Assembly: GCA_029856155.1 (NCBI GenBank)
Contig: JAHQWL010000013.1
Span: 1 to 60,955 of the forward strand
Length of the DNA stretch: 60,955 bases
Origin: Promethearchaeia archaeon
GTDB lineage: Archaea; Asgardarchaeota; Lokiarchaeia; Sigyniarchaeales; SOKP01
Direction of reading: 5' to 3'
Of this stretch, positions 1 through 60,955 are shown piece by piece. The notes beneath the pieces are model-generated. The model worked only from the letters and a program-made list of their open reading frames with translations, searched no databases and had not been told where the DNA came from. The translations under genes were made by a program, and so were the position numbers. Positions within the stretch are counted from its first letter, which is position 1, and each line of letters begins with the position of its first letter.

Positions 1-2
1 TT

Positions 3-1607
3 GGATTAGATTGCTCAACTCAAAGTTTGACGGGTATTATAGTTGATTTTAATTTAAAAAAAATAGTATATAGGAATAGTATCAACTTTGATGAAGAATT
101 ATCCCATTATAATACACATAATGGAGCAATAATCTTAGATAATGAAAAAGTCGTTCATTCATATCCCCTTATGTGGGTAGAGGCTCTAGAATTACTGTTT
201 GAAAAAATGCAAAATAATAAGAGAGCTCTTTTTGAAATTAAAGCCATTTCCGGTTCAGGACAACAACATGGAACAGTATATTTAAATAGTGATTTTGTAA
301 AAACCCTTAAGCGATTAGATGCTGATAACTCATTAGTAATTCAATTAAAGAGCTCATTTTCTCGTCCAACAAGTCCTATATGGATGGATTCGAGTACTAC
401 TAAACAATGTGAAGAAATTCGCAAAAAATTAGGGGGATTAAAATCTACGATAAATTTATTGGGTTCGAATACCATTGAACGCTTTTCTGGACCTCAAATT
501 CGAAAATTTTTTCAAGAGTATCCTTTATTATACGAGAAAACCTCAATCATTCATTTAGTCAGTTCTTTTATAGCTTCAATTCTGTTAGGAAAAAATGCTT
601 CTATCGATCATGGTGATGGAGCTGGAATGAATTTAATGAATATAAAAACTAAACAATGGGATGAGAGAGCTTTAAAAGCAACAGCACCTAATTTAAGAGA
701 AAGATTACCTCCGCTTTCGCAACCATATAGTATAATTGGAAAAATATCATCTTATTTTATAGAGAAATTTGGATTTAATCCAAATACTAATCTGATAGCT
801 TGGTCAGGTGATAATCCGAATAGCCTTATTGGTGTTGGATTAATTAAAAAGGGAAAAGTAGGAATAAGTCTTGGAACGAGCGACACATATTTTAGCTATT
901 TACAAGATTTATATCTTGATCTTAAAGGTGAGGGTCATGTATTTGGAGCCCCGACAGGAGATTATATGAGTTTAATTTGCTATAAAAACGGTTCATTGGC
1001 ACGAGAGAAAATAAAAAATAAATTTCATCTTAATTGGGAAAAATTCTCTGAAATTTTGGAAAAATCACTGCCTGGAAATAATGGAAAACTAATGTTGCCT
1101 TACTTTTTTCCTGAAATTGTCCCACATGTATTAGAACCAAAAGTGTATCGATTTGGCTTTGATGAGAACGATATAGAAGGGAATATTAGAGGAATAATTG
1201 AAGCACAATTCTTGTCCATGAGACTTCATTCAAAATGGATCGGTGAAAAACCTTTAGAGATTTATGCAACGGGAGGTGCTTCTGCAAATAAAGATATTCT
1301 TCAAGTTTTAGCAAATATTTTCAAAACAAAAGTACGAGTATTTGAATTTACAGATTCAGCAGCTTTAGGTGCAGTATTCAGGGCTGCAAAATCCTATTAT
1401 GATTCTATAAATATAATAAAGAGTTGGGAAGATATTGTGAATAAATTTATAGATTTGGAACGTAGTATTGTTGTTGTTCCAAATGAGAAATACTTCCAAT
1501 TATACGATGATATGCTTGAACTTTATAAAAAATTTGAAGAATTTATTTTAAATAAAGGAAAAAATCCTGAAATAGCTCGCTTACAATTTATTAAAAAGTA
1601 TTTTTAA
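3..1607 (+). CDS. xylB: Xylulokinase (FGGY family, eukaryote-type); 5' end cut by window edge
   Basis: The frame is open from nt 3 (GLDCSTQSLTG). Motifs SGSGQQHG, SPIWMDSST, ERFSGPQIRK, LVSSF, GDNP, SLGTSDT and TGGASAN are typical of eukaryote-type xylulose kinases. Confidence 0.85.
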   Translation, partial: GLDCSTQSLTGIIVDFNLKKIVYRNSINFDEELSHYNTHNGAIILDNEKVVHSYPLMWVEALELLFEKMQNNKRALFEIKAISGSGQQHGTVYLNSDFVKTLKRLDADNSLVIQLKSSFSRPTSPIWMDSSTTKQCEEIRKKLGGLKSTINLLGSNTIERFSGPQIRKFFQEYPLLYEKTSIIHLVSSFIASILLGKNASIDHGDGAGMNLMNIKTKQWDERALKATAPNLRERLPPLSQPYSIIGKISSYFIEKFGFNPNTNLIAWSGDNPNSLIGVGLIKKGKVGISLGTSDTYFSYLQDLYLDLKGEGHVFGAPTGDYMSLICYKNGSLAREKIKNKFHLNWEKFSEILEKSLPGNNGKLMLPYFFPEIVPHVLEPKVYRFGFDENDIEGNIRGIIEAQFLSMRLHSKWIGEKPLEIYATGGASANKDILQVLANIFKTKVRVFEFTDSAALGAVFRAAKSYYDSINIIKSWEDIVNKFIDLERSIVVVPNEKYFQLYDDMLELYKKFEEFILNKGKNPEIARLQFIKKYF

Positions 1608-1686
1608 CTTAATAATTTGAACTTATAAAGAATAATTAATAAAGGAGATTTTATAGTATAAGCAATTAATTTAAAGAGGAGAATAA

Positions 1687-4554
1687 TTGAAAATAATAAA
1701 TAATGGAATAATTAAGGATTCTTATGACGTGGTGGTTGTAGGTGCTGGTATTGGCGGTATTACTGCTGGAGCGCTACTTGCTAATAAAGGTTTAGACGTC
1801 TTAGTGGTAGAACAACATTATATTCCTGGAGGAGTTTGTTCATCTGTAAAACGTAAGGGATTTGCAATGGATGCTGGGGCAGCAATGTTATTTGGATGGG
1901 GTGAAGGTCCATCTCCACATCGTTTCGTTATGAATGAGATAGAAGAAGAAATTGATATGATCCCACATGATTGCTACTATAGAATGCATTTTGGGGATAC
2001 TTCTGTTACGTTTTGGAAGGATTTCAACCGTTTTTTTAAGGAATTATGTGCTGCATTTCCAGGAAAAGAAGAACAATTAAAAGGATTCTATGATCATACT
2101 CGTAAAATTTACGATGACTTGATGAAATCACCAATGCCGATGTCTCCTGACACAATGCCACTTAAATTGGCATTAAAAATGTTTTTTAGACATCCAATGA
2201 TTACAATGAGATTACGAAAATACATGAATAGCTCTTTGAAAGAAATACTTGATTTATATGTGAAAGACCCAGAAATTGAGGGATTATTTGATTTACTTAT
2301 TGCTACGTGTTATTGCACCACCATTGAGGAAACACCTCAATTATTAGCAGCACCAATTGTTTGGGAAACTTTCTATGGGGGTGCTTGCTATCCAGCAGGA
2401 TCACCACAGATGTTTCCTAACATACTTGAAAAAGGAATGGAAAAAAATGGTGGTCAGATATTATATCGTCATATGGTCGAAGAAATACTCCTTGATAATG
2501 GCAAGGTTTATGGAGTTCAACTCGATGATGGGACAAAAATAAGTGCTAATTTTGTAATTTCTGATGCAACAATATGGAATCTTTACGGGAAACTCATTAA
2601 ACCTAAGCATATTACACCTGAACGATTAAAATGGGCTCAGAGTTTTGTACCTACATATAGTTGTGTGGTATTATTAATGGGTGTAGATGCAGAAGTCTTA
2701 CCTGAAGATACAAATGCTATTGAAGTCCTTATCGGGGATCTAACTGAATTATCTAAAAATAATTACTTCTTATATCTTCCATCTATTGATGATCCGTCCA
2801 TTTGTCCAGAAGGAACTCATTCAATATCGGTGTTATGTTCTACTGGAGATTATGATTGGCCACGACCAGACGATCCTCGATATCAAAGTGAAGAATATAT
2901 AAAAATGAAGGAGAAATTTGCTGATGAAGTGCTTGATGTTATAGAAACCAAATTTCCCGGTATAAAAGATCACATCATAACTTTAGATGTCGCTACACCT
3001 GGAACCACTGAGCGTTTTACTCAAAGAAATTTTGGTAATATTGGAGGTCCAAAACAAATGTTAGGACAACACATATTAAATCGATTAGGTGCTCGTACAG
3101 AATTTAAAAACCTTTACTGTGTTGGAGATTCTACCACTATGGGTGAAGGCGTAGTTTCAGTTACAAGTTCAGCTATTGGTGCTGTTAACATGATACTAAA
3201 AGATTTAAAAATGAAACAATATTTGCCACGAAAGTATTCTAAAGAGTATATTAATCATGTAAAGGGAAAAACAAAAATTCAGATGCCATTGATAAAGGAA
3301 AATTTTACAGAAGCTACAGCTAAACGCGCTTCAATTGAATGTCAATGGTGTGAAGATGCTAAATGCATGAAAAAATGTCCAGCGGGGATAGATGTACTAA
3401 ATTTCATTCGGCGTATTGAAGTAGGAAACTATGAGGGAGCTGTACGACATATGCGTGAAATGAATCCACTAGCAGAAATCTGTGGTCAAGTGTGTCCTGC
3501 AGAAAATCTATGTGAATCAGAATGTTATCACCTTGATTATGCTGATGAGCCTACGCGAATAAAAAAACTTCAAGCATGGGTATGTAAACAAGCGGATACT
3601 AAGGGTTGGGACTTATATGTTTCAAAGAACAATGGCATAAAGATAGCTATAATAGGTGCTGGACCAGCAGGATTATCATGTGCTCACTTTTTAGCACGAT
3701 TGGGTTATAATATTGACATTTTCGAGAAAGAGAATAAAATTGGAGGTGTACCTACATTATACATCCCCTCCTTTAGACTTACTGATGAAGTGTTAAATAG
3801 GGAACTTAAAGGAATTATATCATATCCAAATATCGATATAAAATTTGGAAAAGAACTTGGTAAAAATATAATGATCTCTGATCTTTCAAAGGATTATAGT
3901 GCGGCATTTTTAGCACCAGGATTACATTCAGGTCGAAAATTACAGCTACCCGGAATAGAGAATGTTAATGTTGTTGATGCTTTATCTCTTCTCAAGGAAT
4001 ATAAGCAAAATGGAAAATATGTTATTACTGGGAAAGTATTAATTATTGGAGGTGGGAGTGTGGCTGCTGATGCTGCTAATATAGCATTGAAGTGTGGTGC
4101 TGAGAACGTCACTATGGTTTGTCTTGAATCCGATAACGAGATGCCTTGCTTGAAGAGTGAAAAGGAAGAACTAAAGGAATTTGGTGTTCAAATCCTTAAT
4201 TCCTGGGGTCCCAAAGAGATTTATGGAAATAAACTTGTTCTTGTATATTGTAAATCTGTTTTTGATAGGGAAGGAAAATTCTGTCCTGAATTTGATGATT
4301 CAAAAACCACTGAAATTGAGATCGATACTATTATTATAGCGATCGGACAAGAAATAGAGTCACCCCTCGGAGTATATTTAGAAAAAGAGTTTGGTAAAGG
4401 ACTGATTAAAGTAAACGAAAAAACACAGTTAATTGAAGGTCGATTAAATATATATGCTGGCGGAGATATAGTGCATGGAGCTGGAACGGTAGTTACCTCT
4501 GTAGCAGATGGAAGACGTGCTGCGATAACGATAGATGAACAATTAAAAAAATAA
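1687..4554 (+). CDS. Fusion of a phytoene desaturase/CrtISO/RetSat-like FAD oxidoreductase with a GltD/DPD-like Fe-S flavoprotein
   Basis: N-half has GAGIGG...VVEQHYIPGG and NLYCVGDS. C-half has CQWCEDAKCMKKCP, NPLAEICGQVCP, GAGPAGLS, IIGGGSVAAD and YAGGDIVHG. Confidence 0.8.
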   Translation: MKIINNGIIKDSYDVVVVGAGIGGITAGALLANKGLDVLVVEQHYIPGGVCSSVKRKGFAMDAGAAMLFGWGEGPSPHRFVMNEIEEEIDMIPHDCYYRMHFGDTSVTFWKDFNRFFKELCAAFPGKEEQLKGFYDHTRKIYDDLMKSPMPMSPDTMPLKLALKMFFRHPMITMRLRKYMNSSLKEILDLYVKDPEIEGLFDLLIATCYCTTIEETPQLLAAPIVWETFYGGACYPAGSPQMFPNILEKGMEKNGGQILYRHMVEEILLDNGKVYGVQLDDGTKISANFVISDATIWNLYGKLIKPKHITPERLKWAQSFVPTYSCVVLLMGVDAEVLPEDTNAIEVLIGDLTELSKNNYFLYLPSIDDPSICPEGTHSISVLCSTGDYDWPRPDDPRYQSEEYIKMKEKFADEVLDVIETKFPGIKDHIITLDVATPGTTERFTQRNFGNIGGPKQMLGQHILNRLGARTEFKNLYCVGDSTTMGEGVVSVTSSAIGAVNMILKDLKMKQYLPRKYSKEYINHVKGKTKIQMPLIKENFTEATAKRASIECQWCEDAKCMKKCPAGIDVLNFIRRIEVGNYEGAVRHMREMNPLAEICGQVCPAENLCESECYHLDYADEPTRIKKLQAWVCKQADTKGWDLYVSKNNGIKIAIIGAGPAGLSCAHFLARLGYNIDIFEKENKIGGVPTLYIPSFRLTDEVLNRELKGIISYPNIDIKFGKELGKNIMISDLSKDYSAAFLAPGLHSGRKLQLPGIENVNVVDALSLLKEYKQNGKYVITGKVLIIGGGSVAADAANIALKCGAENVTMVCLESDNEMPCLKSEKEELKEFGVQILNSWGPKEIYGNKLVLVYCKSVFDREGKFCPEFDDSKTTEIEIDTIIIAIGQEIESPLGVYLEKEFGKGLIKVNEKTQLIEGRLNIYAGGDIVHGAGTVVTSVADGRRAAITIDEQLKK

Positions 4555-4780
4555 TACTCTTCACATATTTTTTAATTTTATTTGTGAATGTTTTTGTTCT
4601 ATTCCAAAGGAAGATGATATGACTAGTTTATTATTTAAGTGTATTATTATTTAAGTGCAATTAAACCAAACTACTAATTTCTTAATGAAAACATCAAAAC
4701 TGAAGAGTTATGAAATTTTTATATGAAAATTAAAAAAAGAAAAAAAATTTTTAAATTAATTTTAGCCCATTAAATATAGT

Positions 4781-4999
4781 TTATTTGTATTTAATTGACA
4801 GGAGTAAATCGTTCTTTGTTATTTTCTTCCGGTTTGCATGCATCGTGAATGTTCTTGCTTGTTCAGTTAAAGCAGAAGCAGTTTTTTCTAAATGATCAAT
4901 TAATAAATCAACTGCATTACGAGCTACAATACTAGCACCCTGTTGCTTCATCAATCGACGAATTGGGCTCCATGCGAAAGAATGTTTCTTTTTAGCCAT
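4781..4999 (-). CDS. Archaeal histone (HMf-like fold)
   Basis: 72 aa with SPIRRLMK...GA..VA..AV and HANRKKITKNDL histone-fold signature. Confidence 0.9.
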   Translation of the reverse strand: MAKKKHSFAWSPIRRLMKQQGASIVARNAVDLLIDHLEKTASALTEQARTFTMHANRKKITKNDLLLSIKYK

Positions 5000-5802
5000 T
5001 TTTTATTCCTCCAACTTTTTTAGTCAAAATTTTAAAAATTTAAATTTTTAATTTTTTTTGAAGTTATTAATAAAGTTTCTTAGATAATATAATATGTGAA
5101 GAGTTATTTAAATGTTATGGCAAATCAGAAGACTGTGATGAGTTAAATAAAAAAAAAATCACGACAAAAAATTTTTATTATAAAAAATTGTCCATCATCT
5201 GTGATCACTCAATGGTTGATCATGTTAAAAATATGAAATGTTTTTGTTAGTATGACCATTATTCAAATATTAATTTTGGCAAAATTGGTTTTTATCTTAG
5301 TTTGGCTATGATTTAGTGGCGAATTAAGAAAAATATAATTGATAAAAGTGATCCGAAACAAATGTTAATATCATCAATTATGTGATCATATTATGGTCAA
5401 CCCGTCAAAAAAGATATGTTGATTTTTATAGAAACAAAATTATTCCAATAACAATTATGAATAAACCATCTTTATTGTAGTTTTTATAATGATTCAATGG
5501 TGAATTAAAAAATTTTTAATTAAAAAAAATAATCCCTTTTGAATTATTTAGGGTTACTTATTTGATCATATCAATTAAGGCATATTAAAATTAATAAGTA
5601 AAAATTAATTTTAATCTGGAGATTATAGGGTTGATTGAAATATTATCAATGATAAGTTAATTATGAGAATGAAAAAGTTGGATTTTTAGGGGAAAAAGGT
5701 AAAATTTTATAATTTAAAAGAAAAATTTTAATTAATTTTGATTATTTATATTATCAAAATATAACCTATTAATTCAATAATTTAGATTTTAAGAGGATTA
5801 AA

Positions 5803-6423
5803 ATGTCGGAACAGCAGATTATGGTCCCCGGGGCTGTAGGAGTAGCTATCAAATGTAAAGATGGAGTTGTGCTTGGAAACGACCGTCGAGCCACATGGGG
5901 CTATACAGTTACAAATAAATCAACACAAAAAGTGTTTAAAATAACAGAATACATTGGTTTAGCTGCATATGGTTTGATTGGTGATTTTCAGATTCTTGTT
6001 AGAATTCTGCGAGCGCAAGCAAATCTCTATGAATTAGAGACGGGAGAACGAATTTCAACAAAAAGTATGGGAAAGATGGTTTCAAATTACCTTTACTCGC
6101 GTAAAATGGCTCCTTTATATACAAATTTGGTGATAGCTGGAATGGATAAAGATGGACCCATATTGTACACACTCGATGCGCTTGGTTCACTTATGGAAGA
6201 TGATTATGGAACTGCTGGAACAGGGATGTTACTTTCAATTGGTATTTTAGAAGCAGATTATAAGAAAGACATAACAGTTGCGCAAGGAGAGAAGCTTGTT
6301 GAGAAAGCAATTAGAAATTCAATTAAACGAGATGCTATGACTGGAAATGGAATAGATCTCTTAACTATAACAGCTGAAGGATCTAAAGAGAAATTTTTTG
6401 AGATTAAAGAAATGGGAGAATAA
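5803..6423 (+). CDS. psmB: Proteasome beta subunit, apparently lacking the catalytic Thr1
   Basis: VAIKCKDGVVLGNDRRAT, KVFKI, GLIGDFQ, RDAMTGNGID. Confidence 0.92.
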   Translation: MSEQQIMVPGAVGVAIKCKDGVVLGNDRRATWGYTVTNKSTQKVFKITEYIGLAAYGLIGDFQILVRILRAQANLYELETGERISTKSMGKMVSNYLYSRKMAPLYTNLVIAGMDKDGPILYTLDALGSLMEDDYGTAGTGMLLSIGILEADYKKDITVAQGEKLVEKAIRNSIKRDAMTGNGIDLLTITAEGSKEKFFEIKEMGE

Positions 6424-6539
6424 TTGCTCAAACTCCTTGTTTTTGTATTTCAGATAATCTACTTTTAATCAATAATAATTTATTATATGAAAGCTTACTA
6501 ATTATTAGATACTTAACGCTAATAACGGGTCAAATCAAG

Positions 6540-8591
6540 TTGAATTTTTCACATAATACCTTTGATGATACTAGAGAGATCCTTGGTTTTAGTAAAGATG
6601 AGATTTTAGAAATTAAAGATACACTTGGAAAGCTTAAAGCTGAAGACGGTGGGGAAGATAAGATAGATAACTTTGTAAAATCAAAGTTAAATCTTTCTAA
6701 TGAATTATTAGATCAATATTCAACTTATTTAAAAGACATAACTAATTTTACAGAACACTATTTTTTGTCTAGCACAAGTTCAGATTTTTTTTATTTAAAA
6801 ACAGAAATATTGAATGAAATAAGAATTATAACTGATAATTTACAGAATCTTAACTCAAATACAAGAAATATTAAAAGAATAACAAAAAATAGTACTCTCT
6901 TAGAGGTTTCATTAAAACGAATAGAAGATCTTCTTATGGAAAGTACCCATATAGGTTCCAAGTTACAGGAATCTATTAAAGAGATTAAAACGATTCAAGA
7001 AGATACTACGAAATTATGGATAGAAATTAACAGAATTAAAAATTTACATTTTAAATTAAATGAGATTCCTCATACTTTAGAAGATTGGAATGAACTTAAA
7101 GAACTTGTTATTTTTATTAATAGTTTAAATGAGGTATTCTTAAGCAAAAGAAAAAAAGATAAAACTGAGAAGATTTTAACTGTTCATTTTGATGATATTT
7201 ATCAATTTTTTCTCTCTAAAGATGAACATAAAATTAATTATTATTCTGATTTAATATATCTGTTGTATTCAAAAAACATTCTTGAGCCATATCAAGGAGA
7301 AGAATTCATTAATATACTTGAAAGGAAAGAAGTAATAAAAAGTTTAACAGATTTCATACGTCCTCTACTTATACAACTAATTACGGATAAATTGCATGAT
7401 ATAATAATTGAAATTGAGGAATTTAATATAAAAGAAAAGGATTTAAATATAAATTTAGACACTTTAAAAGATCAGAAGATTAGTGAATTTCTACCAAAAT
7501 TAGTTGACTATTATATTATTAGTTTGGAAAAAGGATTCCAAGAGAAAATACACAATATAATAGAAACAGATAAGTTTGAAGATATTGCTAATTTTTATTA
7601 CCAGAAAATTGAGAATTTTTCGTCAATACTTTATGACATTGAAGATTGGGCATTACGCATTGAGCCTCTTCTCAAACCTTATGAAAATATTACAACGGGA
7701 TTACGAAAGATTTTTTCAAATTTAACTTCTGAAATTTTTCGTAGAAAGAATGAGTATCTATCTTTTATTAAAACGGTAAAAGATGAAGAATTAAGAGTTG
7801 AAATAAGAAAGTATGTTTCGGATAAAATCTCAGAAGTCAATGATTTAATAAGATCTTACGAAGATGAGGCATCACTCATTATTAAGGAAGAATTTCCACA
7901 ATTAAAAAGAATTAAAGAGATTTTAAATGACTACCATCAACAAATCCAAAATATTAAAGATGATGTCTTTAAGAAATTGAATTCTATGAAATCAAATGAT
8001 ATTGATATATATCAAGTTATAAAATTTTGGGAAGAGAGTTTAAATCGTAAAAAACAACAGCTAACATTTCTGATATCACTACTTCTTAACAAATTATTTA
8101 AAAGCTTTAAAGAACTAATTGAAAAAGAGGGAATTCTGTTTGCCACAATTACTGAAATTACAGAGCAAACCGAAAATTTCGAGGGACTACCTCTTAACTT
8201 TGCATTATCTTCCTTTCTTGCAGAGAAACTGAGTGAAGAAGAATTAAAAGAAAGGATTTCAGAGATAAAATCTAAGATTAATCAATTAAGTAATTCTTTA
8301 GGTCTTTATCAAGTAGAAGTATCAAAATTGGAAACAATTCTAGCGAATCGAGTAAAAATTAGAAAGGGAATATCTAGATCTGATGTTCAATGTACAGTTT
8401 GTCATAAATTTATTAATTTTGCTGATGATAGAGTAATTACTTGTCCTTTTTGCGCAAGCACATATCATTATTTATGTGTTGCGTATTGGCTTTCAAAATA
8501 TAACTCATGTCCAATGTGCCAAAATAATTTTCTTGAGCCTCATTCAGATCTCTTTGAGAATGAAGAAGACGAAGAATTAGAAAGATATTAA
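6540..8591 (+). CDS. Long helical/coiled-coil protein with C-terminal RING-type (C4HC3) finger; putative E3 ligase
   Basis: CTVC-x13-CPFC-x4-H-x2-C-x3-W...CPMC at the C-terminus. Confidence 0.7.
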   Translation: MNFSHNTFDDTREILGFSKDEILEIKDTLGKLKAEDGGEDKIDNFVKSKLNLSNELLDQYSTYLKDITNFTEHYFLSSTSSDFFYLKTEILNEIRIITDNLQNLNSNTRNIKRITKNSTLLEVSLKRIEDLLMESTHIGSKLQESIKEIKTIQEDTTKLWIEINRIKNLHFKLNEIPHTLEDWNELKELVIFINSLNEVFLSKRKKDKTEKILTVHFDDIYQFFLSKDEHKINYYSDLIYLLYSKNILEPYQGEEFINILERKEVIKSLTDFIRPLLIQLITDKLHDIIIEIEEFNIKEKDLNINLDTLKDQKISEFLPKLVDYYIISLEKGFQEKIHNIIETDKFEDIANFYYQKIENFSSILYDIEDWALRIEPLLKPYENITTGLRKIFSNLTSEIFRRKNEYLSFIKTVKDEELRVEIRKYVSDKISEVNDLIRSYEDEASLIIKEEFPQLKRIKEILNDYHQQIQNIKDDVFKKLNSMKSNDIDIYQVIKFWEESLNRKKQQLTFLISLLLNKLFKSFKELIEKEGILFATITEITEQTENFEGLPLNFALSSFLAEKLSEEELKERISEIKSKINQLSNSLGLYQVEVSKLETILANRVKIRKGISRSDVQCTVCHKFINFADDRVITCPFCASTYHYLCVAYWLSKYNSCPMCQNNFLEPHSDLFENEEDEELERY

Positions 8592-8647
8592 AGAGACTAT
8601 TTTTTTTTAATTCGCTACTTATTAAGAAATTCAAGCAAATGTTATAT

Positions 8648-9301
8648 TCATGCACTTGGAGGGAAGATTATTATATTAAACATTAAATAAATACCAAAAA
8701 TTATCATAAAGCCTCCACATACGATCAAAACGTATTTATAAACCTTAGGATTCAAAGATTTCCCACCAAGATACACGAACACTGATATTGGTACATACCA
8801 AACAAAATCACCTAATTCATGTCCAACAAAAAATAATATTAATCCTAGAGGATTAGCAAAAGTTATATTAAAGCTTACCAAAAGCGATAATCCAATAAAA
8901 GCCCACCAAAACTCCCAATATGGGTTAGATAAGCTCACAACAATCCCTCCAACAAAACTATTACCTTTAAAACCTTTAATATCTTCCTGAATTAAATCTT
9001 TGCTGAAATTTGTTTTATATACGTCTCTTACCACAAGAATCCCATACACAATCAGAAAAGTCCCCCCTATTACCCCGACTATCGTAAGGAAGATAATATT
9101 CTGAAAAAAAAACAATGCTCCTGCTAGCAAACCAATAATTAGAGCAAATTCGATTGTAGCATGCCCTAAAAGAATAAAAATAGCCGAAATATAACCTCTT
9201 TTTTGTTTAATAGATTTATATATGGTAAACGTTAATAAAGGTCCAGGGGATAATGCCCCGGTAAGAGCTACCAAAAAAGATATTAAAAAAATTTCAATCA
9301 T
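8648..9301 (-). CDS. LysE family translocator
   Basis: LSPGP, LGHA..E and SLSNPYW motifs; about 6 TM helices. Confidence 0.88.
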   Translation of the reverse strand: MIEIFLISFLVALTGALSPGPLLTFTIYKSIKQKRGYISAIFILLGHATIEFALIIGLLAGALFFFQNIIFLTIVGVIGGTFLIVYGILVVRDVYKTNFSKDLIQEDIKGFKGNSFVGGIVVSLSNPYWEFWWAFIGLSLLVSFNITFANPLGLILFFVGHELGDFVWYVPISVFVYLGGKSLNPKVYKYVLIVCGGFMIIFGIYLMFNIIIFPPSA

Positions 9302-9763
9302 TTAAATTCCGAATAATCGAATTACTACAACTATTATTATTATAACCGGAATTGTTAGCACTAAAATCCATGCGTACGTGTGAAGAAATCCCTTTCTAAC
9401 TGCCTTCACTCCTTCTTCCCACTTTTGTTGCGTCTTTTCTTGCCAGGTTCTAAAATCTTGTCCTATCTTTTGTTTATGAGCGTCCCATTGTTCTTTTGTT
9501 TCTAAGTTCCGTTTTTCGATATCTGCAGTCCATTTTGAAATCTGTTTATCCCAGTCTTCCTTAACTCCACTGAAGAATTTATTAACTTTATCTTTATTTT
9601 CTTCTAAAAATTCTTTATTTTTCGTTGATTGCTTTTCTAACGAAGTTTTAAAACTTTCAAAACCATCTGTGATTCCTCCAATAAAGTCTTGCCAGCCTTT
9701 TAAAGAGGGTTTTTCATCTACTTTTTCTTTTTCAGAATCCTTAAAATTATTTTCATTACTCAT
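9302..9763 (-). CDS. Tail-anchored protein with 11-mer amphipathic repeats
   Basis: Charged helical body and C-terminal TM (WILVLTIPVIIIIVVVI). Confidence 0.6.
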   Translation of the reverse strand: MSNENNFKDSEKEKVDEKPSLKGWQDFIGGITDGFESFKTSLEKQSTKNKEFLEENKDKVNKFFSGVKEDWDKQISKWTADIEKRNLETKEQWDAHKQKIGQDFRTWQEKTQQKWEEGVKAVRKGFLHTYAWILVLTIPVIIIIVVVIRLFGI

Positions 9764-9880
9764 ATTTTTCTTTTAATTCATTCTAATATTTAAATTCAGT
9801 AAATAAATTTCAATTACTTTCCAAAATTATTTATTCATAGATAAGTTTCTTTATAATTTTTAAAAAGTGTTCTATAAATT

Positions 9881-11257
9881 ATGAAATTTGACATTATACA
9901 AACAACCCCCTTATATAATGCTTTATCAGAAGTTGGAAAGAAAATATATCTTCCAGAGGGAATCTTTTATTGGGCAGGAAGAGCAAAAAAAGAGGCTGAA
10001 TTAATTGGAACTCTTGGATCTGCTTATGGATTTGAAAAAGATTTTATAGAGGGAGGAAATTCCGATTGGTTACCGTGTTATCTCAAAGAAATTGCAAATT
10101 ATTCTCAATTCTCTGTCAAAGAGATCATTCCATATACTTCTATTGGTGGTTTAAATGAAATAAGAAAAGTTTGGAAAGACTGGATAATCAAGAAATCGTT
10201 ATACGGCGAAGAAGATGAATCTCTTTTATCTAGATTAACTAAATATATAACAATGCCTGTAATCACAGGTGGAGTTACTAATGGAATTTTTCAAGGTTGT
10301 GTAATGTTTTTAAATCAAAACGATTATATTATCATGCCAAATAAGAGATGGGGTAATTATGATAATATAATTAACAAATTTATTAGGGCAAAAACTCGAA
10401 CATTTGAATTCTTTAACAATAGTGAGATGAATATTAATGGAATAGAAACTGCGATTAATGAAGTTGCTAAAATTCAAGATAAAGTTGTAATTCTACTGAA
10501 TTTTCCAAATAATCCCACGGGATATGTCCCTAAAAAAGAAGAGGCTTCCAATCTCATTAAGATGCTAAAGGAGAGTCAGAGAACTCTTGAGAAACCTATA
10601 ATAGTGTTGATTGATGACGCCTATGAGCCATATATTTATAATAATACTGTTATAAATAAGTCTATTTTTTATGATCTTCATCAATTAGATGAAAATATAA
10701 TTCCAATTAAGTTGGATGGTATTACTAAGGAACTTTTGATATATGGAGGGCGTATTGGTTTTATCACTCTTGGTTTAAAACCATCATGGGTAGAAAATGA
10801 AGAGGAATTAGAAAAACTAAAGGATGAGATAAATAATAAACTGGAAGGATTTATTCGTGCGACGATATCAAATTGTAACAGTTTTTACCAAGTAGTCGTC
10901 AATAAACTGTTTCAGGAGAATAGTATGGAACAAATCATCAAATCAAGAGACAAAGTAAAGAAGTTACTTAAAGAGAGGTATGAGAGTATTAATTTTGAGT
11001 TAAAAAAAATAAAAGATCCAGATATATCTATAGATCCTAATTCAGGTGGATTTTTTGTCTTTGTAAATTTGAATCCTGATAAAATTAAAGCAACAGTATT
11101 CGCAGATCACTTGCTAAACAAATATAAAGTAGGAATTATACCAGTCGAAAAATTAGATGAAAATATCAATGGAATTCGAATTGCGTATTGTTCTATAGAT
11201 CTTAGTAAAATACCAGAATTGGTGAAAAGAATTGATTTAGCTCTTAATGATTTTTAA
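9881..11257 (+). CDS. PLP-dependent aminotransferase class I/II
   Basis: NFPNNPTGY, DDAY, DGITKE...GGRIGF, IRIAY. Confidence 0.9.
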   Translation: MKFDIIQTTPLYNALSEVGKKIYLPEGIFYWAGRAKKEAELIGTLGSAYGFEKDFIEGGNSDWLPCYLKEIANYSQFSVKEIIPYTSIGGLNEIRKVWKDWIIKKSLYGEEDESLLSRLTKYITMPVITGGVTNGIFQGCVMFLNQNDYIIMPNKRWGNYDNIINKFIRAKTRTFEFFNNSEMNINGIETAINEVAKIQDKVVILLNFPNNPTGYVPKKEEASNLIKMLKESQRTLEKPIIVLIDDAYEPYIYNNTVINKSIFYDLHQLDENIIPIKLDGITKELLIYGGRIGFITLGLKPSWVENEEELEKLKDEINNKLEGFIRATISNCNSFYQVVVNKLFQENSMEQIIKSRDKVKKLLKERYESINFELKKIKDPDISIDPNSGGFFVFVNLNPDKIKATVFADHLLNKYKVGIIPVEKLDENINGIRIAYCSIDLSKIPELVKRIDLALNDF

Positions 11258-11368
11258 AGTAAGTCTAAAGATAAATACATATATATTATCTAAATTTATA
11301 AAATAGTTAGAAAAAAGATTTTATTAAAAAATTAGAACGCAAATTTAAAAAAAAAAAGGTTGAAATAA

Positions 11369-12376
11369 TTGAAACTTTTTATGATTGACCAAGGAAATTT
11401 AAAGGAAATCAATAAATTAATCTTTTCAAGTGGAGATGTTTATTTATTAGATGACGAGAAAACAATTTACGTATGGATTGGAAATAAATGCTCAGTAGAT
11501 GAGAAAACAGCAGGAGCCGCTCAAGCAAGAACCCTTGATCAACAACGTGGAGGCGCAGCAAAGATAATTACTGTAGATCAAGGACATGAACCAAGAGAAT
11601 TTCTTAAAGCAATAAATCCTTTAGGAGCAATGAAGATTGTAGAGAAAAACTATGCAAAAACACTACTTAAAGACGTCACAACTGGAGATTGGGCAGGCTT
11701 TCATGAGTGGAAAAACGTGCTCTACAGGGTCTCCTCAGAAGAATTTGAGGATATCAATGTTATGAAAATGATTCAAGTTCCCTTTAAAAAAGAATCATTA
11801 GAATCTGAAGATTGTTTTGTTGCTGATTTAGGAAATAAAGTCTATATTTGGCAAGGAAATGCATGTACTACTACTGAAAAAGTTAAAGCGGGACAATGGG
11901 CACGTTCGATTGACGCGGATAGAGCTGGATTACAACAAGAAACAATCTATGAAGAAGGTGATGATGTAGAATTTATAACAGCTTTAAGTAGAGGAGAAGA
12001 TTATAAAGAATCTGATGCCGTACAACTTAAAGCAGAATCAGTTTTAGAAGGAGAAGATGCGGATGATCGAGTAGCAAAAGCAATCCAACCAGAAATTAAA
12101 TCAGTAGTTAAAGATGTTTCTCCAGAAGAAGTAAAAGCAGATATTTCTGAAGTTAAAGCTTCAGGAGCAGCCCCAGGAATACCGGGAAGAACTGATACTT
12201 CTATCCTAACAGTGGAACATATTGATGGTCGAAGAAAATGCCCTGAATGTGGCAATGAAAACCCTCTTATGATTCATGAGATCGTCGATAAAGGAAATAT
12301 AATACTCGATTATCCCCGCATGTATGGCAAGAAATACCGTTGTGGGGAATGCGGCGTGGAATGGCGCGAAAAATAA
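11369..12376 (+). CDS. Two-domain gelsolin-like protein with C-terminal Zn ribbon
   Basis: Two gelsolin repeats (SSGDVYLLDDEKTIYVWIG..CSVDEK and ESEDCFVADLGNKVYIWQG..CTTTEK), followed by CPECG...CGECG. Confidence 0.85.
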   Translation: MKLFMIDQGNLKEINKLIFSSGDVYLLDDEKTIYVWIGNKCSVDEKTAGAAQARTLDQQRGGAAKIITVDQGHEPREFLKAINPLGAMKIVEKNYAKTLLKDVTTGDWAGFHEWKNVLYRVSSEEFEDINVMKMIQVPFKKESLESEDCFVADLGNKVYIWQGNACTTTEKVKAGQWARSIDADRAGLQQETIYEEGDDVEFITALSRGEDYKESDAVQLKAESVLEGEDADDRVAKAIQPEIKSVVKDVSPEEVKADISEVKASGAAPGIPGRTDTSILTVEHIDGRRKCPECGNENPLMIHEIVDKGNIILDYPRMYGKKYRCGECGVEWREK

Positions 12377-12444
12377 GTAAATAATCTTTATTTTTTATTC
12401 TTTTTTTAAACTCTTTAAAATATAAGAGAAATTCTGTATTAAAA

Positions 12445-13545
12445 TTAAGTTCTTTGAAGATCTCGTCTCATTAACTTGATCTTCTTTTTTAGTTCAATAA
12501 TCTCATTACTTTTTTGTTCAATATCAGATTCAAGTACCATTTTTTCATCTTTTATTTTTTGAATATCATTTAATTGTGCTTCTTTTAATAGTTTAATTTC
12601 TTGCGAGTTGTCTTGTGCTTTTGCTGCTTCTTGTTTTAGATTTTTAATTTCATTTTGTTTATCATCTAACATATTACGAAGATTAGCTAATTCCATTTCA
12701 AATTTACCAGTGAGATTTCCGGATTTATTGTGTGCTTCTTCTAATTTTTCTTCAAGACGTTCAATTATTTCTTTGTTAGTAATATTTTTTTGTTTTAACT
12801 CTTCAATTTCGACGACTAAAGTTTTATTTCTCTCTACTTTTTTCTCAAGATCTTTTTTGACTAAATTAAATGTTTCTAATTGTTGTTGAAGATCATGAAT
12901 CTTTTGATTCGCTGTTTTTATGTCATTTTCGATACTAAAAATCTCTTTTTCTTTTTCTGTTATAATTTCATCTTTTTTTTCTAATAGAACTTCAAGTTTA
13001 TCAAACTTTGATTTTTGAATAGAGTCACTCTCAAGGTAATGCAATTGTTCTTTTAACTCTTTAATCATAATCTCTTTTTCATTTAATTTATTGGCTAAAG
13101 TTTGATTGTCAGTTTGATCTGATTGATTTTGTTCAATTTGGGTTGTCAAATCTTTAATTTTTTCAATTTGATCATTAATAATATTATTTAATTTTGTAGA
13201 TTGCTCATTAAGGGTAGAATTCAAATTTTCAATTTCATCGTTTTTATTCTCAATCGTTTCATATAATTTTTGAATTGCTTGCCCTTGAACAGCTTTTTCT
13301 TCCGCCTTTTGATATAAATCTTGAAGGTTTTCTTCTAATATTTGTATTTTTTCATTTTTTTCGTTGATTTTACCGACTAATTTTTTATTTTCTTCCATAA
13401 AATATTTGAGTTGTTCTTTTAGGTTATCATCAACGTCTAAACCTACTTCCTCTTCCTCAGTTTCCTCGACCCAACCCAGTTGACCTAAAGCATCTACAAT
13501 TGATTTATCCTCATCTTCTTCATGACCTTCACGCTCATTAGACAT
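12445..13545 (-). CDS. Long coiled-coil protein with acidic N-terminus
   Basis: Continuous E/K/Q/L heptad pattern over about 320 aa. Confidence 0.7.
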   Translation of the reverse strand: MSNEREGHEEDEDKSIVDALGQLGWVEETEEEEVGLDVDDNLKEQLKYFMEENKKLVGKINEKNEKIQILEENLQDLYQKAEEKAVQGQAIQKLYETIENKNDEIENLNSTLNEQSTKLNNIINDQIEKIKDLTTQIEQNQSDQTDNQTLANKLNEKEIMIKELKEQLHYLESDSIQKSKFDKLEVLLEKKDEIITEKEKEIFSIENDIKTANQKIHDLQQQLETFNLVKKDLEKKVERNKTLVVEIEELKQKNITNKEIIERLEEKLEEAHNKSGNLTGKFEMELANLRNMLDDKQNEIKNLKQEAAKAQDNSQEIKLLKEAQLNDIQKIKDEKMVLESDIEQKSNEIIELKKKIKLMRRDLQRT

Positions 13546-13611
13546 ATGTTTAACAACACCATTTAATATATTAAATTTTTTTATTATTCCTTCTTGAATT
13601 ATTAATAATCA

Positions 13612-14085
13612 TTAAACATTAAAAACATATTTTCTATCAAGAAAAAACTTTGTCAAATAGCCTATTGATAATGCGACGATAAAGCTTATTTCTAGAGGTG
13701 AATTTAGATAGTTTGTTAATATAAATTGAATACCTATATTCTCAATAGTAGTTAATATGGCAAATCCAAAATATTTAACAAATTCTATTGATGTATCTTT
13801 TAATTCCGTTCCTGTTTTTCTAAATACAATAAATTTATCTAAGAAAAACTTAATAATATATGTAATCCCAACAGCAAATATGGAACCAATTAGTTCTGGC
13901 ATATTAAATGGTTCAGTTGAACAATAAAATATATGGAAAAATTCAATTGTGCCATAAGATTGACAAATAAAAGGTGCTACAACTAATTGGTTTAACTTTT
14001 GAATTAAATAGTTGAGCCCTATCATAATTGCTGCAAAAACAAAATAGAGGGTCATTTGTCTTTTTATATCGTTATTTTCTGACAT
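13612..14085 (-). CDS. GtrA family membrane protein
   Basis: Four TM helices; duplicated KFFLDK/RFxVF motif. Confidence 0.8.
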   Translation of the reverse strand: MSENNDIKRQMTLYFVFAAIMIGLNYLIQKLNQLVVAPFICQSYGTIEFFHIFYCSTEPFNMPELIGSIFAVGITYIIKFFLDKFIVFRKTGTELKDTSIEFVKYFGFAILTTIENIGIQFILTNYLNSPLEISFIVALSIGYLTKFFLDRKYVFNV

Positions 14086-14099
14086 TACATAACCTCATA

Positions 14100-14423
14100 T
14101 TATATTTTATTTAATTTTTCTCCACAATGATAGCAAAATTTTGCATTTAATTTTGAAACTTCTCCGCCACATCTCGGGCAATATCTTATTATTGAGTCTT
14201 TAGAATTCTGGAAAGAAAAATCTTTAGTTATTTTATTTTCACCTTTAATTTTATTTTCACGGTTAGTTCTAAATGAGAAGGGTAAGAAGCAAATAATTGG
14301 GATAAAGAAAAAAAAATCGATAGAGAATGATAAAATGGCAAATAATATAAACAATCCAATAAAAAGCAGATTTAAAACATTATTTCGATTCATTATTATT
14401 TTAAAGTAAAGAGCGATTAACAA
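14100..14423 (-). CDS. Small membrane protein with C-terminal double zinc ribbon (true start probably MNRNN)
   Basis: TM hairpin followed by YCPRCG...AKFCYHCGEKL. Confidence 0.7.
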   Translation of the reverse strand: MLIALYFKIIMNRNNVLNLLFIGLFILFAILSFSIDFFFFIPIICFLPFSFRTNRENKIKGENKITKDFSFQNSKDSIIRYCPRCGGEVSKLNAKFCYHCGEKLNKI

Positions 14424-14442
14424 ATTAAATTATTTTATTCTT

Positions 14443-15081
14443 TTAATCTTCAATGCGTTCTTTCCAAGAATCTTTTCTTGATGATAAGTCTTCACTTTTA
14501 TCTTCAGGAGTCATGCCACCAGAATCGTTTAAATGAGTTAGAGTATTAGAAGATATCTGAAAAGGAAGTCCTTCATCTCGTTGAGTTGGGGAGACCATCC
14601 CCATAATCTCTTTTAAATAACTCGGTGTTTTTGTTTCCTTTCCTGTAATCTTTTTATAGAGCTTTTTTACCCCATATATTAGTAAAGAAAAGCCAATTGA
14701 AAAGAGGATATAAATAGCAATCCAACCATCGCCAAAAAAAAGGATTGGGAAGGGTAACAATCCAGTATTATACTTTGAATAAACAATTCCCAGAATAGCA
14801 AATATACCAATAAAAATGATACATCTAACGCACATTGGTACTAATTGCTTTTTCATCATTTGTTTCATAAATTGTACTGATTCTTGCTGGGTTTGTGCCA
14901 GCATTTGATAATCACCCATAAGCTGAGCGTTTTTAATACGTTCTTGGAGATTCAATGCATTTTTCCTCATTTCACTTAACACTTCTTTTCTTAATCCTAA
15001 TATGTAATTAAGAACCATACCTAGGATTATCATACCAATGGTTATGAACATAATTTGGATAATAATTATTCCATTTGACAT
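14443..15081 (-). CDS. DUF106 / EMC3-TMCO1 (Oxa1 superfamily) membrane protein
   Basis: TM1, cytosolic coiled coil, Met-rich MKQMMKKQLVPM, and GWIAIYILFS motif. Confidence 0.75.
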   Translation of the reverse strand: MSNGIIIIQIMFITIGMIILGMVLNYILGLRKEVLSEMRKNALNLQERIKNAQLMGDYQMLAQTQQESVQFMKQMMKKQLVPMCVRCIIFIGIFAILGIVYSKYNTGLLPFPILFFGDGWIAIYILFSIGFSLLIYGVKKLYKKITGKETKTPSYLKEIMGMVSPTQRDEGLPFQISSNTLTHLNDSGGMTPEDKSEDLSSRKDSWKERIED

Positions 15082-15198
15082 AATTCAATCACTATATTAG
15101 GAAAAACATATTTAAAATTAAATTTTTTGAATTCGTTATTGCCTTTAATTATTCATTTAAATCTTAATAAAAAAATTAGGAACATGTGAAAAGGTTTA

Positions 15199-16272
15199 TT
15201 ATCTTAATCCACCATCTATAAATCCTTTAACATATTTAGCATAAACTGTTTTCCACCGAGTTGGAATTGAAGATGCTATAGCACAACCTAATCGGCAATT
15301 ATCGCAGAACCGGTAATTATCATGCATTTTCATTATTTCTTTTACTTTATCAGAATGATAAATCGTAGATAATGGATATTTTAAAGCATTAAATTTCTCT
15401 ATAGGGTGAATTTTACATGGATAACTAATAAATCCATCATGACTAATGAATAAATAAGCTTCAGCGACATGACAACGTAATATATTTTGGTGATATTGCG
15501 GATAGCCCCCGAAACCTTTCTGAACCACCTCAACACTGATAGGATCTGTTAAGATATTTCGATATTTTTTTCTTAATATCCGAATCTGATTCGCCCATAT
15601 AGGAATATTTGGTATCATTTCTTGAATATCTTGGATCTGATAACTTTTATCTGGATAATCTCTGATAATATCTTCGCATGGATATATCTCAATTGAGCAT
15701 CCTAGTTTTTCAGCTAATTGGCAAATTTCATCCAAAAGATGGATATTATCTTTCATAACTACTGTACTGATAATGACTTTAATGTCACGTTTGTTTGCTA
15801 AATGAATAGATTCTATAACTTTATCAAATACTTTAATACCTCTCATTTTATTATGTAATTCGGCTGTGGGGTAATCCAATGAGATTAGAACATAATCTAG
15901 GCCTTCAATTTTATTTTCTTTGAATAATTTAGGTAGTAAATACCCATTAGTAGCCATCCCATTCATGAAATCATGGACTACTCCTGTATGATATATTAGT
16001 TCTGGTAGATCTTTTCTTAATGTGGGTTCTCCACCTGTAAAAGAGAGAGCAAGCACACCTAGGTTAGCTAATTCATCGATAAGATGTTTTATTTGTTCTG
16101 TAGTCATATCAGTACCTAAAAGGGATTCGGGTAAAGAATGGATTGAACAAAATGAGCACTTTGCATTACAACGCAATGTTAATTCTATCTGAGCCGAATA
16201 GGGAACCTTTCGACTAGTAAAATTATTTAATACAAAGTTTTTAATGTATTTAATCCATGTCTTAGGTCTCAT
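15199..16272 (-). CDS. Radical SAM protein with SPASM/twitch-like C-terminus
   Basis: CNAKCSFC, FTGGEPTLR, C-terminal CDNCRLGC. Confidence 0.9.
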   Translation of the reverse strand: MRPKTWIKYIKNFVLNNFTSRKVPYSAQIELTLRCNAKCSFCSIHSLPESLLGTDMTTEQIKHLIDELANLGVLALSFTGGEPTLRKDLPELIYHTGVVHDFMNGMATNGYLLPKLFKENKIEGLDYVLISLDYPTAELHNKMRGIKVFDKVIESIHLANKRDIKVIISTVVMKDNIHLLDEICQLAEKLGCSIEIYPCEDIIRDYPDKSYQIQDIQEMIPNIPIWANQIRILRKKYRNILTDPISVEVVQKGFGGYPQYHQNILRCHVAEAYLFISHDGFISYPCKIHPIEKFNALKYPLSTIYHSDKVKEIMKMHDNYRFCDNCRLGCAIASSIPTRWKTVYAKYVKGFIDGGLR

Positions 16273-16283
16273 TCGAGGAATTT
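16232..16283. repeat. 52-bp direct repeat, copy 1 (5' end of radical SAM gene)
   Basis: 48/52 identical to 20227-20278. Confidence 0.85.
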
Positions 16284-16398
16284 CTTACACCTTCTCAATT
16301 GATATCATTCGTTATGAAAATGAAATCGTAAGTAATGATTTTATAGGATTTAATTTTATTAGAATTAAAAATATAACCAAAAAAAAATATAAATAAAT

Positions 16399-18207
16399 AT
16401 GGGGAACAACGAGAGAGTTAATTTTTTAGAACGTAGAAAGAGATTTCTTAATCAAGAGTATAAGACTCCAGTTAGACAAGTTCTTTCTTATCTATGGGAG
16501 TATAGGAAGATATTTGCTATAATCCTAATTTTTGGTTTCTTTCAATCAATTCTTTTTTTAACATTTCCTCTATTTTTAGGACCAGCAATGGATGTTTTAG
16601 TTAATCCTAGTATTCCTATTGAAACTGTCTTTCCAATTCTTTTTAGTGTTATTTTCATACAAGGATTTGTGGGTATCCTTTTTGGAATCCGCATTTATAT
16701 AAATCGATGGATTGGAGCAAGAATTATTTATAATTTAAGAAATGATCTTTTCTCAACTATTCAGAAAATGTCTTGGTCTTGGCTAGATAAAAATAAAACT
16801 GGAGAGTTAATATCTCGTACAACCAGCGATGTCAATTTACTTAAAGAATTTTTAGGAAATAATTTACAATATTTTGCGGGGGAATGTTTTACTTTTTTAT
16901 TTAGTTTTGTTATCCTTTTTATAATAAATAAGGAGTTAGCTTTTTTTGTTTTAATTATATCTCCTGCATTATTTTATGTTTTACTGGTTTTTAGAAAAAA
17001 AATAAGACCTGTATTTAAAAAATCACGAAAAACTTATGCAGAATTAACACATGCAATTCAAGAAAATGTTCAGGGAATTACTGTTGTGAAATCCTTCGGA
17101 AGAGAGGCCTATGAAATTAAAAAATTTACAAAAAAAAATGATTCTTATTTTAATGATTCAATGGGAATTATAAAACTTCAGGCAACATTCGATCCTATTA
17201 TCTATCTTATTGACAATATAGCTTTCTTAATAGTACTTCTTTTTGGGGGTTTTTTAGTACTTAGGAACAGTATGAGTTTTGGAGATTTATTCGCTTTTGT
17301 GATGGTTTTAAACTTTTCAGTGGGACCATTATACTATATCTCACGTTTTTTAGGAAATATGCCTCAAATTAGTGAAACATGCGAAAGAGTTACTTTTATC
17401 TTAAATTCTGAAATTATTGTAAAAGAAAAACAGAATGCAATTGATTTACCTTCAATCCAAGGCGAAGTAGAGTTTAAAAATGTTTATTTTACATTTAACA
17501 AAGAAAATGATTATTATATTTTGAAGAATATTAATTTTAAAGTTAAACCAGGAGAAAATATTGCGATTTTAGGTGCTACAGGGTCAGGAAAATCTGCTCT
17601 AATTAAATTAATACCTCGATTTTATGATATTTCGAAGGGAGAAATTTTAATCGATGGTATAAATATTGAAGATGTTACTTTCAAATCATTAAGGAAACAA
17701 ATTGGTTATGTTTCACAGGAACGCTTATTATTTTCTCGTTCCATAAAGGAGAATATTACTTTTGGAAATAAAGAAATTGATTTAGAGGATATTAAAAAAG
17801 TAGCTATCGCTTCGGATATTTATCAATTCATAGAAGAAGAATTACCAGAAAAATATAATGCTAAAGTAAGTGAAAGAGGTATGACTGTGTCTGGGGGACA
17901 AAAACAAAGGATTGCCATCGCTCGAGCTCTTGCTATAAAACCAAAAATACTTATACTTGATGATGCAACCTCTTCTGTTGATGTTGACACGGAATATAGA
18001 ATCCAGAAACATTTTGAGGAAGTTTTCAAAGATTCAACCACTTTCCTTATAACTCAACGTTTATCAAGTGTAAGAAATGCAGACAGAATTATTGTTTTAG
18101 AAAAAGGGGAGATCTCTCAGATTGGAACTCATGAAGAATTAATGAATCAAGACGACGGTATTTATAAAAAGCTTTATTTAACATTAAAAGTCGAGGAGAG
18201 AGCCTAA
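16399..18207 (+). CDS. ABC exporter half-transporter (TMD+NBD), subunit 1
   Basis: GATGSGKS, VSGGQKQR; degenerate Walker B (LDDAT) and switch (ITQR). Confidence 0.92.
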   Translation: MGNNERVNFLERRKRFLNQEYKTPVRQVLSYLWEYRKIFAIILIFGFFQSILFLTFPLFLGPAMDVLVNPSIPIETVFPILFSVIFIQGFVGILFGIRIYINRWIGARIIYNLRNDLFSTIQKMSWSWLDKNKTGELISRTTSDVNLLKEFLGNNLQYFAGECFTFLFSFVILFIINKELAFFVLIISPALFYVLLVFRKKIRPVFKKSRKTYAELTHAIQENVQGITVVKSFGREAYEIKKFTKKNDSYFNDSMGIIKLQATFDPIIYLIDNIAFLIVLLFGGFLVLRNSMSFGDLFAFVMVLNFSVGPLYYISRFLGNMPQISETCERVTFILNSEIIVKEKQNAIDLPSIQGEVEFKNVYFTFNKENDYYILKNINFKVKPGENIAILGATGSGKSALIKLIPRFYDISKGEILIDGINIEDVTFKSLRKQIGYVSQERLLFSRSIKENITFGNKEIDLEDIKKVAIASDIYQFIEEELPEKYNAKVSERGMTVSGGQKQRIAIARALAIKPKILILDDATSSVDVDTEYRIQKHFEEVFKDSTTFLITQRLSSVRNADRIIVLEKGEISQIGTHEELMNQDDGIYKKLYLTLKVEERA

Positions 18208-18209
18208 AA

Positions 18210-20120
18210 ATGAGGAAGAAAAGGAAAAAAACAGAAGCATTTGAAAATGAGGAGGAATATAAGGGAAGAACTTTCAAAATTTTAAAAAGATTAATTCAAT
18301 ATATTGGTTCTGGTAATAATAGGTTAGTATATCCACTTATAGTTTTAATTATATCAAATGTTATTATAAATTGGTTTACACCATTAATTTTTAGGTCATT
18401 AGTTGATGAAGGCTTAGGTGGAGGAATTGGGGCTAATGAGGGAGATATTGACATTGTAATCTTTTTAGGGACATTTTTCTTCATTTTTACCATAACTGGA
18501 GTATTAACAAGAATTGCCCAAGGATATATTATCTCGAAATTAGCAACTTTAACAATGTATAATTTAAGGTATGAATTATTTGTTAAATTTCAAAAATTAG
18601 GTTTAGATTACCATGAAAGTTCAAAACATACGACAGGAAAGAAACTTAATTATTTAACTGGTGATATCAATACAATTCAACAATTAATTCAATCAGGTCT
18701 CCTACTCTCTGTAAGTAATTTTTTCCTAATTATTGGATCATTAATTTTTATGATAGTACTTAGCCCTATTTTAACAGCAATTTTATTTATGATTGTTCCT
18801 CTATTTTTTGGAATTGCAGGCATTTTATTTAAAAAAGCGAGAAAATATTTTAAAGAATTAAGAGAGAGGATTGCTATAGTGACTAGCATATTAGATGAAT
18901 CAATTATGGGAATGAGGATTATACAATCATTCACTGTAGAAGAGGATAATTATGATGAATTTAATAAAGCAACTGAATTAGAAAAACAGACAACTATGAA
19001 AACTGCTAAATTAATGGCGTTTATACCCGGAATTATTATCATAGTTATAGCTATCGGTATTAGTTCCCTATTTTTTACTTCTGGTATTTTAATTCGTGAA
19101 GGATTACTAACCCAAGGAACCTTATTTGCTTTTATTTTTTACTTATTTTCATTTTTTGAACCACTATTTTCACTCATAGGTTTAATAACTCTCTTACAAA
19201 ATTCTATAGCAGCAGGCGCAAGAATAATTCGAATTTTAGATGAAAATATTTCAATAACTGAAAAAGAAAATGCTGTTGAAATTCAAAATATCGAAGGAAA
19301 GATTGAATATAATAATGTAAGTTTTTCATATGAAGAGGGTGTTGCAGTTCTAAAGAATATTGATATTACGGTTAATGATAAGGAAAGATTAGCTTTAGTT
19401 GGATATACTGGTGCTGGAAAAAGTACTTTCGTTAAACTTCTAAGCAGGTTCTATGATCCCATAGAAGGTGAAATAAAGATTGATGGTTTTAATTTAAAGA
19501 ATCTAAAAATTAAGAGTTTTAGAGATAATTTAGGGATTGTTCTGCAAGAAAATTTTCTATTTTCTGGAACTATTAAAGAAAACATTAGATATGGAAAACT
19601 GGAGGCTAATGATGACGAAATAAAAGAAGCTGCTAAAAAAGTAAAAGCTCATGAATTTATCATGGAATTTGAAAATGGTTATGATACTATTGTTGGTGAA
19701 AGAGGAAGCCGATTATCAGAGGGTCAAAAACAATTAATCGCATTTGCTAGAACTTTAATAGCAGATCCTCCCATCTTAATATTAGATGAAGCAACTTCAT
19801 CAATTGATCCCTATAGTGAGCTTTTAATTCAACAAGCTTTAGAAACTTTATTGAAAGGACGTACAAGTATCTCAATAGCCCATAGATTATCTACAATTAT
19901 AAATTCAGACCGAATAATTGTGTTAGATAAGGGCCAAATCATAGAACAAGGCTCACATCAAGAACTAGTAGAAAAAGATGGCTTTTATAATCACTTATAT
20001 AGAATGCAATTTAAAGATCCATTTAAAAAAGAAAAACCAGATGATATTAAAGAATTTCGATTAATAGATACAAATAGGGAGAATTTTGATGATAAGAAAA
20101 GATTTCAACAATTTTTTTAA
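18210..20120 (+). CDS. ABC exporter half-transporter, subunit 2 (heterodimer partner)
   Basis: GYTGAGKS, LSEGQKQ, LDEATS, IAHRLST. Confidence 0.92.
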   Translation: MRKKRKKTEAFENEEEYKGRTFKILKRLIQYIGSGNNRLVYPLIVLIISNVIINWFTPLIFRSLVDEGLGGGIGANEGDIDIVIFLGTFFFIFTITGVLTRIAQGYIISKLATLTMYNLRYELFVKFQKLGLDYHESSKHTTGKKLNYLTGDINTIQQLIQSGLLLSVSNFFLIIGSLIFMIVLSPILTAILFMIVPLFFGIAGILFKKARKYFKELRERIAIVTSILDESIMGMRIIQSFTVEEDNYDEFNKATELEKQTTMKTAKLMAFIPGIIIIVIAIGISSLFFTSGILIREGLLTQGTLFAFIFYLFSFFEPLFSLIGLITLLQNSIAAGARIIRILDENISITEKENAVEIQNIEGKIEYNNVSFSYEEGVAVLKNIDITVNDKERLALVGYTGAGKSTFVKLLSRFYDPIEGEIKIDGFNLKNLKIKSFRDNLGIVLQENFLFSGTIKENIRYGKLEANDDEIKEAAKKVKAHEFIMEFENGYDTIVGERGSRLSEGQKQLIAFARTLIADPPILILDEATSSIDPYSELLIQQALETLLKGRTSISIAHRLSTIINSDRIIVLDKGQIIEQGSHQELVEKDGFYNHLYRMQFKDPFKKEKPDDIKEFRLIDTNRENFDDKKRFQQFF

Positions 20121-20226
20121 AGTCAATTTAATCTTAATATGCATTTATTGAAAATATTAATTTTCAATTTAAAAAATAATACTAAATATAAAATAAGAAA
20201 AGAAAAAAAAGATTAAACAAAATAAA

Positions 20227-20278
20227 ACAAAGTTTTTAATGTATTTAATCAATGTGTTAGTTCTTATTCGAGGAATTT
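20227..20278. repeat. 52-bp direct repeat, copy 2 (degenerate duplicate of radical SAM 5' end)
   Basis: acaaagtttttaatgtatttaatcaatgtgttagttcttattcgaggaattt versus 16232-16283. Confidence 0.85.
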
Positions 20279-20493
20279 AATTCTACACCGCGCATACTGT
20301 ATTAATTAACTAATTAAGAATTTAAAGTATATTGAGATTAAAAATCTAACTGAAAGTAATTATTACAAGATTTCTAATAAAGATATCGCGCTTTTTAGAT
20401 GTAATAAATAAAAATTTAAAAAAAAAATGTTACATATAATCTTCTTGATGGAAGATATCTTCAATAAAATTAGCTAAATTGAAGAAGTGGTTT

Positions 20494-20838
20494 TTAAGCC
20501 TCCCAACCGCAACTTTTGCATACATATTTTTTTGCATATATCTTTACGCCGCCCATTTGATGTAATATTTGACTTCTATCTTCATGTGTGGCAAAAGAAG
20601 TTCCTCCGCACTCAGGACAGATTCTTCTGCCCTCAACAGGTGGTTTTTCTTCCATTCGTGCTTCCTCCTCTTGTTTCTCAACAATTGCTGAAGGTTTCAC
20701 TGTAGATGCTGCGCGAGAAGGCATCGCTGAAGTCGTTGGTGCAGAACTCACTGGAACTGGTTCAATTTTTAGTAGTTTATCTAGTTTATTATTAATATCT
20801 TCAAGTAGTTTCAATACTTTTTGTTCGAATTCTGACAA
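20494..20838 (-). CDS. Small protein: N-terminal coiled coil, low-complexity linker, Zn ribbon
   Basis: EGRRICPECG...KIYAKKYVCKSCGWE, similar to the gelsolin C-terminal domain. Confidence 0.75.
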   Translation of the reverse strand: MSEFEQKVLKLLEDINNKLDKLLKIEPVPVSSAPTTSAMPSRAASTVKPSAIVEKQEEEARMEEKPPVEGRRICPECGGTSFATHEDRSQILHQMGGVKIYAKKYVCKSCGWEA

Positions 20839-21039
20839 AATAAGTCTCCTTTGAATTTTATTTTTAAAAATTTGTTCTAATTTTTTTTTAACAATCTAAT
20901 CTAATTTAGATTTTATATATTTTAGCAAAATGAAAGAATGGAGAAGATCGATTTATGAAAAATTTAAGAGGTTTTCTTCAAAAAAATGAGAGTTAAAGAC
21001 TTCTTATTATTCGATAAATACCATTTAAATGTTAAATTA

Positions 21040-21423
21040 TCAAATTTCAATTAAATCTCTACTTGCAATTATATTAATTTCTAGTCCAAGTACATTTTCA
21101 ATAAGGGTATCACCCATTTTGATAGGAGCTTTAGTTTGCGTTCTTGCAATTAATTTCAGAGTTTCCTCTAATTTGCCTTTTGGGATTGGTTTATCTGATC
21201 TAACTGGTATTAAAGGTAAAAACCCTTTTTCTACTCTCATAGTTGTTGTAAGAATTCTTTTTGGAGAAACGAATTCCTCTCTTGCATATACTTCCCCCCT
21301 TTTACAGGAGTGCCCTTCAATAATAAGCTCTCCGGAGATATTCTCAACATGCACAAGGCAGCCGGTGGGACACACAATACAACGTATATCTTTATTTCCT
21401 TCTGGAACTTTTGATTCTGACAT
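21040..21423 (-). CDS. DUF1667 CxxC protein (small subunit of GlpA-type complex)
   Basis: CIVCPTGC, GHSCKRG..YA..E...PKRILTTT. Confidence 0.85.
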   Translation of the reverse strand: MSESKVPEGNKDIRCIVCPTGCLVHVENISGELIIEGHSCKRGEVYAREEFVSPKRILTTTMRVEKGFLPLIPVRSDKPIPKGKLEETLKLIARTQTKAPIKMGDTLIENVLGLEINIIASRDLIEI

Positions 21424-21440
21424 CCTAATTACCTCTTAAA

Positions 21441-22739
21441 TTAGTCTTCTTCAATTAAAACCTCTGGTCGAGGGATTACTTCTACCTCCAAGTTTTTACA
21501 CTCGGGATCTATTTGTTGTTCACTTAAATTTATTTTTAATTCAAGCATTTCGCTAGGAATAACATATCGCCTCTTTCGTTTAAAAATTACCTTGTTATTT
21601 TCATCTTTAAATTGAATAAGAAGTCTACGGTCAGGTCGCTTGACTCTAAATGTAAAAATGATATCTTTAGCTGTATCAGCTCGATTAATCAAATCAGGCT
21701 TTATATAATTAACATTTTCACCTGGAACACATATTATTTGGTCTTTTTCTCTAATTTTTTTTCCAGATCTTTCCTTTACGTACTCAATAGCATTTAATCC
21801 GGCTCTTTTTGCTTCCGCTGTAACCAAATCTACTAAATCATGTACCTGCAGAACATTGCCGCATGCAAAAATTCCTTCAATTGTGGTCTCTAGATTATTA
21901 TCCACAACCGGACCACCTATATGTGAAATCTCCGCTCCTGCTTCTCTAGTTAACTCATTTTCAGGGATTAGCCCAACTGATAACAGAAGTGTATCACATT
22001 CGATAAATTTATCAGATCCTATAACTCTATCGAAATTTCTATCTACTTTTGATATTGTTACACCTTGAACTCTCTCCTTCCCATGAATCTTTGTTACCGT
22101 ATAACTGGTTATCAATGGAATTCCATTATCTTCTAAGCATTGCACTTCATTTCTTATTAAACCACTTACGTAAGGTTGAATTTCTACTACAGCTTTGACT
22201 TGACAACCTTCCCAGATTAGACGACGAGCCATAATCATACCAATGTCTCCGCTTCCTAAAATAACATATGTTCTACCCGGAAGATACCCTTCAATATTAA
22301 CAAATCTTTGAGCTTGTCCCGCCGTATAAATTCCTGCGGGTCGAAATCCAGGAATATTAATTGCTCCCCGTGTCCTTTCGCGACATCCCATAGCAAGGAT
22401 TATAGCTTTTGCTTTAATCTCAATAAGTCCTTCCTTTTTATTTACAGCATATATTATTTTTTCTGAGGTAATTTCAATTACCATTGTATCCAATTTATAA
22501 GGAATGTTTAGATCTTTTACCTGATTAATAAATCTTTGAACATATTCTGGTCCCGTTAATTCTTCTTCAAATTCATGAAGCCCAAATCCATTATGAATGC
22601 ATTGGAGGGTTATTCCTCCCAATTCTTTATCTCGTTCTAATATCAAAGCATTTAATTCCGCTTTTTTAACAACTATCGCAGCAGCTAACCCCGCGGACCC
22701 CCCACCTATAATAGCAACATCTACTTCATATTTTTTCAT
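21441..22739 (-). CDS. FAD/NAD(P)-dependent oxidoreductase (GlpA-associated)
   Basis: GGGSAGLAAA, QCIHNGFG, LAMGCRER, GSGDIGMIMARR, ACGNVLQVHDLVD. Confidence 0.88.
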   Translation of the reverse strand: MKKYEVDVAIIGGGSAGLAAAIVVKKAELNALILERDKELGGITLQCIHNGFGLHEFEEELTGPEYVQRFINQVKDLNIPYKLDTMVIEITSEKIIYAVNKKEGLIEIKAKAIILAMGCRERTRGAINIPGFRPAGIYTAGQAQRFVNIEGYLPGRTYVILGSGDIGMIMARRLIWEGCQVKAVVEIQPYVSGLIRNEVQCLEDNGIPLITSYTVTKIHGKERVQGVTISKVDRNFDRVIGSDKFIECDTLLLSVGLIPENELTREAGAEISHIGGPVVDNNLETTIEGIFACGNVLQVHDLVDLVTAEAKRAGLNAIEYVKERSGKKIREKDQIICVPGENVNYIKPDLINRADTAKDIIFTFRVKRPDRRLLIQFKDENNKVIFKRKRRYVIPSEMLELKINLSEQQIDPECKNLEVEVIPRPEVLIEED

Positions 22740-24208
22740 TCTCCCCTAGAACCTCCTCTATCATTCTTTAATAGGAAATCTTTTGTTTTGGCTATTATAA
22801 TGTTAGTGTCTTCTCCGCTCTTTGTAATTTCTTCATAAGATTTGTTTAGTTCTCTAGAAAGGATCTCTATAACACGAGGGCGACAGAATCCACCTTGACA
22901 TCTTCCCATACCGGGTCTACATCGAAATTTAACACCATCTACAGTATTAGCTCCTACCGGCGCATGAATTGCATTAATTATTTCTTTTTCAGGAATAGTT
23001 TCACATCGACAAATAATTCTCCCCCAGGCTGGATCTTCTTGTATTTTTTGATCAAGTTCATCTTTTGTGAAATCTTTAAATCTCTCTGGTTTGGGGCGAA
23101 TTGGGTTATAATCTTCCTTAACTTTTAATTCAACACCTAATAATTCCAGAAATTCAACAACTTTTTCTGCGATTGCAAATGTTGCTGTAAGACCAGGTGA
23201 TAGAATCCCTGCTACATTAATAAAACCATATACATCTGTATTATCAATTATAAAATCATATGTATCGGGAACCGCTCTTAATCCCGCAAAATTTCTGATT
23301 GAGCTTCTTGCAGGAATACCGGGAACTAATTTCATTCCACCTTCTAAAATTTCTTTTAGACCCGCAGTAGTTGTTGAGACATCCTCACGATCGGATAGAT
23401 TTTGAGCATTAGGTCCCACAAAAGTGTTACCATGCAATGTTGGGCAAACTAATATTCCTTTTGATACTTTCGTGGGCATAGGGAATAGTATCTTATTTAA
23501 TTGAAATGCATTACGATCAAAAAGGATGTACTCGCCCTTTCTTGGCATTATACTAAAATAATCTAAGCCTAACATTCTAGAGATTCTTTCAGCATATAGA
23601 CCAGCAGCATTAATTAGATTTCGTGTCTGAAATTCACCTTTATATGTCCTAATATTAAAAATATAATCCTGATGCTTTATTTTAACAACTTCATGATTCC
23701 TGAAAAATTTTACACCATTCATAGCAGCATTTTCAGCCAAGGCAAATGTTAATTCATATGGACTAGCAAGCCCTGCAGAAGGAGCATGTAAGACTCCAAC
23801 CACTTCATCTGTTAAATTTGGTTCCATTTCTTTAATCTTTTTTTTGTCTAATATTACTTCCAATCCTGGAATGCCATCCTCAGTGCCTTTTTTTCTTTCT
23901 TCTTCTAATTGTTCAATCTGATTATCCTCTAATGCTACAACAAAGGAACCAATTCGTTTGAATGGGAAATTGAGTTCCTCTGCCGCTTGAGTGTATAATT
24001 TATTTCCTTTAATACACAAATATCGCTTAATATATTCTCTCTGAGCTGCATAACCTGCATGAATTACCCCAGAATTAGCTTTAGTAGTTCCAGAAGCAAC
24101 TTCTGCTTCCTTTTCTAATAAACAAATGTTTAAATCATATTTTGAAAGCGTACGTGCTATACAACAACCAGTAACACCGCCTCCAATAATTATAACATCA
24201 TAAATCAA
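22736..24208 (-). CDS. glpA: FAD-dependent glycerol-3-phosphate dehydrogenase-like protein with BFD-type 2Fe-2S domain
   Basis: GGGVTG, TTKANSGVIHAG, SPGLTA, ICRCE...GMGRCQGGFC; overlaps the next gene by ATGA. Confidence 0.75.
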   Translation of the reverse strand: MIYDVIIIGGGVTGCCIARTLSKYDLNICLLEKEAEVASGTTKANSGVIHAGYAAQREYIKRYLCIKGNKLYTQAAEELNFPFKRIGSFVVALEDNQIEQLEEERKKGTEDGIPGLEVILDKKKIKEMEPNLTDEVVGVLHAPSAGLASPYELTFALAENAAMNGVKFFRNHEVVKIKHQDYIFNIRTYKGEFQTRNLINAAGLYAERISRMLGLDYFSIMPRKGEYILFDRNAFQLNKILFPMPTKVSKGILVCPTLHGNTFVGPNAQNLSDREDVSTTTAGLKEILEGGMKLVPGIPARSSIRNFAGLRAVPDTYDFIIDNTDVYGFINVAGILSPGLTATFAIAEKVVEFLELLGVELKVKEDYNPIRPKPERFKDFTKDELDQKIQEDPAWGRIICRCETIPEKEIINAIHAPVGANTVDGVKFRCRPGMGRCQGGFCRPRVIEILSRELNKSYEEITKSGEDTNIIIAKTKDFLLKNDRGGSRGE

Positions 24209-24388
24209 TTATATAATACCCTTTTAAGTAATATTATTATTGCAAATAGTAGTAATGGATATTAAAATCTAATCTTAAAAAAATATAAATACCTTTTAAA
24301 TTTATTAAAGGGAAAATAAATTTAATTTACATGATTTAAATTTATTTTAATGTTTTACTGGCTTTTTTATTCACTTTATACTTTAGTT

Positions 24389-24712
24389 CTATAAAATGTA
24401 AATGAAGAAAAGCCAAGTAAGATTAAAAATGATTGCTAATAGAATCAAGATCTTTGTTACTGGGTTAAATAACGTACTTTTTAATGATTTAGTCATCTTT
24501 AATTTCAGTTCATTTTCAAGTAGGTTTTCAACCAAGTTAGAATTTGATCTAGCTTCATTTTTCATATGAATAGATCCTAAAAATCGTGGTTTTGATAGAT
24601 TATTAATGATAGTTTCCATATTATTTGAAGGGAGTAAGGAACTTTTAGTAGTAAGTGGAATTTCTTTAAATTCATCATTAATAGCTGATTTTTTCTTATC
24701 TGTTGGGTTCAT
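24389..24712 (-). CDS. Hypothetical tail-anchored membrane protein
   Basis: C-terminal hydrophobic segment with no luminal tail. Confidence 0.55.
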   Translation of the reverse strand: MNPTDKKKSAINDEFKEIPLTTKSSLLPSNNMETIINNLSKPRFLGSIHMKNEARSNSNLVENLLENELKLKMTKSLKSTLFNPVTKILILLAIIFNLTWLFFIYIL

Positions 24713-24858
24713 TCTTTTTTCCTTTTATAATTCACTAATTTTACTTTTTCATGATTAAGAAATCAAATTAATCTTAAATTTTTTACGATTATAAAAATAA
24801 GTTGATAAAATTCGATACCAATTTAGAAGATAGAGAACTTTAGAGATTTCTAAAATTT

Positions 24859-25248
24859 TCATTCTATTTTTTCTAATGAATCAATTATATACTCCTTAAA
24901 ATTAGCAAAAACCTTGATGTTTTTACTCCAGTTCTTAATAACTTCTTCAGGATATACTTTAAAAAATTTATTTGAAATCCTTTTTAGTTCATTCATAACT
25001 TTTTTCGGTTTCACTTCACTAGATGAATTTGCGACAAAAATGAAATGATTTTTCTTCTCAATCGTAAACCGAATTCTGCTCAATTCAAAATTTGACATTC
25101 CCCCGTCAGAAAGACTTTCTGCAAATATATTTAATGCACTCATTAAACCACCAAACATTTGTGGACCTAAATTTGGATTAATTACTCGGTTAAATATTGT
25201 TAAGCCATCTTGAGTTAAAATCCATAAATCTCTTAAAATTTTCCCCAT
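24859..25248 (-). CDS. Longin/roadblock-like domain protein
   Basis: LWILTQDGLTIF...MFGGLMSALNIFAE...FIFV...L..I..KF..VY pattern typical of Asgard longin-like proteins. Confidence 0.7.
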   Translation of the reverse strand: MGKILRDLWILTQDGLTIFNRVINPNLGPQMFGGLMSALNIFAESLSDGGMSNFELSRIRFTIEKKNHFIFVANSSSEVKPKKVMNELKRISNKFFKVYPEEVIKNWSKNIKVFANFKEYIIDSLEKIE

Positions 25249-25408
25249 AAATACTCAGAGGTGCAAATAATATCCCTTCTATTAACATAATTTGTTATTA
25301 TTATTAAAATTTTGAGAAATCCAAAATGATATTTATTTCTAAAAGAATAAAATATATCTAAACTCGTTTAACTAAATATTATAAAACCTTAACGTAAATA
25401 ATTCTGAT

Positions 25409-27154
25409 ATGGACCCTCAATATAATAAAATCTCTGAAGATCTATCACATAAATTCAAGAATATTGTTGGAGAAGAATTTTTTTTTGACAATTATGAAAT
25501 TAGATATACCTATGCATTCGGTTGTTCAATTTTTAATAAAGGTTGGGTTCCTGATTTAATATTGATTCCTCAAAATACCAAACAAATTTCTGAGATATTA
25601 AAATTATCCAATAAAAATAAGATCCCAGTTACCCCTCGAGGTAGTGGCACAAGTTTATCTTCTGGGTCATTAAGTCCATATGGGGGTGTAATTTTAGATT
25701 TAAGTCAGATGAAAGAGATTCTTTCAATAAACATTGAAAATAATTTCGTAGAAGTCGAGCCAGGAGTAATTTGCGATGAGTTAAATGAAGCTTTGAAATC
25801 GTATGGCTACTTTTTTCCTCCGGATCCAGGTTCAAGTTCTGTTGCTACTATCGGAGGAATGGTCGCAAATAATGCAGGAGGGATTCAAGCATTCAAATAT
25901 GGGGTTACTAAAAATTACGTAATGTATTTAGAAGTAGTATTACCAGATGGACAGATATTAAATTTAGGGTCAAAGGTCTTAAAATCAGTATCTTCATATA
26001 ATATTAAAGATTTATTTATTGGTTCTGAAGGTACTTTAGGAGTTATTACAAAAATTGGCTTACGGATTAGACCATTACCTAAAGCTAGGAAATTGGGCAT
26101 GTTCATATTTGAAAATGTTGATGATTTGAAAAATGCAGTTCTAGAGCTTAGACGAAGTGGAATTGTACCCAATTTACTTGAATTCATGGACAAAATTATT
26201 TTAAAAGCTATTACCGAATATTTAGGTGGCGAGTTTTTTGATTTTCCTCCTGGATATGTATTATTAGCTGAAGTGGATGGAAATTCTGACCTAGATGTTA
26301 ATGAGGCATTCTCTATTATGTTTGATATTATTATTCAAAAAAATCCAATATTCCATAAAATTGCTATGAATGAAGAGGAAAGAGAAAGGTTAATCCTAGC
26401 AAGGAAAGCTAATCTTCCAGCTCTTTCAAGAGTTAGACCAAATACATGTGTTGAAGATTGTACAATTCAAATTTCTGAATTTTCTGACGTAATTAAGAAA
26501 ATTGAAGCAATCCCTAAAAACATTAATGCTAAAAATTTATTAGTGGCAATTATCTGCCATATGGAAGGAAATTTGCATCCTACATTTTTATTTAATGAAA
26601 ATGATGAACAAGATGTAAAAGATTTTGAAAAAGCAATAGATTATTTATATAGAGAAATAATTATCCCCGCAGGTGGAACTTTGACAGGTGAACATGGAAT
26701 CGGAAAAATTAAAACACCATATCTTGAATTAGAACATGGATCTGAGGTAATTGATCTGATGGTACAAATTAAAAGACTCTTTGATCCTAATATGATCTTA
26801 AATCCTGGAATTGGGAAAGGGGATACGCGAATGTTAAACATTAAAAAACAAAAACGTACCCTTGAAAATCAAAGGGAAAGTATTTTAGAGTTAAGATGTA
26901 TGAGATGTGGCTTTTGCATTTCATGTCCATCAAGAATGGAATATCATTTAGAAACGTATAGTCCAAGAGGTCGTTTAAACCTTTTAAATGGTTTAGTTCA
27001 CGGTGATTTAGCGTTAAGTGATTTAATAATAGAAGTATTACATGCTTGTACTTTATGTGGACTCTGTCAAATTAAATGCCCCGCTGGTGTTAATACAATT
27101 GAAATTTTTGAAAAAGCCAGAGAAATTATTCATAAAAAAAGTGATGCGTCATGA
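25409..27154 (+). CDS. FAD-linked D-2-hydroxyacid (lactate/glycolate) dehydrogenase, GlcD-like, with C-terminal 4Fe-4S domain
   Basis: PRGSGTSLS, PPDPGS, GSEGTLG, GEHGIG; CMRCGFC..CP and CTLCGLC...CP. Confidence 0.85.
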   Translation: MDPQYNKISEDLSHKFKNIVGEEFFFDNYEIRYTYAFGCSIFNKGWVPDLILIPQNTKQISEILKLSNKNKIPVTPRGSGTSLSSGSLSPYGGVILDLSQMKEILSINIENNFVEVEPGVICDELNEALKSYGYFFPPDPGSSSVATIGGMVANNAGGIQAFKYGVTKNYVMYLEVVLPDGQILNLGSKVLKSVSSYNIKDLFIGSEGTLGVITKIGLRIRPLPKARKLGMFIFENVDDLKNAVLELRRSGIVPNLLEFMDKIILKAITEYLGGEFFDFPPGYVLLAEVDGNSDLDVNEAFSIMFDIIIQKNPIFHKIAMNEEERERLILARKANLPALSRVRPNTCVEDCTIQISEFSDVIKKIEAIPKNINAKNLLVAIICHMEGNLHPTFLFNENDEQDVKDFEKAIDYLYREIIIPAGGTLTGEHGIGKIKTPYLELEHGSEVIDLMVQIKRLFDPNMILNPGIGKGDTRMLNIKKQKRTLENQRESILELRCMRCGFCISCPSRMEYHLETYSPRGRLNLLNGLVHGDLALSDLIIEVLHACTLCGLCQIKCPAGVNTIEIFEKAREIIHKKSDAS

Positions 27155-28431
27155 AATTAGATTATGGTAAAGAAGGTGTTGAAATAAATCTTAATCCCGA
27201 TTGGAATATAACCATATTCCATCCTTCAGAACAAAACCCAATTCAAAATCCTATTGAAAAAATTCGGGAATCAATTAATAAACCAATAGACGGTCTAACA
27301 CTTAAAGAAATAATCAAAAATAAAAAAAATATAGAAAAAATATGTATTGTTGCAAGTGATGCCACCAGACCAGTTCCTTCAAATCTAATTCTTGAAGCAT
27401 TAATTACAGAATTAAACATTTATGGAATTAATGACAATCAAATAATAATTCTAATTGCCACAGGATTACATCGTATTTCCCGTGAAGAGGAATTAGAACG
27501 AATTCTGGGAAAAAATCTTATAAATAGGATAACAGTGGTTGATCATATAGCAACCGATGAAAATTCATTGATCAATTTAGGAAAAACAACTGATAATCAC
27601 CCAATTTTAATAAATAAACTTTATTATGAAGCAGATTTGAAGATTTTAACTGGATATGTTGAACCTCATTTCTTTTTTGGATTCGCGGGCGGACGGAAGT
27701 CAGTAATTCCAGGAATTGCAGGAGCTAAATCTCTTCAAAATAATCATTCTGCTGAAAATATTGCATCTCCCTATGCTAGATTTGGGATTTTCAAAGAAAA
27801 CCCTCTACACAAAAATTCTATTGAAATTTCACGAAAAGTAGGAGTAGATTTTATTGTAAATGTATGCATTAACGAACATCACGAAATAGTTCAAGTAGCT
27901 GCTGGAGATTTCGAGAAAGCTCACGAAAAATTAGTAAATTATCAGTTAAAACATATCTTTAGAGACATAAAAGAGCCCTACGATATAGTTATATGTGGAA
28001 ATGGAGGATATCCCCTAGATCTTAATTTGTATCAAGCTGTAAAAAGTATGGCAATAGGAGAAATGGCAGTTAAAAATGGAGGGACGATTATATCAGTAAA
28101 TGAATGTGTTGATGGTATAGGAATTGGACAAGAAAAATTTAAGGAACTAATATTTTCAGAAATGACTCCTAAAAAAATCTATGAAAAAATTCTTAATAAA
28201 GATATTATCGTTCCGGATCAATGGGAAATCCAAATTCTCGCTCGTGTTCTTATGAAGGCGGACATATTCGTTATTTCAAAATTAAAGGAAAAGGAAATAG
28301 GGAATATCGGCTTGAAATATGCTGAGACTGTTGAGGATGCCGTGAATGTTTGCTTAAAAAAGTATGGAAAACTTGCTTCCATTCTTATTTTACCCAACGG
28401 ACCTCAAGTACTCCCTTTGCTGAAAGAATAA
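27151..28431 (+). CDS. larA: Nickel-pincer-dependent lactate racemase family protein
   Basis: SDATRP, ATGLHR, EPHFFFGFAGGRKS, GGYPLDLNLYQAVK. Confidence 0.88.
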   Translation: MKLDYGKEGVEINLNPDWNITIFHPSEQNPIQNPIEKIRESINKPIDGLTLKEIIKNKKNIEKICIVASDATRPVPSNLILEALITELNIYGINDNQIIILIATGLHRISREEELERILGKNLINRITVVDHIATDENSLINLGKTTDNHPILINKLYYEADLKILTGYVEPHFFFGFAGGRKSVIPGIAGAKSLQNNHSAENIASPYARFGIFKENPLHKNSIEISRKVGVDFIVNVCINEHHEIVQVAAGDFEKAHEKLVNYQLKHIFRDIKEPYDIVICGNGGYPLDLNLYQAVKSMAIGEMAVKNGGTIISVNECVDGIGIGQEKFKELIFSEMTPKKIYEKILNKDIIVPDQWEIQILARVLMKADIFVISKLKEKEIGNIGLKYAETVEDAVNVCLKKYGKLASILILPNGPQVLPLLKE

Positions 28432-28802
28432 AGTAGTTTAGCTCAAATCTCGATAGAAAATTAATCTTCTTACATTATATATTGTCTTGCTTTTAGACTA
28501 GAGTACCACTATTTTAACAATACTTATATTCTATAAATCCCACTAAAATCCCCGTATTTCGTACGTACTTGGACATATCACAATTTTGTATAGTTAAATA
28601 TTTATATAATGAAGTAACTTAAATAGACATAGTCAATAACAAAATATTTTTACAAAAATATTAAAATTATAATTTAAAATAGATATTAATTTATACCAAA
28701 CTGATCACTATAATTACAGAATAAAACGCTTATTGATCAGTATTAATATTGATTAATACTCATACAGACGCAAAAAATTAAAGCAATAAAAAGTGAACAA
28801 AT

Positions 28803-29732
28803 ATGAGCTATAAAGATAGACTACGTTCAACCAAAACAGATTCTGAGGAATTAAGTTGTAGTTCAGATGCTAGTTGTTGTAATAGTCCTTGTATTGAATC
28901 AAGAGACGGAGATAATGTGTGTTTGAATTGTGGAATGATCGTTAGTAGGAATTTAGTAGGAAATGAACGACGTGCGTATACGGTAGAAGAAGTAAATAAA
29001 AGAAGACGTACTGAACCAAGGTGGCGTGAATTTGGACCAAGAACAATGCTCCCTAACACTAAAATTGACTCTAAGGGAAGACTAATTGGAGCCAAGGGTA
29101 AAACTCTATTCTCAAGATTATCCAAAATTCAAAATTCATTAATCTCAAGTATAGAACGAAATTTCTGGGAAGCTAAACCAAAACTAAAAATGCTTACTTC
29201 CAAGATGAACATCCCTGAATATATCAAGGAAACTGCTTGGAAAATTTATAGTGTAGTAGCTAAAAAGAAGTTAACAATGGGAAGATCAATTGATGGTTTC
29301 ATTGCTGCTGCTTTATATGCAGCAATTAGAGTACATGAATTCCCAAGATTACTTGAAGAAGTATGTGAAGCATCTATGACACCAAGAAGAACTGTACACC
29401 GTTCATTAGGAATGATAGTAAAAGAAGTATTAACTGAATTGAACTTGAAATACAAACCAATTACAGCCGAACAATTAGTTTTTAGATTCGGTAATGATTT
29501 AGGTTTACCAATGGAAACCCAGAAAAAAGCAATTAATATGCTTGTAGAAGCTTCTAGAAATGGATTGTTACGAACTGGTAAAGATCCAAAGGGCTTAGCC
29601 GCCAGTGTCATTTATATGGCAGCAAAAGCAGGAAATTGCCGTAAGACTCAAGCAGAAGTCTCAGAAGTTGCTAAGGTCACGGAAGTCACACTTCGGAGTC
29701 GTTCCAAGCAAATTAAAAGCAAGCTTCATTAA
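28803..29732 (+). CDS. tfb: Transcription initiation factor IIB
   Basis: Zn ribbon (VCLNCG), two cyclin repeats, GKDPKGLAA, TQAEVSEVAKVTEVTLRSR. Confidence 0.93.
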   Translation: MSYKDRLRSTKTDSEELSCSSDASCCNSPCIESRDGDNVCLNCGMIVSRNLVGNERRAYTVEEVNKRRRTEPRWREFGPRTMLPNTKIDSKGRLIGAKGKTLFSRLSKIQNSLISSIERNFWEAKPKLKMLTSKMNIPEYIKETAWKIYSVVAKKKLTMGRSIDGFIAAALYAAIRVHEFPRLLEEVCEASMTPRRTVHRSLGMIVKEVLTELNLKYKPITAEQLVFRFGNDLGLPMETQKKAINMLVEASRNGLLRTGKDPKGLAASVIYMAAKAGNCRKTQAEVSEVAKVTEVTLRSRSKQIKSKLH

Positions 29733-29946
29733 TCTGGTAGTTTTAAAAAATTAATACGCAATCCGAGTAATAAAAAATAAGTTTTTTTATTTTTTCTTTT
29801 TTTATTTTTAATTTATACTAATTGTTGAAAATATAATTAACAACAATCTTCCAAGGAGTATAAGATTTTTTCACATTGCCAACCAAAATTTTCTATTTGA
29901 GAAAAATAACATTATATAGGAATATTTTTATCTTTTTTATAGACTA

Positions 29947-30696
29947 ATGAGCTACATAGAAAAGAAATACAAGAATAAGATTCATGAAATTTTCGGAGAA
30001 TTACCAAGTTTAGAAAACCATTTAATCGAGTTATTGGAAAAAAATTCGGTTAAAGTTGTCGACGAAGTGGCTCAAGTTTGTGCTAGATTTACGAAAAATA
30101 TTAATCTCATTTTGAGGAAGTATTATCCTGAAATAAAAGAAATGAAGGATAAACTCGAAATTAAATCCATATTAAAATTTTATTACGATTTAATCGATAA
30201 GTTGACAGATTTAGTTAGAAATATTGAAAACTTTCAGAAAATTGATCAAGAGTATTATGAAAAATTAATAGAGTTCATAGATGATAAAGAAAATTTAATA
30301 AATGGAAAATATAGGACAATCTGTTCTCAAGAATTAACTGCTTTTTATGATCCTACCTCACGAGCAAATTTAGAGAAAATAATATCAGAAAAATTTTTGT
30401 CGAGAAGTAAAGAGTATTTTACATTTGGTTCTTTAGAAGAGGAAATTAAGAAAATTGCTAAGATGGCTGGTGCGAATCAAGTTTCGATAAATGATGTTGA
30501 TGAATCAGTTAAAAAGGAATTAAATTCAGCCAGATCAGTTATAAAGTATTCCATCTCTAATGAAAGTGATCTTAAGACGTTAGAAAATATAGGAGCAGAA
30601 ATTAGACGGTTTTTAGTATCCAAAAACTATGATGTTATAGTAAAATTAGGGATGATTTTTACGGATGCAAAATTACTTTCTGATAAAAAAAAATGA
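29947..30696 (+). CDS. Hypothetical protein
   Basis: 249-aa ORF with normal composition; no motif recognised. Confidence 0.55.
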   Translation: MSYIEKKYKNKIHEIFGELPSLENHLIELLEKNSVKVVDEVAQVCARFTKNINLILRKYYPEIKEMKDKLEIKSILKFYYDLIDKLTDLVRNIENFQKIDQEYYEKLIEFIDDKENLINGKYRTICSQELTAFYDPTSRANLEKIISEKFLSRSKEYFTFGSLEEEIKKIAKMAGANQVSINDVDESVKKELNSARSVIKYSISNESDLKTLENIGAEIRRFLVSKNYDVIVKLGMIFTDAKLLSDKKK

Positions 30697-30700
30697 TAGT

Positions 30701-31877
30701 TTATAATTCTAACGGTGGAAGAGGTGGTACTTCAAAATCGTTCCATTCATCTTGAGTGGGATAATTCCACCAATGGATAGGGATGTTTGAATAATTTCCG
30801 TATTTCTCAAGTCCCTTAGTGAAGGCTTTAATATTTCTTCGAGGTATATTTAAATCTTTAAAATCGGGATAAAAATATGCACCATATCCCCCGTTTTTGG
30901 TCCCAAGATTCCTCATCATATGCCAAACTTCTCTTTCTATTTGTTCAGGGGTACCTAAAGGATAAAGAGATTGAATATTAGTACATGCCCAGAACATTAT
31001 TTTCCCACGATATGGATTCAAATCAGAATATCCACTCATTCGAGGACTATCGAGTTCAATTGCATCTAAACCCAATCAATCAAAACTGGTAATAATCGAT
31101 CGATTTTTCCGCAACAATATAGGTGAACCTCAATCCCTAGTGCATGAGCCTCATCGATTATGTATTTATAAGATGATTCATAAAGTGTTCTAAATGTGCG
31201 TGGGCTAAAGAAGGGTCCTTTTTGCTCCCCTAAATCATCCGTTAGCCAAATTCCATCAGGATTTATTCCTAATTTAAATGCATTTTTCATGCATTTGACA
31301 TGATATTCAGCGACTATTTCTAAGGCTTTTTGCAATTCTTGAGGATATTTTTTATGATCTAGTAAATAAGTATTGAAGCCTCTCATTTCAGATACAACAT
31401 GTGAAGGACCTTGAGAAGCATATACTAATAGAAAATACATTTCATTACTAAGGTTCCGCTTTGTATTTAAAGCAACTTCAAACCTAGTTTTATCATCAGC
31501 ATCAGGTGTATACTTCTCAAAATAAGTATCAAAATCATCCCAATTCAGTAAGGAGGGCCTCCCTGGGTGTCCTTGATCTTTATCATTTCCTTTCATGTTC
31601 CAAATAAAACCCATTCATCAATTTCTTCATGTGGAATAGCTCTCCATTTATTTCCTTCAAATTCTGGATTACTTTTAACCCATTCAGGTCTGTCCCAATT
31701 GTAAGACCCTCTAACATGAGGAAATAACCCTTCTTCCCCTTCGTTCCAGCCAGGTTTCCAATGTTTAGAATGAGTTAGAGTCAAAGGTCCAATATCTCCT
31801 AATATTAAATTAAAAACAGGTACTTTATCTGGATTTTTGAATTGGATTGCGACTCGAACACGTTCTCTTGAATTCAT
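30701..31877 (-). pseudogene. Uroporphyrinogen decarboxylase / MtaA-like family gene split by two single-base frameshifts
   Basis: Three overlapping ORFs join into MNSRERV...PDKVP...DEWGFIW...DDLGEQ...CCG...IDWGLDAI. Both breaks fall at TGGGTTT. Confidence 0.8.
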
Positions 31878-31939
31878 AATATTGCCTTAAACTAATATTG
31901 CAGAAGATAATATTACTAAATAAAAAAAAATAAAAAAAA

Positions 31940-32449
31940 TTAATTAAAAGTCTGAACAAACAGACTCTGAGAATGATAAAGAGAGTCTGCTGTGCTGTCT
32001 CCTTTAAAAGCTATAGTAACGGTATGACTTCCAGAGGAAATTGTCGTATTATAATGTTGTAAAGCAACTGATAATTCGATACCTCCAGGAGTAACTGTAG
32101 TATATCTCCAGACTCTCACATAAGGATGATACCATCTAATTCCATCTACACTGAATTTAATCTCGACATAAGAATCTCCTGAGCTATCGTCTAAGAGCAA
32201 ATTACCCATATATGAAAAATAAACAGTTTGTCCGGAAACTACTGTAAAATCGATAGATAGATAGCTGGATGTGGACCATGCTTCACCTGAAGCCATGGAT
32301 TCTAAACCACTGCTATAATCATACCATTGATTACCTGTAGGATGGACTGCAAAAAAGTTGTCGTATAAAACATATCCTCCTACACCTGCACTAATCATTA
32401 TTGCAATGAGTCCTAAAAATAATCCACTTCTATTTCCCATTTTTTTCAC
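31940..32449 (-). CDS. Membrane-anchored beta-rich exported protein
   Basis: N-terminal TM followed by an S/T/G/Y-rich beta-strand pattern. Confidence 0.6.
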   Translation of the reverse strand: MKKMGNRSGLFLGLIAIMISAGVGGYVLYDNFFAVHPTGNQWYDYSSGLESMASGEAWSTSSYLSIDFTVVSGQTVYFSYMGNLLLDDSSGDSYVEIKFSVDGIRWYHPYVRVWRYTTVTPGGIELSVALQHYNTTISSGSHTVTIAFKGDSTADSLYHSQSLFVQTFN

Positions 32450-32593
32450 TTTATTTTTTTTTTTAATAAAAAATTAGGTTAATATTAATTTAACTTTTTT
32501 TAAATTTATGTAAAAAATCAGGAACTATTTTATCAAACTTGTGAGAGCTCAAAAAATATTTAACTTCTAATACATTTATTTTAATGATAGTTT

Positions 32594-34069
32594 ATGGCTA
32601 AAAAGAAAAGTGAAGCTCCCTTAACCGGAATAACGGTTTCGAAAGAAGAAGATTTTTCTGGTTGGTATACGGAATTAATCAACAAAGCAGAGTTAGCGGA
32701 TATTAGGTATAATATAAAGGGATTTGTTGTATATAGAGAGTGGGCAACACTCACAATTAGAAAAATGTATAAAAAGACTGAAGATTTGCTAGATAAAAAG
32801 GGTCATCTCCCATTAACAATGCCTTCTCTTATTCCTGAATCAAATCTTTTATTAGAAACTCAACATGTTGATGGATTTGCTCCTGAGGTATTTTGGGTTA
32901 CAGAAGCGGGGAGTTCTGGTAAATTATCGGAACGTTTGGCATTACGTCCAACAAGTGAGACTGCTCTTTATCCGATGTATGCCTTATGGATAAGGAGTTA
33001 TAAAGATCTACCATTTAAGAGGTATTTATCATGCCAAGTTTGGAGATATGAGGGAAAAATGACAAGACCATTCTTCAGAGGTAGAGAATTTCATTGGATT
33101 GAATCGCACAATGTATTTGCTACAATGGAAGATGCAATGGAACAAGTTAAAGAGGATATGGAGACAACCTATCAAGTTCTTCAAAATGAACTGTGTATTC
33201 CTATTATATTTTTCCAAAGACCAGAATGGGATAAATTTCCAGGAGCAGTTCATACTTATGCTGCCGATGCTTTAATGGGATCTGGAAAAGTTTTACAGTT
33301 ACCTTCAACACATCTATTAGGACAAATTTTTTCAAAACCATTTGAGGTAAAGTTTGTAGACAAAGATGGGGAAGAGAAATACGGTTATCAGACTTGTTAC
33401 GGCCCTGCTCAGAGTAGGAATTATGGAGCCATGATTGCATATTTGGGTGATAATAAAGGCTTAGTTTTACCTTTCGATTTAGCACCAATTCAAATTGTGA
33501 TTATACCCATAATTTATAAAGGAAGGGAGAAAATCGTGTTGGAGAAAGCAAAGGAAGTATACGATCTCTTCAAAGATAAATATATTATTAAAATCGATGA
33601 TTCAGAGGAGTCAGTTGGAAATAAATATTATTATTGGGAACTGAAAGGCGTACCAATTAGAATAGAAATTGGACCAAAAGATATAGAAAAACATCAGGTA
33701 GTTATAGTAAAGAGACATGATGGCAAGAGGTTCCAGATAAAGGAAGGACAATTAAAAGATAAAATTGATGAAATTGCTCTAAATTACACTAAAGAAATAA
33801 AAGAAAAATCTTTAATTGATTTTGAATCTCAAGTTGAATGTGTTTATGAAAAAGACGCTGCAATTGAAGCTATTAATAATGGAAAAATAGTCTGCTGTGG
33901 GTTCTGTTCAATTAACATGGATGCTTATCATTGCGCGGAAGTAGTTGAAAAAGAGTTTGGAGGTTTTGTTCGTGGAAAACGCGTTGATGAGGAAAAACAT
34001 GAGTTTGCTACATGTATAATTTGTGGAAAACCAGCAAGTTGTACTGTTTATATAGCTAAAAGCTATTAA
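32594..34069 (+). CDS. proS: Proline--tRNA ligase (archaeal/eukaryotic type)
   Basis: FSGWY, LRPTSET, FRGREFHW, C-terminal CIICGKPA...AKSY. Confidence 0.95.
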   Translation: MAKKKSEAPLTGITVSKEEDFSGWYTELINKAELADIRYNIKGFVVYREWATLTIRKMYKKTEDLLDKKGHLPLTMPSLIPESNLLLETQHVDGFAPEVFWVTEAGSSGKLSERLALRPTSETALYPMYALWIRSYKDLPFKRYLSCQVWRYEGKMTRPFFRGREFHWIESHNVFATMEDAMEQVKEDMETTYQVLQNELCIPIIFFQRPEWDKFPGAVHTYAADALMGSGKVLQLPSTHLLGQIFSKPFEVKFVDKDGEEKYGYQTCYGPAQSRNYGAMIAYLGDNKGLVLPFDLAPIQIVIIPIIYKGREKIVLEKAKEVYDLFKDKYIIKIDDSEESVGNKYYYWELKGVPIRIEIGPKDIEKHQVVIVKRHDGKRFQIKEGQLKDKIDEIALNYTKEIKEKSLIDFESQVECVYEKDAAIEAINNGKIVCCGFCSINMDAYHCAEVVEKEFGGFVRGKRVDEEKHEFATCIICGKPASCTVYIAKSY

Positions 34070-34428
34070 CGCGAACCCTCTTGTTCTTTACTTAAATAAA
34101 AATCTAACTTTTTATCATGGAGCAATTCTAATCTTTTCTTCATTTCTTTATATTCTGCTGAAGAACCATCTATTGGGAATTTAAACAAAATTATTATTCC
34201 AATGATCCACAATATCGCAGGAATTAAACCAATGTTTAATTTTATTCCAAATTTTGCGAATTCTGATTGAATAACCAATTCTTGATTATATCCCGTTAAA
34301 ACTAAAATGAATCCTGTTAGGGCTGCTGCTATAGATTGTGCAGGTTTGGTGAATAAACTACCAGAACCGAAATAGCAGCCTTCTCTTCTAAGATTTGTTT
34401 TAAATTCCTCATCAATAAGATCCATCAT
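34066..34428 (-). pseudogene. C-terminal fragment of a GPH/MelB-type MFS sugar transporter
   Basis: DLIDEE...RREGCYFG...TKPAQS and the last two TM helices only; the 5' part is absent. Confidence 0.75.
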
Positions 34429-34432
34429 TCAC

Positions 34433-34470
34433 AATTCACAATTCTATTGAATTGTGAATTCAATAGAATT
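34433..34470. repeat. Overlapping perfect inverted repeats at the MFS truncation point
   Basis: AATTCTATTGAATT-GTG-AATTCAATAGAATT (34440-34470) and AATTCACAATTC-TATT-GAATTGTGAATT (34433-34460). Confidence 0.85.
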
Positions 34471-34538
34471 TTGTTTTTATATGAGTTTTTGAATTATTAA
34501 ACCTAATCTTAAATTTAATTAAAGATTAAATAATTATT

Positions 34539-34715
34539 ATGGCGTCTAAAGAAAAAGTTTTAAATGTTTTTAAAACTAGTGCTAAACCTTTACGACCGGG
34601 TGAAATTGCTGAACAATTAAGTATTGAATCTAAGGAAGTTTCTAAAATTATAAAGGAATTGCGGGAAGAAGGAAAGGTTTATTCTCCTAAGCGTTGTTAT
34701 TATGCTTTAAAATGA
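34539..34715 (+). CDS. Small winged-helix protein (58 aa; not in ORF track)
   Basis: MASKEKVLNVFKTSAKPLRPGEIAEQLSIESKEVSKIIKELREEGKVYSPKRCYYALK. Confidence 0.85.
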   Translation: MASKEKVLNVFKTSAKPLRPGEIAEQLSIESKEVSKIIKELREEGKVYSPKRCYYALK

Positions 34716-34830
34716 GATTAAAAATTATTAATATTAAATTTCATTTATATTCTTCTTCTGAAAAACGGATTAATTAGATTATAACTCTTGAAAAACTAAA
34801 TGAGTTAGAAAAAAAAGAATAAATAATACT

Positions 34831-34995
34831 TCAATGAGAATGATGAAGTGTTGTGGCTTTTTCTTGACTATCTTTTATAAACTTAGTCTCAAAATTCATA
34901 TATCCACAATTTAAACATTTTACTGTTTTTGGTGGGAAATAACTCATAACTTTAGGCATTTTCATTGAAGTACAATTAGGACAATAATAATGCAT
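34831..34995 (-). CDS. Small Zn-ribbon protein (54 aa; not in ORF track)
   Basis: MHYYCPNCTSMKMPKVMSYFPPKTVKCLNCGYMNFETKFIKDSQEKATTLHHSH. Confidence 0.7.
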   Translation of the reverse strand: MHYYCPNCTSMKMPKVMSYFPPKTVKCLNCGYMNFETKFIKDSQEKATTLHHSH

Positions 34996-35084
34996 TTTTT
35001 TAACACTTTGAGATGGTTTATTATTATCTTAACTTTGAGTTTTTAAAAATCATTAAAAAGTACTATAATTTTATTTAGATTGTA

Positions 35085-35987
35085 ATGAATGATTTTGTTC
35101 ACCCTATTTCGGATGAGTTTAAAGAGATTTTTTTTATAAAAGGAGCTAGAGAGGGTAAATATCCTTATTCACATTCTTTACTTATAGGTGATGTATTAAT
35201 TGACACAGGAATATCTAGCAGACTCTTAAGAAAACTTAAAAGACTATATCCAATAAACACTGTATTACTTTCCCATTGGCATGAAGACCATACATCAGGA
35301 AATAGATTATTACCTCGTGCTAAATTTCTTATTCATTCTAAAGATAAAATTTTAATAGAAAATGTTAATAGATTTAATGAATTCTATGGAATTTTAAATA
35401 CCCCAGCAGAAGAGGAATCTGAATGGCTTATGGAGAGTCTTAAACTAGAAAACACGAAGATCGACAAAATTATAGAGGATAATGAAATAATAAAAGTTGG
35501 AAACGGTTTTGATATAAAAGTAATTCATACTCCTGGTCATACAGCTGGTCATTGTGCATTTTTCGAATTAAATTCTAAAATCGCATTTTTAGCAGATATT
35601 GATTTAACCAATTTTGTATTTTATGCTGGTATTGACTCAAATTTAATGGCATTTGAAGAATCATTAGATAAATTAATCCAGCTTGACATCAAAACAGCAG
35701 TAACTGGTCATAGAGGAATAATTGATGGTGAAGAATCAGTTAGGGAAGAAATAAATGATTATAAAACCATAATTCATAAACGAGATGAGCGAATATTATC
35801 CTATCTTTCTGAAACCAATCCGAAAACAATAATGGATTTTAAAAATCAAAATTTAATTTATAAATATTATAGCCAATTCAAGGAATATGAAATTATTGCT
35901 GAAATGATAATGATTCAAAAGCATTTTGATAAATTTATTAAAAACAGATTGATAAAACAAAGAGGAAAAGGTTATATTTTAAGTTAA
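35085..35987 (+). CDS. MBL-fold metallo-hydrolase
   Basis: LIDTG, SHWHEDH, HTPGHTAGH, TGH. Confidence 0.9.
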   Translation: MNDFVHPISDEFKEIFFIKGAREGKYPYSHSLLIGDVLIDTGISSRLLRKLKRLYPINTVLLSHWHEDHTSGNRLLPRAKFLIHSKDKILIENVNRFNEFYGILNTPAEEESEWLMESLKLENTKIDKIIEDNEIIKVGNGFDIKVIHTPGHTAGHCAFFELNSKIAFLADIDLTNFVFYAGIDSNLMAFEESLDKLIQLDIKTAVTGHRGIIDGEESVREEINDYKTIIHKRDERILSYLSETNPKTIMDFKNQNLIYKYYSQFKEYEIIAEMIMIQKHFDKFIKNRLIKQRGKGYILS

Positions 35988-36032
35988 AATTATATTTTAA
36001 GAATTTATGCAATCGAGTGTGGAGGTCTGATT

Positions 36033-36803
36033 TTGGTAGATATAGTAATATATGAAAAAGATGGAGATATTGGAAAAATTATAATAAATAAACCTGAAAA
36101 AAGAAATGCTATAGATTTAGAAACTCTTAAAAAATTAATTAATGCTTTCAATAAAAGTGCTGAAAACAATGATATTTGCGTTCTTTACACTGCAAATGGG
36201 AAAGACTTTACAGTTGGTGCTGATTTGAAATATGGATTTGGGTTACTTACCGATAAGAGTCGCATGGCAGAAGCTGTTGAATTTTTAGAATCATTTCAAA
36301 ATTTAACCAGAAGTATGATTTCCCATCCCGGTATTATAATTGCTGGACTTCATGGTTGGGTTATAGGTGGAGGATTTGAACAGGTATTATATTGTGATTT
36401 AAGAATTGCTGCTAACAATACTCGAATAATGCTTCCAGAACTAGGAGTTGGGCTCTTTTTCTCAAATGCTTCTACAAAACTTTTACCAAGAATTATTGGT
36501 GAGGGAAGAGCAAAACAATTAATGCTTTTAGGATCAGAGATTTATGCCGAAGAAGCTCTCAATATAGGTTTAGTGAATCAAGTGTGTAAACTTGATGGAT
36601 TAAGAAGAATTCTAAAACGTACAGCTAATACAATAGTACAAAAAGATCATCTTGCTCTGAAATGGGCAAAATAATTAATAAATGAAAACCAAGATGACAC
36701 AATAGAATCGGTATTAGCAAAAGAATTACGTGCAATGATCTTTACCGGACAATCTGCTGAACTTAAGCGAAGACTTGAAAAATTTGTGAAAGATAAGCAT
36801 TAA
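36033..36803 (+). pseudogene. Enoyl-CoA hydratase/isomerase with in-frame TAA at 36672-36674
   Basis: FTVGADL, GGGFEQ...CDLRIA, PELGVG. The frame continues LINEN...LEKFVKDKH after the stop, matching the usual C-terminal helices. Confidence 0.75.
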
Positions 36804-36890
36804 TTCTTAAAATCTTAACCTTATTCTGTGAAATATTATGTTTTAATTCTGTTTAAAAAAGTTTTTTATTAAATCAGAATTCAAATAAAT

Positions 36891-38186
36891 ATGGTAAGAA
36901 CAGACCCAATTTTATTCAAATTTTATCCAGATTTAAAGGATAAGGTACCTTGGATCCCTCTACTTACAAATATCCCTACTCCAGTAGATAGGTTAACTGA
37001 ATTAGAAAAAAATTTCAACTTAGATAAAGGTAAAATATTTATCAAAAGAGATGATAAAAATCACCATATATATGGTGGAAATAAATTAAGAAAATTTGAG
37101 TTCATATTCGGACATGTTTTAAAGAAAAAAAAGAGAGGAATAATGACTTTTGGAGGGATTGGTACAAACCATGGATTGCCATGTGCTATTATCGCAAAAA
37201 TGTTAGAACCACCTCTCAGATGCGAGTTATTTTTAATTCCTCAACCCTTAACATGGCATGTTCAAAGATCCTTATTACTATTTAATTTTTTTGGCGCAAA
37301 ACTTCATCTTTCAAAAGGTTTTTACTCTACTATTTTTAAAGCTTTCTTTTTTAGAATTTTTCACCCTAAACATTATATTATGTTGCCTGGAGGTTCACCA
37401 CTTCTTGGTAAGGGGTCTGCTTTAGGTATGGTAGGTTTTATTAACGCTTTATTTGAATTGAAAGAACAGATGGAGAATGGTGAGATACCCGAACCAGATG
37501 TTATTTTTGTACCAGGTGGAAGTTCTGGAACCTCTGCTGGTTTAATTGCAGGCTGTAAAATTCTTGGATTAAAAACAAAGGTTCATGTTGTTGCTGTAAG
37601 TGAAGAAATCTATGTGAGTGTAAAAAATATAATCCGAGATTCAAATAAAGCATTAAGGTATCTAGAAAAATGTGCTGATAACTTTCCAAAAATAGATATT
37701 AATGAAAATGATTTTGAATTCATTTCTGGATACTTAGGAAGTGAATATGGAGCAATAACAAAGAAAAGTCAGAATACCATTGATTTAGTTATGGAATTAG
37801 AAGGATATAAAAAAGATTTTAAACTTGAAACTACATATACGGGAAAAGCAATGGCAGCAATGTTCGATTATTTAAAACAACAAGAGAATAAAAATAAGAC
37901 CATCCTATATTGGAATACTTATAATTCAAATGATTTGGATAAATATCTTAAGGAAACTGATTTTCAATATAAAAAGCTACCAAAAAAATTCCATAAATTA
38001 TACGAGGAAAGCAAATTTCAATGCTGGCAAGTCGTAAATTGCCCAGAAGACACAAAAAAAAGTTGTCCTGCTTATTTAAATCATGAATATAGGTTCTGGA
38101 AAATTACAGATTGTTTGCTTGATGAACAAACGCAAAAGAAAGCAATTGATCAATTAAAGGATGTAATAAAATTAGAAGATGCTTAA
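36891..38186 (+). CDS. D-cysteine desulfhydrase/ACC deaminase family PLP enzyme with Cys-rich C-terminal extension
   Basis: IKRDD...GGNKLRKFE, SSGTSAG, LETTYTGKAM. Confidence 0.85.
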   Translation: MVRTDPILFKFYPDLKDKVPWIPLLTNIPTPVDRLTELEKNFNLDKGKIFIKRDDKNHHIYGGNKLRKFEFIFGHVLKKKKRGIMTFGGIGTNHGLPCAIIAKMLEPPLRCELFLIPQPLTWHVQRSLLLFNFFGAKLHLSKGFYSTIFKAFFFRIFHPKHYIMLPGGSPLLGKGSALGMVGFINALFELKEQMENGEIPEPDVIFVPGGSSGTSAGLIAGCKILGLKTKVHVVAVSEEIYVSVKNIIRDSNKALRYLEKCADNFPKIDINENDFEFISGYLGSEYGAITKKSQNTIDLVMELEGYKKDFKLETTYTGKAMAAMFDYLKQQENKNKTILYWNTYNSNDLDKYLKETDFQYKKLPKKFHKLYEESKFQCWQVVNCPEDTKKSCPAYLNHEYRFWKITDCLLDEQTQKKAIDQLKDVIKLEDA

Positions 38187-38192
38187 GAAAAA

Positions 38193-39182
38193 TTAAATGA
38201 TTTTTAATCGCTGAAGCAACCCAGTAATTAAAATTGGTAAAGCAATAGTAGCATCACACCATACACTAACGTGTTTTGATTCTAAAGAATATTTTCCCCA
38301 TGATTTTGCTTCTGAGAATGTACTGCCTGACAGACCTCCATCATATTCCATAGCAGTGTGAATTCGAACTGAATAATTATAACCCATATTCACTATCTTA
38401 TCAAATTGATCTAACATAGGGAAGATTTGTTGAGCCCAATTACGTGGAACACCACCACCTACGATGATAGTTCCATATTCTTTAAAATTTTTCACAATAT
38501 TTCCAAATTTTCGTACATCCGCTAAAATATCAAATTGGAAGTCATAACCTTCATAGATCTCATATTTTATAAGTTTTAAAGCCAATTCTGAATCTGAAAA
38601 AGCTGGTATGAATATGGGGATATTATTTTTTGCGGCTGTTGAAAGAATACAATTTGATGAGATTTTACTCCCTATTTTCTGTAGAAATTCTGAAGGTGTA
38701 ATATGTATTTTTTTCTGGTCAAATATTGATTGAATAATTCTTAATAATTCTTGATCAGCCTTTTCATAATTATCCTCAGGGAGAAAAATATCATAAATTC
38801 TATTTATCCTATGTTTAAATAAATCATCGTCATTTACATTAGGACTTCCTAAGTAATGTCCAATATCACTGGCTGCATCTACTAAATCATGTGTAATATT
38901 TGCTCCAGTACTGATTAAAATATCAATTAATTTATATTCCATTAATTTTGAAACTAGATCGCCCATCCCCGCGGGAACCATTGCACCACTTAATGTTAAT
39001 ACCGTTAAACACTTTTCTTCAGTAACCATTCTTTCTAAAATATCGAGCGCGAAACCTAAATTTCTTCCTTGAAAGCCGCAATCCTTAAGAGAGGTTAAAA
39101 TATCATCAATATTTTTTACTTTTTTGACATTAAAAGGTTGGACTTTTTTTATTAAATAATCTTCTTTTTGATGAGTATTCAT
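38193..39182 (-). CDS. dys: Deoxyhypusine synthase
   Basis: SGAMVPAG, STGANITHD, GGGVPRN, DGGLSG...EAKSWGK, DATIALP. Confidence 0.9.
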   Translation of the reverse strand: MNTHQKEDYLIKKVQPFNVKKVKNIDDILTSLKDCGFQGRNLGFALDILERMVTEEKCLTVLTLSGAMVPAGMGDLVSKLMEYKLIDILISTGANITHDLVDAASDIGHYLGSPNVNDDDLFKHRINRIYDIFLPEDNYEKADQELLRIIQSIFDQKKIHITPSEFLQKIGSKISSNCILSTAAKNNIPIFIPAFSDSELALKLIKYEIYEGYDFQFDILADVRKFGNIVKNFKEYGTIIVGGGVPRNWAQQIFPMLDQFDKIVNMGYNYSVRIHTAMEYDGGLSGSTFSEAKSWGKYSLESKHVSVWCDATIALPILITGLLQRLKII

Positions 39183-39516
39183 AAATAAAATTAAATGCTT
39201 TAAGTATTTTAAATTAATTCTTTTCAGTCTTTTTAAAGAATCTTAAAAACCTTGAATTCAGTTGAAAGATTTGCTTTAAATCGAATATATTTTTAGCTAT
39301 ATCTTTAAAAATTTCTTTAGATAATTAATTTAATTCCAAATGGTATTCTTTTTTAATAAATGAAAAGAGATTAATAATTTATTAATGGATCAAGCAGAAT
39401 AGTAATGACTTAGTCTTCAAATTTATTATTATATTATTAATGTTTCGAATAAATTTAAATATAAGCTTTAATATTAAACTCTTAATTATATCACATAAAG
39501 AAATAACGATTAAGCA

Positions 39517-40065
39517 ATGTCATTAGTCCCAAAAAAGGTTTTCTTTGTTAATGGTAGGGGTTTTCATAGATCTAAGTTGGCTGCTTTCGAAGAAGCCCTA
39601 AGAGATGCGGGAATTGAAAAGTATAATATAGTGAATGTTTCTTCCATTTTGCCACCGTATTGTATTGAAATTAATAAAGAAGATGGGTTAAAACAACTCC
39701 GTCCAGGTCAAATTATTTTTGCTGTGTTAGCTAGAGAAGAGTCTAATGAATTTAATCGATTGATCTGTGCTTCTATTGGTGTTGCTAAACCTGCTGATAA
39801 GGGGCAATATGGATATTTAAGTGAACAACATTCTTTTGGTGTTAAACCAGAAAAAGTAGGGGAAATTGCAGAAGATTTAGCAGCAGAAATGCTAGCTACT
39901 ACTCTTGGTATTCCTTTTGATCCCAATTTAAATTACGATGAAAAAAAAGAAGTATTTAAAATGGGAGGAAAAATCGTAGAAACTAAAAATATCATAGCAA
40001 GTGCAACAGTGAGAGAAGAAGATGAATGGGCTGCTGTAATTGCTGCAGCAATTTTCATCCTTTAA
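39517..40065 (+). CDS. pdaD: Pyruvoyl-dependent arginine decarboxylase
   Basis: AFEEALRDAGI..YNIVNVSSILPP, YGYLSE. Confidence 0.92.
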   Translation: MSLVPKKVFFVNGRGFHRSKLAAFEEALRDAGIEKYNIVNVSSILPPYCIEINKEDGLKQLRPGQIIFAVLAREESNEFNRLICASIGVAKPADKGQYGYLSEQHSFGVKPEKVGEIAEDLAAEMLATTLGIPFDPNLNYDEKKEVFKMGGKIVETKNIIASATVREEDEWAAVIAAAIFIL

Positions 40066-41656
40066 TTTTTCTAAAATAATTTATATTTATTTCTTTAAAA
40101 CAAGAATCTATTGATTCAATTTCTTCTAATTCTCTTAGAGAAATACGATTTTTATCATCTGAATCCTTTCCAGCCCATATTAATTTATTAAAGCGCTGGT
40201 GATGATGATGAAACCTTTGATTGGCATATTCTTTTGCTTGTTTAGTGTAAAGAAGAAAAGGCCAATCGCTCCCTTCCATTAACAAAAGTTCTCTTGCTGT
40301 TTGTTGTAAGATTCTTTTCTCCCATTCATTGGGATTTAAATTATGTTCCAGAACATTTTCAAACTCTTTAATTGAGCCATTGATATATGGCCAAATCCAA
40401 CTATGTTCTGGATTCTTCCAGACTTGAAAATGACCCCCTTCTCCCCAACTGCTCTCCTCCATCTTAATTACTGAAAAATTTTCTTTAAATTTAGATAAGT
40501 AATCACTAATAGTGATTAATTCGATTTCTTTATGGATATAAATCAATTCAAATATTTTTTTTAGCCAAGATATACCTTCCATCCACCAATGACCATAGAG
40601 CTCAAAATCATATGGAGAAATAATAATTCCTATTTGGTTAAATTTATCTGAAAATTGCTTTAGTTCCTCAGAAACTAATGAAACAAAATGATTAGCATGG
40701 GATTTGACTATTTCCTCTGCCTTTTCAATATTATATAGTTGCTTTTCCGCTTTTGCTAATTCTTTGCATGTAATTCTCCAATAATGTAAACCTGATTCAT
40801 AATCTTTTTTATGAAATTCTCTATAATATTCATTTCCGGGATAGCCTATTTCTGCATCCCATACTTGTCTACTTGTTCTTTTATTTCTGCCAAATACTGA
40901 AACTCCTGATTTTAAAGTATAACCAAAATTAGTATTTAATCCAATATCATTTTTATGCTCCAAAATCTCAGCATTTAAAATTCCATGAGAATCTACAAAA
41001 AAGTATTCTATACCTGAATTATTTAACCAATAGTCAATACTCTCCCTAACCTTTCCATTTTGGTAATCTTTTGGTCGATAAGCACATTCGGGAAGCCAGA
41101 TGCCTTTAGGTTCTTTATAAAAATACTTCTTATGATTATCAACAGCTAACTGAATTTGAGAAAAAATTCCTGAATCATTCTCAAAAAGTGGTAAAAATCC
41201 ATGGGTCACTCCACATGTTATCAATTCAATCATTCCTTCTTCTTGAAGCCATTTAAATGAACCCAATAAATCTCTATAATAATTATGATAAAATGTGTCT
41301 AATACGTACTCAAAATTCCTTAAATTATATTCAGCAATGAGCTTTCTTTCTCGGTGATTTTCAAATCGTTTGATGTCATTTTTAGCTCTTGATATTAAAT
41401 TCTCCATATATTCTGTAAATCTTTGTTTCATATATTCATCTGCTAATTGTTCTGCCAATATTGGTGTAATATTAATGGTAATAGCTGTTTTTATTCCATT
41501 CTCTTTTAATTCCCTTAAAATATTTAACATAGGTATATATGTCTCATTCATAGCTTCCATAAGCCATTCCTCTCCTGCAGGCCATGTACCAGACTTTTTA
41601 CACCATGGAATATGTCCATGTAGAACTAAACCAAAATATCCAAATGTCATTTTCAA
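40055..41656 (-). CDS. GH57 1,4-alpha-glucan branching enzyme
   Basis: LHGHIPW, ETYIP, GIWLPECAY, PYDFELYGHWWMEG, SDWPF. Confidence 0.9.
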   Translation of the reverse strand: MKMTFGYFGLVLHGHIPWCKKSGTWPAGEEWLMEAMNETYIPMLNILRELKENGIKTAITINITPILAEQLADEYMKQRFTEYMENLISRAKNDIKRFENHRERKLIAEYNLRNFEYVLDTFYHNYYRDLLGSFKWLQEEGMIELITCGVTHGFLPLFENDSGIFSQIQLAVDNHKKYFYKEPKGIWLPECAYRPKDYQNGKVRESIDYWLNNSGIEYFFVDSHGILNAEILEHKNDIGLNTNFGYTLKSGVSVFGRNKRTSRQVWDAEIGYPGNEYYREFHKKDYESGLHYWRITCKELAKAEKQLYNIEKAEEIVKSHANHFVSLVSEELKQFSDKFNQIGIIISPYDFELYGHWWMEGISWLKKIFELIYIHKEIELITISDYLSKFKENFSVIKMEESSWGEGGHFQVWKNPEHSWIWPYINGSIKEFENVLEHNLNPNEWEKRILQQTARELLLMEGSDWPFLLYTKQAKEYANQRFHHHHQRFNKLIWAGKDSDDKNRISLRELEEIESIDSCFKEININYFRKIKG

Positions 41657-41722
41657 GAAGAAGAATATTTTATTTTTAATTTAATCTTATAATATTATTA
41701 TCATAAATTATTGACATGAATT

Positions 41723-42889
41723 ATGAGTATTAAAATAAAAGCAATTACTGAACCTCCAAGTCAAGAGGAATTATCAAATCGTTTGGAGAGAGTTAGAAAA
41801 TTAATGAAGCAACAGGATTTAGATTATTATATTTCATTTAATCCAGTAAATATCTATTATTTAACCAATTTTGCATTTTATGTCCATGAACGCCCATTTA
41901 TACTTATAATAGAAAAAGAAAAAATACCAAAAATGTTAATTCCACGACTAGAGAAAGGGCATTTTGAATCTAGAGCGCGATGTGAACTCGATTTTATCAT
42001 ATACTATGAATTTCCCGCTCGAACCGGCGATAATTGGTATGATTATTATCAAGAGCAAATTAGATCAAATGCTAAAGTAGGAATAGAACCTGAATTACCA
42101 ATAAATATCGCAAACAAAACTCTAGGAGAAATAGTTGTTTCAGATCTAATTGATGAGGTTCGGATCATTAAAACTGATTATGAAATAGGGCGAATTTATC
42201 ATGCATGTCGAGTAGTAAATAAGGGACATAAAGTATTATTAAAAAGATGTCGTCCGAAAGTCCTTGAATTTGCTTTATATAAAGAAGTCACAGATGCTAT
42301 GACATCTAAAATAGTCCAAGATATACCAAATGCTAACTTTAGAGCCACAGAGACTACAGGAGCTGTTTGGCCTCCATCAATTTCTCATGATCCTCATTTA
42401 ATACCTCACATATTTGCCCCTATGGAAGAGGGTGGGCCACATGTTTCAATTGTCTCTGCTCAGGTAGATGGGTATGGAGTTGAGATTGAACGGTCCTTCT
42501 TTTTAGGTCACATTCCTGAGAAGGCTATAAGACCCTTTGAAGTAATGTTTGAAGCAAGAGCTCTGGCATATAGTATGCTAAAACCAGGAACAATCATGAG
42601 TGAAATAGATAAAGCAGTGAGGAATTTTATAACAGAAAAAGGACATGGTGATTATATAATCCACCGTACTGGACATGGTCTTGGAATTACTGGGCATGAA
42701 GCTCCATTTTTGGCTGAGGGTTATGATAGACCATTAGAAAAAAATATGGTTATTAGTGTCGAACCCGGTATTTACATTCCCGGGATAGGAGGGTTTCGTC
42801 ATTCTGATACTGTCTTAATTACTAAAACGGGATATCAAAAACTTACTAAAGCTCCAGAAACACTTGAAGATCTTACAATTCCAGTTTGA
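41723..42889 (+). CDS. Xaa-Pro peptidase family (M24) protein
   Basis: HRTGHGLG..GHEAP, SVEPGIY, GFRHSDTV. Confidence 0.88.
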   Translation: MSIKIKAITEPPSQEELSNRLERVRKLMKQQDLDYYISFNPVNIYYLTNFAFYVHERPFILIIEKEKIPKMLIPRLEKGHFESRARCELDFIIYYEFPARTGDNWYDYYQEQIRSNAKVGIEPELPINIANKTLGEIVVSDLIDEVRIIKTDYEIGRIYHACRVVNKGHKVLLKRCRPKVLEFALYKEVTDAMTSKIVQDIPNANFRATETTGAVWPPSISHDPHLIPHIFAPMEEGGPHVSIVSAQVDGYGVEIERSFFLGHIPEKAIRPFEVMFEARALAYSMLKPGTIMSEIDKAVRNFITEKGHGDYIIHRTGHGLGITGHEAPFLAEGYDRPLEKNMVISVEPGIYIPGIGGFRHSDTVLITKTGYQKLTKAPETLEDLTIPV

Positions 42890-42904
42890 TGCATCTTTAT
42901 TGAC

Positions 42905-43408
42905 CTATACATATTTTACTATTTTAATTAATGATTTCCTAGATGTAGGTTCAGGAATCTTTCCTTTAATATATCCAAAAGGTAACACCGTTAAAAGATG
43001 GTCCTTATCTCCTAAACCAATTATTTCTTTTGCTTTTTCTCTATTCATAGCTCCTATCCAACAAGTACCAATCCCTAAAGACCAAGCCATTAGCATCATA
43101 TTCATTGAAACTAATGATGTATCAATCAAATACCATTTAGGACTTGTTTTAATTTTAGCAACAATTGCTATTGCTACTGGAATTCCTTTCATAAAGTTGC
43201 CATAAAATGCGGTTTTTGCGATTTTTTCCAGAATTTCCTTATTTTGTATGACTATAAACTCCCATGGTTGACGATTTGAGGCACTTGGAGTCCATCTTCC
43301 CGCTTCTAAAATCATTTCAATTTCTTTTTCTGATATAGCTTTATCTTGAAATGATCTTATACTTCTCCTATCTTTAAGAAATTTTAGTAAAGCTTCTGAT
43401 TCTATCAT
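42905..43408 (-). CDS. Nitroreductase family protein
   Basis: RRSIRSF, PSASNRQPWEF, LGIGTCWIG. Confidence 0.92.
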   Translation of the reverse strand: MIESEALLKFLKDRRSIRSFQDKAISEKEIEMILEAGRWTPSASNRQPWEFIVIQNKEILEKIAKTAFYGNFMKGIPVAIAIVAKIKTSPKWYLIDTSLVSMNMMLMAWSLGIGTCWIGAMNREKAKEIIGLGDKDHLLTVLPFGYIKGKIPEPTSRKSLIKIVKYV

Positions 43409-43540
43409 TTTTGCATTATGTAAGTTATAGTATAAAAAATTTTTAATTAATGATCAATGAAATCGTAGATTAAAAAATTTATAGTTATATTTTATTTACT
43501 TCCAAAATTAATTTTAATATAAATTTATGTAAGAACTTTA

Positions 43541-44965
43541 TTGGAAAAATCTCATAATTTAATGCCTTTAACAGATTTAAAAGCTCAGTATTCAAAAAAA
43601 GAGCTAAAGTACGGTCCAACAAGTAAAGGATATTACTTAATGACAAAATATTATGAATCTCATAACCATGACCCACACCATACTTTTTTATATGGTTTTT
43701 TATGTTTGATATATGATGGAGTTAATACAATTGATGATTTAAAGTCCAAGATGCGTCTTTTTTTTATTTCCTCTACACGACATGTTGTTATAGGAGACGA
43801 AGATGTGGAGGAATTTTTGCAGAAAGCAAAACGAAAAAAATTGATTCAAAGTAATCAAGATAATATTATAACTCTTACTGATGAGGGAATAAATCTTGTT
43901 GAATTTAGCTATTTTTGGAATTTACACACTTCTTATTGGATGAGGTTATTTTTCTCTAAGACTATGGTGATGCTTTCTACAGCAGTTTTTTTAATCGTTA
44001 TTTCTTTATTAAAAATTTTTACGGGCTTGGATTTAGGATCCCAAGGAATGGTTGTAGAAGGATTTGAAAATCTAACAGATTTAGTTAAAATTGGAATTAT
44101 TGTTATTTTAGGACTTAAGTTTAAAAAAGACAAAATTGCAAGTGTTATAATTATTTTATTAATGATATTCACTGGAGGTACCTTAATTTGGTCTAGTATT
44201 GAAGCTTTATTGAATCCCATTATTATAACACCAACTATTCAAGCCTATATTATAGGAATTGTATCAATATTAGGGAACACTGGATTAATGTATTTGAAAG
44301 GAATGGTAGGAAGAACATCAGGAAATTTGTCTCTTTTAAGTGATTCTAAGGATTCAGAATTAAATGTAAAACTTTCTGCAGGAGTTTTAATCGGTTTAAC
44401 TTTTGCTATATTTAATTATTCATTTGTTGATTCTATTGTGGGAATTATTATATCTATTTTAGTTTTAAAAGAGGGTTTTGAAATATTGTACGAATTAACA
44501 AAAAAAGAAGAGGACTTTGACATTACTGCAATAAAAGTAATAGCAGATAATGTCTATGATAATCGTTTAACGGGTTATTTATTAGGAAGCATTAGACGAG
44601 AAAGTCTAACTCGATCAGAAATCATAAACAATTTTAATGAAGGCTTGACTCTCGGACGACAATATTATGAAGGATTTGCTGACTTCTTTTATAATGAATT
44701 AGGACCAGAGATTGCTGAAAAACATTTGAATACACTATTAGAGGGGAGATTAATAGAAACACTAGATGATAAATTAGTCTTAACTCCCAAAGGTCTAAAA
44801 ACTTTTTATAAGGCAAAAGTTAGGGAGTTTAGGGAACGAGCATATAAAATAAATGTTGGAGGTCGCTTTAAATGGCAAAATATATTATGTGTGTTATTCA
44901 TAGTGTTGTTTATATTAGTAATTATTTTTGCCCCCCAAATTAACTCATGGTTTGCCAGTCTTTGA
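43541..44965 (+). CDS. Cation-efflux (CDF)-like membrane domain flanked by two winged-helix-like domains
   Basis: Six TM helices with S..L..D and VDSIVGIIIS; wing motifs ITLTDEG and LVLTPKG. Confidence 0.65.
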   Translation: MEKSHNLMPLTDLKAQYSKKELKYGPTSKGYYLMTKYYESHNHDPHHTFLYGFLCLIYDGVNTIDDLKSKMRLFFISSTRHVVIGDEDVEEFLQKAKRKKLIQSNQDNIITLTDEGINLVEFSYFWNLHTSYWMRLFFSKTMVMLSTAVFLIVISLLKIFTGLDLGSQGMVVEGFENLTDLVKIGIIVILGLKFKKDKIASVIIILLMIFTGGTLIWSSIEALLNPIIITPTIQAYIIGIVSILGNTGLMYLKGMVGRTSGNLSLLSDSKDSELNVKLSAGVLIGLTFAIFNYSFVDSIVGIIISILVLKEGFEILYELTKKEEDFDITAIKVIADNVYDNRLTGYLLGSIRRESLTRSEIINNFNEGLTLGRQYYEGFADFFYNELGPEIAEKHLNTLLEGRLIETLDDKLVLTPKGLKTFYKAKVREFRERAYKINVGGRFKWQNILCVLFIVLFILVIIFAPQINSWFASL

Positions 44966-44971
44966 ATCTTC

Positions 44972-46237
44972 TTATTCTTCTTGATTAAAATAATCAGAAT
45001 CGAAATTGGGGTATATTTTCTTTTTCCTACCTTCCTTTTCTAATGTAATTAGACCGAGATCAATTAACTTATTTAAATGGTATTGAATAGTCTTATGATC
45101 TACTTTAAATTTTTTAGTAATTAAGTTATTCCATATTCCTGGTGTTTTTTCAATCATTTCCAAAATCTCCAGAGTTAGTTTACTCTTTTGTAACTTTAAA
45201 TTTACATTTGAAATTGGATTTTTTTGATAATATGGAAAATAGGCGATAAAATTACCTATTCGCTTTTTTCCAATAATTTTATAGGTCTGAAGAATATCAA
45301 GATGCCAGACTAAATTTCCTGCAGCTAACCCAGTCCTACGTAATAATTCATTGAAATGGATTCCAGGTTCAGTTAGAATCAAATCTATTATTACATTTCG
45401 ATTTTCATTTTCTAAAACTTCATCTAATGATAATCGATGTGCGCCTTTCTCAATTGGAACTGTTCTAGTTCTTAGATAATGGAAATAATCCTTTTTTGAA
45501 ATCAAAACTACTAAAGATGCAATCCCAACGGCTATTATTACAATTGTAACTACTAACCAAGTCCAATCAGTTTGAATAACCCCAACTTCTAAAAGTGTGA
45601 TAAAGTAATCAGTATCCTGCTGAAGGTTTGAAAGAGAACTTTCTAGGATTTTTTCAGATGTAGTGTCATTGATTATTTCAATAGTGTTAACTAATTCCCA
45701 CGATTCTTGGTTAGATTCGAATATAGCTAATGAATAGGTTTTACTTGGATTTATATTATAAAGTTGATTTTTTTTGTATCTAATGGTTAAATTAGAAATT
45801 GAGGTATTCATTCTTATCCTAAAAACACAGTTATATCCAAATTGAAATTGATAATTGACTCTTTGAGGCTCTTTTGGAGCTTGAATTACTCCAAAGTTAT
45901 GTAAATTTGATTTTGTTGATATGTTTAATGAAATCGGTAGACTATTATTTATTATAAAATAGATTTGGCGGTAGCTAATACTGTTTTCATACTCAATATA
46001 AAGATCAATATAGGTATCTGTCGAAATTTCGAATGTATTATTATTCATGAACTCATAAGATACTCTTTCTTTTGGTTTAATAGAATCTGTAGTGGAAAAA
46101 CCACTTACTTTTTCTTTTCGTGCATTAACATTAGAGAAAGATAAATTAGATTCAATGAAAAATATTAATAGAAGTAGAATAATGACATAAAAATACCTAT
46201 TTTTTTTTCCTAATCTAATAGTAGCCAACAAATTCAT
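44972..46237 (-). CDS. Transmembrane transcription regulator: signal anchor, ectodomain, TM, two wHTH domains
   Basis: LENENR..I...I...PGIHFNEL.R...LA.G.L.WHL..L and PGIWN...TIQYHL..L. Confidence 0.8.
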   Translation of the reverse strand: MNLLATIRLGKKNRYFYVIILLLLIFFIESNLSFSNVNARKEKVSGFSTTDSIKPKERVSYEFMNNNTFEISTDTYIDLYIEYENSISYRQIYFIINNSLPISLNISTKSNLHNFGVIQAPKEPQRVNYQFQFGYNCVFRIRMNTSISNLTIRYKKNQLYNINPSKTYSLAIFESNQESWELVNTIEIINDTTSEKILESSLSNLQQDTDYFITLLEVGVIQTDWTWLVVTIVIIAVGIASLVVLISKKDYFHYLRTRTVPIEKGAHRLSLDEVLENENRNVIIDLILTEPGIHFNELLRRTGLAAGNLVWHLDILQTYKIIGKKRIGNFIAYFPYYQKNPISNVNLKLQKSKLTLEILEMIEKTPGIWNNLITKKFKVDHKTIQYHLNKLIDLGLITLEKEGRKKKIYPNFDSDYFNQEE

Positions 46238-46292
46238 TCAATTACTTTTTATTATTATATAAAAATTTAAAAAAAAAATTTTATTATTTTCT

Positions 46293-46997
46293 TTACTTTC
46301 TTTTCCTATATGCTACTAAGACAACACCTATGACTACTACTCCTATAAAAACAACTTCAATACCTACAAAACCCCAAATCGCATCATCAGTTTCAGGTAT
46401 AAGAATCGTCCAGGTAGAGAAGTGGTTAGTTTCGGCAACTAAATATCCTGCTTGTTCTGTTGTTGGAACAGCTACCCATTCTTCTTCGGCTTCATCATAG
46501 TAAGCCCATGTTCCCTCGCGGTTTCTATTGTTTGCTTGAATTTTAAGTTGTGCTTTGATTTGTTCTGATCCTGATTTATTTGTCTGAATCCTTATGCAAA
46601 ACCCTTCTTGATATAATAAGTTACGATTTCGATTTCTTACTTGATATCTGCTTCCTTGTAATAATCCTAATTCTTTCTGTTCTTCTGTGCATGTCATATT
46701 CATTTCAAGATCATTCTCTGCTTCAAGTTCAATTTCAAAATGTTTATCTCCAATTTTTGGAGCTTCACTACAATTGATATATCCTTGAATTGATATATTT
46801 GCTCGAACTGTTAGTCTTGTTTGCAATTGAAATTGCCACGTTAAGTTATGATTTGCCTGTACCTGATATTGATATAATCCGGGATCATTGACAGGAATTG
46901 GAGGATCTGGAGTAGCTAATACCGTATTCACGTTGAATAATGCTAAGAAAATTGCGAAAGTAAAAATTCCGATAAATATTTTATTTAGCTTTTTCAT
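46293..46997 (-). CDS. Secreted, C-terminally anchored surface protein with juxtamembrane HFS motif
   Basis: Signal peptide; WAYYD...W..VPT...LVAETNHFSTWTIL; C-terminal TM followed by RKRK. Confidence 0.75.
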   Translation of the reverse strand: MKKLNKIFIGIFTFAIFLALFNVNTVLATPDPPIPVNDPGLYQYQVQANHNLTWQFQLQTRLTVRANISIQGYINCSEAPKIGDKHFEIELEAENDLEMNMTCTEEQKELGLLQGSRYQVRNRNRNLLYQEGFCIRIQTNKSGSEQIKAQLKIQANNRNREGTWAYYDEAEEEWVAVPTTEQAGYLVAETNHFSTWTILIPETDDAIWGFVGIEVVFIGVVVIGVVLVAYRKRK

Positions 46998-47311
46998 TTT
47001 ATTTTTAACACCTAAATTGGTCTAAGTAAATTAACGGGTGTCATATAAAAAAGATTGAGGAATAATTATACCCAATAAAATTAATTTGATTTACTGAATT
47101 ATTATTCAATATATAGACATTTATGTGCTACGAAATTAGAGCTTCGTTAGAAATCGATTACCCTTAATAGAAAAAAATCCCTTAAACCTTAAATTTAAAT
47201 TTTAACATTTTGAAAATATTATTAAACATTTTCAGATTAAAATAATAATAATGAATTCATCTTAAATTTAGTTTAATTTGAATTCAAATTCAATTTAATG
47301 GAGAAAAAGGT

Positions 47312-49567
47312 ATGTCGTTAAAAGATTTCACTAAAGAGGTATTCACACGATATGGTTTTACCGAAGATAATATCAATATTTATTTAGTCTATTTGAGAGT
47401 ACCTCGTGCTACTCCTTCTGAAGTTTACATGACTTTAGTGGAAGAACATGAAGGGTTACAATATGATACTGTATTAGAAATCACCAATTGGTTAGTTGAG
47501 AAAGGATTCCTCAAACGAGTTGAAGGAATTATTGATAGATATATTCCACTTCAACCATTTTTCGAATTATTTACAAATGAATCAGAGAATTTCAGAAATG
47601 AAATTGCTAGAATTAAAGATACAATATTAGCTGATCAATCTGATCGGTTTGAGAACCTTGAAGCGATACAAAATAAAAGTATTGGAGAGGTAGAAAATGC
47701 TGTTGATACACAAATCAAAAACTTTTTTGAAGATTCTGATTCTAAAAATAATACTAAAAAGAATCGAATAGATGGTGCCACTACACGTTTTACTGAGACT
47801 AGTAAGACATTAGAGAGAAATATTCATACAATAATGGATACTTTAAATTCAAATTTAAAAAATATCTCGGAGACAATTGTTAATAAAAATGAAACTGAAA
47901 TTACTACGACAAAAGACGATCTAACATCATTGATTTCGAAATTATTACTTGATTTTTCAAGTAGAGTCGAAAATTTAGAAAAAGAATTGAAGATGGACCT
48001 GGATGAACATGTTGAAAGACATAAAAATATCGCAAATCAACTTAAACCAAAAATGGAACAAATTCTTGAGAAATACTTGGAACGTATGGATAAAGTAGTC
48101 ACTGATTTAAAAGCTAAAATTTCGAATTTGTTAAAAGAACACTCAAATCATGTGAAGAACACTACAGATACTTTACAGGTAAATTTAAAGGCTACTGTTG
48201 ATGAAAGGCATAGAACATTAACAGATCAAACGAATGAATTTAAAAGCATGACCTTAACCTTGATTGATAATTTACTTGAACATGCAAATAGGTTTACTGA
48301 CTTTTCTGAAGATATGGCAAAAAAAGGATTTTTCTGGATGGGAAAGAAGAAAAAATATAAAGCTCGACATAAGACAACTATTGAGAATGTTTTAAAATAT
48401 ACAGAACCTATGAAACCTGATTTTATCAAAACAAGTGAAGATTACGTCACAAATACACGTATAACTACAGACAAGATCAAATCTGATGTAGCAGATATTA
48501 TGGTGAAAGAACATGATGGATTGGTTTCAGAAACTAATGATCTTGATTATAGAGCTCAAGAAACTATAAATGCTCAATTAGAGAATTTAGCAACCGATCT
48601 AGCAGGCGAGGTTGATGAAACCCTTCAAAGTGGCGTAAATGATTGTTCCGATACTAGAATAAAGTTAAAAGATTCTCTAGAAAATTCACTAAAGCAACAT
48701 CATCGACAATATGATGATGCAATAAATAATCATAAAGACAATTCTCTCAAACATTATACAGACTTTGATGTTGAAATTAAAAGGATAAGTGCAGATTGGA
48801 CTAGAGATGTAGATGTTAATTTCGATAATGGCAAAAGAGATTGTTCAGATAAAATCGATAGTGAAATTAGATTATGGGATGCTGAAGCAAAAGATATGAA
48901 TACAAACTTAACCGATATGCTCGCAGATCATAAATCTAAATATGAGCAAAACGCAAAAACCCTCCAAAATAGTTTATCAAATACTACAAAAGATACAAAT
49001 CAAAATGTAAAAGATGCAATTGCAGACTTCACATTACAGTTCATGAATTCTATCGATGATGCGACTGAATTAGGTGAAAATAATGAGGATAAATTAAGAG
49101 ATATTCATAATGCCTCAAGTTCAATTCCCGAAATAGCAAAAGTAACAACTTGGCCGATAGTGGGAAAAGATGCTATGGTTGCGGCTATAAAAGATGCTGT
49201 TTATCGTGTAAAATCTTCGATCATCATAGTTACTCCATATGTCGTCCCTGAGATATTACAAGTTGTCTCTGAATATGCCTTTCAGAAAAAAGCAGCGAGA
49301 TTTATGCTCACTTCCCATTTTGATTTAAGCACATTCTCTGGAATTATTGGCAAAATGAAGCAACTCGGCAATATCCAATTTAGACAATTACAAGGTACAG
49401 GTGAGTTTTTTGCGGTCACTAGGGATGCTGAAGAAGTAATTCTTGCACCTGCAACTGAAAAAGAAGCTGACATGATTGCAATTGTCTCAAACCAAGAAGG
49501 ATATGCGAAGTTGTACTCCCAGTTTATAGGTCCTATTTTCCAAGCAAATAGTCGCCCTATCAAATAG
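47312..49567 (+). CDS. TrmB-like wHTH, about 500-aa helical repeat stalk, and PLD-like (TrmB effector-type) C-terminal domain
   Basis: GFTED.INIYL.YL...T..E...LV.KGF...Y.PL.P at the N-terminus; VKSSIIIVTP and RDAEEVILAP at the C-terminus. Confidence 0.65.
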   Translation: MSLKDFTKEVFTRYGFTEDNINIYLVYLRVPRATPSEVYMTLVEEHEGLQYDTVLEITNWLVEKGFLKRVEGIIDRYIPLQPFFELFTNESENFRNEIARIKDTILADQSDRFENLEAIQNKSIGEVENAVDTQIKNFFEDSDSKNNTKKNRIDGATTRFTETSKTLERNIHTIMDTLNSNLKNISETIVNKNETEITTTKDDLTSLISKLLLDFSSRVENLEKELKMDLDEHVERHKNIANQLKPKMEQILEKYLERMDKVVTDLKAKISNLLKEHSNHVKNTTDTLQVNLKATVDERHRTLTDQTNEFKSMTLTLIDNLLEHANRFTDFSEDMAKKGFFWMGKKKKYKARHKTTIENVLKYTEPMKPDFIKTSEDYVTNTRITTDKIKSDVADIMVKEHDGLVSETNDLDYRAQETINAQLENLATDLAGEVDETLQSGVNDCSDTRIKLKDSLENSLKQHHRQYDDAINNHKDNSLKHYTDFDVEIKRISADWTRDVDVNFDNGKRDCSDKIDSEIRLWDAEAKDMNTNLTDMLADHKSKYEQNAKTLQNSLSNTTKDTNQNVKDAIADFTLQFMNSIDDATELGENNEDKLRDIHNASSSIPEIAKVTTWPIVGKDAMVAAIKDAVYRVKSSIIIVTPYVVPEILQVVSEYAFQKKAARFMLTSHFDLSTFSGIIGKMKQLGNIQFRQLQGTGEFFAVTRDAEEVILAPATEKEADMIAIVSNQEGYAKLYSQFIGPIFQANSRPIK

Positions 49568-49715
49568 AGCATTAATCAAGTATTTTAATTCTTTTATTTC
49601 TCTCTTTTTAAATACTTCAGACTTTAGTTTTTCCTCAATATTGAGTTAGTATTAAATATATAGCTTATGTGATACTACTTACAAATAGTCAAATCTGGAA
49701 TTAAATTATTATGGT

Positions 49716-50972
49716 ATGGAAATGATGAGCGATAGTTCTAAAAAAGTTGAATTAATGGCTCCGTTAAAAAATTATAAATCTTTGAATGCTGTGTTAGGTA
49801 AGGCTGATGCTGTGTATTTTGGTGTTGAATCACTTAACATGAGAATGTATAGCGACAATTTTAAACTTGAAGAGTTAAATAATATTGTTAAAACTTGCCA
49901 TGATAATAATACAAACGCATATCTCACAACAAATATAATAATTTATGAAAATGAATTTCCATTATTGGAGCAAGTATTAGATAAAGCTGTAAATGCAGAA
50001 ATTGATGCTGTAATCATACATGATATTGGTGCCATTCAATTAGCAAAAGAAAAGGGTTTAAAATTTCATATTTCCACTCAAGCTAACGTTTCTAATTCTC
50101 AAACAGCATTATTTTATGAATCCTTGGGCGCACAAAGATTAATTCTTGCAAGAGAATTATCACTCGAACAGATTAAAGAAATAAAAAAGAAACTTAATAA
50201 AACTGAAGTTGAAACTTTTGTTCACGGTGCTCAGTGTACTTCAATTTCAGGTCGATGTTATTTTTCTGCGGAAATTTGTCAATCGCAAGATTATTCAGCA
50301 AATAGAGGGAAATGTGTTCAACCATGCAGAAGAAAATGGCGAGTATATGATGACCAAAATAATGAGTTGTTATATGATGGCGTGTTCTTTATTAACGCGA
50401 AAGATCTCTGTATGATTGAATATATTCCAAAATTAATCGAAGCTAAAATAGATGCCTTTAAAATTGAAGGTCGAATGAGAGATCCAATCTATATTGAAGA
50501 GACAACTTCATGTTATAGAGAAGCTATTGATGCGTATTATGAGAATACTTTCACAGAAGAGAAAATTAATGATTGGCTAAAACGTTTAAATAAAGTATAT
50601 AATCGAGGTTTCTCAACGGGTTTTTATTTTGGATTGCCAAAAGGGAGTGAAATTCAAAGAGATTTTGATGGTAATATCTCTAATTATAAAAAAATTGAGA
50701 TAGGTAAGGTTTTAAATTACTTTCCAGAAAAAAAAGCAGCGAAGATCCTTTTAACATCAGGAAGTCTCAAGTTAAAGGATGAAATTTTTATTATTGGTAC
50801 ACATACAGAAACTTATTTGAGACAAGAAATTAACTCCCTTCAGATTAAACAAAAGAAGAATCTAACCGAAACCCCATATGTTTCATCAAAAAAAGAACGT
50901 ATAACTGTGGGAATTATTGTTGATAAACCAGTTAAAAAAAATGATAAAATTTTCAAATTACAGCAGCAGTAG
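49716..50972 (+). CDS. U32 peptidase family protein (TrhP/RlhA-like RNA hydroxylase)
   Basis: ELMAP, ADAVYFG, HISTQ, ILAREL, HGAQCTSISGRC, NRGKCVQPCR, KIEGR. Confidence 0.9.
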   Translation: MEMMSDSSKKVELMAPLKNYKSLNAVLGKADAVYFGVESLNMRMYSDNFKLEELNNIVKTCHDNNTNAYLTTNIIIYENEFPLLEQVLDKAVNAEIDAVIIHDIGAIQLAKEKGLKFHISTQANVSNSQTALFYESLGAQRLILARELSLEQIKEIKKKLNKTEVETFVHGAQCTSISGRCYFSAEICQSQDYSANRGKCVQPCRRKWRVYDDQNNELLYDGVFFINAKDLCMIEYIPKLIEAKIDAFKIEGRMRDPIYIEETTSCYREAIDAYYENTFTEEKINDWLKRLNKVYNRGFSTGFYFGLPKGSEIQRDFDGNISNYKKIEIGKVLNYFPEKKAAKILLTSGSLKLKDEIFIIGTHTETYLRQEINSLQIKQKKNLTETPYVSSKKERITVGIIVDKPVKKNDKIFKLQQQ

Positions 50973-51050
50973 AAATTGAAAATAATGAAATTATTCTGGT
51001 AAAAAAGAGATCTAAAAAAAATTAAGGTTATTTGGCCAAATAAGGAAAAC

Positions 51051-52334
51051 TCAATCCCAAGTAGCCTTCTTTACTTCATTATCATCGTCTTCTGTATGAA
51101 TTCGTTTAAGATCTATGTCTTGATAACCTGGGAGAACACTAAGTATTCTTCTCATAGCAAATTTAACGTCTTTGGCTGATGCAATAAATCTTCCAACTAT
51201 TAAAATATCTGCTCCTTGTTCTATTGCAAATGTTGCAGTTGAGGGTTCAATCCCTCCAGCTACAGCAACTAAAACCCTGTCCTTTCCTGAAGCTTTCTTC
51301 TTGCTTGCATACAATTCTTTAATTTTCGGAACTAATGCCCACCTCTGTCGTTGTTGAGCATCCGGGGATTTATCTCCTGCAGATTGCTCAACATCGATAC
51401 CTCTATGAATTATCACGACATCTGGTATTTGTTTTAAGGAACTTAACTTTTCAATGGGATTTTGAACTTCCATTGTATCAACAAATGCATGAATTCCTAG
51501 TCTTTGTGCTTCCATAATAAATTTATCAAGTGAGGCAGTAGCAGCTAAACCACTTGCTACAACTCCGTCGGCTGTCGCGTCAAATGCAAAATCGACTTCT
51601 AATTTTCCAACATCTAAGGTCTTTAAATCGGCAACAATAAATTTTTCTTTTGCAACATCACGAATTTGTTTAATTGATTCCATACCATATTTCTTGAGAA
51701 ATGGTGTTCCAACTTCTAGAATTATACGATCGCTTTTTGGTAAGTCCTTAACAACTTTAATTTGCTTTTCCAAGGCGGGATGATCTAATGCTACTTGTAT
51801 GTATGGGGGACGCCAGAGTCTAGGAACCCGAATTCCCGCAACTGGGTGTTTAGCACGGTCTTTATCATAGAATATCTTTTCAATTGGAGGATAATTCTTA
51901 AGAGCTCTCTGAATTGCCAGTTTTGTAGCACCATAATTAAATTGATAAATTTTTCGGTAATCTGTAGCGTCAGGATGTATAAATACACTCACAATTATTA
52001 CCCACTCATCCAATTTATTCATAGGGATTAAACCTTCTTCTACGGCATCAGCAATACCTTTTGCTACTGCTGCCTGAGCAGGACCAAAAATTTTGTTAGC
52101 ATCTTCCATATCTGCTACAGTAACCTTAGGAACGATTAAAGAGACGGGTTTGGACAAGAGGTTAGGTCTAATAGCAGCTAGCAAACCGCCGTGGCCTTTT
52201 GAGGGGGTGCTTAAGGCATTTGCGAAAGAGATTCCCACAGGTCCATCTTTTGAACCAACTATTAAATCTACATGAGCTAGGTTAGGGGCTTCTCCTATCA
52301 AGGCTTCTCCGATAAAGTAATCATTTTTAGCCAT
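51051..52334 (-). CDS. fae-hps: Bifunctional formaldehyde-activating enzyme / 3-hexulose-6-phosphate synthase
   Basis: GEALIG...AHVDL..G, FGPAQAAVAK; PPYIQVALD, EVGTP, ADLKTLDVG, VAGGI. Confidence 0.93.
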   Translation of the reverse strand: MAKNDYFIGEALIGEAPNLAHVDLIVGSKDGPVGISFANALSTPSKGHGGLLAAIRPNLLSKPVSLIVPKVTVADMEDANKIFGPAQAAVAKGIADAVEEGLIPMNKLDEWVIIVSVFIHPDATDYRKIYQFNYGATKLAIQRALKNYPPIEKIFYDKDRAKHPVAGIRVPRLWRPPYIQVALDHPALEKQIKVVKDLPKSDRIILEVGTPFLKKYGMESIKQIRDVAKEKFIVADLKTLDVGKLEVDFAFDATADGVVASGLAATASLDKFIMEAQRLGIHAFVDTMEVQNPIEKLSSLKQIPDVVIIHRGIDVEQSAGDKSPDAQQRQRWALVPKIKELYASKKKASGKDRVLVAVAGGIEPSTATFAIEQGADILIVGRFIASAKDVKFAMRRILSVLPGYQDIDLKRIHTEDDDNEVKKATWD

Positions 52335-52576
52335 ATGATTTTCCTTTTTGAATTATTATATTAGTTCTTTTTATAATTTTGTAGAGTATTTTTATTTATA
52401 ATAATGTGTTTTATAGATAACATAAAAAAATTGCGTATCTACATTATTCTAAAGTTAATACTCTATTAATAAAATTATCCTTGATACAAAGTTCTATTAG
52501 ATTAAATTAATATCTTTGATAAAAAACAAAAAATCCAAAATATGACCTTTTTTACATGATAAAACGAGAAGTAAAA

Positions 52577-53494
52577 TTAAGTAAAAAGGGTGAATAATTT
52601 ATTATTAGCCTTTCGAGCAAAAACTAATGTTTCTTCCAGTAATTTTAAACCCTTATCTGTATATTCATTGAATTCTTTTTCATCTTTTATATAATGTGTT
52701 GCATAAAGACAATAAAGAAAACCTCCGAGTAAATATATTATTGCACGAGATCTATTATCATCACAATTACCTAAAAGTTTTATATAATCATCAAATTTCA
52801 CAATGTTATCTTTAAGATATTCTTTAAACAATGGTTCCTTCTTAAAATCTTTTAAAAAAACTTTAGTCATGTTTATCATTAGTTCAGAAAAAATACTTTC
52901 AGAAAATATACGAAGATTTCCAAGATTTAATGATAATTTCAAAGCTTTAGATGCTAAACTTATCCCATTTTGAAAATTTTGATCAACTTCTAATTTATCA
53001 GCTGAAAAAGGTTGAAGAAAAATAAAACAAAATGCTGCTCTTGATAAACATCTAGCTACACTCTCTTGATCATCGCTTTTGGGTGAAAATAAATTACTAG
53101 CTTCAACAAAAAGGTCACTTGATTTACTAAATGATTTCTTTGCATCACTGATAGAGCTCGCAATAAATCCATGAGCAAATAATGCTTCTGCTTCACATTC
53201 TAACTCTTCTGCTTTATTTTTATTTTGCTTAAAAAGATCTTTACTTTTATTATAAGTTTCAATTACTCGTCTTAAACTTTCTACATATTCAGCTTTTGTA
53301 TCGACCGTTTCGGATGCTAAAAAATAAACGCGACCTAAGCGTTTATAAGCATTAGCAGCTTCTTTCACTTATTTCTTATTTAAAAATGAATTACCTGCTT
53401 CTTCATATAACCTTGCTGCTTCAGCCCAGTTATATGAATTTTCTTCAGTTTGTGCTCTATCTAACAATTCAGTTAGTTTATCATCATCAATCAT
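52577..53494 (-). pseudogene. TPR/alpha-solenoid protein with in-frame TAA (53369-53371), probably also 3'-truncated
   Basis: MIDDDKLTELLDRAQTEENSYNWAEAARLYEEAGNSFLNKK*VKEAANAY... in a single frame. Confidence 0.65.
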
Positions 53495-53973
53495 TTACTT
53501 TCAATAAAAAATACTTAAATTCTTGATTTTTTTGGACTTATTATTATTTAAGATACTTACAAAACATTTATACCTAGCAAATTATATATATCAAAATTGA
53601 CATTTATATCAAAATAATAAAATTAGTTCTTTAACATTAAAGAGTGAATGATTAATGTCATATACAATTGCAAAGGAAAAATTTCCTAAAAAACCTGTTA
53701 GTGAAAAGGTTATAGAGGTTTGTAAAAAAGATTTTAGAAATTTTAAAAAGGACAATGGAAACAGAGTAATTGAATTAATTCAATCAGAGATTAAAAATGC
53801 TGACTAAATGAACATTCCTAATAAGGTTTTGATTGAACAGAATGAGAATTTAGAAATGATTAGAAACTTAATTCGTGAAAGTAGAAAAGATGTTGCATTT
53901 TCGATATTTTTTCGAACATTTCCAAGCTGTTTACCACACAGAACTAGAAACCTTTAATTTTAATCAATACTTT

Positions 53974-54300
53974 TTACATATCTTCTATAGAATTAATTTT
54001 CCACAGATATTCCTTTAGGTCTAAATTAAATCTATCTGAAAACTTTATCCCTTCTTGTTCTAATAAGTTCTTTTGATATTCACAATCTTCGACTGCTTTT
54101 AAAGAAATTTTACCTTTTGAACTGATAACTCGATGCCAGGGAAGATCATATTTTTTTGATGATGAATGTAAAATCCATGAAACTTGTCTGGCAGCTCTTG
54201 GATTTCCTGCTAATTTAGCAATAAATCCATAAGTGAGAACTTTTCCCTCCGGAATTTTTTTAATTATGTCAATAATTTTTTGTGTAAAATCACTAGGAAT
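53974..54300 (-). CDS. atl: Alkyltransferase-like protein (ATL, MGMT family), ATT start; not in ORF track
   Basis: IPEGKVLTYG.IA.LAG.PRAARQV...LPWHRVI; a GGTGAT Shine-Dalgarno lies upstream and the preceding in-frame codon is TAA. Confidence 0.88.
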   Translation of the reverse strand: MPSDFTQKIIDIIKKIPEGKVLTYGFIAKLAGNPRAARQVSWILHSSSKKYDLPWHRVISSKGKISLKAVEDCEYQKNLLEQEGIKFSDRFNLDLKEYLWKINSIEDM

Positions 54301-54322
54301 TTAAAATCACCATTTTAAGATA

Positions 54323-55669
54323 TTACGTATACATTCCTTTTACTTTTTTTTCAATTTGTTTTGCGGAAGTATATAACTTTTCTAATTTATTTTTCCTTAA
54401 TTCTTTTGTTTCGAAAATAAGGTGATTACAATCATATTTTGTAAAATCATTTTCAAAAATATTCATACCAAAGTATTCTCTTTCATCCCATAAACGAGAT
54501 CCAGGGTAAGGTGTTGCGGTAAAATAATTTAGTTCATCATTCTCGTCTAAAGGCAATGATTTTATATAGTCAATCGTTTGAGAAAAACTTTGTTCTGTCT
54601 CCCCAGGTAAACCTAAGACGAAGTATGCTTGAATAGCAATCCCCTGTTTCTTTAGATTTATAATTCCTGTTTTAACCTGCTTGGGATCTTGAAATTTGAA
54701 ATTTCTTTTAAGAACAACTTCATTAGCAGATTCAATACCAGTTGCCACTATTTGACATCCTGCTTTTTTTAACAAACCTGCTTCTTCAGAACTTATTATA
54801 TCTACGCGGAGTTCACAACCCCAAGGGATCGTAATCTTATTTTCAATGAACATCATGCAAAAATCTCTGAAAAAATCTCGATTAATATTGATATTATCAT
54901 AGAAATTGATTTGAGTATAAGTTTGTAAGGATTGTATGTCCCTTATTTCGTCTAAAATTGATCCTATACTTCTTATTCGAGTCTTCTTAAATAATTTTTG
55001 TCTCGAACAAAATGAACATTGATTTGGGCAGCCTCTATTGACAATTACATTTGCTACAGAGTAGTAATAATTTTCCTGAGATAATTTATATCGAGCTGGT
55101 AAAGGTAAATCTTTCAAGTTTATTATATCAGTAGATTTAGTAACAGTAAGTTTTCCTTTTGAATTAATAAAAGCAAGCCCTTTAACTGACTTTAATTGAG
55201 TTTCATAGTTACTTAAGTTTTTACTTTCTAAAATTTGAGTCGTTAATATTTTAACCAATTCCAGAAAAGAAATCTCTGCTTCTCCTATACAAATAAAATC
55301 AATTAAATTTTCAGTTTTTTTGTCATATTCTAGGATTTCTTTATACATAAAAGAAACATGAGGTCCTCCTAATATAACATAGTTTTGTTGTTCAGTTTTT
55401 ACTAATCTTGCGATTTTAAGAGCTAGATGGAAAGTATTGGTGAGGGCCGTAATTCCAAAAATCCTATATCCAACAATTCTTTCATTGATTAGGTTTTCTA
55501 ACTCAGATTCGTTTAAATCTATAAATTGTTCAAGATCTAAGATCTCCACCGGAATATCGTTTAAATCTAAGATTGCTGCTAAATATAATAATCCTAAATT
55601 TGGTTCTCTAAAAAATTGTGTCCTAAACTCTGAAGGTTTAGAAGTACTTGGATTAATTAGCAGAATCAT
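54323..55669 (-). CDS. B12-binding radical SAM protein
   Basis: PNLGLLYLAA, ILGGPHVS, NRGCPNQCSFC, TGIES, PYPGS. Confidence 0.9.
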   Translation of the reverse strand: MILLINPSTSKPSEFRTQFFREPNLGLLYLAAILDLNDIPVEILDLEQFIDLNESELENLINERIVGYRIFGITALTNTFHLALKIARLVKTEQQNYVILGGPHVSFMYKEILEYDKKTENLIDFICIGEAEISFLELVKILTTQILESKNLSNYETQLKSVKGLAFINSKGKLTVTKSTDIINLKDLPLPARYKLSQENYYYSVANVIVNRGCPNQCSFCSRQKLFKKTRIRSIGSILDEIRDIQSLQTYTQINFYDNININRDFFRDFCMMFIENKITIPWGCELRVDIISSEEAGLLKKAGCQIVATGIESANEVVLKRNFKFQDPKQVKTGIINLKKQGIAIQAYFVLGLPGETEQSFSQTIDYIKSLPLDENDELNYFTATPYPGSRLWDEREYFGMNIFENDFTKYDCNHLIFETKELRKNKLEKLYTSAKQIEKKVKGMYT

Positions 55670-56471
55670 TTTGAGCGCTTGTTTCGGTTTCTTCAGCTAA
55701 TTTCTTTGGAATTTGAAATGCTTTAATTAATTTATTTATAGAACCGGGTTTAGCAAATTTATCCTCATAAATAATTGGTATTTCAATTTTTAGACTAGGA
55801 GAAGTATCTTCTTTATTAACATATAACTCTATTCCTTGAATGTTTCTCTCTTTTATGATTATTCTAGTTGAGTAATTATGGTCTTTAAAGAAAGTAAAAC
55901 CATTGTTTAATCTACCTAATTTGACCTGATTGATTGTCGTTTTTTCTTCTTGTAGAAAGGACTCTGTAATCTCTTCATCAGTAAATATCGTTCCTCCTAT
56001 TATCATGAATCTTCGAATAAGGGTTTCAGGTTGAGGAAACTGATTTATATATTCAAGTGCTGCATTTATTTTTGGACTTGAGATTGAAACATCTGCAACA
56101 TATTTATCTGGAGTTGGTTCTGGAAAGTCTTGTTTTTCAATAGGGGTAACTCTTCCTCCACCAATCGGTTTTTCTAATAATTCTTGAAATTCTCGGTCTT
56201 CTTTTGAATACATATTCAATGGATATACCCTATAAAATAATCTTAGTTGTTTCCTTAACATTCCAGCTAAAATTCCCCCATAGAGTTGGACTTTAAAAGA
56301 GCTATGAGGTCCGTTATAAGTCCAAATTCTCTTAGTGTCATGATCCACTAGTAAATATACTCGTTCTATACTAGTTTCATTTAATATATCTCCTAAATTC
56401 TGTCCTTGAACCACTTCTCTTATTTCCATATAAGGAAATTCATTTAGCTCAATTACTTCAAATATCTGCAT
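55653..56471 (-). CDS. Single gelsolin-like domain with C-terminal extension
   Basis: RVYLLVDHDTKRIWTYNG..SS pattern followed by a helix and E..EF..LL. Confidence 0.55.
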   Translation of the reverse strand: MQIFEVIELNEFPYMEIREVVQGQNLGDILNETSIERVYLLVDHDTKRIWTYNGPHSSFKVQLYGGILAGMLRKQLRLFYRVYPLNMYSKEDREFQELLEKPIGGGRVTPIEKQDFPEPTPDKYVADVSISSPKINAALEYINQFPQPETLIRRFMIIGGTIFTDEEITESFLQEEKTTINQVKLGRLNNGFTFFKDHNYSTRIIIKERNIQGIELYVNKEDTSPSLKIEIPIIYEDKFAKPGSINKLIKAFQIPKKLAEETETSAQNDSAN

Positions 56472-56644
56472 TTAGTAATATCCATTAATTTCTTATATAA
56501 GTTTAATAGGTAATTCATTAAAATAAATTTCATTATCAATATTAAAGAAGAAAATAAATCCAATCAATAAATATCATAAAATTTTTATGAAAATATACAT
56601 TTTAGAAGTTAATTTTGCTTTTTTAAGTTCGATATTGATGCATC

Positions 56645-57043
56645 GTGTCTTCTGAAAAAATAGTATATAAATTGAATATCAGCGGTGGAAATGTTGGGAT
56701 CGGTAAAGGATTAACTAAACAAATCGAGATTGACGAAAAAAAATTCCATTTTGAAGGAATGAAAATTGGGGATATTATCAAGGGTGGTCTCATAGGATTT
56801 CCGAACTATGAATTCCAAATTACAGGTGGAAGCGATTCGAGTGGTTTTCCAATGAGAAAGGATGTCCACGGACCTGTAAAAAAAAGAATTCTTGTTTCTA
56901 AAAGAGGAACTGGATACAAACCCATAAGAAAAGGAGAAAAAAAAAAGAGAACTATTCGAGGTAATGAAATTACGTATAATATGACTTTAATTAATATGAA
57001 GATTGTTAAATACGGGGAAGCTGAACTTTTTAAAAAGGAGTAA
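56645..57043 (+). CDS. rps6e: 30S ribosomal protein S6e
   Basis: YKLNIS, GMKIGD, ITGGSDSSGFPMRKDV.G, RGN.I. Confidence 0.95.
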   Translation: MSSEKIVYKLNISGGNVGIGKGLTKQIEIDEKKFHFEGMKIGDIIKGGLIGFPNYEFQITGGSDSSGFPMRKDVHGPVKKRILVSKRGTGYKPIRKGEKKKRTIRGNEITYNMTLINMKIVKYGEAELFKKE

Positions 57044-57073
57044 AATTGAATATTTATAAAGAGATGATTAAGC

Positions 57074-57256
57074 ATAGTTAAAGTCAAAAAATGCTCATTT
57101 TGTGGGTATGATATTGCTATCGGAAGAGGAATTATGTTCGTAAAAAGAGACGGCACAGTTTTAAACTTTTGCACCAATAAATGCAGGAAAGCTATGATTG
57201 ATTACAGAAAAAAAGCGAGAAAAACAAGATGGACCTCCTATTATGGGAAGCAATAA
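57074..57256 (+). CDS. rpl24e: 50S ribosomal protein L24e, ATA start; not in ORF track
   Basis: (M)VKVKKCSFCGYDIAIGRGIMFVKRDGTVLNFCTNKCRKAM...RKTRWT; an in-frame TGA lies at 57065-57067. Confidence 0.93.
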   Translation: MVKVKKCSFCGYDIAIGRGIMFVKRDGTVLNFCTNKCRKAMIDYRKKARKTRWTSYYGKQ

Positions 57257-57303
57257 TTAGATTTATAAAAACTTATTATTTAAAAGATTTGAAAAAAACT
57301 TAA

Positions 57304-57359
57304 TTATTGTAAACGTGGAAATTTAAGTAACTCATCAATTAAGTTCACATGACTTACGC
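57304..57359 (-). repeat. Second, recoded copy of the rpoN 3' exon with its splice-junction core
   Basis: GCGTAAGTCATGTG core is identical to 57496-57509; encodes SHVNLIDELLKFPRLQ*. Confidence 0.92.
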
Positions 57360-57453
57360 GATTTAATTGAATAATTATTTTAATCTCCCGAAAAAGGATT
57401 TACTCCTTAGAATTATAAAGTGATAAATGTGAATTCTCTATTATTAATTGAGA

Positions 57454-57684
57454 TCATTGTAATCTAGGAAATTTGAGCAACTCATCTATTAGATCCACAT
57501 GACTTACGCTTAGAAAGCGTAGAGCTTACTAATTTACAATCATGCGTTTGCAACAGAAACGCTCAATCCCTAATTCCTTAAATGCTTTTTCTGAAGGTTC
57601 TCCTTTTTCTAAGAGCTCTAAATACGGCTTATATACATGGGCAATTAATTTCCCGCAACTAAAACAGCGGATCGGTATAATAAT
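57454..57684 (-). CDS. rpoN: DNA-directed RNA polymerase subunit Rpo10/N, split: exon 1 57684-57534, exon 2 57503-57454
   Basis: The joined product MIIPIRCFSCGK...ERFCCKRMIV|SHVDLIDELLKFPRLQ (66 aa) is a complete RpoN. ATT start follows GGAGGAGA. Confidence 0.92.
57504..57533 (-). other. Candidate 30-nt bulge-helix-bulge intron in rpoN mRNA
   Basis: The insert carries in-frame TAG TAA. Exon helix CGCAUGA/UCAUGUG, central UUGU/GCGU, 3-nt bulges AAA and AAG, intron hairpin UUAG-U-AAGC/GCUU-U-CUAA. Confidence 0.72.
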
Positions 57685-57825
57685 GGCTGATCTCCTCCAT
57701 TCAGTTAAATAATTTTTTATATTAGATGTTTCCATTAATTAAATTTAAATAATCTTAAAAATATATTAAATCTAAAGTACTTAGTGATTCTTTAAAAATA
57801 AGTTTTTCTATTTAGCTTCTTTTAA

Positions 57826-58671
57826 TTAAACTACAGTTATGATTTGATATTTTTGAAGAAAGTTTGGAATTTCGAAGATAAAATTATTTCTTAAGTATAA
57901 TTTCTTTAAGGATTTTAATTCAATAATGAAGGATGGGAGGGCTTTAAAAAAATTCTTTTCAAGTGATAAAACTTCAAGTGATTCTAAATGGATCAAATTA
58001 GTTGGTAGAGTTTTTAATTGATTACGATTTAAATAAAGCCTTTTAAGAGATCTGAGATCTCCTATTCGAGGAGGAATTTTACTTAATTTGTTATTCTCAA
58101 AGCTAAAAGTCTCAAGTAATTTCAGATCAAAGACTGGAGTAGGAATTTCAGTTAAATTACAACTATCCAAATTAATATGTTTTATTGAATAAATCCGTCC
58201 AGAATCAATATAATCCCAAAACTGGTCAATACCAATTACTCCTTCGGTAAAATCTTCATCATTAGCATTTTTAAGACGCACTAAATGCAAAATTACACCA
58301 GGTTTATGAGCTCGAATTTTATTCTGTAAATCTTTAAGGTAAAACTTTCGCTCACGAATAAATTTTTCTTCCCATAAACCTTTCTCATGTCCCCAGTTTG
58401 CAGCGTCAATTATTTTGGTTCTTAAATCATCAGGAAGGAAGGACCCAGTTAATAATACAAAATAACCAAGAACAAGGTAAACTTTTCTTCTTGAAGACCT
58501 ATTCTCAACAATTTCCATAATTTTATCAAAATTATCTTCAAAAATTCTTCTTGTTAGAATTCTATCATCTTTATAATAATCTTTTAGGTTTAATCCACAT
58601 ACTTTAATAAAAATGGATGTAAGATCAGATTCTTCATCTCCTTCCATAATTTCAGCTGTTAATTTTGCCAT
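57826..58671 (-). CDS. Leucine-rich repeat protein
   Basis: Repeated LxxLxLxxNxLxxLP units in the C-terminal third. Confidence 0.88.
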   Translation of the reverse strand: MAKLTAEIMEGDEESDLTSIFIKVCGLNLKDYYKDDRILTRRIFEDNFDKIMEIVENRSSRRKVYLVLGYFVLLTGSFLPDDLRTKIIDAANWGHEKGLWEEKFIRERKFYLKDLQNKIRAHKPGVILHLVRLKNANDEDFTEGVIGIDQFWDYIDSGRIYSIKHINLDSCNLTEIPTPVFDLKLLETFSFENNKLSKIPPRIGDLRSLKRLYLNRNQLKTLPTNLIHLESLEVLSLEKNFFKALPSFIIELKSLKKLYLRNNFIFEIPNFLQKYQIITVV

Positions 58672-58746
58672 AAATTGGATAATAAATTAATTTGAATTTT
58701 TTTAATATGAAAGTAAAAAAATTGGTATTTAAATAATATTATTTTA

Positions 58747-60954
58747 TTAAAATCTTATAGTCCCAAAATATCCAGATTGATAAAATAGTTTGGCTTCTTC
58801 AAAATTCATTCCATCAAAAAGTTCTTTTATAACTAAATTGATTTTATTTGTTATTTTATATGTTTTTATAGTACTAGGGGAATAACCAAGGTCTAATAAT
58901 AACTCTTCGGCATTATCACAGAAAATTATACGTTTCCTAGCACGTGGTTTATCGAAAAATTCTAGTTTTGCACTTCTTATACCACTCATCTCTTTTTCTA
59001 AAAATATCTCGATTGTGTATTGAGGTAACTTTAACTGATCTGCAATTTGTATTGTAGTAGTAAATCCTTTAGAAATTAGGGACCGGATTAGTTTAATTAA
59101 ATAAACTTTCTGATGATTACATAAAAACGTCCAGACTTTTCTATCATTCATCCCAACTAACTTTAAAGCAATTTGAGAGGGAGTTTGGAGACCACTTTCT
59201 ATTAAAGTATCAATGATCTCACCTAAATATTCTTTTTGGATAAGATCAAAGCTTTTTCCTTCAAAACAGTCTTTTAAAATACTATAGACTTGAGAACGTG
59301 AAATATATCCATCATCTGTGAATGGACTTGGGAAAAACCCCCTAAGCTCCTCTTGCGAATATCCTTGTTTAATATATTTTAATAGTTCAGGTTTTAAAAA
59401 TTTTCTTCTAACTGCATACCAATTTCCATTAGTTTCAGGCCAGAATTCCTTTATTCTATTAAAAATTGTCTTTCTATCCACTCTAAAATATTCAGATATT
59501 TGTCTTTGAGTAAAACCTGTTTTAATTAACATTCTGAGAGCACCAGCATCGATATTCTTCTTAGCGTGGCCCTTATGGCCTCCTATTGTTCCTGATCGTA
59601 TATTATAGCCTATAGAAGGATTCTTTGAATCGGTTAAATCAATATACCAATCTTCTAGAGCTTCAATATATCTACAATCACGATCAAAATTAGTTGTAGT
59701 AAAGACAATTTCATACACTTTGATGGTAAAGACATCTAAAATGGCAGTTCTGCCAACATCACCTCCACCAGCAACGGTATAAATATCATGCATATCATTA
59801 TATATTGATCCATCTCGTTTATCGTATGTCTCAGAGATTTTAATATAATCATAAATACGATCAGATATTGGAACTAAACCAGTATAGTATTCAAGACGTT
59901 GTTCAGTCCTACCCCACATTATTTTGCCATTTTGAGTATTAGTCCACAAATATATTATACCAAATACTCCCCGACCTTCATCCCAAGTAGCATCGATCCA
60001 TTCTTTTGTCTTAGATACTTGCCTAATGAATCTTTCTTCAACATCTGGAATTATGATCCTTTTTTGAATAGGATCAAATTTTACGCCTTTAGGTCCCGTA
60101 TACATCGGGATCGTCGTCTGTAAAGTAAGCTTCTCTTCTATTTTATCTGCTATTACTTCTTTCTGATTCTTTCGGTTTTCAATTAAATCTTTTTGAATAT
60201 TCTCATCGATAAACCCATACGTCGTTCCATGTCGAGTAACGGGATGGTTGATTAAATTATTGATTGTATTAACCGACCCAATAGACTTTACTTCACTCCC
60301 CACCCAAGGAGTATTTTTAGGACTAACCAAAAGGAATTCCTTCTGTGTATTGGAAAGTACACTAATACCTTCTTCTGACTTAATTCGCTCAATTTGATTA
60401 CTCAACGAATTTTGATGGCGATTAGACATTTCGAAAACAGGCTTCACAGACCTCTCACGATCCTTTTTCAGAACTAATTCAAATAACTCTTTGACGGTAG
60501 GAAGTTCTGTTCCCCCAATGATCATAACATTTCCTAAAATTGAAGCTGTAGTTGTACCAAAGAAACCACCGGATAGTGCTCCAGCAAATAATAAAATAGT
60601 AGATATAACAGTTTCTACAATTTCTCTTCTTGAACTTTCATGAGTTCTTTGTAATCGAAAATTCTCTTCTGCTTCTTGAAGATTTAATATCGAATCTTGC
60701 TGAGTTAGTTGAAGAGTTTGAGAAATTTGATTTTGAGCTTGTGTATTGATTAAATTTAAACCTTGACCAAGGATCTGAGTTACTTGACTTACACCAGATT
60801 CTCTCGCGCTCTCCCAGAAACTGCTCCATAAAATTTGTTCCCATGCATCTCCACCAGCTTTTCGAACTTCATTTGAAACATAGGCTTCAATCCAGGGATC
60901 TATATACAATTCCTCCATTGTCTCTGAAAATACTGCAGTGGAGACTCTAAATAA
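58747..60954 (-). CDS. C-terminal part of a large protein with a hydrophobic Gly-rich hairpin, a GIY-YIG-like nuclease domain and tandem HTH repeats; 5' end beyond window
   Basis: The frame is open to the window edge. GIIYLWTNTQNGKIMWGRT...R...E..YI...NP..GYNIR; GFTQRQISEYFRVDRKTI and further HTH-like units. Confidence 0.65.
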   Translation of the reverse strand, partial: LFRVSTAVFSETMEELYIDPWIEAYVSNEVRKAGGDAWEQILWSSFWESARESGVSQVTQILGQGLNLINTQAQNQISQTLQLTQQDSILNLQEAEENFRLQRTHESSRREIVETVISTILLFAGALSGGFFGTTTASILGNVMIIGGTELPTVKELFELVLKKDRERSVKPVFEMSNRHQNSLSNQIERIKSEEGISVLSNTQKEFLLVSPKNTPWVGSEVKSIGSVNTINNLINHPVTRHGTTYGFIDENIQKDLIENRKNQKEVIADKIEEKLTLQTTIPMYTGPKGVKFDPIQKRIIIPDVEERFIRQVSKTKEWIDATWDEGRGVFGIIYLWTNTQNGKIMWGRTEQRLEYYTGLVPISDRIYDYIKISETYDKRDGSIYNDMHDIYTVAGGGDVGRTAILDVFTIKVYEIVFTTTNFDRDCRYIEALEDWYIDLTDSKNPSIGYNIRSGTIGGHKGHAKKNIDAGALRMLIKTGFTQRQISEYFRVDRKTIFNRIKEFWPETNGNWYAVRRKFLKPELLKYIKQGYSQEELRGFFPSPFTDDGYISRSQVYSILKDCFEGKSFDLIQKEYLGEIIDTLIESGLQTPSQIALKLVGMNDRKVWTFLCNHQKVYLIKLIRSLISKGFTTTIQIADQLKLPQYTIEIFLEKEMSGIRSAKLEFFDKPRARKRIIFCDNAEELLLDLGYSPSTIKTYKITNKINLVIKELFDGMNFEEAKLFYQSGYFGTIRF

Positions 60955-60955
60955 G

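Follow-up and report, generated by a model that had tools for sequence, protein, structure and literature searches.

The 3' end of rpoN (Rpo10) is present twice in the genome of this Promethearchaeia archaeon, and the evidence makes it likely that the more distal of the two copies, tail B, is the original end of the gene, displaced by a mobile cassette made up of a mini-intron, a replacement gene end (tail A) and a double-LAGLIDADG gene, with rpoN now being spliced to tail A. As we picture it, the cassette would consist of (i) a BHB mini-intron of 30 or 31 nt at a Val|Ser codon boundary, (ii) tail A, the cassette's own version of the last 16 codons with synonymous differences, and (iii) a free-standing gene for a double-LAGLIDADG homing endonuclease. 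The analysis concerns a stretch of 60,955 nucleotides (the window) from the genome referred to here as G000, together with the same locus in its relatives. Tail B would on this explanation be a relic with no present function, and the interest of the duplicate lies in what the rpoN locus reveals about the mobility of introns in Asgard archaea.

Two ends of rpoN and the native copy

Each tail encodes the final 16 codons of rpoN on the minus strand; tail A occupies 57454-57504 and tail B, offset by exactly 150 nt, 57304-57354. Of their 51 nt, 10 differ (nine within the 48 coding nt, together with a TGA stop in tail A for the TAA in tail B), and only a single residue of the protein changes from tail A to tail B, Asp to Asn; tail B has neither a frameshift nor an internal stop. 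An exact 14-nt core is found at 57496-57509 and again at 57346-57359 and is absent elsewhere in the 4.1-Mb genome, and a degenerate 38-nt pattern spanning both tails gives two matches in the window and none in 100 shuffles. The coordinates and counts of the preliminary description of this DNA were correct throughout, from the 150-nt offset, the 10 substitutions and the Asp-to-Asn change to the 14-nt core and the 94-nt spacer between the copies. Scanned against metagenomes, the bare 14-mer proved too short a pattern, with 119 matches in unrelated samples (gut and soil), none of which had two copies.

An assembly chimera is not the source of the duplication. In an independent public sequencing run (X2), one contig spans 57100-57561 with zero mismatches, and two overlapping contigs from another (X1) cover 57225-57702, one of these two runs being possibly the source of the MAG itself; the two-tail layout is also seen in three metagenome contigs and in six further species of the genus. 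A chimera of strains was the circumstance under which the preliminary description would have given up the duplication, and both the read-run contigs and the recurrence in other species show that the duplication is real.

The sequence downstream of tail B provides a reference for deciding which copy belongs to the lineage. The convergent gene for ribosomal protein L24e (57074..57256, plus strand; Pfam Ribosomal_L24e, E 4.7e-20) is the right-hand anchor of a native block, and between its stop and tail B lies the native rpoN 3' flank (57257..57303, minus strand), which carries a T7 run at 57292-57298. This spacing of ∼47 nt compares with 39-58 nt in most of the intron-less relatives that have an adjacent L24e gene and 99 nt in one. 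Used together as a query, L24e, the flank and tail B show 94% identity to the intron-less genome G101 and 89-90% to G080 and G005, all three of which are among the nearest relatives of G000 on the ProRS tree. When G000 and G101 are compared in blocks of 50 columns, 45-50 are identical over a ∼95% block that starts midway through tail B and takes in L24e and S6e, exon 1 has 39-44 identical, and no similarity is seen upstream of rpoN.

Tail B is itself composite. Its last 33 nt (57304..57336, minus strand) form the native gene end and differ from G101 at a single position, which answers the question, raised in the preliminary description, of which copy matches the orthologues of close relatives. 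Over the first 18 nt there are seven differences from G101, G080 and G005, and the segment that combines these 18 nt with six preceding intron-like bases (57337..57359, minus strand, containing the distal core) is non-native. The Ser codon here is AGT, in place of the TCG of G101, G080 and G005, and none of the intron-less members examined in the 15-genome ProRS clade of G000 has AGT, their codons being TCN or GGN. Because the identity to G101 breaks there, the boundary between native and foreign sequence is placed inside tail B at ∼57336/57337. Together these comparisons indicate native DNA from the last two thirds of tail B onward and non-native DNA in exon 1, the intron and tail A.

The affinities of tail A lie in other species. 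Its nearest sequences are the tail A copies of nine other carriers, at 4-7 differences, and its Arg codon is AGA in 10 of 10 carriers as against 3 of 29 native tails. A local tandem duplication within the lineage, followed by drift and involving no mobile element, would account for two neighbouring copies that point the same way, but it does not fit with a tail A that groups with the tail A of other species while tail B, in its 3' part, groups with the native end found in the nearest relative, nor with the break in identity to G101 inside tail B, nor with the presence of the same architecture plus an endonuclease gene in other species; we regard it as extremely improbable. The preliminary description had taken the excess of synonymous changes as showing that both copies were selected as protein. 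Both have indeed been shaped by protein-level selection, but in different lineages and not necessarily both in this genome now: the synonymous excess reflects past selection in two lineages and is no proof of a present function for both copies.

A second view of the boundaries of the replaced segment comes from a close pair of genomes, the carrier G016 and the non-carrier G014. The foreign block in G016 extends from ∼30 nt before the intron to 13 nt past tail A, and the native sequence picks up again at the Asp codon, some 12 nt on the 3' side of the intron site, a position compatible with an intron that interrupts the recognition site of an endonuclease.

The BHB mini-intron and predicted splicing to tail A

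Exon 1 of rpoN (57534..57735, minus strand) starts with ATG at 57735, shows the conserved N-terminus from ∼57684 and ends with ...CCKRMIV and the first base of the Ser codon. It matches the Pfam profile RNA_pol_N with an E value of 5.9e-22 only over positions 1-49 of 58, and its open frame terminates after ...CCKRMIVN, at the point where rpoN orthologues run on as ...RMIV[S/G]HVDLIDELLKFPRLQ. What follows is a 30-nt BHB mini-intron (57504..57533, minus strand), the boundary of which is ambiguous within a repeated GTAA and which contains in-frame TAG and TAA; it stands at the Val|Ser codon boundary of Rpo10, and in the five other species first found it is 31 nt long. Removal of the intron by cuts within its bulges gives ...RMIVSHVDL..., matching the intron-less orthologues in both sequence and length, with tail A as the cassette-borne exon 2 (57454..57503, minus strand) encoding SHVDLIDELLKFPRLQ and ending in the TGA stop.

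The partition of the BHB motif is exact, with an exon-exon helix of 7 bp, a central helix of four positions, two 3-nt bulges on opposite strands and an intron helix of nine positions. All six species have U-U as the opening pair of the central helix, so that the motif counts as relaxed. In the alignment of these six species, which are related, 98% of the cells pair, compared with 31-49% when the partners are slid, and among the same six related sequences three pairs show compensatory changes on both sides, the one in the central helix passing through C-G, U-G and U-A. The minimum free energy of the mini-intron has a z score of -3.5. Neither the rpoN locus nor the locus L036 matched Rfam at gathering score.

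Selection on the sequence beyond the intron points the same way. Among the 10 carriers, tail A has accumulated at least 17 substitutions, all of them synonymous (P ∼3e-12 if unconstrained), a pattern that indicates strong purifying selection and from which it follows that tail A is translated. Its translation needs splicing, because the insert carries stops and, in the 31-nt forms, shifts the frame. Hence rpoN is predicted to be expressed by splicing of exon 1 to tail A, as supported by structure, covariation and purifying selection, and the two exons would be joined by the archaeal tRNA-splicing endonuclease and ligase. The one metatranscriptome compared with the locus (X13) contributed no sequence over 57100-57800.

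The preliminary description had offered the distal copy as an alternative acceptor, and we weighed the reading in which tail B is a live 3' exon, with a 180-nt intron sometimes removed to give RpoN with Asn in place of Asp. The structural observation behind it holds good, in that the strand of the exon helix, the central-helix strand and the AAG bulge are the same in both copies and the intron-side helix cannot form with the distal one, and the frame of tail B is intact. In a fold of 286 nt, however, the exon-1 strand pairs with the proximal copy at a probability of ∼1.0 and with the distal copy at ∼0; the distal pairing can be forced only at a cost of 21 kcal/mol, the distal core being held instead in a local hairpin. 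A small hairpin followed by T5 (57391-57408, minus strand, as read from the sequence) also stands between the two copies, inside the spacer. Tail B is also shortened or missing in all 10 of the other carriers, with its 5' part gone, and the site at which it has Asn is Asp in 29 of 29 intron-less members of the genus. Use of the distal copy as an acceptor is thus unlikely, and we would give this reading little credence.

The endonuclease gene and proposed movement of the cassette

A strict intron pattern, with which some introns may have been missed, was searched in 154 genomes of the order. It was found in eight of the 54 genomes of the genus (G000, G001, G008, G016, G018, G024, G086 and G097), and there was no match to it in the other 100 genomes of the order. 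Tail A follows directly after the intron in all eight, and a remnant of tail B lies next to the convergent L24e gene in seven of them, at the spacing seen in intron-less relatives, with none detected in G001.

The relatives differ from G000 in what accompanies the two tails. In G024, G008 and G086 the tails are separated by ∼1.5 kb holding a single gene that runs antisense to rpoN, in the same direction as L24e, and a metagenome contig from Loki's Castle (L122) also has the gene intact between the tails. G001 has it at the same place, broken by frameshifts and stops, and in G097 and two metagenome contigs it is found immediately upstream of rpoN, in sense with it, and the tails are close together. 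The endonuclease ORF thus adjoins the inserted tail copy in G024, G008, G086, G001 (in degraded form), G097 and the contigs L120, L122 and L123. It is absent from the locus in G000, G016 and G018, where the tails are separated by spacers of 94, 13 and ∼70 nt, respectively.

The 94-nt spacer of G000 (57360..57453, minus strand) marks the site at which relatives have the ∼1.5-kb endonuclease gene. It contains no ORF and no remnant of the gene, and a BLAST comparison with the cassettes of 10 carriers gave no significant similarity, only the core being matched; the loss of the endonuclease from G000 is therefore inferred from the relatives. Judged by this comparison of loci, G000 appears as a decayed derivative of a gene-end replacement carried by an endonuclease.

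The gene between the tails encodes 332-488 residues and has two LAGLIDADG motifs, ending in ...ADG and ...DGDG. The protein in its G008 form matches the Pfam family LAGLIDADG_3 (PF14528) with an E value of 3.3e-5 and 24.5 bits against a cutoff of 22.5, and the 332-residue G024 form has no match in Pfam. Searched by sequence against the PDB, either as a single protein or as a profile, the endonuclease gave no match. An AF2 model (mean pLDDT 77.7) was compared with the PDB by Foldseek, and the top matches were the bI3 maturase, I-AniI, I-SceI, PI-SceI and I-DmoI, all at a probability of 1.0. The Pfam match of the G008 form and the predicted fold assign the insert protein to its family, as a double-LAGLIDADG homing endonuclease.

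At the rpoN locus the endonuclease gene is present in five of the eight carriers and in one of the 46 other genomes, although these genomes are related and do not constitute independent samples. The one exception, G012, has the gene beside an intron-less rpoN with a divergent tail (DDLLKFS) and no duplicate, in a rearranged locus, and on the contigs L125 and L126 it is next to an rpoN that is likewise intron-less and unduplicated. The intron and the duplicate are hence not obligatory for this family of endonuclease genes. All six of the homologues for which the genomic context was read are at the rpoN locus, and their sources are labelled Promethearchaeota or Lokiarchaeota.

The carriers do not sit together on the host tree. 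On a ProRS DNA tree of 45 genomes, which represents a single marker from MAGs with 3-9% contamination, the eight carriers need eight changes, seven of them forced by well-supported branches; repeated loss could account for part of this patchiness. Each carrier stands beside genomes that lack the intron pattern (G024 beside G079, G016 beside G014, G018 beside G085 and G008 beside G021), and rpoN was read as uninterrupted in G079, G014 and G085 and was not recovered in G021. ProRS and rpoN are on one contig in the carriers G000 and G086 and in the intron-less genomes G009, G006, G023, G003, G004 and G092. Between G008 and G086 the identity is 97.6% over the intron and tail A, compared with 75% over ProRS, indicating that the similarity of the cassette is uncoupled from that of the host. 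The DNA of their endonuclease genes is ∼80% identical, beside a host divergence figure of 75-78%, and because this value is no higher than that and lies near the host figure, we claim no recent transfer between the two.

By analogy with established LAGLIDADG homing biology, the cassette may have moved as follows. The endonuclease would cut intron-less rpoN alleles near the intron site, and repair of the break from a carrier allele would copy in the intron, tail A and the endonuclease gene, the right-hand crossover in G000 having probably occurred inside tail B at ∼57336/57337. The intron, perhaps together with the recoding of tail A, would split the target and so shield carrier alleles from cleavage. 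Once fixed and of no further use, the endonuclease gene would decay, as in G001, and then be deleted, as in G000, G016 and G018. The sister species would thus document one mobile element in a dated succession of stages, with its endonuclease gene intact, degraded and gone.

The duplicate itself may first have arisen by either of two routes. One is an illegitimate right-hand join upon transfer into a diverged host, as has been proposed for atp6 of Allomyces, and the other is the shortening of a larger intron that bore the endonuclease gene, in which case the six intron-like bases would be the trace of an old 3' splice site. Large BHB introns carrying endonuclease genes are known from crenarchaeal rRNA, and a rival explanation makes the distal core the 3' splice site of just such a once larger intron, with tail A and the 3' arm arising later as an internal duplication; it differs from displacement by a cassette only in the order of events. 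The distal copy retains the complete 3' strand of the BHB motif (central helix, bulge and exon helix) along with the last six bases of the intron, and the endonuclease gene of the relatives sits between the two copies, as this explanation would have it. In the between-tails form, however, the gene is antisense to rpoN, no intron-side helix is possible with the distal copy, and the distal core is kept by none of the other carriers examined. Moreover, intron-less alleles such as those of G003 and G076 have 12 of the 14 core bases as plain exon sequence, so that only two extra bases argue for an origin in an intron. On balance we think a larger ancestral intron unlikely, and we retain displacement by the cassette as the better account of the locus.

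Integrative elements in tRNA genes also produce a direct repeat core and a replacement gene end. The preliminary description had invoked such an element, with a tyrosine integrase acting at the tRNA-like junction of the intron, and the direct repeat with its exact 14-nt core, together with the replacement gene end, would suit the att-site scar of an integrase-borne element or provirus. A mobile element that supplied a replacement gene end and then decayed is the part of this proposal that the relatives bear out, and the search for inserts between two rpoN tails did find them, at ∼1.5 kb; the integrase and att machinery found no such backing. The inserts in the relatives hold the LAGLIDADG gene only, with no integrase domain detected by Pfam. 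The same exact core is present at both ends only in G000, and since no other carrier examined keeps the distal copy, the 14 nt are not a conserved att core. The junction found no match in 2.9 million viral contigs, among which the only LAGLIDADG relatives are 24-30% identical to the endonuclease. An att scar is accordingly a highly improbable origin for the repeat, and the element that decayed is better sought in the homing endonuclease cassette.

The pairing of a short insert with a nearby endonuclease gene is not confined to rpoN. Among 30 genomes examined, G005, G080 and G001 have a 32-nt insert in the P-loop of EF1A, between the Lys and Ser codons, and each of these three also has a LAGLIDADG paralogue near EF1A, at a distance of 230-310 nt from the matched part; this adjacency was taken from gene coordinates. 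No LAGLIDADG gene is found within 5 kb of the intron-less EF1A genes, which gives a co-occurrence of three of three against 0 of 27, again in related genomes that are not independent samples. G001 is distant from G005 and G080 on the ProRS tree. By eye, the EF1A insert showed no fit to the canonical BHB register. In G083 another LAGLIDADG paralogue adjoins an rpoA' gene that bears a 30-nt in-frame insert with a stop, and the sole LAGLIDADG paralogue of G000 is 170 nt from an interrupted tRNA-like gene.

Given these pairings, we tentatively suggest a more general process, which we hold to be possible although rather less than probable. The mini-introns of Asgard mRNAs may spread as passengers or partners of free-standing LAGLIDADG genes that later vanish, an archaeal form of collaborative homing that would leave behind orphan 30-nt mRNA introns and sometimes displaced gene ends like tail B, with rpoN of G000 at a late stage and that of G008 and G086 at an early one. 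The rpoN locus suggests a route, at the level of DNA, by which a BHB intron could enter an essential Asgard protein gene and pass between species, and were the link between endonucleases and mini-introns to hold generally, it would become possible to test how the intron-rich genes of this lineage arose. There is also a consequence for annotation, as the genes concerned (rpoN, EF1A and rpoA') are called as shortened proteins in these MAGs; rpoN is annotated as a protein of 38-68 residues, and EF1A and rpoA' are similarly shortened in relatives.

Relation to known systems

The closest likeness is to the mORFs of fungal mitochondria, which carry a foreign C-terminus and for which the account in PMC3630166 points to atp6 of Allomyces macrogynus (Paquin, Laforest and Lang 1994) and describes atp6, atp9, cox2 and nad3 of Glomus. 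The order of parts is shared, with the host gene followed by the inserted C-terminal copy, the LAGLIDADG ORF and the displaced native C-terminus (PMC3630166). So is the behavior of the copies: the native one is closest to sister species (which here applies to the last 33 nt of tail B, the first 18 nt being the exception), and the inserted one has diverged in nucleotides but is nearly identical as protein. In contrast to the mORFs, rpoN is a core transcription gene on an archaeal chromosome, its junction with the inserted end is not an in-frame fusion but contains a BHB mini-intron that is predicted to require splicing out, and the endonuclease gene of the locus is antisense or upstream and has been deleted in G000.

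Collaborative (trans) homing in phages offers a second parallel, as exemplified by F-CphI and the psbA intron of cyanophages (PMC6083498) and by mobE of T4 and the I-TevIII intron (PMC2790892). There too the endonuclease gene is beside the intron-bearing gene and outside the intron, an arrangement reflected here in the co-occurrence, among related genomes, of 5/8 against 1/46 at rpoN and 3/3 against 0/27 at EF1A. The phage introns are self-splicing group I introns, whereas ours is a protein-spliced BHB intron of 30-32 nt; in addition, a duplicated gene end accompanies the rpoN intron, and cleavage at the intron site is in our case a proposal only.

Among archaeal systems, the BHB introns of rRNA with internal LAGLIDADG genes (I-DmoI, I-Tsp061I and relatives) place the gene inside a long intron of a stable RNA. 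They share with the rpoN case the fold of the endonuclease, the splicing motif and the host domain, but the endonuclease gene of the rpoN locus is outside a mini-intron, and that intron is in an mRNA. Until now the textbook archaeal mRNA intron has been that of cbf5. In type, the rpoN intron matches the BHB intron of the cbf5 pre-mRNA of Crenarchaeota, as described in the accessible part of PMC2738675. The phylum differs, and in that part of the same source neither an endonuclease gene nor an exon duplicate is reported for cbf5, nor a mechanism for the mobility of its intron (PMC2738675). The pattern of the cbf5 intron is explained there by one gain and several losses (PMC2738675), whereas the carriers of the rpoN intron are scattered, each beside intron-less relatives.

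A search of the literature, with full-text coverage that leaves out most subscription journals, returned no such cassette in Archaea and no BHB mRNA introns tied to free-standing endonuclease genes. Relative to the known analogues, what is new at the rpoN locus is the combination of an archaeal chromosome with a BHB intron in an mRNA.

Hairpin, start codon and flank of rpoN in the window

At 57505-57521 the window contains a perfect 6-bp hairpin that competes with the bulge-helix-bulge (BHB) fold of the rpoN mini-intron. In an alignment of six intron-bearing species, this hairpin is perfect only in the genome of the window and carries mismatches in the other five, evidence against conservation of a splicing switch at this position.

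The convergent L24e gene has ATA at its start (57074-57076), where most relatives have ATG; from the nearest in-frame stop upstream to the conserved MVKVKKC start, the sequence offers no ATG, GTG or TTG. The ATA is also present in an intron-less near relative, G101, and is thus probably real rather than a sequencing error. Upstream of rpoN, the stretch 57826-60954 is without a counterpart at the same position in G101, the break in synteny with that genome beginning exactly at the rpoN 5' end. Encoded here are an LRR protein and another of 723 aa; the latter has an HTH domain, and inspection by eye also picks out in it a degenerate, GIY-YIG-like stretch.

The rpoN-L24e intergenic site in relatives

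The intergenic site between rpoN and L24e is an insertion hot spot. The gap from the rpoN tail to L24e is about 2.2 kb in several species (G008; also G003, G011 and G104), and a gap of this size occurs both with and without the rpoN intron. In G008 the insert (L035 15985-18041) encodes a 177-aa membrane protein and a 512-aa protein. G012 (L130) differs from all other members of the genus in having L24e and rpoN in the same orientation; in G012, a divergent rpoN tail (ITSHVDLIDDLLKFSRLQ) is followed by an antisense endonuclease gene that sits inside a 912-aa open frame.

LAGLIDADG paralogues at other loci

The sole paralogue of the endonuclease in the genome of the window lies on another contig, C52 (L036 1504-2751; 415 aa, 33% identical), where a tRNA-like gene (L036 1213-1335) precedes it at a distance of 170 nt. 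Judged by eye, this gene resembles a tRNA-Leu(UAA) whose D-arm region is interrupted by about 30 nt; ARAGORN found no tRNA, and Rfam matched only a tRNA-like 3' half.

In EF1A, a 32-nt insert splits the P-loop between the Lys and Ser codons (GHIDHGK|ST). It is limited to 3 of the 30 genomes examined, G005 (L134 about 1270-1330), G080 (L133 about 3059-3120) and G001 (L161 about 1950-2010), each with a paralogous LAGLIDADG gene directly upstream of EF1A. We found no canonical BHB register that this insert would fit. In G083, a 30-nt in-frame insert with a stop lies in the N-terminal region of rpoA' (TYDEDG/insert/IPIPSGLMD; L136 about 3180-3230), and upstream of rpoA' is a 564-aa open frame with a LAGLIDADG paralogue (L136 1165-2859).

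Across the genus, LAGLIDADG family matches number up to 10 per genome (G024), and stops are present in many copies. Several members are embedded in open frames that span 900-1350 aa and may thus represent inteins or fusions.

What the first reader, a model, noticed from the sequence alone, without database searches (positions are those of the whole stretch)
57454..57684. Candidate BHB (tRNA-type) intron in the mRNA of RNA polymerase subunit Rpo10 in an Asgard archaeon
Seen: rpoN stops prematurely (..CCKRMIVN*) because of a 30-nt insert, AUUAGUAAGCUCUACGCUUUCUAAGCGUAA. Removing it gives a full 66-aa RpoN ending SHVDLIDELLKFPRLQ. The pre-mRNA can fold as follows: a 7-bp exon-exon helix (CGCAUGA/UCAUGUG); a 4-position central helix UUGU/GCGU (G-C, two G-U, one U-U); two 3-nt purine bulges (AA^A and AA^G); and an 8-bp intron hairpin (UUAG-U-AAGC, loop UCUAC, GCUU-U-CUAA). 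Cutting after the second nucleotide of each bulge removes exactly these 30 nt and leaves a 7-nt loop, which is the geometry of a 37/38 tRNA intron. Established: EndA cleaves BHB motifs, RtcB ligates the exons, and the textbook archaeal mRNA intron is in crenarchaeal cbf5. Inference: the tRNA splicing machinery is needed to express a core RNA polymerase subunit here. That would be mRNA splicing in the lineage closest to eukaryotes and could couple RNAP supply to EndA/RtcB activity. Caveat: the central helix is weak, so this is a relaxed BHB.
Basis: partly seen in the sequence, partly recalled or inferred. Interest (0 to 1): 0.95.

Follow-up and report, generated by a model that had tools for sequence, protein, structure and literature searches.

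The report
Mobile tRNA-type mini-intron in Asgard rpoN
The only gene for RNA polymerase subunit Rpo10 in this Asgard archaeon is broken by a 30-base tRNA-type intron that must be cut out of the mRNA, and related genomes suggest the intron spreads between species, often beside a DNA-cutting "homing endonuclease" gene.

Summary
rpoN (minus strand) carries a 30-nt insert (57504-57533) with two stops. Removing it restores the conserved 66-aa Rpo10. It is the genome's only rpoN.

The same insert (31 nt, frame-shifting) sits at the same codon in 9 other species of the genus and 8 metagenome contigs. These give 16 distinct versions. Compensatory changes occur in the intron hairpin and in the exon-intron central helix. 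Exon 2 never changes an amino acid.

The genome has alpha and beta EndA subunits (crenarchaeal-type loop lysine present) and RtcB. I conclude a BHB pre-mRNA intron (about 0.8). No RNA data covered the site.

New findings:
- Intron-bearing species are scattered among intronless sisters.
- Many loci keep a relic of the resident exon 2 just downstream (57304-57359 here). It matches the intronless sister's allele and begins 0-12 nt after the insertion site.
- 10 of 16 intron loci (not this window) have a free-standing double-motif LAGLIDADG endonuclease gene next door, against 1 of 36 intronless loci.

This points to repeated lateral insertion, probably "collaborative homing".

The scan has noted similar mini-intron/endonuclease pairs in DPANN and Hadesarchaea, and many candidate BHB introns in this genome. 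I found no paper describing this.

The parts
57534..57684 (-). rpoN (Rpo10) exon 1: 50 codons plus the first base of the junction codon. The likely start is ATT 57684, after GGAGGAGA. An in-frame ATG at 57735 is an alternative start.
   Evidence: PF01194 match 57532-57681, model positions 1-50, 77.9 bits. Translation. Relatives start M/I/V/L-IIPIRCF at this position.
57504..57533 (-). 30-nt BHB mini-intron, bounded by cleavage after the 2nd nucleotide of each 3-nt bulge. It contains in-frame TAG and TAA.
   Evidence: The same site holds a 31-nt insert in 17 other assemblies. Covariation.
57510..57532 (-). Intron hairpin (h'): UUAG-U-AAGC, loop UCUAC, GCUU-U-CUAA.
   Evidence: MFE. 4 of 9 pairs show changes on both sides across relatives; 91% of cells are paired.
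57536..57546 (-). 5' strands of the exon-exon helix (CGCAUGA, 57546-57540) and of the central 4-position helix (UUGU, 57539-57536).
   Evidence: The third position of the Ile codon (col 12) covaries with intron col 44 (CG 10, UA 3, UG 3). All intron alleles have CGC...CAT here, while intronless alleles vary.
57496..57509 (-). 3' half of the BHB: GCGU (central helix), bulge AAG, and UCAUGUG (exon-exon helix).
57454..57503 (-). rpoN exon 2 ('copy A'): G + UC.. giving (S)HVDLIDELLKFPRLQ, then the TGA stop.
   Evidence: 16 distinct nucleotide versions in relatives. 13 of 15 codons vary and no amino acid changes.
57360..57453 (.). 94-nt spacer of unknown origin between exon 2 and the relic. It is part of the inserted cassette.
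   Evidence: No significant match to other loci or elsewhere in the genome. By eye, its 3' end resembles the spacer of metagenome contig L070.
57304..57359 (-). Relic of the displaced resident exon 2 ('copy B'): GCGUAAGUCAUGUG, then NLIDELLKFPRLQ and TAA. It is colinear with the ancestral rpl24e flank.
   Evidence: Direct repeat D1, 57 nt, 82% identity, spacing 150. It matches intronless alleles and their flank (G045, G053). Analogous relics occur in G016, G018, G062, L070, L073 and L074.

Best explanation
The 30 nt at 57504-57533 are an archaeal bulge-helix-bulge (tRNA-type) mini-intron in the rpoN pre-mRNA.

How it works:
- The transcript folds so that CGCAUGA of exon 1 pairs with UCAUGUG of exon 2.
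- UUGU of exon 1 pairs with GCGU at the intron's 3' end.
- The rest of the intron forms a hairpin. This leaves two 3-nt bulges on opposite strands.
- The alpha-beta splicing endonuclease (EndA) cuts after the second base of each bulge.
- RtcB joins the exons to give ...AUG AUU GUA A|GU CAU GUG..., which encodes the normal 66-aa Rpo10.
- Without splicing, the protein lacks its last 16 residues. In the 31-nt relatives it is also frame-shifted.

The structure, conservation and enzymes are shown. Cleavage and ligation are inferred.

How the intron got here (inferred, about 0.6): a short donor cassette (intron + donor exon 2 + spacer) was copied into a resident intronless rpoN. This happened by repair of a break at or just 3' of the insertion site. 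The resident exon 2 was left as a relic at 57304-57359.

In many related loci the cassette still includes a free-standing double-motif LAGLIDADG endonuclease gene. That enzyme probably makes the break in intronless alleles. In this window the gene has been lost.
For: Gene copy number
- Only one PF01194 match in the 97%-complete genome.
- Each of the 10 intron-bearing genus genomes has only the interrupted copy.

Conserved site
- 10 of 48 genus genomes with rpoN, plus 8 metagenome contigs, carry the insert at the identical codon. All are 31 nt except this one.

RNA structure (alignment A1, 16 distinct sequences)
- 89% of cells are paired, against 31-49% when partners are slid.
- 5 pairs have changes on both sides, including exon col 12 with intron col 44.
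- 0 of 500 shuffles reach the covariation score.
- Invariant G-U and U-G pairs make the fold specific to the sense RNA.

Exon constraints
- All intron alleles have CGC..GTA RGT CAT where the helix needs them. In 35 of the 36 intronless alleles the Arg codon is AGA, AGG, CGT or CGA (never CGC) and His is CAC or CAT. The 36th sequence was not printed.

Exon 2
- 16 nucleotide versions and no amino-acid change.

Splicing machinery
- EndA alpha matches the A. pernix alpha subunit (3p1z_B, 1e-34). A Lys aligns with residue 44, in the stretch I recall as the crenarchaea-specific loop.
- A second EndA-family ORF, read by eye as non-catalytic, is taken as the beta subunit.
- One RtcB gene is present.
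- PMC5829648 reports alpha-beta EndA with the L1 loop in Asgard archaea and links that loop to cleavage of relaxed BHB motifs.

Other genes in this genome
- rnhB has an in-frame 30-nt hairpin insert with two TAA inside DEAGRG.
- elf1 has a hairpin-containing insert of about 31 nt (counted by eye) that shifts the frame.

Mobility
- On a ProRS tree, the 10 intron genomes need 10 changes. Several have a well-supported intronless sister.
- Relic or hybrid exon 2 on the same contig matches the intronless sister's allele and flank: L074 vs G048 near-identical (2 mismatches) over >200 nt, G016 vs G014, G018 vs G050, G054 vs G011.

Endonuclease gene
- Pfam LAGLIDADG_3 matches.
- Two motifs are present, GLLLADG and GFYDGDG.
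- The model has pLDDT 91, and the top-ranked Foldseek hits are almost all LAGLIDADG enzymes (I-DmoI, I-SceI; target TM 0.53-0.58).
- Full or near-full close orthologues lie only beside rpoN: next to 5 of 10 intron genomes and 1 intronless genome.
Against: - No RNA evidence. The three metatranscriptome runs found cover only S6e/L24e of a relative, and the single read-laying run is spent.
- The central helix has a U.U at one of four positions in 14 of 16 versions. The single-sequence MFE and RNAalifold prefer a longer outer helix with an internal loop. It is therefore a relaxed BHB.
- This window has no LAGLIDADG gene beside rpoN, and the spacer matches nothing.
- The endonuclease's target is unknown.
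- G012 carries the endonuclease gene without the intron.
- The genomes are MAGs with 3-9% contamination, so the ProRS tree could be blurred by mis-binning. The relic evidence lies within single contigs and does not depend on binning.
- With only 5 independent pairs, the endonuclease-intron association reaches p about 0.06.
Confidence: 0.8

Rival explanations
1. Translational bypassing ('hopping', as in phage T4 gene 60). The ribosome takes off at GUA (Val) just before the stops and lands on the GUA of GCGUAAG 30 nt downstream. It would make the same protein without any RNA splicing.
For: In the window and most relatives, GUAA is repeated at both borders. A stop follows within two codons of the take-off site, and a hairpin fills the gap.
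Against: The landing triplet is not conserved: AGA in G054, AUA in G016 and L076, GGA in L070. Those same substitutions create or keep base pairs of the central helix (U-A, U-G). G024 would give Cys instead of Ser. The Arg codon CGC, which lies upstream of the take-off codon, is fixed only in intron alleles, as the BHB helix predicts.
Confidence: 0.04
2. No removal at all. The insert is a DNA-level scar of recombination or endonuclease activity. The cell makes a truncated Rpo10 (...RMIVN), and exon 2 is an unexpressed remnant.
For: A clearly unexpressed remnant of exon 2 (copy B) sits 150 nt downstream and also looks intact. That shows an intact-looking reading frame alone proves little.
Against: Exon 2A has diverged to saturation at synonymous sites among 16 intron-linked versions, with no amino-acid change. 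The intron shows compensatory changes. Both require selection within the intron-bearing lineage. The integrity of the B copies is explained by their match to each lineage's intronless sister. Older relics (G008, G051) appear decayed by eye. All 36 intronless genus alleles examined keep a closely similar C-terminus.
Confidence: 0.04
3. The intron is real and spliced, but it is old and vertically inherited. The patchy distribution reflects many precise losses (or mis-binned MAG contigs), and the neighbouring LAGLIDADG gene is coincidental.
For: The exon-1 tree is unresolved and does not exclude few origins (starred branches force only 2 changes). MAG contamination is 3-9%. cbf5 introns are known to be lost in some lineages (PMC2738675).
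Against: Loss does not explain relics of a resident-type exon 2 downstream of the intron-linked exon 2 on the same contig. These relics match the intronless sister's allele and flank. Loss also does not explain hybrid exon 2 in G054 and G058. Full or near-full close orthologues of the endonuclease gene occur only beside rpoN, and almost only with the intron.
Confidence: 0.1
4. Assembly or sequencing artefact in this MAG.
For: The one independent DNA contig laid on the window stops at 57491, before the intron.
Against: The same insert is present in 9 other species genomes and 8 metagenome contigs from different projects.
Confidence: 0.01

Closest known systems
cbf5 pre-mRNA BHB intron of Crenarchaeota (Watanabe 2002; Yoshinari 2006; Yokobori 2009, PMC2738675)
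   Same: Both are short introns inside a protein-coding gene that fold as a bulge-helix-bulge with exon sequence. Both are presumably cut by an EndA with broad specificity and ligated by the tRNA ligase. Both are patchily distributed among relatives.
   Different: The host gene differs (a core RNA polymerase subunit), and so does the lineage (Promethearchaeota / Asgard). cbf5 in this genome is uninterrupted. Here the distribution and relics point to repeated recent lateral gain, whereas cbf5 was read as one gain plus losses. Splicing is not experimentally shown here.
Canonical archaeal tRNA intron at position 37/38 (hBHBh' motif; Marck & Grosjean 2003, cited from knowledge)
   Same: The geometry matches: outer helix, 3-nt bulge, 4-position helix between exon and intron, 3-nt bulge, and an intron helix. 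Splicing leaves a 7-nt loop on a 7-bp stem, like an anticodon arm.
   Different: The substrate is an mRNA. One position of the central helix is U.U in most versions. No tRNA body is present.
'Collaborative homing' of an ORF-less intron and a free-standing homing endonuclease (F-CphI beside cyanophage psbA; Zeng, Bonocora & Shub 2009, as described in PMC6083498)
   Same: The intron has no ORF of its own, and an endonuclease gene sits just outside the interrupted gene. Both show presence/absence polymorphism, and the intron travels with the endonuclease gene.
   Different: Here the intron is enzyme-spliced (BHB), not a group I ribozyme. The endonuclease is LAGLIDADG, not Endo VII-like. The host is an archaeon, not a phage. 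Cleavage of the intronless site and protection by the intron are untested. The window itself has lost the endonuclease gene.
Archaeal rRNA BHB introns that encode LAGLIDADG endonucleases (I-DmoI, I-Tsp061I; matched)
   Same: Both pair a BHB intron with a double-motif LAGLIDADG enzyme of the same fold.
   Different: In those introns the endonuclease ORF lies inside a long rRNA intron. Here the intron is 30-31 nt and the ORF is free-standing, upstream or downstream of a protein gene.

Membership tests
Archaeal BHB (tRNA-type) intron | Two 3-nt bulges on opposite strands, separated by a 4-bp helix and flanked by helices (hBHBh') | tested here: met
   The geometry is present in all 16 distinct versions. 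The central helix has 3 standard pairs plus U.U (U-G in 2 versions), so the motif is slightly relaxed.
Archaeal BHB (tRNA-type) intron | Cutting after the 2nd nucleotide of each bulge gives a functional product | tested here: met
   In every version, removal restores ...RMIV(S/G)HVDLIDELLKFPRLQ*. Ser or Gly at the junction are the residues seen in intronless alleles.
Archaeal BHB (tRNA-type) intron | Helices are maintained by selection (covariation) | tested here: met
   5 pairs have changes on both sides. The covariation score is 0.157 against 0.103 in shuffles (0 of 500 reach it) and 0.03-0.05 when partners are slid.
Archaeal BHB (tRNA-type) intron | The host encodes the splicing endonuclease and RtcB ligase, and the endonuclease type accepts relaxed motifs | tested here: met
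   Two EndA-family genes are present. The alpha subunit is most similar to A. pernix alpha, with a Lys aligned to residue 44. One RtcB gene is present. The literature on Asgard EndA is PMC5829648.
Archaeal BHB (tRNA-type) intron | The spliced RNA and excised (circular) intron exist | not testable with these tools
   The RNA runs found do not cover rpoN, and no further read-laying run is available.
LAGLIDADG homing endonuclease (neighbour gene in related loci) | Two LAGLIDADG motifs with acidic residues, and the alpha-beta-beta-alpha-beta-beta-alpha double-domain fold | tested here: met
   The motifs are GYYFGLLLADG and LLGFYDGDGEEG. Pfam LAGLIDADG_3 matches 35 of 45 family members, best E 6.4e-12. 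The model has pLDDT 91, and Foldseek probability is 1.00 to I-DmoI, I-SceI, I-AniI and PI-PfuI.
LAGLIDADG homing endonuclease (neighbour gene in related loci) | Site-specific DNA cleavage of alleles that lack the element | not testable with these tools
   This needs a biochemical assay. Indirect support: relics begin 0-12 nt 3' of the insertion site.
Collaborative homing (ORF-less intron plus free-standing endonuclease) | The endonuclease gene lies next to the intron-bearing gene and is absent from intronless alleles | tested here: inconclusive
   Met in 10 of 16 distinct intron loci against 1 of 36 intronless loci (Fisher p 0.001, not corrected for kinship; 5 independent pairs, p about 0.06). 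Not met in the window itself, where the gene is missing.
Translational bypass (gene 60 type) | Matched take-off and landing codons conserved across homologues | tested here: not met
   The landing triplet differs from GUA/GUU in 4 of 16 versions.

The most novel reading that the evidence does not exclude
Tiny ORF-less BHB introns invade essential protein genes of Asgard archaea by collaborative homing. A free-standing LAGLIDADG endonuclease parked beside rpoN cuts the near-palindromic intronless site (CGNATGATNGTNAGYCAYGTG). The 30-31-nt intron splits that site and makes its carrier immune. Break repair then copies the intron, a donor exon 2 and the endonuclease gene into new species, leaving relics of the old exon. 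After fixation the endonuclease gene decays or is lost (as in this window), and the intron stays, because only the tRNA-splicing machinery keeps the gene working. This would be a general route by which enzyme-spliced introns accumulate in mRNAs in the lineage nearest to eukaryotes.
Probability: 0.45. Interest if true: 0.9.

Novelty: new variant of a known kind. Interest (0 to 1): 0.8.

Why it matters
Until now the textbook case of an archaeal intron in an mRNA has been cbf5 of Crenarchaeota. Here an essential, single-copy RNA polymerase subunit of an Asgard archaeon can be made only if its mRNA is processed by the tRNA-splicing enzymes. The same genome shows similar inserts in rnhB and elf1.

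The comparative data also catch the intron in the act of spreading:
- relics of the displaced exon
- hybrid exons
- a LAGLIDADG gene that is intact, decayed or lost in different species

This gives a concrete and testable mechanism for how ORF-less BHB introns enter protein genes. It bears on how intron-rich genes could arise before the spliceosome. It also matters practically: such genes are mis-annotated as truncated or as pseudogenes.

Tried and rejected
- RNA evidence. The look-up of sequencing runs gave 3 metatranscriptomes with small shares. Laid on 56600-57800, they cover only S6e/L24e at 90-95% identity and nothing over rpoN. This is uninformative and is not evidence against expression.
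- Generic genome-wide BHB scan. I required a 7-bp outer helix with at least 6 pairs, a central helix with at least 3 of 4, and an 8-10-bp stem with at most 1 mismatch. It found 2549 hits against 2441 in the reversed genome. Frame-restoring candidates were no more frequent at the correct splice boundary than at boundaries shifted by 1-2 nt (93 vs 84 and 90). The motif alone is too common in this AT-rich genome. Only single cases stood out, such as C44:81452-81481.
- First structure model of the endonuclease, from 9 sequences: pLDDT 53, unusable. A profile search of A2 against PDB sequences found nothing meaningful. A deeper alignment (A3) solved this.
- Origin of the intron and spacer. The hairpin sequence is unique in the genome. 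The spacer matches nothing significant. There is no Rfam family in 57000-58000.
- Far copy of exon 2, which would indicate a large integrated element. None lies within about 13-15 kb downstream in G001, G008 or G024.
- rpoN introns elsewhere. None was found in about 100 genomes of 28 other genera of the class. The G118 partial match is a contig end.
- The exon-1 tree (150 nt) is too poorly resolved to decide between one or many origins.

Full report
**What is in the window**

On the minus strand, rpoN runs from ATT 57684 (after GGAGGAGA; an ATG at 57735 is also in frame). It stops at ...CCKRMIVN**. The 30 nt from 57533 down to 57504 hold TAG and TAA. Without them the frame continues as SHVDLIDELLKFPRLQ and ends at TGA 57456-57454. 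That gives a 66-aa protein with the canonical Rpo10 C-terminus.

- outer helix CGCAUGA / UCAUGUG
- central UUGU / GCGU
- bulges AAA and AAG
- a 23-nt hairpin

The 81-nt region is more stable than all 200 shuffles (z = -3.16). The single-sequence MFE and RNAalifold draw the central part as an internal loop. The BHB register therefore has to be judged from comparative data.

**Sole copy, and a conserved site**

The genome (97% complete) has one PF01194 match. In the genus (54 species genomes, 48 with rpoN), 10 have a match that stops at model position 49-50, and none of these has a second copy. A pattern scan of metagenome contigs added 8 more loci.

In all 18 the insert is at the same codon. 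It is 31 nt everywhere except the window, so it shifts the frame. No interrupted rpoN was found in about 100 genomes of 28 other genera of the class. Record titles name the carriers as Promethearchaeota (Asgard) MAGs.

**Structure under selection**

This analysis uses alignment A1 (16 distinct rows).
- 89% of pair cells are standard pairs, against 31-49% when the 3' partners are slid.
- Five pairs change on both sides.
- No shuffle out of 500 reaches the covariation score.
- Four covarying pairs are in the hairpin. In G058 it becomes a perfect 9-bp stem.
- One links the third base of the Ile codon in exon 1 with an intron base (C-G 10, U-A 3, U-G 3). This is the defining exon-intron helix of a BHB.
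- The weak U.U becomes U-G in two versions.
- Invariant G-U and U-G pairs mean the fold exists only in the sense RNA.

Exon bases that must pair are fixed in every intron allele (CGC ... GTA RGT CAT). The 35 intronless genus alleles printed use AGA, AGG, CGT or CGA for Arg (never CGC), CAC or CAT for His, and any Ser or Gly codon.

Exon 2 exists in 16 nucleotide versions. 13 of 15 codons vary and no amino acid changes.

**Machinery**

The genome encodes two EndA-family proteins.
- One is most similar to the catalytic alpha subunit of the A. pernix heterotetramer (3p1z_B, 1e-34). A Lys aligns with residue 44, which from my own knowledge is the key residue of the crenarchaea-specific loop.
- The other appears by eye to lack the catalytic His, so I take it as the beta subunit.

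One RtcB gene is present. PMC5829648 reports alpha-beta EndA with the L1 loop in Asgard archaea, and links that loop to cleavage of relaxed BHB motifs. Aragorn finds introns in 11 of the 23 tRNAs it detects.

Two other genes of this genome show the same kind of insert.
- rnhB has an in-frame 30-nt hairpin with two TAA inside DEAGRG.
- elf1 has a hairpin-containing insert of about 31 nt (counted by eye) that splits the first CxxC and shifts the frame.
- The uL11 N-domain match lacks its first 16 positions.
- cbf5 is uninterrupted.

**Rivals**

- *Ribosomal hopping from GUA to GUA* would give the same protein. However, the landing triplet is AGA, AUA or GGA in four versions, and those changes improve the central helix.
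- *A truncated protein with a dead exon 2* cannot explain saturated synonymous divergence without one replacement, nor compensatory changes in the insert.
- *An assembly artefact* is excluded by 17 other assemblies.

**The second copy of exon 2, and mobility**

Exactly 150 nt downstream (57304-57359) lies a second copy of the 3' splice half plus exon 2. It is 82% identical, with one D-to-N change. Similar copies occur in G016, G018, G062, L070, L073 and L074. By eye, decayed remnants occur in G008 and G051.

These copies are not maintained paralogues. Each matches the intronless allele and downstream flank of that lineage's closest intronless relative.
- L074 vs G048 is near-identical (2 mismatches) over more than 200 nt.
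- G016 vs G014 differs at one base.
- G018 vs G050 and G000 vs G045 behave likewise.

They begin 0-12 nt 3' of the intron insertion site. In G054 and G058, exon 2 is a hybrid of a donor-type 5' part and a resident-type 3' part, with no relic.

On a ProRS tree, the 10 intron genomes need 10 changes, and several pair with an intronless sister on well-supported branches. Together this indicates repeated, recent copying of a short donor cassette into resident intronless genes. The upstream side is homologous and the downstream joint is often non-homologous. That is what repair of a break at the insertion site would leave. The single-marker tree and MAG contamination are caveats. The relic evidence lies within contigs.

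**The neighbour gene**

In 10 of the 16 distinct intron loci, an ORF of 400-660 aa lies next to rpoN.
- It is convergent downstream in G001, G008, G024, G051 and L069/L071/L072.
- It is upstream in G062, L073 and L074.

It has two LAGLIDADG motifs with the acidic residues, plus a C-terminal helical DNA-binding-like tail. Pfam LAGLIDADG_3 matches 35 of 45 members of the wider family. A model at pLDDT 91 has top-ranked matches that are almost all LAGLIDADG endonucleases or maturases, including the archaeal intron enzymes I-DmoI and I-Tsp061I.

Within the genus, full or near-full close orthologues (48% identity or more) lie only beside rpoN.
- They sit next to five intron genomes. Two of these copies are broken by stops or frameshifts.
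- A fragment occurs at a contig end in G058.
- One sits next to an intronless genome, G012, whose site reads ITSH.
- None is within 1.5-2.5 kb of the other 35 intronless genes.

Five independent pairs all go the same way (p about 0.06, the best five pairs can give).

The window itself has no such gene. Its 94-nt spacer matches nothing. By eye it shares its 3' end with the spacer of L070, a closely similar locus whose relic has lost a further 17 nt.

**Comparison with known systems**

The intron is a new member of the class typified by the crenarchaeal cbf5 pre-mRNA intron (PMC2738675). It has the geometry of a 37/38 tRNA intron. The pairing with a free-standing endonuclease resembles collaborative homing of the psbA group I intron with F-CphI (PMC6083498). 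Here, however, the intron is enzyme-spliced, the enzyme is LAGLIDADG and the host is archaeal.

I found no paper in the held library describing BHB introns in Asgard mRNAs or in rpoN. Recent papers describe only the intron-rich tRNA genes of Asgard archaea.

Earlier notes of this scan report similar mini-intron/endonuclease pairs in DPANN and Hadesarchaea, and many candidate BHB introns in this same genome. I reached the endonuclease link before reading them. I checked only rnhB, elf1 and uL11 myself.

**Verdict**

- The BHB-intron reading is strongly supported by sequence and comparative evidence, but lacks RNA proof (about 0.8).
- Lateral spread is well supported (about 0.75).
- The endonuclease-driven mechanism is plausible and testable (about 0.45-0.6).

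Noticed in passing
window 57074-57256 (+): rpl24e has no ATG, GTG or TTG between an upstream in-frame stop and its conserved KCSFCG start. The ORF listing begins only at 57134. A non-canonical start (ATA or GTT near 57074-57077) seems needed, as also for rpoN (ATT 57684).
   Followed up: no
own genome C83:92734-93363 (+) (L150): rnhB (RNase HII) carries an in-frame 30-nt insert with two TAA inside the DEAGRG motif. The insert is a 7-bp perfect hairpin (UUAAUUC/GAAUUAA). It is a probable second BHB mini-intron.
   Followed up: partly
own genome C83: about 75372-75450 (-) (L152): elf1: the first CxxC (FTCPE|CGEKS) is split by an insert of about 31 nt (counted by eye) that contains the hairpin AGAUCGGA/UCCGAUCU and shifts the frame. 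The Pfam match covers only model positions 27-78.
   Followed up: partly
own genome C44:136049-136177 (+) (L151) and C44:81452-81481 (+): The uL11 N-domain match lacks its first 16 positions, consistent with the first-stage note of two mini-introns. Separately, my scan found a 30-nt candidate with perfect BHB scores (8/8, 4/4, 7/7) joining two long open frames (...FLCGFHV^TRAALRDLYVKG...).
   Followed up: no
L148 (G040:C201) and L149 (G151:C271): In another genus of the order, genomes with an intact rpoN also hold stray rpoN fragments. One is an N-terminal 17-aa piece fused to a membrane ORF. The other is a diverged C-terminal 37-aa piece. These may be relics of gene replacement at rpoN there too.
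   Followed up: no
genus genomes, table: These genomes hold many paralogues (about 30% identity) of the LAGLIDADG gene. Several have internal stops or sit inside very long frames (up to about 1240 aa, perhaps inteins). This looks like a large, partly decaying homing-endonuclease family. G000 has distant copies on C25, C34 and C52.
   Followed up: no
window 57826-60954 (-): The LRR gene and the 723-aa HTH-containing protein upstream of rpoN recur upstream of intron-bearing rpoN in G018 and L076. Pfam gives only a weak HTH_23 hit for the large protein. It is unrelated to the LAGLIDADG family (no BLASTP hit).
   Followed up: partly
window 57505-57521 (-): A 7-bp hairpin (UACGCUU UCU AAGCGUA) competes with the BHB fold in this window. 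By eye it is only partly present in relatives (6 of 7 pairs in G001, about 3 bp in G018), so it is probably not a conserved switch.
   Followed up: partly
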